A stretch of 32,000 nt of DNA, from positions 1,320,001-1,352,000 of the forward strand of contig NC_022359.1 of NCBI RefSeq assembly GCF_000354175.2. Reading direction: 5' to 3'. Below are positions 1-32,000 of the stretch, one piece after another (positions within the stretch are counted from its first letter, which is position 1; every line of letters begins with the position of its first letter). The position numbers and the translations under genes are program-made. Source of the DNA: Vibrio alginolyticus NBRC 15630 = ATCC 17749 (GTDB lineage: Bacteria; Pseudomonadota; Gammaproteobacteria; Enterobacterales; Vibrionaceae). Under the pieces are notes generated by a model that saw only the letters and a program-made list of their open reading frames with translations, had not been told where the DNA came from and made no database searches.

Positions 1-503
1 AGGAGATTCTGGCTGGTAGCTGGGAGTCGTTGAATACGGGGAGAGCTGATTTACTGATTTGCCCATCACTGGATACGCTTCCTCAAGAAGTTAAGTCAGA
101 AAAAATTGGTAAAATGAGTATGTATTGGGTAGCTTCCGCTGATCACTATGTTCACAAGCGTAGTGGTAAGTTTGATGAAGCAGCGCGAGAAAAGTATCGG
201 ATTATTGCTATTGCAGATACCGCACGTGAGCAACCCGCGCTCTCAATTAATATCATTCAAAAACAGCCTCGCTTGACCGTCACCAACTTTACGGCAAAAG
301 TAGAAGCGCTAACTGCAGGTTTAGGCATTGGTACATTACCAAGCCAAATTGCACAACCTCTTATTGATAGTGGTGTATTGAAACGAATCGAAGGCACTGA
401 AGAACAGCCGATGGATATTATTTTGGCATGGCGCCGGAACACTATGGGTGAGGCAAAATCCTGGTGTATTCAGTACTTAAAAAAGAATTGGAAACTAAAG
501 TAA
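1..503 (+). CDS. LysR-family transcriptional regulator, C-terminal effector-binding part (5' end lies outside the window)
   Basis: The frame of track ORF 30..503 stays open to the window edge (EILAGSWESL-NTGRADLLI...). GRADLLI and LTVTNFTAKVEALTAGLGIGTLP are typical of the LysR substrate-binding domain. Confidence 0.7.
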   Translation, partial: EILAGSWESLNTGRADLLICPSLDTLPQEVKSEKIGKMSMYWVASADHYVHKRSGKFDEAAREKYRIIAIADTAREQPALSINIIQKQPRLTVTNFTAKVEALTAGLGIGTLPSQIAQPLIDSGVLKRIEGTEEQPMDIILAWRRNTMGEAKSWCIQYLKKNWKLK

Positions 504-580
504 CAACGTAACTTTTACTTCTTAGATTCCCATTGATTATCGAATGTAAGAAGTAAAAGTCATCGCTAATGCTGCGCTTT

Positions 581-3214
581 TCAATTTAAAGGGAGCACCA
601 TATCTGCCGTACCGTCTGCAAACTGGACATCGATCTCAAACCCCAAGTTCTGAGCCAACATCAACATTCCTCTGTTTGTTGGCATGGTCATTCCAGACAT
701 TTGCTTTGTGCCTTTAATTTTGCAATAGCTGATTATTTTCTGCATCAGCACTTTGCCTAAACCTTTTCCTTTCAAATCTGAACGAACCAAAATAGCAAAC
801 TCAGCGTCACTATTGTCTGGTGTAATCAATGCGCGGGCTACCCCTATGATAGACGGTCCGTCAGTATTAAACGCTACCGCAACAAACGCCATTTCGCGGT
901 CGTAGTCGATTTGAGTAAAGTTTGCCAAAGCCTCATGGTTGAACTCTCCAACTTCAGAAAAGAAACGTTTATAGAGATCTTCTTTCGATACGCTATTAAT
1001 GAATTGAGCATGCAGCGGTTCATCCTCAGGCAAGATAGGGCGAAGCAGGATAGGTTGGCCATCTCGAAGCGTTACAGTTTCGACAAACTCTGCCGGGAAA
1101 GGGCGAATCGCTAGCCGTTTTTGGGCGTCTCCTTCGTATTTACACAGTGTGACATCTGCATCAAGGATAGTTAAATCGCTTCCGGATACCAGCACTGGAT
1201 GGATATCCAGCCTTTGTATTTCTGGTAACTCAACTGCCATTTGGGAGATACGAACCAAGAACTTCGACAACTCAGTAATATCGAGCGCATCTTTGTGTTT
1301 CTGCAGGCGAATCTTTCCAGACTTTAGGGCAACAACGACAAGGTAGCGCGCAAGCGTCATGTTCAAAGGAGGAAGTGCAGCGACGGCATCTTGGGCGATA
1401 TTCCACTCAGAGCCGCCTTGACCAAGCAAGATCACTGGTCCAAAGACTTTATCTACTGCAATACTAATCCGTAGCTCTTCAGCGCTGCCGAGCTTTGCCA
1501 TCCCTTGTACCAACAGCCCATGTACATTGGCGGAAGGGTAGCTGAGCTTTACGGTATCTAAAATGGATAGCGCTGCGTTGGAAACTTCTCGACTGTTTCT
1601 TAAATTTAGAGCGACACCGTGAACATCCGATTTATGAGGAATGTCTGGAGAACGCAATTTAACCGCAACAGGATATCCAATATTTTCTGCCATATGAACG
1701 GCTTCAATGTCGTCAGATGCAATCCACGTAGGCAAAACGTTAAACCCGAACAGCTTAAATAATGGGCTGGTTTGATGCGTATCCAAGGTGACTGTGTTTT
1801 TATCCAGTAGTCGTTCGTTTACCCATTCTTTTGCTGAACTCACACTTCCAGAATGTAATGGCTCTGCCGTCGTTGGCGTTTCCATTAGTTGTTTCTGGTT
1901 TCGTCTGTATTCGACCAAGTGCATGTATGCTACAACCGCACTTTCAGGTGTTCTATAGGTTGGAATGCCTGCTTGAGTAAAGGCCAGTCGCGCTTCTCTC
2001 GACGTTTGTTCTCCTGACCAGTTGGTCAAGATATTAAAATGCTTATGCCGAGGGTGAGATTTGATGGCATTAATAACGACTTGAGCAGTTTCAAGAGGAT
2101 CAGAAACAGCAGAAGGACTATGCATAATCAATATCGCATCTGCACAGTCGTTATTCATCAGTGCGTTAATGGTATCAATATAGCGTTTTTGGGTTGCGTC
2201 ACCAGACAGATCAATTGGATTTCGAGCACGCCAGTTGGATGGAAGTACTGCTTGTAATTGCTCAATGGAAGCGTCATCAAGCGTTGCGAGTTGGCCACCA
2301 CGTTCAATCAAAGTATCAACGGACATAACAGCAGGGCCGCCGCCATTGGTGATGATCGCTAAACGCTCTCCACGAAGTGGCACAGAATGCGTGAGTGTTT
2401 CTACCGCGGCAAAAAGCTCATGCGTATTGCTGACTCGTAACATACCAGTTCTGCGAATAGCAGAATCGTAAATTACGTCAAGTGTATCTCCGTCTTGCTG
2501 CTCAAAAGTATTCATCTCTTTAGAGCGGCCCGCTTTTAGCACCAATATACGTCGGTTACGTGAAGCGGCGCGCGCAGCAGACATAAATCGGCGAGCGTCT
2601 TGGATATTATCAACATAAAGCAGAATAGCTTCAGTGTTTCCATCCATACTCAAATAGTCGAGCAAATCTGCAAAATCGATATCTTGTCCGCGCCCAATCG
2701 AAATGAACGAAGAAAAACCAATGTTCTTATCATTTGCCCAGTCTAAAACCGTGGTACAAACCGCCGCGGATTGTGAGATGAAAGCAATTTTTCCGGGTTT
2801 AGCTGCAACAGGGGAAAACGTGCAGTTAAAATTGTGCCAAGGAAGGATGATACCTAAGCTGTTTGGGCCTAAGACTCGAATGTTCAATGATGAGATATCT
2901 AAAGGGTTAGGGTCATCAGAGATAACAATCGCAAACGGTGTGCCTCTCTCATCTAGCTCTTTAAGCAATTGCTCGTTACGTGAAACGTTCGTACACAAAA
3001 TTGCAATATCTGGCGTATAGGGCAGGGAAGCTACATCAGGGTAAGCGATCACGCCAGATACGGCTTTATATCGCGGCGTTACTGGCATAATCGCGCCACC
3101 AAATCCACTTTGTAGAAGGTTGCGCATCACAACATGTCCTGCTCGCAATGCTTTTTGAGATGCCCCAATAACGGCCACAGAGTTGGGTTTAAAGAGTTTA
3201 TGTAGTTTATTCAT
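581..3214 (-). CDS. patZ: Protein lysine acetyltransferase: NDP-forming acyl-CoA synthetase-like region plus C-terminal GNAT domain (Pat/YfiQ/PatZ type)
   Basis: The track ORF is 886 aa (877 aa from ATG 3214). It has an N-terminal CoA-binding motif (KPNSVAVIGAS), central succinyl-CoA-synthetase/ATP-grasp-like regions and a C-terminal GNAT motif (RSDLKGKGLGKVLMQKII). The architecture and size match my recollection of E. coli YfiQ. I set the start at ATG 3214 (MNKLHKLF), which has AGGAG 5 nt upstream. Confidence 0.85.
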   Translation of the reverse strand: MNKLHKLFKPNSVAVIGASQKALRAGHVVMRNLLQSGFGGAIMPVTPRYKAVSGVIAYPDVASLPYTPDIAILCTNVSRNEQLLKELDERGTPFAIVISDDPNPLDISSLNIRVLGPNSLGIILPWHNFNCTFSPVAAKPGKIAFISQSAAVCTTVLDWANDKNIGFSSFISIGRGQDIDFADLLDYLSMDGNTEAILLYVDNIQDARRFMSAARAASRNRRILVLKAGRSKEMNTFEQQDGDTLDVIYDSAIRRTGMLRVSNTHELFAAVETLTHSVPLRGERLAIITNGGGPAVMSVDTLIERGGQLATLDDASIEQLQAVLPSNWRARNPIDLSGDATQKRYIDTINALMNNDCADAILIMHSPSAVSDPLETAQVVINAIKSHPRHKHFNILTNWSGEQTSREARLAFTQAGIPTYRTPESAVVAYMHLVEYRRNQKQLMETPTTAEPLHSGSVSSAKEWVNERLLDKNTVTLDTHQTSPLFKLFGFNVLPTWIASDDIEAVHMAENIGYPVAVKLRSPDIPHKSDVHGVALNLRNSREVSNAALSILDTVKLSYPSANVHGLLVQGMAKLGSAEELRISIAVDKVFGPVILLGQGGSEWNIAQDAVAALPPLNMTLARYLVVVALKSGKIRLQKHKDALDITELSKFLVRISQMAVELPEIQRLDIHPVLVSGSDLTILDADVTLCKYEGDAQKRLAIRPFPAEFVETVTLRDGQPILLRPILPEDEPLHAQFINSVSKEDLYKRFFSEVGEFNHEALANFTQIDYDREMAFVAVAFNTDGPSIIGVARALITPDNSDAEFAILVRSDLKGKGLGKVLMQKIISYCKIKGTKQMSGMTMPTNRGMLMLAQNLGFEIDVQFADGTADMVLPLN

Positions 3215-3450
3215 GCTGACTCCTGGCCGTTTGTAAGTCACGTTGGCTTCTCGGTTTCATATCAATCATAAACGAATAATTTACTGATAAAACATCTTCA
3301 GACCAGACATTGCAGAAAATGTGTACGATGCTTATGGAGTTTGTGTTATTCATCACATCAAAATCACAGATTATTGTATTTGATGCTTGATAAACGGCCC
3401 TGCTATCGGCATGATTTATCGTAATATTTATCCAGAGCATTTGTTACTTC

Positions 3451-4020
3451 ATGAAAAAAATCGCAATCATCGGCTTGTCAGTTCTGCTTTCTGCTTGTGC
3501 ATCTGAAACTTACATCACGGATGTGACCTCAGAAAGTTACCGAGAGGACTACAAATCAGATCGTATCTCTAAACCAATTATGGCGTCTGAAAACGCTGTA
3601 GTAGAAAAAGACGTACAACCAACTGTTGTGAAAATGACGGCAAAGCCTGAAGAAAAGAAAGTAGTCAAGCTAACGCCAAAAGAGCAGGCGAAGCCAGTTA
3701 AGATCGTACCACCAAGTAAAAAGCAAGCTGGCATTCAACGATTCGGCTATACCATTCAAGTCGCAGCTGTGGGTAGCCAAGCTAAAGTCGATCAGTTTGC
3801 AAATAAGCTGCCACAGAACGGTCAGCCAATTTGGGAAAACTACAAAGTTGTAAACGGTACTAAGTGGTTCTCAGTTTTATACGGAGACTACGCAACAAGC
3901 GCAGAAGCCAAGCAAGCGATTTCGACTTTGCCAGCTCAATTTCAGCAGTTAAGACCATTTGTTAAAAGCATTGATGCAATCAAAAACTCAGCTTACCCAA
4001 CGCTTAACAAATTAAATTAA
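3451..4020 (+). CDS. SPOR-domain lipoprotein
   Basis: Signal peptide with lipobox (MKKIAIIGLSVLLSAC), a K/P/E-rich linker and a C-terminal SPOR-like domain (YTIQVAAVGSQAKVDQF...WFSVLYGDYATSAEAKQAISTLP). Confidence 0.75.
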   Translation: MKKIAIIGLSVLLSACASETYITDVTSESYREDYKSDRISKPIMASENAVVEKDVQPTVVKMTAKPEEKKVVKLTPKEQAKPVKIVPPSKKQAGIQRFGYTIQVAAVGSQAKVDQFANKLPQNGQPIWENYKVVNGTKWFSVLYGDYATSAEAKQAISTLPAQFQQLRPFVKSIDAIKNSAYPTLNKLN

Positions 4021-4030
4021 CACATCAAAT

Positions 4031-4058
4031 AAGGGAGCGAATAGCTCCCTTATTTATT
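4031..4058 (+). terminator. Rho-independent terminator after the SPOR gene
   Basis: AAGGGAGC-gaata-GCTCCCTT stem-loop followed by a T-rich tract. Confidence 0.6.
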
Positions 4059-4169
4059 TGCTCAAATCCTATTCGAACAAAATTCCTCACACTAAAATTA
4101 CTGTACGTCACACTTCAAAGGTTTATCATAATAAATAGTATCTTTTGTAGGTCACGGAAAGATGGATTC

Positions 4170-5159
4170 ATGATTAAAAATATTCTTTTACTATGCGGCG
4201 GTGGCTCTTCTGAGCACGAGATTTCATTATTGTCTGCAAACTTTGTCGAACAACAACTAAATCTTATTGAAGACGTTCACGTTACACGCGTAGAAATAAA
4301 AAACGAAGGTTGGATGACCAACCAAGGTGAGTTGGTTTACTTGGATCTCAATACCAAGCAGTTGTGCTCAAGTGAATCTAATCAAACCATTGATTTCATC
4401 GTGCCTTGTATACATGGTTTTCCTGGCGAAACAGGCGACATTCAATCTCTGTTTGAAATCGCAGGTATTCCTTATCTTGGCTGCGGGCCAGAAGCGAGTA
4501 GCAATAGTTTCAATAAAATCACATCTAAGCTTTGGTACGACGCTATCGGCATACCCAATACGCCATACTTATTCTTAACGCGAAACGATGAAGAAGCTCA
4601 CGTTCAAGCTCATAAAGCCTTTGAAAAGTGGGGAAAAGTTTTTGTTAAAGCCGCTCGCCAAGGCTCTTCCGTTGGCTGTTACAGTGTCACAGAAAAAGAC
4701 AAGCTTTCTAATGCAGTAAATGATGCTTTTGGGTTTTCTGACCAAGTGTTGGTTGAGAAAGCAGTAAAACCTCGAGAACTTGAAGTTGCTGCATATGAGA
4801 TGAATGGCCAACTACATATCACTAAGCCAGGCGAGGTCATCGCGCCTGATGGTGCTTTTTACTCGTACGATGAAAAGTACAGCAGTTCAAGTCACTCGCT
4901 CACAGAAGTTGAGGCGAAGAATCTAACTCAAGTACAATTAGATTCCATCCAACACGCGTCAGAGACGGTATTTAAACAAATGAATCTTCGTCATTTATCT
5001 CGTATCGACTTTTTCCTAACGGAAGATGATGAGATTTACTTAAACGAAGTAAACACATTTCCAGGAATGACTCCGATCTCAATGTTCCCTAAAATGCTTC
5101 AAAACAACGGGCACAAATTTCATGAGTTCTTGGAAGATTGTATAAACAGTGCAAAGTGA
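4170..5159 (+). CDS. ddl: D-alanine--D-alanine ligase
   Basis: 329 aa. The N-terminus ILLLCGGGSSEHEISLLSA and the C-terminus YLNEVNTFPGMTPISMFPKM are characteristic of the ATP-grasp Ddl family. Confidence 0.9.
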   Translation: MIKNILLLCGGGSSEHEISLLSANFVEQQLNLIEDVHVTRVEIKNEGWMTNQGELVYLDLNTKQLCSSESNQTIDFIVPCIHGFPGETGDIQSLFEIAGIPYLGCGPEASSNSFNKITSKLWYDAIGIPNTPYLFLTRNDEEAHVQAHKAFEKWGKVFVKAARQGSSVGCYSVTEKDKLSNAVNDAFGFSDQVLVEKAVKPRELEVAAYEMNGQLHITKPGEVIAPDGAFYSYDEKYSSSSHSLTEVEAKNLTQVQLDSIQHASETVFKQMNLRHLSRIDFFLTEDDEIYLNEVNTFPGMTPISMFPKMLQNNGHKFHEFLEDCINSAK

Positions 5160-5287
5160 TTAACGTTATCGAGACGCGTTTTATGATACAAGTTGTTTTC
5201 TAGAGCAAGGATTATTCAAGCCGTATTTGAATATTGCTCAGTAGCAATTATGATTATATCAACGCATTAAACAGATGACTCAGTGGT

Positions 5288-5674
5288 ATGGCGATTTCAA
5301 ATTATAGAGGTTTTAACCTGCAGTCAGTCGGATCAGATGGCAGTGTTTGGAAGGTTAAAATCAAGAACCACGTCTTACAGGGAAGTTTGACGGCGGTAAA
5401 GAAAAGCATTGATTGGTGGTGTGACACCGCATCGATTATTGATCCCAAAGAGTTTGCTTCACTCGGACAGAGAGTGCAGCAAACAGGTGTTGCAAAATCA
5501 GAGGTCTTTAACGGCTATACTATTCAAAATGATACAGGCCAACCTAACTCTTGGTACTGTATGTTTAATGGTAAACTGATTAAGGGCAGTAAAGCCGCTA
5601 TTCAACGCCATATCGAAGCTTATTTGGTTGCAAAGCAAAAAGCGATGCAAGCTCAACAACAAAAGAAACAATAG
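5288..5674 (+). CDS. Hypothetical protein, stop 1 nt before the yciH start
   Basis: 128-aa ORF. Its stop at 5672-5674 lies 1 nt before the yciH ATG at 5676. I recognise no domain. Confidence 0.5.
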   Translation: MAISNYRGFNLQSVGSDGSVWKVKIKNHVLQGSLTAVKKSIDWWCDTASIIDPKEFASLGQRVQQTGVAKSEVFNGYTIQNDTGQPNSWYCMFNGKLIKGSKAAIQRHIEAYLVAKQKAMQAQQQKKQ

Positions 5675-5675
5675 A

Positions 5676-5987
5676 ATGACTCTGGTATATTCAACAGAAA
5701 CCGGTCGAATTAAACCGGAAGAAGAAAAAGTATCTCGCCCTAAAGGCGATGGTGTTGTTCGGATTCAGCGCCAAACGAAAGGCCGTAAAGGTAAAGGCGT
5801 ATGCATTGTTACAGGTTTAGACTTGGATGATGCACCTTTAAAGTTATTAGCGGCAGAACTCAAAAAAGTCTGTGGCTGTGGTGGCTCTGTAAAAGATGGC
5901 AATATCGAGATTCAAGGTGATGCTAGAGACAAGATCAAGGCACATCTTGAAAAGAAAGGCATGACAGTCAAATTAGCCGGTGGCTAA
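5676..5987 (+). CDS. yciH: SUI1/eIF1-family translation initiation factor-like protein YciH
   Basis: GRKGKGVCIVTGL...LKKVCGCGGSVKDGNIEIQGD matches the SUI1 family. I moved the start from the track's 5628 to ATG 5676 (MTLVYSTETGRI). Confidence 0.85.
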   Translation: MTLVYSTETGRIKPEEEKVSRPKGDGVVRIQRQTKGRKGKGVCIVTGLDLDDAPLKLLAAELKKVCGCGGSVKDGNIEIQGDARDKIKAHLEKKGMTVKLAGG

Positions 5988-6008
5988 TTTAATATTTCCA
6001 GTAAACAA

Positions 6009-6041
6009 AAATGGCGTCTAAAGAAATAGACGCCATTTTTT
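6009..6041 (+). terminator. Rho-independent terminator after yciH
   Basis: AATGGCGTCTA-aagaaa-TAGACGCCATT followed by TTTTTT. Confidence 0.8.
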
Positions 6042-6207
6042 ATAAGTTTCTAATTGAAGAGCAAGCAATCGTAGATTGATAGATCGATATTAGCTATTTT
6101 ATGGTAAATAACCATTATGTTTAATGCTCACCGTAAGGCCCTTAAATTTAAAATCTGCAGGGGAATAGGAGCATACTCAGACAACATTTAGCGTACGGCT
6201 ATATGTG

Positions 6208-6235
6208 ATTTAACATAATATACATAATGCGCACT
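6208..6235 (-). other. dif: Chromosome dimer resolution site dif (XerC/XerD target), which also forms the left attachment junction of the prophage
   Basis: The plus strand reads ATTTAACATAA-TATACA-TAATGCGCACT. Its reverse complement is AGTGCGCATTA-TGTATA-TTATGTTAAAT. Both 11-nt arms are identical to the V. cholerae dif1 arms as I remember them, and one central nucleotide differs. Confidence 0.85.
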
Positions 6236-6578
6236 GATATAGGGGTTCCTGTGGACTTGCAATCACTAAGGCCAATCCAGCACAAGCCATTGAAATACTT
6301 GATAATCCAAGTCCGTTAAACTTTTTTCCTATGTTCTGCCATAGTGTCTGCGCTTCGTGCGTTTTTGCTTTATCCATCGCTAAGCCAATCAGAGCCTTTT
6401 CTTTGTCTTCACCAATAGCTTCAGCAAGCATAAGTATCTGATTTTCATTGAGATAACTTCGACCTTTTCTTACTTCTGTGAGCATTTGAGGGCTTACACC
6501 TAGGTCATGAGCAATCTGCTTGTATTGAATGTAGTTCATTTGCTCTTTATAAGCATCAATGAGCTTGTTTGTGTACAT
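6210..6578 (-). CDS. Phage HTH-type regulator (putative repressor), divergent from the rep operon
   Basis: The segment IQYKQIAHDLGVSPQMLTEVRKGRSYLN resembles a helix-turn-helix. I prefer the start at ATG 6578 (GAGGA upstream) over the track's GTG 6599. The last 9 codons, stop included, lie inside the dif site. Confidence 0.6.
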   Translation of the reverse strand: MYTNKLIDAYKEQMNYIQYKQIAHDLGVSPQMLTEVRKGRSYLNENQILMLAEAIGEDKEKALIGLAMDKAKTHEAQTLWQNIGKKFNGLGLSSISMACAGLALVIASPQEPLYQCALCILC

Positions 6579-6626
6579 TTCTGCTTTTCCTCTAATCACG
6601 CTATTGGACTGATTTTAGTCTTTTAG

Positions 6627-6690
6627 TACAGATTTTGCTGTGTTGACGGTACAGAAATATCTGTATTTAATCACTACAGAATTTACTGTA
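6627..6690. promoter_or_regulatory. Three TACAG-N6-CTGTA inverted-repeat operators overlapping a rightward promoter
   Basis: O1 is 6627-6642 (TACAGattttgCTGTG). O2 is 6650-6665 (TACAGaaatatCTGTA). O3 is 6675-6690 (TACAGaatttaCTGTA). TTGACG at 6643-6648 and TTTAAT at 6666-6671 are 17 nt apart, and O2 fills that spacer. Confidence 0.6.
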
Positions 6691-6777
6691 TCAGACCGCC
6701 TTAGCTTTGGGCGTTTGCCCTTGACGCTTTCGCGCTAGGCTTTGGCGGTCGCTCTCTCAACTAGTCAAGGTGTTGCA

Positions 6778-7401
6778 ATGAAAAAACTTTCTACTGAAAA
6801 TGCGATCATTATCGATACAGAAACTACTGGCTTAGGCGCTGACGCAGAAATTGTTGAGTTCACTGCTATCTGTGCTCACACTGGCAAAGTTATCGTGAAC
6901 GAACTTGTTAAACCTACATGTTCGATTCCTGCTGACGCAACGGCTATTCATGGCATCACCGATGAAGACGTTAAGGATGCGCCCGACTTTCATTTAGTCT
7001 TCTCAAACCATTTTCTTCCGCTTCTTAACGGTCGTCCAATCATCATCTACAACTCAGATTTTGATACGCGCTTAATTATCCAATCTTTGGATAAGCACTG
7101 TAACGCTGCTTACGTCCAATCCGTTCACGATTTGTTTTTCAAGTTCTGTGTTCCTCAATGCGCAATGCTTTGGTATGCAGAGTTCTTTGGTGTTTGGAAT
7201 GAACACCATGAAGATTACAAGTGGCAAGCACTTTCCAACGCTTGCGCTCAACAGAATGTTGATGTGTCTGACTTAACGGCGCACCGTGCACTGGCTGATT
7301 GTGAAATGACTCGTCGATTGATTCACACCGTTAACTCACAGATTGAAAACCAAAACAATCAAAACTGTGACAGCGTCACTAAGCCTAGTTCAGAGGCTTA
7401 A
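6778..7401 (+). CDS. DnaQ-like DEDDh 3'-5' exonuclease
   Basis: Exo I is IIIDTETTGL. Exo II is IIIYNSDFDTRLI. Exo III is HRALADCEMT (H-x4-D). I set the start at ATG 6778 (MKKLSTEN) rather than the track's TTG 6742. Confidence 0.8.
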   Translation: MKKLSTENAIIIDTETTGLGADAEIVEFTAICAHTGKVIVNELVKPTCSIPADATAIHGITDEDVKDAPDFHLVFSNHFLPLLNGRPIIIYNSDFDTRLIIQSLDKHCNAAYVQSVHDLFFKFCVPQCAMLWYAEFFGVWNEHHEDYKWQALSNACAQQNVDVSDLTAHRALADCEMTRRLIHTVNSQIENQNNQNCDSVTKPSSEA

Positions 7402-7404
7402 TCC

Positions 7405-7620
7405 ATGAACGAAGCTCAAATCATCTATTACGACTTGCTGCCTGACTACACGGTTTCTGTGTTGGTCAAAGGTTGCGACGAATGGGATTTGCTTAAATCC
7501 ATGTCTCATCTTGAGTCTTGGGCTTCGTCTCAGTTCGCTTCTTATGAGTTGGTGTCCATCACCAACACGACCGTTGAACAACGTATCAATATGGGGGTGT
7601 TCGATGACTACTGCAACTAA
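7405..7620 (+). CDS. Hypothetical phage protein (71 aa) between the exonuclease and Rep
   Basis: The ATG lies 3 nt after the exonuclease stop, and the 3' end overlaps the Rep start by 17 nt. I recognise no domain. Confidence 0.45.
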   Translation: MNEAQIIYYDLLPDYTVSVLVKGCDEWDLLKSMSHLESWASSQFASYELVSITNTTVEQRINMGVFDDYCN

Positions 7621-8752
7621 CATCCTCAAAAAGTTCGATGAGCAAAGCGTTCATATTGATTACCTGTGTTTTACGTTTGCCGTGAAAGACTTACGTCATT
7701 GTCATGATGCGGTTCGTCGATTGCACAAGCATGAGGAATACAAAGGCTTTGCCAAATCAGGACTGTTACAGCGTCACTGTCGTGCGCCTAAGTTCCCTGC
7801 TCCACCTGTATTTAATCCGACCGTCGCTAAGACGTCTGAAGACATTGAAGCGTACAACAAAGCATTTGATATCTGTTACCGCAACTACTTGGAAGACTGC
7901 TTGCGCATCTTCACCAATCAAGTGCTTGGTTTGTCGCTGTCTGCGCCTCGCGGTTTGGGTTTCCAGTTCTACACCGAATCCATGAAACTGACTTCGCCAG
8001 ATGGTGAGGACTTCTGCGGCTTCGTTGGTATCGGCGGTAACAATGACACGGTGCATTTCCAAATCAACGGAACGGGATGCAAGCATGTATTTGCCCGTCG
8101 TCCTACGTGGTCGCTACATGACTGGCTGACCAATGTACTTGGTGTGCAAACTCTGGCGCGTGTTGACTTGGCTTATGACGATTACGACGGGATTTTCGAT
8201 TGCGAATACGCTTACAAGGCGTGGCGCGACGACTGTTTCAGAACGGCTGAACGTGGCCGTGGTCCTGTGCTTCATGAAGATATGACCATTGCCAGTATCG
8301 GCAAAGACGGCAAACCGATTTACACCAAAGAACAATACTCGATTGGTTCGCGTACCTCGCGTATTTACTGGCGTATCTACAACAAGGCGCTTGAGCAGAA
8401 ACTCGCAAACACGGGTCTTGTCTGGTATCGCTCTGAAGTTGAGCTTAAAAAATGGAATGTTGATGTGTTGCTGAATCCAGCTGGCGCGTATGCCGCGCTC
8501 AATGATTTCGCAGCCTCGATTTCTACTGCAAAGAAATTCAATACCAAACCTGTCCCGACGAAACGCGCGGCGTTAGACCTGTTGGCCTCTGCGCACTGGA
8601 TGCGCCGCCAGTACGGGAAAATTCTGAACTCTTTAATCGAATTCCATGAGGGCGACATTGAAACCGTGGTCGGTTCCCTTGTCCGTGATGGAACTAAATT
8701 CACCTTCCCCGATACCTACGGCAAGTTGGTGACTCACATATTGGAGACTTAA
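7604..8752 (+). CDS. Rolling-circle replication initiation protein (RstA/pII-like, Rep_trans type)
   Basis: The N-terminal VHIDYLCFTF motif, the size and the position before the ssDNA-binding and coat genes all fit. ATG 7604 follows a GGGGG Shine-Dalgarno-like run. The alternative ATG 7544 would give 402 aa and TTG 7511 would give 413 aa. Confidence 0.8.
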   Translation: MTTATNILKKFDEQSVHIDYLCFTFAVKDLRHCHDAVRRLHKHEEYKGFAKSGLLQRHCRAPKFPAPPVFNPTVAKTSEDIEAYNKAFDICYRNYLEDCLRIFTNQVLGLSLSAPRGLGFQFYTESMKLTSPDGEDFCGFVGIGGNNDTVHFQINGTGCKHVFARRPTWSLHDWLTNVLGVQTLARVDLAYDDYDGIFDCEYAYKAWRDDCFRTAERGRGPVLHEDMTIASIGKDGKPIYTKEQYSIGSRTSRIYWRIYNKALEQKLANTGLVWYRSEVELKKWNVDVLLNPAGAYAALNDFAASISTAKKFNTKPVPTKRAALDLLASAHWMRRQYGKILNSLIEFHEGDIETVVGSLVRDGTKFTFPDTYGKLVTHILET

Positions 8753-8755
8753 CAA

Positions 8756-9109
8756 ATGGCTAAATCCGTTTTTGTACTTGGCATGGATATCACTTGGAAC
8801 TCAGCACGTGGTGACAGTGCTCAACTGAACGTGTCACGACCTCTACGTGAAATCAACTCAGAGAAATTCAAACGCCGCACTATCGGTGAATCCGGTGATG
8901 TGAATCCACAGTGGGACCAACCGTTGATGATTGATCATCAATACGCCCTATTACTTGAACGTACGGGCGCCCTCGTTCCTCGCCGTGAATACCAATTGCG
9001 TTTGGAGATTAACCCAGACGATCCATTGGCGGGCGCCATCGTTACGGAACTCATCCCTGTGGATGACGACATCAAGAAACATTTTGAAGCCTCGTTAAAG
9101 GCTAAATAA
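8756..9109 (+). CDS. Putative ssDNA-binding protein (pV analogue)
   Basis: 117-aa ORF directly after Rep. The call rests on position in inovirus genomes only, with no motif checked. Confidence 0.5.
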   Translation: MAKSVFVLGMDITWNSARGDSAQLNVSRPLREINSEKFKRRTIGESGDVNPQWDQPLMIDHQYALLLERTGALVPRREYQLRLEINPDDPLAGAIVTELIPVDDDIKKHFEASLKAK

Positions 9110-9120
9110 GGAATTTCGTT

Positions 9121-9366
9121 ATGCCTGTGTGTGCTTTACCTAACGCGGACGGTTTTCTCGCTGTCGTTCCTGACATTGAAGCGGCTTCATGCCGTGGTTA
9201 TGTCATGGTCACGGCTCAAGAATATGACACGTTAATGAGCTACACACAGCTGACTCCAGGAGAGATATCTCAAGCGTTCGGCTTGGGTTTCACCTTGGTG
9301 TTCGTTGGCGGATATCTCTCAACTTACGCCATCAAGATGGCAATACGTTTAATAAAACTACTTTGA
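9121..9366 (+). CDS. Hypothetical phage protein with a hydrophobic C-terminus (81 aa)
   Basis: The C-terminal hydrophobic stretch is FGLGFTLVFVGGYLSTYAI. It occupies a conserved position before the major coat gene. Confidence 0.5.
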   Translation: MPVCALPNADGFLAVVPDIEAASCRGYVMVTAQEYDTLMSYTQLTPGEISQAFGLGFTLVFVGGYLSTYAIKMAIRLIKLL

Positions 9367-9376
9367 GGAATCTGTT

Positions 9377-9610
9377 ATGAAACGTCTAAACGCGCTTAAA
9401 AAGTTCGGTAAACAAGCGGTGGCAACCGTCACTGTTGCGGTGCTTTCTGTCCCTGCTATGGCGGCGGAAGGTGGTGCCGCTGACCCGTTTTCCGCTATCG
9501 ACTTATCTGGTGTGGCAACCAAAATCGGCGCGGCAGGTCTGGTGATTGTCGGCATTACTATGGCTTACAAATCCATCACTCTTGCTAAGCGTGCTGTGAA
9601 CAAGGCTTAA
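9377..9610 (+). CDS. Major coat protein (pVIII-like)
   Basis: The signal peptide ends at ...VPAMA|AEGG. The mature protein of about 48 aa has an acidic N-terminus (AEGGAADPFSAIDL), a hydrophobic core (AAGLVIVGITMA) and a basic C-terminus (KSITLAKRAVNKA). Confidence 0.85.
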   Translation: MKRLNALKKFGKQAVATVTVAVLSVPAMAAEGGAADPFSAIDLSGVATKIGAAGLVIVGITMAYKSITLAKRAVNKA

Positions 9611-9614
9611 GTTT

Positions 9615-9707
9615 ATGTTGGCCGTTCTCCACGATGTCCAACTCATCGTCTTTGTGCTTTTGGGTGGCATTGCCGGATACGTGGCCAGCCAAAACTTTAG
9701 AGGATAA
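9615..9707 (+). CDS. Small hydrophobic protein (30 aa), candidate minor coat protein (pVII/pIX-like)
   Basis: It is absent from the track because it is under 60 aa. The sequence is MLAVLHDVQLIVFVLLGGIAGYVASQNFRG. It starts 5 nt after the coat gene stop. Confidence 0.4.
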   Translation: MLAVLHDVQLIVFVLLGGIAGYVASQNFRG

Positions 9708-9730
9708 GGGGGCTTCGGCTCCCTTTTTTA
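9706..9730 (+). terminator. Rho-independent terminator after the coat genes
   Basis: GGGGGC-ttcg-GCTCCC (one G-U pair, UUCG loop) followed by TTTTTT. This placement is typical of inoviruses. Confidence 0.7.
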
Positions 9731-9743
9731 TTGGTTTAATACA

Positions 9744-11219
9744 ATGAATCACTATCTCCGTTTTTTTATTGCCCTTGTTATTCTATGCGCCAGTCATCAT
9801 ACGTATGCTTTAGAAGCACGTATTAGTCATATGCAAATGAGGGGGTGTGGCTCTCAAGGTGATTGGGTTGACCCTTACAAGGTGAATACTTGTTTTTTGG
9901 ATACTGGGTATTTCGACTCATGCACATTTGAGAAGACATCATATGCTAATGCTCGCGATCCCTATCAAACAGTTTGTGATAATGGGCTCGGTCTTTCTTA
10001 TTCTGAGGTTCGTTGTCCAGAAAATAGCGAATTTGACCCTTCAACCTTACGTTGTAAATCGGTTTGTGAATATGGCAAGAACCCTGACGGCACTTGTATG
10101 GACGTGTGTCAGTTTAAAAAGTCCATTGATGAAATCAAATCGCTTCAGTGGTTGGCTTATGTCTATGGCGAACAAGTGACAGGGTCATGTTACGGCGATT
10201 ATGGCGCAACCCGTTGTGAATTGGAGCGTACTCCTAGTGATAGTACGCTGTGTACGGGTGTTGATTCCGGCCAATGGACACAAAACACCATCTGTCATGG
10301 TAACTTTCAATTCACAGGCAACCAGTGTGAAGGCGGTACACTCTTCTGGGGTAAAGATGGCCCTGACACCCCTATTATTCCTGATGACCCCATTCATGAC
10401 CCTGACGACCCAACAGGCGACATCGAAGACCCTAGCGTATTACCTGATGGCTCAACCAATACGGTGAATCCACCGGATACCGACAGTGAGCCAGACGTGG
10501 AAGAGCCAGACACCGATGAATCGACAGACACGGCAGTTCTGAAAGCCATTACTGGAATGAATAAGGACGTCAACAAAGCACTAAACGACATGAACATCGA
10601 CATCAATCAAGCCAGTGCTGACGTTCAAAACCAAATCATTGCGCTGAATGCGTCGATGGTCACCAACACGCAAGCCATTCAAAAGCAGCAAATCAACGAC
10701 AACAAGATTTACGAAAACACTAAGGCCCTTATCCAACAAGCGAATGCTGACATCACCACGGCCATGAACAAGAACACCAATGCCGTTAATGGTGTGGGTG
10801 ACGATGTAGAGAAAATTGCAGGGGCAATGGATGGTATCGCGGATGAAGTTTCCGGTATTTCTGACACCTTAGACGGTATCGCAAACACAGATACGTCTGG
10901 TGCAGGTACGGGTGGTACGTGTATCGAGTCCCAAAGTTGTACCGGATTTTATGAGTCGGGCTATCCCGATGGCTTAGGTGGTTTGGTGTCCGGTCAGTTA
11001 GATGATCTTAAACACAACACCATCGACAACTTTGTGAACTCGTTTGGTGACCTCGACTTATCCAGTGCCAAGCGCCCTTCTTTCGTGCTCCCTGTGCCGT
11101 TCTTCGGTGACTTCAGTTTTGAGGAGCAAATCAGCTTTGATTGGGTGTTCGGTTTTATTCGTGCGGTGCTCATCATGACGTCAGTGTTTGCGGCGCGTCG
11201 TATTATTTTTGGAGGTTAA
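9744..11219 (+). CDS. Minor coat/adsorption protein (pIII-like)
   Basis: 491 aa. It has a signal peptide (MNHYLRFFIALVILCASHHTYA), a Cys-rich N-terminal domain, a D/P-rich linker (PDDPIHDPDDPTGDIEDP...), an N/Q-rich helical region and a C-terminal membrane anchor (FIRAVLIMTSVFAARRIIFGG). Confidence 0.75.
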   Translation: MNHYLRFFIALVILCASHHTYALEARISHMQMRGCGSQGDWVDPYKVNTCFLDTGYFDSCTFEKTSYANARDPYQTVCDNGLGLSYSEVRCPENSEFDPSTLRCKSVCEYGKNPDGTCMDVCQFKKSIDEIKSLQWLAYVYGEQVTGSCYGDYGATRCELERTPSDSTLCTGVDSGQWTQNTICHGNFQFTGNQCEGGTLFWGKDGPDTPIIPDDPIHDPDDPTGDIEDPSVLPDGSTNTVNPPDTDSEPDVEEPDTDESTDTAVLKAITGMNKDVNKALNDMNIDINQASADVQNQIIALNASMVTNTQAIQKQQINDNKIYENTKALIQQANADITTAMNKNTNAVNGVGDDVEKIAGAMDGIADEVSGISDTLDGIANTDTSGAGTGGTCIESQSCTGFYESGYPDGLGGLVSGQLDDLKHNTIDNFVNSFGDLDLSSAKRPSFVLPVPFFGDFSFEEQISFDWVFGFIRAVLIMTSVFAARRIIFGG

Positions 11220-11220
11220 T

Positions 11221-11535
11221 ATGGATTGGTTAGTCGATTTATTTAACAAGCTGTTGGTGTTCCTCTATCAGCTTTTAATCTCACTGGTCAACATGCTCAA
11301 AGACCTGTTCTTTTGGGCGGTTGAGCAAATCATGGCAATGGTGAATCTGTTGCTCTCTGGTGTGTTCTCCCTATTCGCACCGGTCGATATGAGCCAGTAC
11401 ATGACCAGCATTCCGCCTACGGTGGCTTGGGTTATGGCGGCGGTCGGTGTGCCTCAATGCCTGTCTATCATTCTGGCCGCTATTACTGTGCGCTTGATGC
11501 TGCAATTGATTCCGTTTACGAGGTTAGGCTCATGA
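11221..11535 (+). CDS. Hydrophobic minor coat protein (pVI-like)
   Basis: 104 aa, starting at ATG 11221 just after the pIII stop. It has several hydrophobic helices and lies directly before the zot-like gene. Confidence 0.6.
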   Translation: MDWLVDLFNKLLVFLYQLLISLVNMLKDLFFWAVEQIMAMVNLLLSGVFSLFAPVDMSQYMTSIPPTVAWVMAAVGVPQCLSIILAAITVRLMLQLIPFTRLGS

Positions 11536-12674
11536 TATACGCCATAGCAGGAAGACCAGGTGGCGGTAAAACCTATGAGGCGGTTGCCTATCACATTATT
11601 CCGGCCATTAAGGATGGCCGCAAAGTCATTACCAATATCACCTTAAACATTGATTGGTTCGTTAAGGTGTTTGGTGAAGACGTTCGAGAGCTCATCAAAA
11701 TCGTGGATGGCCGTTTAACGGATTTTGGTTCAACCTCACGTCCGTTCAGTCAGATTGAAGACTACTCGGACGAATGGCGTAATGAAAAAGGACAAGGACC
11801 ACTTTATGTGGTCGATGAGGCGCACATGAGCTTGCCAAGTCGAGGCTTGGCCGCGCCCATTCTAGAATGGTACTCAATACACCGTCACTACGGTGTCGAT
11901 ATCATCTTGCTCACGCAGAACATCCGCAAAGTGCATCGAGACATTAAGGACATGATTGAAGTGACTTACCGATGCACAAAGAACACGGCCATGGGCTCAA
12001 CCAGTTCTTACACCAAGAAAGTGCAAGATGGTTGTGCCGGTGAAGTGGTAAACACCTCTACCCGATTTTATAAGTCAGAGTACTTCCCGTTCTATAAGAG
12101 TCATTCGCAATCCAACAAGCAAGTGCAGGAAGCCGAAGCAAAAGACATTCGCCCGTTCTGGAAGCGTTGGCCTGTCGTCGGAACGGGGGTGCTGCTATCG
12201 CTTGGATTGGTTTTCAATATCTGGGCTTGGTGGCCGGAGCCAGAGCAACCGCCCGACCCCGTTAAACCACCACAACCAGTACAAGCGCAGCTGCCTGACG
12301 GAACGCCAACGGTAGATACGGCAGAAACCAAAGCGAAGAAGAAAAAGAAAGCATCAGGGTTCGGGCCTTTGGAAGATTACGACTTCTACATCACCGGATA
12401 CGCAAAGCAAATCGCCTACGCCAAACGGCTGAAGTATGCTGCCGAACTCGACCGTGACCTGACGTTCTACAAGATATACATCGATGTGTACGATGGCCGC
12501 GACAAGCTATTCAGTTTCGATCATCTGGACTTGGTAAAGATTGGGTATCAGTTCGAAGTGTTGAGCGACTGCGTATATCGAGTGACTTGGGAAGAAACAG
12601 AAAGGATCTTCACGTGCGGCCAAAGAGAAAAGCCATCAGACATATTGCAGCAAAACATGCCTGTCCATATCTAG
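11532..12674 (+). CDS. zot: Zot/pI-like phage assembly ATPase
   Basis: The start MIYAIAGRPGGGKTYEAV carries a Walker A motif. LYVVDEAH is the Walker B motif. A central TM segment (WPVVGTGVLLSLGLVFNIWAWW) and a P-rich linker follow. ATG 11532 overlaps the pVI-like stop. The protein is 380 aa. Confidence 0.85.
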   Translation: MIYAIAGRPGGGKTYEAVAYHIIPAIKDGRKVITNITLNIDWFVKVFGEDVRELIKIVDGRLTDFGSTSRPFSQIEDYSDEWRNEKGQGPLYVVDEAHMSLPSRGLAAPILEWYSIHRHYGVDIILLTQNIRKVHRDIKDMIEVTYRCTKNTAMGSTSSYTKKVQDGCAGEVVNTSTRFYKSEYFPFYKSHSQSNKQVQEAEAKDIRPFWKRWPVVGTGVLLSLGLVFNIWAWWPEPEQPPDPVKPPQPVQAQLPDGTPTVDTAETKAKKKKKASGFGPLEDYDFYITGYAKQIAYAKRLKYAAELDRDLTFYKIYIDVYDGRDKLFSFDHLDLVKIGYQFEVLSDCVYRVTWEETERIFTCGQREKPSDILQQNMPVHI

Positions 12675-12775
12675 ACCGCTCGCCACAGCGTCGAAGCTAG
12701 CGCAGTCTGCGTAGACCGAGGAAGCGGAACATGTAGGACACCAAACCTTGGCACTTCCACACCGAACTTAATCAT

Positions 12776-12800
12776 GGGGCTCTATACGAGCCCTTTTTTA
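12776..12800 (+). terminator. Rho-independent terminator after the zot-like gene
   Basis: GGGCTC-tatac-GAGCCC followed by TTTTTT. Confidence 0.7.
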
Positions 12801-13041
12801 TTACGTGCGCGGTATTGCGAGCATTTTGGGAGGGGCCCGCTTTGCGGGAGGGACCTAAAAGCGGAGCAAACCCCCGAATCTGTATTACGGGGGTAAATTC
12901 CACGATTTCTTCAGCCTCCTCCCTGCCTATGCAACAAAGTTAAATTGTTGATATGCTTATTTAGTAACTAAGGCTTTGAGCATATCCTGTAAAATCAGTC
13001 ATATGGCAACGTGAATAACATTAGATAATTTGGAGAGATTT

Positions 13042-14382
13042 GTGAGATTAACAGTTCCAGAGTTACAGCTTAATGATGGTGAGTACTTTTCGACAGAAAG
13101 GGACATATTCAATAGAAAGCCGTTTGGAGATCACCTTTATAACTTAATTAATAATTCAGAGGAAAATTTGGTTTTAGCTCTGGATTCACAATGGGGGGAA
13201 GGGAAAAGTACATTCATAAAAATGTGGACTAATGAGAATAAACATAACCGTGAGGTACCTTTAGAAACTATATACTTTGATGCATTTCAAAATGATTACC
13301 AGAAAGAGCCATTTTTAGCTTTAGCATCAGAGGTTTATGAGTTACTAGAAGATAAAGCAACCACTAAGACGGCAGAGTTCAAAAAAAAAGCAGCGAAAGT
13401 ATTTAAAACGTTTAGTCGGGGCATGATCAAAACAGGAGTTCGTATTGGTACTGCTGGACTTGTAAATGATACTTTATTAGATCAAGCTGAAAAAGATATT
13501 TCAGAGCTAGTGTCAGAACAAGTTGATTCAATAATATCTTCTAAATTTGAGAGTTCTAAAGCTGATAAATTGGCTCTTAAGAACTTCAAAGAATTTCTTT
13601 CAGATATCGCCCTGAATCATACTTCAAGCGGAAAAATTGTATTTGTGATTGATGAACTCGACCGTTGCAGACCAGACTTTGCGCTAGACTTATTAGAAAA
13701 TATCAAACACTTATTCTCTGTGTCGGGCGTAACATTCTTACTTGTTATGAACAGAAGGCAATTGGAAGAGTCTGTAAAATGCAGATATGGAAATGGTATT
13801 GACTCAGTGACTTACTTACAAAAGTTCATTGATGTTTGGCTATCTTTACCTCGTAAGACGCCAGCTCTATCTGAACAAGATGACGGAGTTACTTATTTAA
13901 CTAATTCTTTTAAATTAATGGCAGCTGAAGGGAACGTAGACAATAGAGGAGCATTATCAGCAATTACAGACTTAGTAAGACACTTAAAGCCTTCATTTCG
14001 CGACATTGAACGGATATTAACTTACTTTGCCCTTATTGAAAATTCGCGTAGTTATGCTTTTAACGAATTCTATCAGGATATTATGGGCACTGTGTGTTTC
14101 TTGAAAGTTACCAACCCTAAACTACTAGATAATATTATGAATGGCCGTGCGTCGAGTAAAGATGTTCTTGAACATCTTCAGCTAACAAACCAAAACCTAC
14201 GTTCTGAAGGAGATCCACTTAAGTATTTAGCATTAGAGATCGAATACGATTTATCAGCGCCAGAAAGAAAAAATGAAATCGAATCGAATGAGAGGATAAA
14301 TTTGCGAGGCTACCCCTCTGGTTCAGTGAATATTTTTAAACGCTTCATAGAGGAACTTAGCAACATATACCCTCAATATTAA
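13042..14382 (+). CDS. KAP-family P-loop NTPase (soluble variant), phage cargo gene
   Basis: Walker A is DSQWGEGKSTF. The KAP-type Walker B block is IVFVIDELDRCRPDFALDLLENIKHLF. No hydrophobic insertion lies between the two motifs. GTG 13042 lies 4 nt after GGAGAG, and the track's TTG 13030 is the alternative start. Confidence 0.8.
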   Translation: MRLTVPELQLNDGEYFSTERDIFNRKPFGDHLYNLINNSEENLVLALDSQWGEGKSTFIKMWTNENKHNREVPLETIYFDAFQNDYQKEPFLALASEVYELLEDKATTKTAEFKKKAAKVFKTFSRGMIKTGVRIGTAGLVNDTLLDQAEKDISELVSEQVDSIISSKFESSKADKLALKNFKEFLSDIALNHTSSGKIVFVIDELDRCRPDFALDLLENIKHLFSVSGVTFLLVMNRRQLEESVKCRYGNGIDSVTYLQKFIDVWLSLPRKTPALSEQDDGVTYLTNSFKLMAAEGNVDNRGALSAITDLVRHLKPSFRDIERILTYFALIENSRSYAFNEFYQDIMGTVCFLKVTNPKLLDNIMNGRASSKDVLEHLQLTNQNLRSEGDPLKYLALEIEYDLSAPERKNEIESNERINLRGYPSGSVNIFKRFIEELSNIYPQY

Positions 14383-14397
14383 ATTCGCTTTTTGATT

Positions 14398-14421
14398 AGG
14401 CTCCCTAAGGAGCCTTTTTTA
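14398..14421 (+). terminator. Terminator between the convergent KAP gene and the 122-aa gene
   Basis: AGGCTCC-ctaa-GGAGCCT followed by TTTTTT. Confidence 0.7.
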
Positions 14422-14787
14422 TTGCACTAACCCCTTTAATACTCTTGCATATTTTAGGATTTGGTGTGCAATTTTCATATCATTTGAAGCGCCTAATTCT
14501 AGCAAAGCGACCCCAATCAATACTTGCTGCGCAGTCACCAACTGTCCTGTTGGAAGCTCTAATCGATCATGCCTCATTACGAAGTTTTCCCAATCTTCAC
14601 AGGAGCTCAATTCCCTACCCTTATTCATCCTCATTAAGCGTTTACACTCTGGCGGAATGGATTTCCCTTTATCCCACTCTTTGACCGTTCTCACAGTTTT
14701 TAAACAAAGTTTGGCAGCTTCTTCGACGGTTAAACCACATTCAAATTCACGAAAAATATAGTTTTTAGTCATTTCGTGATACTTCAT
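14419..14787 (-). CDS. Phage regulatory/DNA-binding-like protein (122 aa, possibly DUF3653-like)
   Basis: The ECGLTVEEAAKLCLKTVRTVKEWDKGKSIPPECKRLM segment resembles an HTH. ATG 14787 is preceded by GAGGGA. Its composition resembles the phage core, not the AT-rich KAP gene. The family assignment is from memory only. Confidence 0.5.
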   Translation of the reverse strand: MKYHEMTKNYIFREFECGLTVEEAAKLCLKTVRTVKEWDKGKSIPPECKRLMRMNKGRELSSCEDWENFVMRHDRLELPTGQLVTAQQVLIGVALLELGASNDMKIAHQILKYARVLKGLVQ

Positions 14788-14839
14788 TGAATTGTCCCTC
14801 AAAAGAGAGACATTTTATAGGATACGCATATGCAATCGT

Positions 14840-14868
14840 ATTCAACATAAGCGCCCATAATACGAACT
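14840..14868 (-). other. dif-like site, right attachment junction of the prophage
   Basis: ATTCAACATAA-GCGCCCA-TAATACGAACT is in the same orientation as dif at 6208. The XerD-side arm matches 10/11 and the XerC-side arm 9/11 when a 7-nt spacer is allowed. Confidence 0.65.
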
Positions 14869-14874
14869 TAAGAG

Positions 14875-15108
14875 TTAGAAGATTAGCATTGGTGAAGTCA
14901 GTTTAGTTACACCGTATTTGGCTGTTGCTGCTTTGCAAGCCTCATCAGCTGTCTTGTATGGACCGTGAACTTCGATTTCACCACAGCGACAACTTGATAA
15001 TAACCAGTCATCAACTTTAAAACCGTGTGGCTGATTAAGTTCCTTCATTGTATCTTGGGTTACGTTCAACACTGTACACGTTGGTTCTGCATCTTGCTCA
15101 TTCAACAT
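14875..15108 (-). CDS. Hypothetical small protein (77 aa)
   Basis: An ORF only, with no recognisable domain. It sits directly right of the dif-like site. Confidence 0.35.
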   Translation of the reverse strand: MLNEQDAEPTCTVLNVTQDTMKELNQPHGFKVDDWLLSSCRCGEIEVHGPYKTADEACKAATAKYGVTKLTSPMLIF

Positions 15109-15205
15109 GAGTCAACATGGACACGCATTTGCTTAACCCAAACGTATAAGTACTAGATTACCTTTATAGGAACAAAGAATCTAACAGATGTAAACTCTCT
15201 ACTTT

Positions 15206-15415
15206 TCAATCTATACCTAGATCTTTCTTCATATGTTCACTCAACTCGTTAGTGGTTCTTACATTAATCTTATGTTTGCAATGATGGATTCTCAACTCTT
15301 CACCAAATAATTTTACTAGTGATTTGGTATACAAAGTACTAATATTATTTATTGTTCTATACAATGTATCTTTCTGATAAACAGATCTTTTCGAATTTTG
15401 TATTGCAGTCTTCAT
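15206..15415 (-). CDS. Possible LuxR-type HTH fragment (69 aa)
   Basis: ELRIHHCKHKINVRTTNELSEHM loosely resembles the recognition helix and C-terminus of LuxR/FixJ HTH domains. The ORF overlaps the upstream ORF by 59 nt in another frame. Confidence 0.3.
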   Translation of the reverse strand: MKTAIQNSKRSVYQKDTLYRTINNISTLYTKSLVKLFGEELRIHHCKHKINVRTTNELSEHMKKDLGID

Positions 15416-15707
15416 ATTTTAATATCCTTACACGTTTAACTTTATAATTTAAAAAATCAATTTCAACTTTTATTATTACTTTTTTCGATATGTAATGAGT
15501 CATTATCAATGATGCACAATCAACAATTAAATCACCCGAATCCAACTTAGTAATTTCACGAGACAAACTTTCTATTTTTAAATCTTTATTTTCTATATTT
15601 AATCCGATTGAGTTAATTCCTTCAGGATATCGGTTTAACTTAATATCCAATATGGTTTTATTAAGATAGTAGTCTGCCATTATTTCATGGCGGCTTTTAA
15701 ATATCAT
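15357..15707 (-). CDS. Hypothetical protein, possibly the N-terminal part of a frameshifted LuxR-family regulator
   Basis: ATG 15707 (MIFKSRHEIM) follows a strong GGAGGGGG Shine-Dalgarno run. The locus is extremely AT-rich. The ORF ends in ...LSERYIV, where a LuxR HTH would normally begin. Confidence 0.4.
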   Translation of the reverse strand: MIFKSRHEIMADYYLNKTILDIKLNRYPEGINSIGLNIENKDLKIESLSREITKLDSGDLIVDCASLIMTHYISKKVIIKVEIDFLNYKVKRVRILKYEDCNTKFEKICLSERYIV

Positions 15708-15788
15708 TGTCCCCCTCCGATGATGCAAGTTATACTTTCCCACCAGTTAAAAGACAACGTGACTCAGAGTTGCAAAAAGGTAACAATC

Positions 15789-16628
15789 ATGGAATTGATG
15801 AACAATGAGCTGATCTGCTTTGCAGCCATTTGTAAACACCTCTCTCTTACAGAGGCATCAAAAGAACTTGGAAAGTCTAAAGCTCAAGTCAGCAGGCAGC
15901 TAGCAGCATTAGAAAAACAACTTGGCGTAACACTCGTCCACAGAACAACAAGGAAACTCGTTTTAACTGATCATGGCGAAAGCATTAGAGAGCTTGCTAT
16001 CAAGACGTTAGAGAGTTTGCACGAGTTAAATTACAGAGCTAGCTCGTTGAGTGAATGCATTGATGGAAAGTTTAAAATCACAATGCCCAACTCTATAGCC
16101 TCTTCTATTTTTGGTTCTGTTCTTAAAGACTTAAAAGAACGATATCCAAAAGTTGATTTTGAAATATCGTCAAGTAACAATGTAGAAAATTTATTAGAAA
16201 GCAACGTAGATTTAGCGATTAGGCTTAATAATGTTATTGATGACACTCTTATTGCACATAAAATTGGTGATTATAGTGATGTTTTGATATCTAGGGTAAG
16301 TAATGCCAACAACAAAACACTATTAATCTACAAACATCATTCGAATAAGGAATCAATTAAAAATCAATATACTGATGTTATCGAAGTTGATAACACCTCT
16401 ATTTTAATAAACTTTGCTTCTGAGGGAGTTGGGGTTGGTGTCATTCCAAACTATCTTATTAAAAGTAACTATATAGACAAAAACATCCGAATATCGCAAA
16501 CTTTTGATATAGAACGTTCCATGTATATTGCCTACCCTTATCAAAACCCTTTGCCAAGAAAGCTAGCTGAGATATCTACTTTTATTAGGTCTGAGTTATC
16601 ACAAGTATTGAAGAGTGAGTCATTTTAG
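15789..16628 (+). CDS. LysR-family transcriptional regulator
   Basis: The N-terminal HTH is FAAICKHLSLTEASKELGKSKAQVSRQLAALEKQLGVTLVHRTTRKLVLTDHGE. I set the start at ATG 15789 rather than the track's 15687. Confidence 0.8.
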   Translation: MELMNNELICFAAICKHLSLTEASKELGKSKAQVSRQLAALEKQLGVTLVHRTTRKLVLTDHGESIRELAIKTLESLHELNYRASSLSECIDGKFKITMPNSIASSIFGSVLKDLKERYPKVDFEISSSNNVENLLESNVDLAIRLNNVIDDTLIAHKIGDYSDVLISRVSNANNKTLLIYKHHSNKESIKNQYTDVIEVDNTSILINFASEGVGVGVIPNYLIKSNYIDKNIRISQTFDIERSMYIAYPYQNPLPRKLAEISTFIRSELSQVLKSESF

Positions 16629-16924
16629 GGCGGTTGTTCAGATTTAGAATTTTGCGTTGTCTACTCAACTAGGCCTAACGCTAATCTTTGTAACATATTG
16701 TTTCGGCGGTATTTATTAACACCCCCATCTTTATGCTTGCTATCACAATGTGAGATGCTCTGCCGTCTTGTTATCAAGGTTTTGCGTGGAATAAATCACG
16801 TGGGGTAAACGATAGATTGACTTACATTAAAATTTTCATCAAAAGCAACTTTATATAAAATTGATTTCATACCAATCTATGTGTATCTTCTACCCATATC
16901 CCCACAATAACCAAGGAGAATGCC

Positions 16925-17137
16925 ATGGATAAGCTACTCGCGTCTGCATTAGAAATTAAGCAGCGAACTATGGTGACTGGCTTTTTTGCTAGAAATGGAT
17001 TCAAAATCGCTATGACCGATTTTGATGATGTCACTTTTGAGCGAGAAGGCGTGCAAGTTAACGTACATTTTGATCTGCAGTCAAACGCGGAGTCTGCATC
17101 TGTTTTATCTCATGAGGCATCAATCATTCCTGGCTAA
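16925..17137 (+). CDS. Hypothetical small protein (70 aa)
   Basis: AAGGAG lies 6 nt before the ATG, and a clean terminator follows the gene. Confidence 0.5.
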   Translation: MDKLLASALEIKQRTMVTGFFARNGFKIAMTDFDDVTFEREGVQVNVHFDLQSNAESASVLSHEASIIPG

Positions 17138-17162
17138 AAACTTTTATTCTCACCGATATACC

Positions 17163-17190
17163 AAGCCGAACGTTTATGTTCGGCTTTTTA
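17163..17190 (+). terminator. Rho-independent terminator
   Basis: AAGCCGAAC-gtttat-GTTCGGCTT followed by TTTT. Confidence 0.75.
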
Positions 17191-17228
17191 GTGACAAAAA
17201 AATGATGAGTGCGAACAAGAGTTGTCGA

Positions 17229-17621
17229 TCACTCATCTAAATAGACGATTAATAAATCAGCTTCAACCTCGTTCACAACCTTTGGTATCGATGAAAAAAA
17301 GCTACTCAATAAGTTGTGATGATGGCCACAGACAACTAAATCTATCCCCTCTTTTTTGACGATTCCCGATAGTTTTATATGAAGATCGCCGATTACTACC
17401 ATGGTCTCGTTTACTGGGTATAAGCATTTATCAGCGAGCTCTTGCAGCCTTCTTTCCAATTCTTGCTCTTCCTTCGCTTCCATGACTATCCGATCAACAT
17501 CTACGTAAACAAATGAGAGTTTGCTGCTTGAGTTATCTGCTTGCATTATTGCTTTTTCGATAACGGCTTGGCTAGATTTAGATAAGTCGACAGCAACCAA
17601 AACGTGCTTGTAACCCATCAT
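17229..17621 (-). CDS. uspA: Universal stress protein (UspA family)
   Basis: YKHVLVAVDLS at the N-terminus and VVCGHHHN...ADLLIV near the C-terminus fit the Usp fold. Confidence 0.8.
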   Translation of the reverse strand: MMGYKHVLVAVDLSKSSQAVIEKAIMQADNSSSKLSFVYVDVDRIVMEAKEEQELERRLQELADKCLYPVNETMVVIGDLHIKLSGIVKKEGIDLVVCGHHHNLLSSFFSSIPKVVNEVEADLLIVYLDE

Positions 17622-18460
17622 TCCTCCCTTGGTTAGTTTTTGTTCTCATATTAAGTCTAGTCCACATAGAGCGAACACAACATCAAAACTACTGCTACAT
17701 GATAGTTAAAGGAGTTTAGTGTAAAACAGGCAAATAGTTTTCATTGCAACCTTGTTGCTTCCTCTCATCCAAAGATCAACGATGTTTTTCCAATTTCTTC
17801 TCTAATTATCGGACGGACTATTTAACAGGAAGGATGCCAGGAAACATTACGTTGTAACACGCGTTACTGCTCTTGATTTCTACTACTCTTGAGGTTTCAT
17901 ATTACCCACTTCAACGTCGCCTAGTTTAGTAAAACTACTTTAGATTAAGCATGCTCAACATGTAACGCTCCGCTCAAATCCAGGAGACGTATTTCGGCTA
18001 AAAAAAGCAGCTCAATAAGATGAACTTCGATTCATCTATCACATATGTCTGCGAGTGCTTACTGTTCTTATATCGCTTATTTAATAACTCTAGTTTAATT
18101 ACCGCTATAAGTTACGGTGTATCTTTTTTATTTTTTCAGCATAATCCTCTGCCTGAGAACGAAGTCCTTTCGCGCTTTGTAATTAAATTACAAGATCAAT
18201 CAAGACCAATATAGTTGACAGATTAAAAGTCCGAGGTAAATAATTGATAATATGGAGTTTAATTTATGAGTTCATTAAGAAATGCCTAATTGCCTGTGCT
18301 ACGCAAACTAAGGTTAACACAATTGGGTAAAATTTTACTAACTCGCTATTTAGTCTTAAAGGCAATTGAACAAGATTAAAATCATATAGGTATAGTAAAT
18401 TTGAGTTACAGCGTAACCAGGGTGGTGTTTGGGAATGTAAAGGAATAGAAAATAGAAAGG

Positions 18461-18486
18461 CAAAAAAAACAGGGCGTATGCCCTGT
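18461..18486 (-). terminator. Rho-independent terminator ending the vxr-like operon
   Basis: The minus strand reads ACAGGGC-atac-GCCCTGT followed by TTTTTTTT. Confidence 0.8.
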
Positions 18487-18497
18487 CCATGAATTGA

Positions 18498-18659
18498 TTA
18501 GTTTTGTTGCTGTTGTTTTTCTGCGTACTCAGATCGAATCCGTTCGGCAACAATTTTGATAGCTTCTGCAGTACTTGTGCCCTTCGCCATCAATTCTTGA
18601 ATTCTCTCTACAGCTTGTTGTTGCTCTTGGTGAGATAGAGGGGGTAAATCGTCAAACAT
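18498..18659 (-). CDS. yoaH: YoaH-like small protein (UPF0181 family, 53 aa)
   Basis: It is absent from the track because it is under 60 aa. Hand translation gives [53 protein letters not shown]. This resembles E. coli YoaH as I remember it (...[20 protein letters not shown]...). Confidence 0.65.
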
Positions 18660-18700
18660 AAAAAGCTCCTCATTTTGAGGAGCTGACTATAACGATTCAA

Positions 18701-19822
18701 TCAATAGGTAGCAAGGAAATTAATGGATGCACCCATAGCGTTCTCGTTTGTGTACTGAGCTGCGATATCCAATTCGAACAACTTAAGTGGAGACAACCCG
18801 ATACCAGCAGTAATGGTTCCTTCGTCATTACTTCTAGCTAAGTTCTTCATATACCCTGCCCGTAATGCCATTTGACGCAAAATATCAAATTCAATACCAG
18901 CTCGAATCATTTGCGTATTATCATCAAAGGATGAAAAACGTTTTTCTTCGTTAAGATCGTAGTCAACACTCATCGTAAAGTAATCGGCAACAATCCCTGC
19001 CCCAACGGTGTATACAGGACGCATGCTATATTCGTATGATTTTATCGTATCGCTGCCATATTGGAATGATTTTGTTTTAACGTCTCTTCCGATCAAATTT
19101 TTCGCTGAAATACCGAGACGATATGGGCCAAAGAACCAAAGTGCGCCGGCGTCTAAGTTAAACATCGTTTCCGCGGTCTCATTTTCACGTAAGTCTTTAG
19201 TATCAAAATTCTGAAAACTCGTGGCGTATGAGTATGTGTATATACGCTGAAGTTTAGGAGTAACACCAAAAGAAAGGTGTTGGTTCATGAAATTAGTGTA
19301 TTTAGCAAGTGAAATACCAGCTTCAGCCACGCCAATAGAAACACCTTGTACATAGCTATCATCTAATGGATTAGTACCTGAGGTATCAACATTTGGTTGT
19401 ACGAATGATTCAGTGTATAGCTTACCGTATGCAGTTGCAGATAAGAATTTGTTGGGAATACCAATGGCAACGACACCACCAAGATCAAAGTCTGTCTTTT
19501 TCCCATCGATAGCATCCATCGATTTTTTGATTTCATCGACGTCTGTCAATTTGCTGATGCGTTCGATCTCATCAACTAGATCATATTGATCATCGTAGCT
19601 GCCACCAAAACTTGGCACGATCATGCCTGCATCGTCATTTCGGCGATAAATCGCAGTAAGAGCAGGGTTGAAAAAAGGCGCAGTTAGATAAGTTGCTGAT
19701 ACGGTACCAACGCCACCCATTGCATCACTACGAGCCTCTATCGCATAAGTAGCAGCAGAAGCAGCATTAGCGAAAAGAATAGTAGCAACAGAAGTGGCAA
19801 GAATTTTATATTTGTTTTTCAT
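18701..19822 (-). CDS. Outer-membrane beta-barrel protein (TraF-like fold), in the vxrD position
   Basis: Signal peptide MKNKYKILATSVATILFANAASA, alternating beta-strand-like sequence and a C-terminal aromatic residue (..NFLATY). Confidence 0.6.
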   Translation of the reverse strand: MKNKYKILATSVATILFANAASAATYAIEARSDAMGGVGTVSATYLTAPFFNPALTAIYRRNDDAGMIVPSFGGSYDDQYDLVDEIERISKLTDVDEIKKSMDAIDGKKTDFDLGGVVAIGIPNKFLSATAYGKLYTESFVQPNVDTSGTNPLDDSYVQGVSIGVAEAGISLAKYTNFMNQHLSFGVTPKLQRIYTYSYATSFQNFDTKDLRENETAETMFNLDAGALWFFGPYRLGISAKNLIGRDVKTKSFQYGSDTIKSYEYSMRPVYTVGAGIVADYFTMSVDYDLNEEKRFSSFDDNTQMIRAGIEFDILRQMALRAGYMKNLARSNDEGTITAGIGLSPLKLFELDIAAQYTNENAMGASINFLATY

Positions 19823-19882
19823 ACTACACTTGTGATTTTAGTTCGTCCTGAACCTTTATCGGCACAAGTAGTATTTCTTTAA

Positions 19883-20764
19883 CTATTCTTCCTGGGAAAG
19901 ATCATAGGTTCGGCTAATAGTTTGAGCCTGCTCAACAATTATATCGCCCTGCCAACGGCGACTATTGATACTTACCGCCAATACGTATCTATCGTTTGGG
20001 ACACCCGCTAGCTCCAATGAATTTGGATAGTTAGACTCGTAAGTCTTTTTCCACATTTGCTCGTACTGGCCATCAATGTAGTCATACAAACCGACTTCAA
20101 GTTGCGGTAATGGACAATGGGGATTACGAAGTGCGCTCTTTTCTACTTTCCAATTCTCTTTAGATGTCCAACGAACATATTGAGAAGAGTTTGAATCTCC
20201 AAGTATTACCCAAGTTCGATACTCTTGTTTATCAGTAGAAACAACGGTTAAGTGATATAAACCAGCTTCAAGTTTACCTGTTAAGTTATAGCGTTTCGAG
20301 TAGCTACGCTCGTTGGCAAGTTCTGTCCCGCTCGGCTGTTGTTCATAGCTGAATGAACTGTCCGCGGATATAGAATCATCCACCCATCGATTAAATGAAA
20401 TATTTTCGATGTCAGTTGTAGCTCTTAGCTTGATCACCAATCTAAATGTATCTCGCCCAGGGCTTTGAATAGTCTGACGAATAACGTTCACACCACTTAT
20501 CCAATCAGGCAGCGTTACACCAGTGAGAGCCTTGCCACAGTTTTTAGATAGTGACTGACCAAGAAGATCATTAAGGTGAGGAGTCAAATCTTTACTTGGT
20601 TCCGTTTGCCAGAGTTCAACAAGAGAGTTGAACATACCCGCAAGATCATCTTCAAGTAAGTGTTGATGTGCCTGTGTTAAAGGCGTGTTAGTTTGAAACC
20701 AGTCCATTGCATGGACTGGTTTCACTAACGCTAATGAGAGAACTACAGGGAGTAGTATTTTCAT
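19883..20764 (-). CDS. Secreted/periplasmic protein of unknown function, in the vxrC position
   Basis: Signal peptide MKILLPVVLSLALVKPVHA. It lies 6 nt downstream of the response-regulator stop. Confidence 0.55.
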   Translation of the reverse strand: MKILLPVVLSLALVKPVHAMDWFQTNTPLTQAHQHLLEDDLAGMFNSLVELWQTEPSKDLTPHLNDLLGQSLSKNCGKALTGVTLPDWISGVNVIRQTIQSPGRDTFRLVIKLRATTDIENISFNRWVDDSISADSSFSYEQQPSGTELANERSYSKRYNLTGKLEAGLYHLTVVSTDKQEYRTWVILGDSNSSQYVRWTSKENWKVEKSALRNPHCPLPQLEVGLYDYIDGQYEQMWKKTYESNYPNSLELAGVPNDRYVLAVSINSRRWQGDIIVEQAQTISRTYDLSQEE

Positions 20765-20770
20765 TACGAC

Positions 20771-21433
20771 TTATGCTTTCATCTTGTAGCCAACACCACG
20801 AAGTGTTTCAATTTCCAGTCCTGGCAGTTTTTGACGAAGCTGTAGTACATGTGTATCAACCGTACGTGTTGTCGGGAAGTGATTGTAACCCCAAACGTGG
20901 TCAAGTAGCTCATCACGAGTAAACACGCGACCTAAGTTTGACGCCAAAAATAGCAGCAAATCAAACTCTGTTCGAGTAAGCGTAATTAGCTCGTCTTTAT
21001 AAGTCACTTCACGAGTCGAGCGGTCAATCTCTAAGTCTTTTGTAATCACTTTATCAGCGTTGCTTTGTTCTGCTGAATCCGGTGCTCGTAGCTGTGCACG
21101 GATTCTCGCAAAAAGCTCCGCCTCAGCAAAAGGCTTTGTTAAGTAGTCGTTCGCGCCGGAATCAAGGCCTGCAACTTTATCTTTTACGGTAACAAGTGCC
21201 GTTAACAAGATAACTGGTACGTCTTTAATCTGTTTCCATTCTGGGAGACATTGTACAGAGTCACCATCTGGGAGTTGGCGATCGAGAATTACCAAGTCAG
21301 CTTTTTTCCATTGTGGCTCTACGTCTGCAATACGCTCCACATGTAAACACTCATATCCTGCTTGTTCCAGGCTTACTAACAGGCCGTCAGCCAAGTTTTT
21401 ATCGTCCTCAACGAGAAGCAGTGTCTGTTTCAC
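20771..21433 (-). CDS. vxrB: OmpR/PhoB-family response regulator (VxrB/VbrR-like)
   Basis: The receiver domain carries LLLVEDD, LVILD and the conserved K in YLTKPF. The winged-helix output domain ends in LRGVGYKM. The gene overlaps the kinase gene by 26 nt. Confidence 0.7.
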   Translation of the reverse strand: MKQTLLLVEDDKNLADGLLVSLEQAGYECLHVERIADVEPQWKKADLVILDRQLPDGDSVQCLPEWKQIKDVPVILLTALVTVKDKVAGLDSGANDYLTKPFAEAELFARIRAQLRAPDSAEQSNADKVITKDLEIDRSTREVTYKDELITLTRTEFDLLLFLASNLGRVFTRDELLDHVWGYNHFPTTRTVDTHVLQLRQKLPGLEIETLRGVGYKMKA

Positions 21434-22892
21434 AAGGTATCTCCAATATAAAAGTTGTAGGTGGTCCCATTAAGGACATTTTTCCGCCCATGCGGCCTAC
21501 CATAGATTCAACGATTGTTAATCCAAGTCCTAACCCGCTCTTACTTACGAACGGTTTCTTCAAATTTGCCCAATCTTTAGCCGTTAGGCCTCCTGCATCT
21601 CGGACTTGGAATACTATTTTTTCTTCACTAGTTGAGACATCCAATTCAACCGGTGCGACACCGTACTTAAGCGCATTACGAAGCAAGTTATCGATACAAG
21701 TTCCTAACCAGTACACATTAACTTTAGCAGCCACATCTTCATTGATGTTAAAAAGCACGGCACTATCAAATTCTTCTTCGATCTTAAATTCTAACCAATC
21801 TGCAACGGATGGTACCCAGTCTGTTGCAAGCATTTGGTTATCAGATTGCAAATAATCTTTACTTGCTTCTGCCAATTGACGCAGGCGGCGCGTATCTTCA
21901 CACAATCTGCGGAATTCGTCATACACACTTTCAGGCAAATGCTCGAACTCTCGACGAAAGCCTTCAACCGTTAGTGACAGAGATGCAATCGGTGTTCTGA
22001 GCTCATGCGTTAAAATTTGCAACACGAGCATTCTACTACGTAGTTCTTCTCGCTTGCTATTCCAACGGTACACCGCCCAACCAATCACCAAAAGAATATT
22101 GGCGATTACCAGTATGATCATACTGATCCGCAAAACTTGCGAGTGATCTTCTACATCCCAACAAATATTGCCTCGTTTAACAAAGCAACTTTTGCTTTGA
22201 GAGGCTAGAGCGTATGACAGACCCGCATTCGCTACGTTCTCTTGCCAGATATCTTTCTCGAAAACAAAGTAACGGTCACCACGTCTTAGCCAAAGTTCGT
22301 TACCTTCAATAAACATGCTCGCGCCTGCAATCAAAGCATTAATGGCGTCGTCATCCATGTTTTTCAAGCTTTCTAGCAACTCATCCCCTTCCTCGTTATC
22401 ACGCTCTTTTATATGCATGTACTGAGATAGTTTGGGTTTGAGTTCTGGATACTTATTCACATAACGTGCCGCGTACGTCCCACCACCAGGGTGAATGAGA
22501 CCACTACGCGAGAACCAACGAGGTGTCAGCTGCGTCCCTTTACAAATCGCTCTTGTAAATACTAAAGGCTCAGTAATTAAAGGACTTAATGGTAATTTGC
22601 CACGACAAGTATTCGCCAAGCTGTAAAGCTGTTGGATATCTTTTAACGGATAGTCAGACGTTTGCGGCAGAAGCGAATCTGGCGCAAGTAACTTGGTAGG
22701 ATAATTTGATTGCAGAATACGAATATCGTACGACTTAAGAGCTACTTCATAGTTAAATAGCTCTGTAAACGTATCTATTCTTTCTGGTAGTGAATCGGAA
22801 AATGCAGGTGCCGAAAAAAGCGGCAATACAGTTGCAAAACCGAGCAAAAACTTTTTAATCAAACTGTTACCGTCACTTGTTACATTAGCCAA
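21408..22892 (-). CDS. vxrA: Sensor histidine kinase with a large periplasmic domain (VxrA/VbrK-like)
   Basis: An N-terminal hydrophobic segment, a periplasmic region of about 240 aa and a second TM (ISMIILVIANILLVIGWAVY) precede the H-box LTHELRTPIASL and an HATPase region (GLGLGLTIV). No ATG lies near the 5' end, so the start is TTG 22892 or TTG 22862. Confidence 0.7.
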   Translation of the reverse strand: MANVTSDGNSLIKKFLLGFATVLPLFSAPAFSDSLPERIDTFTELFNYEVALKSYDIRILQSNYPTKLLAPDSLLPQTSDYPLKDIQQLYSLANTCRGKLPLSPLITEPLVFTRAICKGTQLTPRWFSRSGLIHPGGGTYAARYVNKYPELKPKLSQYMHIKERDNEEGDELLESLKNMDDDAINALIAGASMFIEGNELWLRRGDRYFVFEKDIWQENVANAGLSYALASQSKSCFVKRGNICWDVEDHSQVLRISMIILVIANILLVIGWAVYRWNSKREELRSRMLVLQILTHELRTPIASLSLTVEGFRREFEHLPESVYDEFRRLCEDTRRLRQLAEASKDYLQSDNQMLATDWVPSVADWLEFKIEEEFDSAVLFNINEDVAAKVNVYWLGTCIDNLLRNALKYGVAPVELDVSTSEEKIVFQVRDAGGLTAKDWANLKKPFVSKSGLGLGLTIVESMVGRMGGKMSLMGPPTTFILEIPCETDTASR

Positions 22893-23017
22893 AACTATAC
22901 ATCAATCTACAAGCAATTGACATCTGCTAACAGAAGGATTTGCATTACTATAACATTGAAACGGAACAAAAAAGGGCCAGCGATTGCTGACCCTGTATAG
23001 TTTTAAATCAAGAATGG

Positions 23018-24394
23018 TTAAAGTGCTTTAAAAATAGACTCAACACTTTCTTTCGCATCACCAAATAGCATTGATGTATTTTCTTTGAAGAACAGTGGGT
23101 TCTGTACTCCTGCGTAACCAGTGTTCATTGAGCGCTTGAATACCACTACGTTTTTCGCGTTCCATACCTCCAATACGGGCATACCAGCGATTGGGCTGTT
23201 CGGATCTTCCAGTGCGGCTGGGTTGACCGTATCGTTAGCACCGATAACCAATACGGTATCGGTTTCTGCAAAGTCATCATTGATTTCATCCATTTCAAGA
23301 ACGATATCATACGGTACTTTTGCTTCAGCGAGTAACACATTCATATGCCCCGGTAGACGACCCGCTACTGGGTGAATCCCAAAGCGAACTTCAATACCTT
23401 GTGAACGAAGTACATCAGTAATTTCATGAACAGGGTATTGTGCCTGAGCTACTGCCATGCCATATCCTGGAGTGATGATTACTGATTTTGAGTTCTTCAA
23501 CATCTCTGCAACTTCTTCAGCCGTTGTTTCACGATATTCGCCCTGCTCTTCGTCACCTGAAATCACTATCTCTTGACCAAAACCACCGGCAATAACACTG
23601 ATAAACGAACGGTTCATTGCTTTACACATGATGTAAGAAAGAATCGCACCTGATGAACCTACCAAAGCACCTGTTACAATCAATAGATCATTTGCGAGCA
23701 TGAAACCTGCTGCCGCTGCTGCCCAACCTGAGTATGAGTTCAACATAGAGACAACAACTGGCATATCAGCACCACCGATTGAAGCGACTAAATGGTAGCC
23801 GAATGCGAACGCGATCAAAGTCATCACAATAAGAGCGAACATGCTGCCATCTGCTTTTACGAAGTAGATCATAAGAAGCGTAGAAATAACAACCGCTGCG
23901 AGGTTCATTTTGTGCTTATGAGGCAGGTTAAGTGGCGACGAAGAAATCACACCACGCAGCTTACCAAATGCGACAATTGAACCGGTGAAAGTTACGGCAC
24001 CGATGAACACACCCAAGAATACTTCTACAAGGTGGATAACATGCTCAGCATGTGTTGCTGCTTCTGGCGCATCTAGGTAACTGTTGTAGCCAACTAAAAC
24101 CGCAGCTAAACCTACAAAGCTGTGTAGAATCGCAACCAGTTCTGGCATCTCGGTCATTTCTACTTTCTTCGCATAGAAAATACCGATCGCACCACCTATC
24201 GCCATCGCGATAATGATCCAACCAAAACCTTGCGCATCTGGGCTAAAGATCGTCGCTATCAGCGCGATCGTCATACCAGCGATACCGTAGTAGTTACCAT
24301 TACGAGCAGACTCTTGCTTTGAAAGTCCCGCCAAACTCATGATGAAAAATAATGCAGCAACAATGTAAGCTGCTTGTACTAATCCTGCAGACAT
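23018..24394 (-). CDS. pntB: NAD(P) transhydrogenase subunit beta
   Basis: 458 aa. A multi-TM N-terminal half is followed by a C-terminal dIII domain ([10 protein letters not shown]...[18 protein letters not shown]). Confidence 0.9.
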
Positions 24395-24402
24395 TGTGAC
24401 TC

Positions 24403-25959
24403 CTATTTATCTTTGCGGAACATTTCAAGCATACGCTTGGTGACGGTGAAACCACCGAAGATATTGATACTCGCGATCAATACGGCAATAAAAGATAGGA
24501 ATGAAACGACGCCATTACCTTGTCCAATTTGCAGTAATGCACCAACGACAATAATGCCAGAGATAGCATTCGTTACTGACATTAGTGGAGTATGAAGTGC
24601 ATGGGTAACATTCCATACTACGTAGTATCCGACAACACACGCTAGAACAAATACAGTAAAGTGAGAAAGAAACGCTGCCGGAGCAACCGATGCAACCCAT
24701 GCAAAGGCTCCAACAGCCGCTGCCACACCAATAATTTTCTTCGTTGGAGACGTAGGTTCTTCTACTTTAGGCTCTGGCTTCGCAGGCTGTTCTTGTTTCA
24801 CTTGCAGCTGAGCTGAAACCTGAATTGGTGGCGCTGGCCAAGTAACTTCACCTTCTTTCACCACGGTAACGCCACGGATAACAACATCTTCAAAATCAAT
24901 ATTGATGTTGCCATCTTTCTCTTTACACAGCAGTTTTAGAAGGTTAACAAGGTTTGTCGCGTAAAGCTGAGAAGATTGTGTAGGCAAACGACCAACCATG
25001 TCAGTGTAACCAACAATTTTTACCCCGTTATCCGTCATGATAACTTGGTCTTTCACTGTATATTCACAGTTACCGCCATTAGCGGCTGCCAAGTCAACAA
25101 TTACACTGCCCGCTTTCATGCTGTCGACCATTTCTTTGGTGATCAACTTCGGCGCAGGTTTACCAGGGATGAGCGCGGTCGTAATAATGATATCAACATC
25201 TTTAGCTTGCTCTGCGTATAATTCTGCCGCTTTTTTGTTGAAGTCATCAGACATTTCTTTTGCGTAGCCATCCCCAGAGCCTGACTCTTCTTGAAAGTCA
25301 ACGGTCAGGAACTCAGCGCCCATCGATTCAACTTGCTCTTTTACTTCTGGGCGGACGTCAAACGCACGGACAATGGCACCTAAGCTACCTGCAGCACCGA
25401 TAGCCGCCAAGCCAGCGACGCCAGCACCCGCAACCAATACTTTCGCTGGAGGTACTTTACCGGCAGCCGTAATTTGACCTGTAAAGAAACGACCAAACTC
25501 ATGAGCTGCCTCAACCACTGCACGATAACCAGCGATATTAGCCATCGAAGATAGCGCGTCTAAGGCTTGTGCACGTGAGATACGAGGAACGGAATCCATG
25601 GCAAGAACGTTAATGTTCTTACTTGAAAGTTGTTCCATCAACTCAGCATTTTGAGCCGGCCAAATAAAGCTAACCAGTGTTGATCCATCTTGCAGTAACG
25701 CAATTTCGTCAATGCCTTGCTCATCATCCACAATTGGCGCATTAACTTTTAAAATAAGGCCAGATGCCCAAACTTCTTCACTAGAAACGATTTTCGCACC
25801 AGCTGCTTCATAAGCGGCATCATCGAAACTCGCTAGCACCCCCGCTTGGGATTCAATCGCGACATCGAATCCCAATTTTATTAACTGCTCAACCGACTTC
25901 GGCGATGCAGCCACTCGCGATTCACCCGCGAGTATCTCTTTAGGTACACCGATTTGCAA
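24403..25959 (-). CDS. pntA: NAD(P) transhydrogenase subunit alpha
   Basis: [30 protein letters not shown] matches the PntA N-terminus. I moved the start to TTG 25959, which has AAGGAG 7 nt upstream. The track's ATG 25986 would add 9 unsupported residues. Confidence 0.9.
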
Positions 25960-26320
25960 AACGCATACTCCTTGTATACATATCAATAAATTAGTCCCAA
26001 AACAGAGCGTCGCTCTACTCTAATTCTTTTTTATTTCTATCTGTTTACCACGCAAGACAATTGCAAACGAAAGATGATGTTTGGGGACACCCATTTGCAC
26101 AATAACACCTTGACTAACAGCCCTGTTATTATTCTGTTTGTATCGAACGCGTCTCATTACTTCAAGTGTTTTGTAATTTAAATACTAAATTTCATTACAT
26201 ATAACGCTAAGTAATGAATGATTGTCGCTCTGTGCTCGAAAAATAACAACGCAACACCGTACTAGACTGAGGTCTAACCAGGTAACGATTAAATACTGAC
26301 TTAATAGAGATTTAAGCGTT

Positions 26321-26357
26321 AAAAAGAAAGAACCACTAGCATATACACTAATGGCTC
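26321..26357 (-). terminator. Rho-independent terminator after the 103-aa gene
   Basis: The minus-strand RNA forms GAGCCAUUAG-uguauaug-CUAGUGGUUC (10 bp, two G-U pairs), followed by UUUCUUUUU. Confidence 0.65.
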
Positions 26358-26393
26358 TTTTTAAGATGACTGGAATCAAATTGCAGTAAATTG

Positions 26394-26705
26394 CTAGTCG
26401 AAGATTTTATCGCCCATTTGATCAATAAACATTTGAGATTTCTTCAACATAAGGTCATTGGCATCTTGCTCTGAGCCAAGTAAATCGGAGCGAATAAACC
26501 GATGTGTTTTCACTTCATCATTGTCATGCTTTTCTATTCGACCAGCGATGCGATATTGTCCGCCCTCTGAAAGGCTCTCTGGGTAAATAAAGAAACCTTT
26601 ATACTCAACTGGCTCGATAGTTTTAGCTTCAGCGGTTTTCTCACTACCACCAAACAAACGCGAAAAAAATCCCACGATTCCTCCTTGGGTCAACTCACTA
26701 GTCAA
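26394..26705 (-). CDS. Conserved hypothetical protein (103 aa), co-oriented 11 nt downstream of the ComFB-like gene
   Basis: Its ATG lies 11 nt downstream of the upstream gene's stop and its own terminator follows. I cannot assign a domain. Confidence 0.55.
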   Translation of the reverse strand: MTSELTQGGIVGFFSRLFGGSEKTAEAKTIEPVEYKGFFIYPESLSEGGQYRIAGRIEKHDNDEVKTHRFIRSDLLGSEQDANDLMLKKSQMFIDQMGDKIFD

Positions 26706-26716
26706 CTGAGCGACTC

Positions 26717-27085
26717 TTACTTGATATTAACGTTAAGGATCGGTTTTTCATACCAATCCAACTCTTTGTCATCATCATAACTAGTATGGGAAAAAATTAC
26801 AGGCACATCATACTCTCGGTTCTTACGCCTGTCTTCTTTCACCATTTCTGCGGCGTTTTTCACCGCTACATCCGCGCTTTGCTTAAACTGGCTTAATTTT
26901 TGTTCAGGAAGTGAAGACAAAAAATCAATATCATGACGGATATAGACAGGCTTGAGCTGGATAAGCGCAAGGCAAGCAATATCGGCTAACTGTTCGTTGT
27001 CATACTGTTCTAAAAATTCGGGCAAACTGAGAACCTGGCCTACTAATGTTTCCATGTAATTGTGCACATCTGAGCTTATCTGCAT
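26717..27085 (-). CDS. ComFB-like (late competence development protein ComFB family) protein
   Basis: HNYMETLVGQVL...LADIACLALIQLKPVYI follows the ComFB pattern N-x-E-x-LV...D-x3-ALN-x-LPP-x-Y as I remember it. Confidence 0.55.
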   Translation of the reverse strand: MQISSDVHNYMETLVGQVLSLPEFLEQYDNEQLADIACLALIQLKPVYIRHDIDFLSSLPEQKLSQFKQSADVAVKNAAEMVKEDRRKNREYDVPVIFSHTSYDDDKELDWYEKPILNVNIK

Positions 27086-27338
27086 CTGTAAATCTCCTTT
27101 TTCCTATGAAATGAGTATAGCAACGACTTGTTTATAACAACTTATTGATTGCTCTTAATTTAATCAATCTCTCTCTTTTTGCCGTAATGTCTTCCAAAAT
27201 ACTTGGGAAAAGGAACAAATAGACGTATTCTTGCTAGTTCTCAAAGTTCGAAATTCAATAACGGATAAATATCCATATTGATAAAACGATTTACCTAACC
27301 AATTATATAGTCAACTATTTTCAGGCAGTTTGTAATAG

Positions 27339-28577
27339 ATGTCCTCATCGTCAATGACTTCATCAGGCTTCAGATTCTTATTCCCTTTTTTGCTACTGGG
27401 CATAGTGAGTTCGGGCATGGACAGCATTATTCAGATGACTCAGGCAAACTGGGGCATTGCCGCAAACTTGCCGTACATACTATTAGGTTGTGCGCTACTC
27501 CTTTGTTATTCATTTAAGCAAGGCAGAGAGTCCATGGTGTGCTTGGCAATGTTGCTAGCCTATTTTGTGATACAGCACCGCCTACAAGTCCCGCTTCAAA
27601 GTGGTACCGCTTTACTTGAGCTAACCATTTTAACCACGTTACTTCCTGTCTCGTTTCTTACGGTATTTTTGTTTAGTAAAGAAGGTTTTGACTCTAGAGC
27701 CATGTTGACTTACATCTTGATGTTAGCAATGTTCGTTCTTTGGTCTTATCTAACGCTAGCATATTACGTTGAAGGAGGGTTTGAACAATGGACAAGCGGT
27801 ATTTTATTTATTGTACCTACGGTCTCTAAACTGCCTTTAATTCTTGTTTTATATTGCGTGGGTATTGTCTGTTTTCTTGGAATCCTTGTTTTAAAGAAGA
27901 ATGAAATTATTCATGCGATGACCTACTCTGCCATGGTATTGGCGTCTGCGACGTTCATTTTCTTTGATGTGCAGTACATATCAAGCACCATGTTTACGCT
28001 AACAGGGCTGCTTATCATTATTTATGCCGCTTCCGCTAGCCATCAACTGGCTTTCACCGATAGCCTAACGCTGATTCCAAGCAGACGTGCACTTGATCTC
28101 GATCTAAAACACATGGGTAAGAAGTTCACGATCGCAATGCTTGATGTTGACCATTTTAAAAAGTTTAACGACACCTACGGTCACGATACTGGTGATGACG
28201 TTCTAAAAATGGTCGCTTCGCGCCTCACTAAAACCCCAGGCGGCGCAAAAGTTTATCGATTTGGCGGAGAAGAATTTACCATCGTTTTTAAAGGCAAATA
28301 CGCTGACGAATGTAAGAACTTTTTGGAAGAAGCTCGCAAATCGATTGCAGAATACGAGATGATATTACGCGATGAAGAATCTCGCCCTGAGAACCATAAA
28401 CAAGGACAAAAACGTCGTGGTAGCAACAGTTCGAAAAGAAAGTCGGTTTTTGTTACCGCAAGTTTCGGAGTTGCTGATAGCCGGAATGGGCAAGCTCCTC
28501 TGGACGTTATTAAATCAGCGGACGAAGCACTTTACAAAGCGAAAAAGGCCGGACGTAACTGCATAAAGCTTCGTTAG
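27339..28577 (+). CDS. Membrane-bound diguanylate cyclase (multi-TM sensor plus GGDEF)
   Basis: The N-terminal ~230 aa are a series of hydrophobic, TM-like segments. The GGDEF domain follows (DSLTLIPSRRALD...DVDHFKKFNDTYGHDTGD...RFGGEEF). Confidence 0.85.
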   Translation: MSSSSMTSSGFRFLFPFLLLGIVSSGMDSIIQMTQANWGIAANLPYILLGCALLLCYSFKQGRESMVCLAMLLAYFVIQHRLQVPLQSGTALLELTILTTLLPVSFLTVFLFSKEGFDSRAMLTYILMLAMFVLWSYLTLAYYVEGGFEQWTSGILFIVPTVSKLPLILVLYCVGIVCFLGILVLKKNEIIHAMTYSAMVLASATFIFFDVQYISSTMFTLTGLLIIIYAASASHQLAFTDSLTLIPSRRALDLDLKHMGKKFTIAMLDVDHFKKFNDTYGHDTGDDVLKMVASRLTKTPGGAKVYRFGGEEFTIVFKGKYADECKNFLEEARKSIAEYEMILRDEESRPENHKQGQKRRGSNSSKRKSVFVTASFGVADSRNGQAPLDVIKSADEALYKAKKAGRNCIKLR

Positions 28578-28826
28578 ACCCTCACCAATCGTGAAAGTTA
28601 ACAAGCTTGTCTGGGTTTAAAACAAAACCGAACTTCCCCATCAGCATAATAACTGCACTCATCGTTGCCACTATCCCGATGTTATCTATCTAATCAAAGG
28701 TATAAGGTATACGCCCGATTGCGACATTCCGTTCGCACTGTTTGCCTATCTTACTTTGAGTTAACTTTAAAAGAATTACCAAAACGTGACAACGCAACAA
28801 AAAAGTGGCATTCATAAGACTTTGTT

Positions 28827-29798
28827 TTAAAAAGAATTAACTACAGTATGTGTGTTTCTTCCCAAAGATTTTGATGTATATAGTGCTTTATCAACGGTTG
28901 CATACAAGTCTGATTGCACTTCTTTCCCTGTTGGTTGAAAAACAAAAACACCCTGTGACACTGTCACTCTATTTGACACACTAGAATACTCATGTGGGTA
29001 ATCGAGAAAATACATAGCCTCTTGTATACGCTCGGCTTCTCTTTCTGCTGTTTGAGTGTCGGTACACCCTAGCAACACAACAAACTCTTCTCCACCATAT
29101 CGACCTACATATTCCCCAGAGCGACAAAACGTCGCCTTTAGTTGATTCGCAATCGCTTGCAAGCAACGGTCGCCTTCAATATGACCGTAATTATCATTAA
29201 ACGGTTTAAAAAAATCGACGTCCAATAGAATCAAAGCCATTGGCATATTGTGACGGCCATGCCATGCAACCATCGATTCCAACTTATGGTCGATATAACG
29301 GCGGTTATAGAGTTTGGTTAGGCCATCTTCATTCGCTTGCTGAGTCAAAAGTTGATTAACTTGCTCCAATTGAGCTGTCGCTTGCTTAAGCTCTCGTCTC
29401 ATATGAGCAATACGCTGCATTGCGATAAGTTTAGAGTTCAGTACCAGTTTATCTACCGGCTTAATTAAATAGTCATCACCGCCCGCGTCTATGGCTTTAG
29501 CAATCATTTCTGGCTCTTCGTGACTACTCAAGAAAATAATAGGGATCCAATCCGGAAACGTTTCTCTTATATGAAGAGAGACTTCAAAACCGTTCATATC
29601 TGGCATTGATATATCGAGTAACACCAGTTCCGGATCAAAACTCTCGTAGGTATTTAACGCCTCTAGTCCACTACCTACGGCTTTTACAATATGTCCAAGT
29701 TGCTTTAGACGAATAGCCAACTGCATCCTGTCTAGCTGAACATCGTCAACCAGAAGGATTCGCATCGATGTCCCTGTCGGTTGCATAACGCGTTCCAT
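28827..29798 (-). CDS. Response-regulator diguanylate cyclase (REC plus GGDEF)
   Basis: The receiver domain reads MRILLVDD...LVLLDISMPDMNG...KP. A coiled linker leads to the GGDEF domain (DGLTKLYNRRY...DVDFFKPFNDNYGHIEGD...RYGGEEF). ATG 29765 (MRILLVDD) is a plausible alternative start. Confidence 0.85.
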   Translation of the reverse strand: MERVMQPTGTSMRILLVDDVQLDRMQLAIRLKQLGHIVKAVGSGLEALNTYESFDPELVLLDISMPDMNGFEVSLHIRETFPDWIPIIFLSSHEEPEMIAKAIDAGGDDYLIKPVDKLVLNSKLIAMQRIAHMRRELKQATAQLEQVNQLLTQQANEDGLTKLYNRRYIDHKLESMVAWHGRHNMPMALILLDVDFFKPFNDNYGHIEGDRCLQAIANQLKATFCRSGEYVGRYGGEEFVVLLGCTDTQTAEREAERIQEAMYFLDYPHEYSSVSNRVTVSQGVFVFQPTGKEVQSDLYATVDKALYTSKSLGRNTHTVVNSF

Positions 29799-30059
29799 TT
29801 TTAATTATGTCTTTATTAAACATATACCATACTCATAGAGTTGTTGCATTCGACTCATAATTAAGTGCTATATTTTTGTTTGAATATCACGGAATCCATT
29901 GCATAAAGCAGTTAGACTGGACGTTACCCTATCTAATCATGTCCTGTGAGCAGAAGTTCAACAAACTCATTCACTTTGGTCATCTTGTGGATTAATGGGT
30001 ATAGCTATTTGATGCATTTGGTATTAATATTCCCGCCTTTTTGTAATGAGAGACACACC

Positions 30060-30497
30060 ATGTCAGAAGCAACTAACAGCGAAAGCAAAAAAATCGATCT
30101 AGCCAGCATTTCTCCAGAGCTACGTAAAGTTATCGAATTTGACGAAGTTCCAGAGCAAATGTTCGAAATGGTTACCTCTATCCATGAAGTGTCTGAAGAA
30201 GCGGTACGTGAATCATGGGACGAAATGCCAGCAAGTGCACAGAACATTCTAGACAACTTTGAACAGTTTCATGCTCTAGTTTCTGTAGGCCAAGCATTCG
30301 CTGGTATTAATGTGATGGAAGAGTTTCCGACTCTTAATCTGCCAGAAAACATGACAGATGAAGATAAAGAAGAATACCGTGCTCAACTACTTGATAATGT
30401 GCTTCACAACTGTGTGAAAGACATGGTTAAGCAACTTAAGAAAGCACGTCGTGACCCACTTCTTAAGCGTGAATTCAAAGAAGTATTCGCGAAGTAA
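30060..30497 (+). CDS. Acidic conserved hypothetical protein (145 aa)
   Basis: I set the start at ATG 30060 (MSEATNSESKK). The track's 29946 start adds an implausible hydrophobic leader. A strong terminator follows the gene. Confidence 0.55.
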   Translation: MSEATNSESKKIDLASISPELRKVIEFDEVPEQMFEMVTSIHEVSEEAVRESWDEMPASAQNILDNFEQFHALVSVGQAFAGINVMEEFPTLNLPENMTDEDKEEYRAQLLDNVLHNCVKDMVKQLKKARRDPLLKREFKEVFAK

Positions 30498-30518
30498 TTC
30501 CGACATTCTTCTAGTAAC

Positions 30519-30546
30519 AAAGGCCGCACTTTGCGGCCTTTTTTGA
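30519..30546. terminator. Bidirectional-looking terminator between convergent genes
   Basis: AAGGCCGCA-ctt-TGCGGCCTT followed by TTTTT on the plus strand. Confidence 0.75.
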
Positions 30547-30573
30547 TCATGAAGCGTAAATCAGTCTAAACGG

Positions 30574-31680
30574 TTAATGAGGCGCTAGTGCCATATCTTT
30601 TTGTGTCACACTGACACCTTTAATTTGTGCAAAAACACGGCTACCAACTTTTAGGTTGAGATCATCAAGGGCCCACGGTGTGATCGTTGCCCACAAATAA
30701 CATTTCTCGTCTAGCTTGAGTGATACATTAATACTCTGCTTGTCATCGGCTGCGTTAAACGCCTCAATGGAATCGACAATAGCAGGCAAAATATTTCGAA
30801 TCGACGTCGCCTTGGGTTGCTCGAGCGTGATAGAAACGTCGTTGGCACGCACTTGCAAGCGTATTGGCGTGTCTGGTGTTCCGTCAATCTTTTGCACCCA
30901 CAGGAATACATTAGGTGCAAGGCTGATACAAGTCAGTGCATAACGTTCATGATGTTCAGCAATCCGGCCTTCAAATAAGCTGCTTTGATCTGAGAAAGAT
31001 TGCCATGGACGCATAGCATGAGAAGCCCACACTTCCTCAAGCTTACCTGAACTCGAAATTTTACCTTGGTCAATAATTGCAAGGTGCTGAGCAAGCCTTA
31101 AAATTTCCTGGAGACTGTGTGTGACATAGATAATAGGGATATTTACCTTCTCCGACAACTCCTCGAGAAAAGGCATTACCTCACGCTTTCTTGGCATATC
31201 GAGTGAGGCAAGTGGCTCATCCATCAAAAGCAAATTGGGTTTAGATAGCAATGCGCGCGCAATCGCAACACGTTGCTTTTCACCACCAGAAAGTGACACC
31301 GGAAAGCGCTTTAGTAACGGTTTGATAGACAAGAGTTCGGTGACTGCATCAAAATACTCGTCATCTTTTTCTTTAACGCCATATAACAAATTGCCTTGAA
31401 CCGAATAGTGAGGAAACAAACGTGAATCCTGAAACACATAACCAATACCACGCTTGTGCGTTGGTAGGTTGATTCCCTGTTCACTGTCAAACAAAACATG
31501 CTCACCAACCGCAACATACCCTTGCCTTGGAGTTACCAATCCGCTGATGATGTTAATCAACGTCGTTTTACCAGCACCAGATCGTCCAAACAAGGCACTA
31601 ATTCCGTTACAGGGTAACTTAAGTTTAATGTCGAAGTCAGTCTCACCAAGCATTTGTTTAAATTGGACTTTAATCGTCAT
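30574..31680 (-). CDS. modC: Molybdate ABC transporter ATP-binding protein
   Basis: Walker A is GRSGAGKTT, the signature is [15 protein letters not shown] and Walker B is [10 protein letters not shown]-terminal TOBE/Mop-like domain follows. The gene overlaps modB by 4 nt. Confidence 0.85.
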
Positions 31681-32000
31681 TGCTTCGCACCCAATCTGCT
31701 TGCCGCTTTACGATTTAGCCATTCAGAGATCATTAATGTAGACAAGGCTAACGCGATAGAAATGATACACAGACGAGCCGCCTGCATTTCTGCACCTGGC
31801 GTTTCAATAAAGTTGTACATTGCCAGCGGAATCGTTTGGGTCTCACCCGGAATGTTAGAGACGAAACTGATCGTCGCCCCGAATTCGCCAAGACTACGAG
31901 CAAATGACAGCATCGTGCCCGTAATAATTCCGGGAATGGTCAGTGGTAACGTGACGGTGAGAAACACTTTTAAAGGAGAAGCGCCTAACGTAGAGGCTGC
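31677..32000 (-). CDS. modB: Molybdate ABC transporter permease, C-terminal part (5' end lies outside the window)
   Basis: The frame is open to the window edge ([20 protein letters not shown]...). [26 protein letters not shown] matches the ModB permease motif region. Confidence 0.85.

Follow-up and report, generated by a model that had tools for sequence, protein, structure and literature searches.

Two classic cargo genes of filamentous vibriophages, ctxAB in CTXphi and ORF8 in f237, lie after zot and before the att or regulatory region and have a G+C content below that of the phage core; we find the same cargo position in the vB_Vipa phages. ctxAB specifies a secreted toxin and f237 ORF8 an unknown protein, whereas the cargo gene described in this work encodes an NTPase that is cytoplasmic and belongs to a conflict-system family. 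In filamentous Vibrio prophages, the variable loci show an enrichment of defense genes, and exchange of this accessory locus by homologous recombination has been proposed (PMC11630473); the general idea of a defense-enriched variable locus is thus already published. The functions of the variable regions of these inoviruses have been reported as “not discernable” (PMC10790759), and proteins of the KAP NTPase type can defend potently against phages (PMC13552941). The locus considered here resembles the published accessory locus and the “distinctive region” of Vf33/f237/VGJ phages, in that it lies near a prophage border with a regulator-like gene alongside and is of a highly variable, defense-enriched kind; the published survey was carried out with DefenseFinder, and neither KAP NTPases nor integrons or attC sites are mentioned in it (PMC11630473). 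The present analysis resolves the borders of the slot to the nucleotide and identifies integron cassettes as one source of its cargo.

The window, that is, the whole 32,000-nt stretch of Vibrio alginolyticus DNA analyzed, harbors a Vf33-type, dif-integrated inovirus at 6208–14867 (~8.7 kb). The prophage has the layout of the Vf33/f237-group IMEXs, with dif-like sites on either side of a canonical gene order (Rep_trans, ssDNA-binding protein, coat genes, Zot), and its core is 95% identical to Vf33 at the nucleotide level. The core gene calls were adopted from an identical locus (L187). The features outside the cargo slot are as follows:

6208–6235, minus strand: left dif-like junction, AGTGCGCATTATGTATATTATGTTAAAT (pattern search, one match versus zero expected; vB_Vipa71 homology starts at 6211)
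6210–6599, minus strand: leftward regulator, f237 ORF10-like, with DUF3693 and HTH (Pfam DUF3693, E = 5.6e-21; phrog_638, transcriptional regulator)
6742–7401, plus strand: DEDDh (RNase_T) 3′-5′ exonuclease, cargo of a second variable site (Pfam RNase_T, E = 9.6e-18; PADLOC DEDDh, E = 3.2e-27, and PDC-S48, E = 3.5e-14)
7604–12674, plus strand: inovirus core, comprising rep (Rep_trans), ssDNA-binding protein, small coat proteins, pIII-like protein (9744–11219), pVI-like protein and Zot/pI (11532–12674) (Pfam, PHROG)
12776–12794, plus strand: terminator-like hairpin 3′ of zot (terminator/hairpin scan)
14840–14867, minus strand: right dif-like junction, GTTCGTATTATGGGCGCTTATGTTGAAT (sequence read; phage homology ends at 14855–14875)

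The DEDDh exonuclease gene is present in some sister phages and absent in others. The adjoining stretch 14875–16700 was considered as part of the prophage and rejected, since phage homology stops at 14855–14875 and nothing in the phage collection matches this stretch. Rfam returned no family anywhere in the window.

Between zot and the right att site, comparison with related phages resolves a second set of features:

12867–12906, plus strand: conserved hairpin forming the left slot border, CCCCCGAATCTGTATTACGGGGG at 12871–12893, followed by TAAATTCC (phage comparison)
12907–13041, plus strand: unique AT-rich leader, 34.8% G+C, with a Shine-Dalgarno sequence, GGAGAG, at 13033–13038 (composition and motif scan)
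13042–14382, plus strand: soluble KAP-family P-loop NTPase, 446 aa, with the NTPase core at residues ~29–270 and a variable helical C-terminal part at 271–446 (Pfam, PADLOC, model)
14398–14421, plus strand: terminator hairpin with T-run, the conserved right slot flank (vB_Vipa71 homology begins at 14395)
14419–14802, minus strand: f237 ORF9-like gene, VC1465/XafT-related (NCBIfam NF040522, E = 1.5e-12, 47.6 bits, below the cutoff of 70; phrog_1668)
12867–14868, no strand assigned: recombining module of 2,002 bp, comprising hairpin, KAP gene, terminator, XafT-like gene and att side (prophage comparison)

The slot extends from the conserved hairpin to the terminator of the leftward XafT-like gene, which is conserved beside att in every sister phage. 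The hairpin is kept in Vf33, vB_Vipa36, vB_Vipa71, L115, ND1-fs1 and L005, with divergence setting in within ~10 nt downstream; the 95% homology to Vf33 ends at 12901, and phage homology restarts at 14395 (vB_Vipa71) or 14612 (Vf33). This break and restart on either side of the KAP gene indicate that it sits in an exchangeable slot, with zot on one side and the leftward gene on the other. Elsewhere the slot holds an OLD-family nuclease (PADLOC Old, 2.4e-67) and a PLD-like protein (vB_Vipa71), or a 37%-identical PDC-S20 KAP protein and a DUF2726 protein (L115, whose backbone is 99% identical to that in the window), or it is empty, at ~50 nt (ND1-fs1). The KAP gene is absent from all 26 related phage records; those without it include Vf33, Vf12, VfO3K6, VfO4K68, VALG_phi6, VALG_phi8 and all Vipa phages, which places it outside the phage core, as an accessory cargo module of one gene in this Vf33-type, dif-integrating filamentous prophage.

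A sequence-only reading of this DNA had anticipated that the gene is cargo within the variable region of an inovirus of Vf33/f237 type integrated at dif, and the sister phages bear this out and show it to be dispensable. The replacement of the cassette for which it proposed to search at the same locus is indeed seen (OLD nuclease, second KAP, empty slot), and the contrary case that it named, homologues conserved in every phage of the family, is contradicted by Vf33, Vf12 and the Vipa phages. Two of its details change. The hairpin at 14398–14415, which begins 16 nt after the KAP stop codon and was taken for the gene's own terminator, is a backbone flank common to vB_Vipa71, where it stands behind another cargo gene; and the leftward neighbor, taken for a regulator, is closer to a Xer-activation factor (XafT/VC1465 family, below cutoff) than to a classical repressor.

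The ORF list gives the KAP frame as 13030–14382 on the plus strand, 450 aa from a TTG. GTG at 13042, which yields 446 aa, is the likelier start codon, since GGAGAG at 13033–13038 sits 4 nt upstream, and the 446-residue form is deposited as AGV20105.1, “P-loop ATPase [Vibrio alginolyticus].” Pfam KAP_NTPase (PF07693) aligns to residues 29–333 on profile positions 1–286 of 293 (E = 3.7e-39; 135.2 bits against a cutoff of 20). The Walker A motif is WGEGKST (residues 51–57) and the Walker B motif, with the D-E/D-L-D-R-C signature, is IVFVIDELDRCRPD (residues 199–212); both sets of columns are invariant across 30 homologues. The insert between them, residues 107–193, is predicted with low confidence to be a soluble helical hairpin. 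Many prokaryotic KAP members carry transmembrane helices within the NTPase domain, a typical though not obligatory trait, whereas the window protein carries none: the Kyte-Doolittle 19-residue mean peaks at 1.31, and a sequence scan found neither signal peptide nor transmembrane segment, which predicts a cytoplasmic protein. A σ70 promoter scan gave matches no more frequent than in shuffled sequence and none in the leader at 12907–13041, and folding of the zot-KAP intergenic DNA is weak (z-score −1.9). Transcription might come from a promoter of the gene's own within this leader or from read-through of the terminator at 12776–12794. The initial description of the gene thus largely stands, from the 446- to 450-residue frame (TTG 13030 or GTG 13042), the hallmarks quoted as GEGKST and IVFVIDELDRCRPDFALDLLENIKHLF and the missing transmembrane insertions to a Shine-Dalgarno sequence of its own and the hand-counted G+C values, which a recount reproduced exactly (38.3, 30.0, 55.0 and 48.3%).

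Over its whole length, the KAP gene has a G+C content of 35.7% and a GC3 of 29.5%, compared with 48.2% and 46–56% for the phage core, in agreement with the claim of a composition foreign to the phage, and it falls among the lowest 6.4% of same-size windows by G+C across the whole 32 kb. The host flank at 15000–16500 is even more AT-rich (30–37% G+C), and so the contrast is one with the phage and not with all surroundings. The further claim of a recent insert is not sustained. The 2,002-bp module is 99.8% identical in L186 and L190, two prophages of f237 type with structural genes that share 76% identity or cannot be aligned, and 89.7% identical in L182, from a V. parahaemolyticus lineage. With the hairpin and the att site as its limits, the KAP module moves between inovirus backbones; the two backbones are found together in V. 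alginolyticus (PMC7761403), and extra small elements adjoin such prophages (L183). Exchange of the module may proceed through homologous recombination at the conserved borders or through CTX-type hybrid replication across tandem prophages. Relative to the 89%-identical phage-borne sister, the KAP gene has a dN/dS of 0.136 at a dS of 0.39, indicative of purifying selection, and relative to the cassette clade its synonymous sites are saturated. The gene belongs to an established module and is no fresh insert; it is probably an older, domesticated resident of the phage lineage. The same data bear on whether it might be a neutral passenger, a cassette-derived hitch-hiker of no benefit to phage or host in a tolerant slot. 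Such a passenger would suit a slot that takes many unrelated genes and a leader in which no promoter was detected, but a dN/dS of 0.14 over a dS of 0.39, an ORF intact at 100% identity on at least 23 contigs (and also in the 89% sister clade and on two backbones), and the packaging and replication cost that small filamentous genomes pay make this reading very improbable.

PADLOC assigns the protein to PDC-S20 (PDLC04959; E = 7.5e-84, residues 11–401 on profile positions 7–390 of 464), with matches to three further PDC-S20 models, and the V. cholerae and L115 inovirus KAP copies also match PDC-S20; our literature search found no paper naming “PDC-S20” and no experimental work on any of its members. 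As in that single-gene system, KAP is seen as a one-gene integron cassette and as one-gene phage cargo. An AF2 model (pLDDT 73) has an all-helical C terminus with no added enzymatic fold, and no nuclease, protease, TIR or membrane domain was found in the protein. Foldseek comparison of the model with PDB structures ranks RdrA best (E = 1e-6, TMq 0.45–0.49), followed by ORC/Cdc6 and clamp loaders, with MuB also retrieved; a PDB sequence search gave nothing meaningful (top match TsaE, E = 0.55), and a BFVD search gave only generic AAA+ and clamp-loader matches. The kinship to ORC/Cdc6, clamp loaders and MuB, along with the close genetic association with the integration module and the purifying selection seen on phages, is what might be expected of a life-cycle or persistence gene acting in replication, assembly, Xer integration/excision or addiction. 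We consider this quite improbable, however, as isolates with a near-identical backbone propagate without KAP (Vf33, Vf12, VALG_phi8), unrelated genes fill the slot in other phages and the family thrives in integron cassettes.

The wider distribution of the family is broad. An alignment-based search of IMG/VR retrieved 386 KAP relatives, where a single-protein query gave none, and these are enriched at contig ends (15/64 within 1.5 kb versus 5.8 expected). IMG/VR contigs of 7–10 kb with KAP relatives were considered as additional inoviruses and rejected, as they encode ORFs of 500–900 aa with no Zot/Rep match; only L115 is an inovirus. A scan of genome contigs gave no relative above 51% identity among the matches listed, and the contexts of close relatives were taken from exact-protein look-ups. 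The family is also found as stand-alone chromosomal genes and on tailed-prophage-size contigs, in lineages without inovirus. No partner family recurs in more than three of 37 chromosomal neighborhoods, which contain scattered defense genes (PtuA, type III REase, AriA-like, DrmD). The examination of homologue neighborhoods proposed in the sequence-only reading therefore returned other phages, integron cassettes and such scattered defense genes, with a defense-gene association in the chromosomal neighborhoods that is modest and lacks a proper background control.

We take anti-phage defense, shielding the lysogen and hence its prophage from other phages or mobile elements, as the best-supported prediction for this gene, with a likelihood slightly better than even, given the PDC-S20 match, defense genes in sister slots, integron-cassette relatives and purifying selection. 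A narrower role would be the exclusion of competing filamentous phages, IMEX satellites or plasmids, at the dif site, pilus receptor or replication/assembly machinery, as opposed to lytic phages. KAP is linked to the XafT-like gene and att in one 2-kb unit, two inovirus types share V. alginolyticus with small extra elements beside prophages (L183), and PifA, a KAP relative on a plasmid, excludes another element; the frequent occurrence of the family in cassettes, chromosomes and tailed-prophage-size contigs without inovirus nevertheless points to a more general target, and we view the narrower role as unlikely. Lysogenic conversion of host physiology or virulence, as by ctxAB, has in its favor the position typical of classic conversion genes and the carriage of KAP by pathogenic Vibrio species. 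It is weakened by the cytoplasmic nature of the protein, by a family signature and contexts that point to conflict systems and by the absence of any known link of KAP NTPases to virulence, and is in our view very improbable.

If defense is the function, the N-terminal NTPase (~29–270), which keeps Walker A, Walker B and the DELDRCRP signature, could act as a nucleotide-dependent oligomeric switch, with the fast-diverging, all-helical part at 271–446 sensing an invader-derived trigger; homologue identity is 75–92% in residues 1–270 and 33–41% in residues 361–446. As there is no effector domain, the effect would have to stem from the NTPase itself or from an unlinked host factor, and the NTPase might act by consuming NTP, or by sequestering or remodeling a complex of the invader or the host. 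How killing or blocking would be brought about is conjecture.

Relatives of the KAP protein at 58–70% identity are true superintegron cassettes, and attC-bracketed copies are found in arrays of V. harveyi, V. vulnificus and V. parahaemolyticus. An attC is present 3′ of the relatives L003, L173 and L180 and of the V. cholerae inovirus copies L005–L008 (E = 2.5e-26), among which L005 is a 69% homologue. In the V. cholerae fs1-type prophages, this slot holds a KAP cassette whose attC is intact, a sister phage has the site empty, and the attC homology stops at the G|TT crossover point; the sequenced phage vB_Vipa36 has one full and one truncated attC. The family thus shuttles between Vibrio superintegron arrays and inovirus slots, presumably through integrase-mediated insertion of the cassette. 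The window contains no attC detectable with an nhmmer profile from 18 Vibrio attC copies, and only 15 nt separate the KAP stop codon from the backbone terminator. The 5′ leaders, ttagataatttggagagatttGTG in the window and ttatgtgatttaggagaaattttGTG in cassettes, are alike over the last ~25 nt, possibly as translation signals alone, and it is this short likeness together with homology that suggests a cassette ancestry for the window copy. Recent direct capture of that copy from a superintegron was rejected, as it has no attC and its synonymous sites are saturated.

In the V. cholerae inovirus, the lone cassette with a full attC, far from an integrase, resembles SALINs, which insert by attC × attG recombination and whose attC sites are readily lost after insertion (bioRxiv 10.1101/2022.09.11.507474). 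The window copy, unlike SALINs, has no attC and could at most be a domesticated descendant; filamentous phage recipients are not discussed in that paper, whereas the recipient here is a filamentous phage. We propose, at somewhat less than even likelihood, that filamentous ssDNA vibriophages capture superintegron cassettes and shuttle defense genes across strains and species, with the window KAP gene as a domesticated, attC-less cassette traveling with a Xer-activation/att module. Since both systems recombine via folded single-stranded DNA, such a link makes mechanistic sense and lends itself to experiment, and it suggests an exit route on virions for the very large Vibrio superintegron cassette pool. 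Our search, which covered the literature incompletely, found no paper on integron cassettes inside filamentous phages; the searchable literature likewise yielded no characterized KAP NTPase in an inovirus, as the sequence-only reading had supposed.

If KAP is a defense gene, a chronically shed ~8.7-kb dif-integrating phage would give its Vibrio host resistance to other phages, a prospect relevant to phage therapy and to how strains of V. parahaemolyticus and V. alginolyticus succeed one another, and PDC-S20 would gain a compact, effector-less, 446-residue model with natural C-terminal variants. Among validated anti-phage proteins, PifA of the F plasmid, QatA of QatABCD, Tmn and the Enterococcus EF_KAP fusions share the KAP core with Walker A/B and the location on mobile elements. 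PifA is a protein of ~720 aa, and its profile spans 720 positions, of which the window protein matches only 36–258, the NTPase core. QatA has a profile of ~600–650 positions and works with QatBCD, whereas the window protein scores 57.6 bits against a cutoff of 600 with NCBIfam QatA, in the core only, and its neighbors are zot and the XafT-like gene, with no QatB/C/D gene alongside. Transmembrane helices are present in both Tmn and EF_KAP, the latter of which also has a long effector region at its C terminus (322 aa); the window protein has neither feature. RdrA, the RADAR ring ATPase, is the closest solved fold to the model and suggests that the protein may be a ring-forming sensor ATPase; RdrA, however, is ~835 aa and has the RdrB deaminase as partner, whereas the window protein is 446 aa and 12–15% identical, and neither the ORF list nor Pfam reveals a deaminase gene in the prophage. 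PDC-S20 is a candidate rather than a validated family, and membership names the gene without explaining its mechanism; its members are likewise stand-alone, soluble KAP NTPases of ~445 aa, a description that the window protein fits.

The gene under study lies in a Vf33/Vf12-type inovirus (95% identity across 7404-12901) on a V. alginolyticus replicon of ~1.8 Mb, which from its size we infer to be chromosome 2. The features needed here are as follows, in window coordinates.

4170-5159, host gene Ddl (AGV20092.1)
6208-6235 and 14840-14867, dif-like sites bounding the prophage
6210-6599 (-), ORF10-like regulator
6742-7401 (+), DEDDh/RNase_T 3'-5' exonuclease
12867-14868, 2-kb module of hairpin, KAP gene, terminator, XafT-like gene and att side
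12871-12901, left border of the cargo slot, a conserved hairpin CCCCCGAATCTGTATTACGGGGG then TAAATTCC
13042-14382 (+), KAP-family NTPase gene
14398-14415, right border of the slot, a terminator hairpin up against the stop codon of a 127-aa gene that reads leftward (f237 ORF9-like)
14419-14802 (-), XafT-like (ORF9-like) gene

Starting at a TTG, the KAP frame stays open through 450 codons (13030-14382, + strand); the more probable start is the GTG at 13042, four bases past GGAGAG (13033-13038), which yields the 446 aa of database entry AGV20105.1 ("P-loop ATPase [Vibrio alginolyticus]"). A profile search of this protein returns Pfam KAP_NTPase at 135 bits (cutoff 20). Both hallmark motifs quoted in the sequence-only reading are found in the protein, and its claim that a transmembrane insertion is absent holds, since the Kyte–Doolittle mean peaks at 1.31 over any 19 residues. 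The ORF is real, as that reading had observed, and its four spot G+C counts were exact on recount. Over the whole gene, G+C is 35.7% and GC3 29.5%, versus 48.2% and 46-56% in the phage core; because the host flank at 15000-16500 has an even higher A+T content, the gene stands out against the phage and not against its whole neighborhood. In that flank, where G+C is 30-37% before a LysR gene follows, two small leftward ORFs outside the prophage (14875-15743) strongly match PHROG families 31984 and 21679, and their DNA has no match among phage records; 14875-16500 could be left over from a further dif-associated element, or be host DNA that prophage predictions took in.

Accessory cargo occupies a defined slot in this phage. 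Homology to Vf33 ends at 12901 and restarts at 14395 in phage vB_Vipa71 and at 14612 in Vf33. The left-border hairpin is common to Vf33, vB_Vipa36, vB_Vipa71 and L115, a Vf33-type inovirus, and is near-identical in V. cholerae fs1-type phages; all compared phages part ways within ~10 nt past it. The pattern CCCCCGA(A/G)(T)CTGTAT(T/C)ACGGGGG then TA(A/G)ATTCC is kept in two inovirus genera, Villovirus and Fibrovirus, with copies at window 12871-12901 and in comparison loci L001 (4710-4732), L192 (1004-1025) and L194 (1593-1614); in VGJphi the hairpin has the annotated "distinctive region" on its upstream side, not downstream. Candidate roles for the hairpin are packaging signal and replication origin. 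The hairpin at 14398-14415, previously taken for the KAP gene's own terminator, is backbone and not cargo. The leftward-reading gene beside it had been called a regulator; this gene matches the NCBIfam "VC1465 family Xer recombination activation factor" model at 47.6 bits, under the cutoff of 70, and directly adjoins the att site, which makes it look less like a repressor than like a piece of the integration module. In the circular phage the ORF9-like gene would come immediately after the ORF10-like regulator, both being read from one strand, and integration at the att position therefore splits the two leftward genes.

The KAP gene is dispensable cargo of a variable slot, as the sequence-only reading had proposed: it is absent from 26 of 26 related phage records, and the top protein hit from the phage collection shares 33% identity. 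A rival to defense at this point is a function in the phage's own life cycle. The slot is empty in the sister phage ND1-fs1 (~50 nt from hairpin to terminator), holds an OLD-family nuclease (PADLOC Old, 2.4e-67) and a PLD-like protein in vB_Vipa71, and carries two small genes of no known function in vB_Vipa36. In L115, which shares 99% identity with the window in Rep and Zot, it contains a DUF2726 protein and a second KAP NTPase, 37% identical to ours and likewise of PDC-S20, a PADLOC candidate single-gene defense family. The DUF2726 gene (L115 6561-7115, - strand) directly precedes the KAP gene, reads in the opposite direction, and could encode a KAP partner or be separate cargo. In vB_Vipa71 the right border (terminator and ORF9-like 3' end) is duplicated, one copy per cargo gene (8935-9055 and 9837-10295), and cargo may have been stacked there by recombination. 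These contents fit a published variable locus of filamentous Vibrio prophages enriched for defense genes (PMC11630473), and the two variable regions of Vipa inoviruses with functions "not discernable" (PMC10790759). The exonuclease at 6742-7401, between regulator and rep, marks a second variable site; it matches PADLOC DEDDh and PDC-S48, and its presence or absence is independent of KAP in sister prophages, including the V. cholerae inovirus L006.

The claim of a recent insert stands as to foreign composition and fails as to recency. The identical 446-aa protein occurs on at least 23 contigs, in Vf33-type prophages here and, at the dif locus on the matP side, in f237-type prophages (461-aa Zot, 486-aa pIII-like protein). 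Window DNA at 12867-14868 is 99.8% identical to the f237-type carriers, while structural genes of the two carrier types are 76% identical or unalignable; the gene thus travels between backbones as a module. V. parahaemolyticus f237-type prophages carry an 89% protein sister (whole module 89.7% identical), and a comparison of the two clades gives dN/dS 0.136 at dS 0.39. The KAP gene is under selection, where the rival is a neutral passenger; it has therefore long been a selected part of a module recombining between backbones. Homologous recombination would predict module borders at two conserved sequences, here hairpin and att; CTX-type hybrid replication across tandem prophages, a model from CTXphi, would give the same borders if the plus-strand origin lay at the hairpin. 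Both backbones coexist in V. alginolyticus strains (PMC7761403). In V. parahaemolyticus assembly L183, an extra ~2-kb element (12078-13585; DUF3653 protein and small ORFs) between a KAP-bearing prophage and host genes could be a satellite at the same dif site.

The family also circulates as integron cassettes. Homologues about 444 aa long occur widely: of the proteins scored, 1853 reach E 1e-10 or better. Members of the clade at 58-70% identity are genuine superintegron cassettes of V. harveyi, V. vulnificus and V. parahaemolyticus; every copy lies in a long array, with attC repeats of ~125 nt on both sides. One lineage, which lacks attC, stands alone as an insertion in the chromosome. In L176-L179 (8001-9335), a 67% copy forms a clean one-gene insertion without attC, flanked by genes for pyruvate:ferredoxin oxidoreductase and a DUF465 protein, and is found on many metagenome contigs (89 index blocks). 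The equivalent slot of fs1/VGJ-type prophages beside rtxA in V. cholerae holds a 69% homologue, on two backbones. A full attC follows its stop codon (nhmmer E 2.5e-26), and the homology of this site to canonical attC breaks off precisely at the G|TT crossover; this phage copy is close to a V. harveyi cassette (dN 0.028, dS 0.26). The vB_Vipa36 slot (L181, MT188663) has a 103-aa ORF followed by a full VCR-type attC (7460-7585), then a second ORF followed by an attC truncated to its first 43 nt (8401-8443), and looks like two cassettes at unequal attC decay. No attC was found in the window or in any phage of the 100% (identical-protein) or 89% clades, and synonymous sites between the window gene and the cassette clade are saturated. 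Cassette origin of slot cargo is thus demonstrated for relatives and only inferred for the window copy. Insertion of cassettes outside integrons and ready later attC loss are documented (bioRxiv 10.1101/2022.09.11.507474); the literature searched, with incomplete coverage, has no report of cassettes in filamentous phages, and this origin is the more novel thread. The 41-kb MK672802.1 (Vibrio phage Va_90-11-286_p16), with a 33% KAP homologue at ~30984-33584 and three attC-like places, is either a tailed prophage with cassettes or superintegron DNA miscalled as prophage.

On IMG/VR contigs of ≥20 kb, 15 of 64 relatives lie ≤1.5 kb from the end of their contig (5.8 expected). Around distant homologues, 37 chromosomal neighborhoods contain scattered defense genes, among them Septu PtuA, DrmD, AriA-like proteins and a type III REase, with no partner gene recurring in more than three. 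The protein itself matches PDC-S20 over near full length (E 7.5e-84) and phrog_8614, of unassigned function (1e-155). Its AF2 model (pLDDT 73, pTM 0.69) comprises a P-loop core, a low-confidence helical hairpin (107-193) in the place of the membrane helices of other KAP proteins, and an all-helical C-terminal part; among solved structures it best matches RdrA, the ring ATPase of RADAR (E 1e-6, TMq up to 0.49), followed by ORC/Cdc6 and clamp loaders, and structure searches turned up no effector fold such as a nuclease, protease or TIR domain. The protein shares 75-92% identity with the cassette clade over residues 1-270, ~55% over 271-360 and 33-41% over 361-446: a conserved engine with a quickly diverging C-terminus, as sensor NTPases have.

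We lean slightly toward single-protein defense, and the earlier functional interpretation is partly supported. The NTPase would act as an oligomeric switch with the variable C-terminus as sensor, and candidate outputs are NTP consumption, sequestering or remodeling of an invader complex, or action via an unlinked host partner. Competition with other filamentous elements or plasmids, and host conversion, are rival roles for the same cargo. The gene is defense-like cargo in an already known variable locus of filamentous vibriophages. Validated KAP defenses comprise PifA, QatA, Tmn and Enterococcus EF_KAP (PMC13552941); PifA and QatA match within the NTPase core alone, and the architecture of each of the four is unlike that of the window protein, which we therefore class as KAP/PDC-S20 only.
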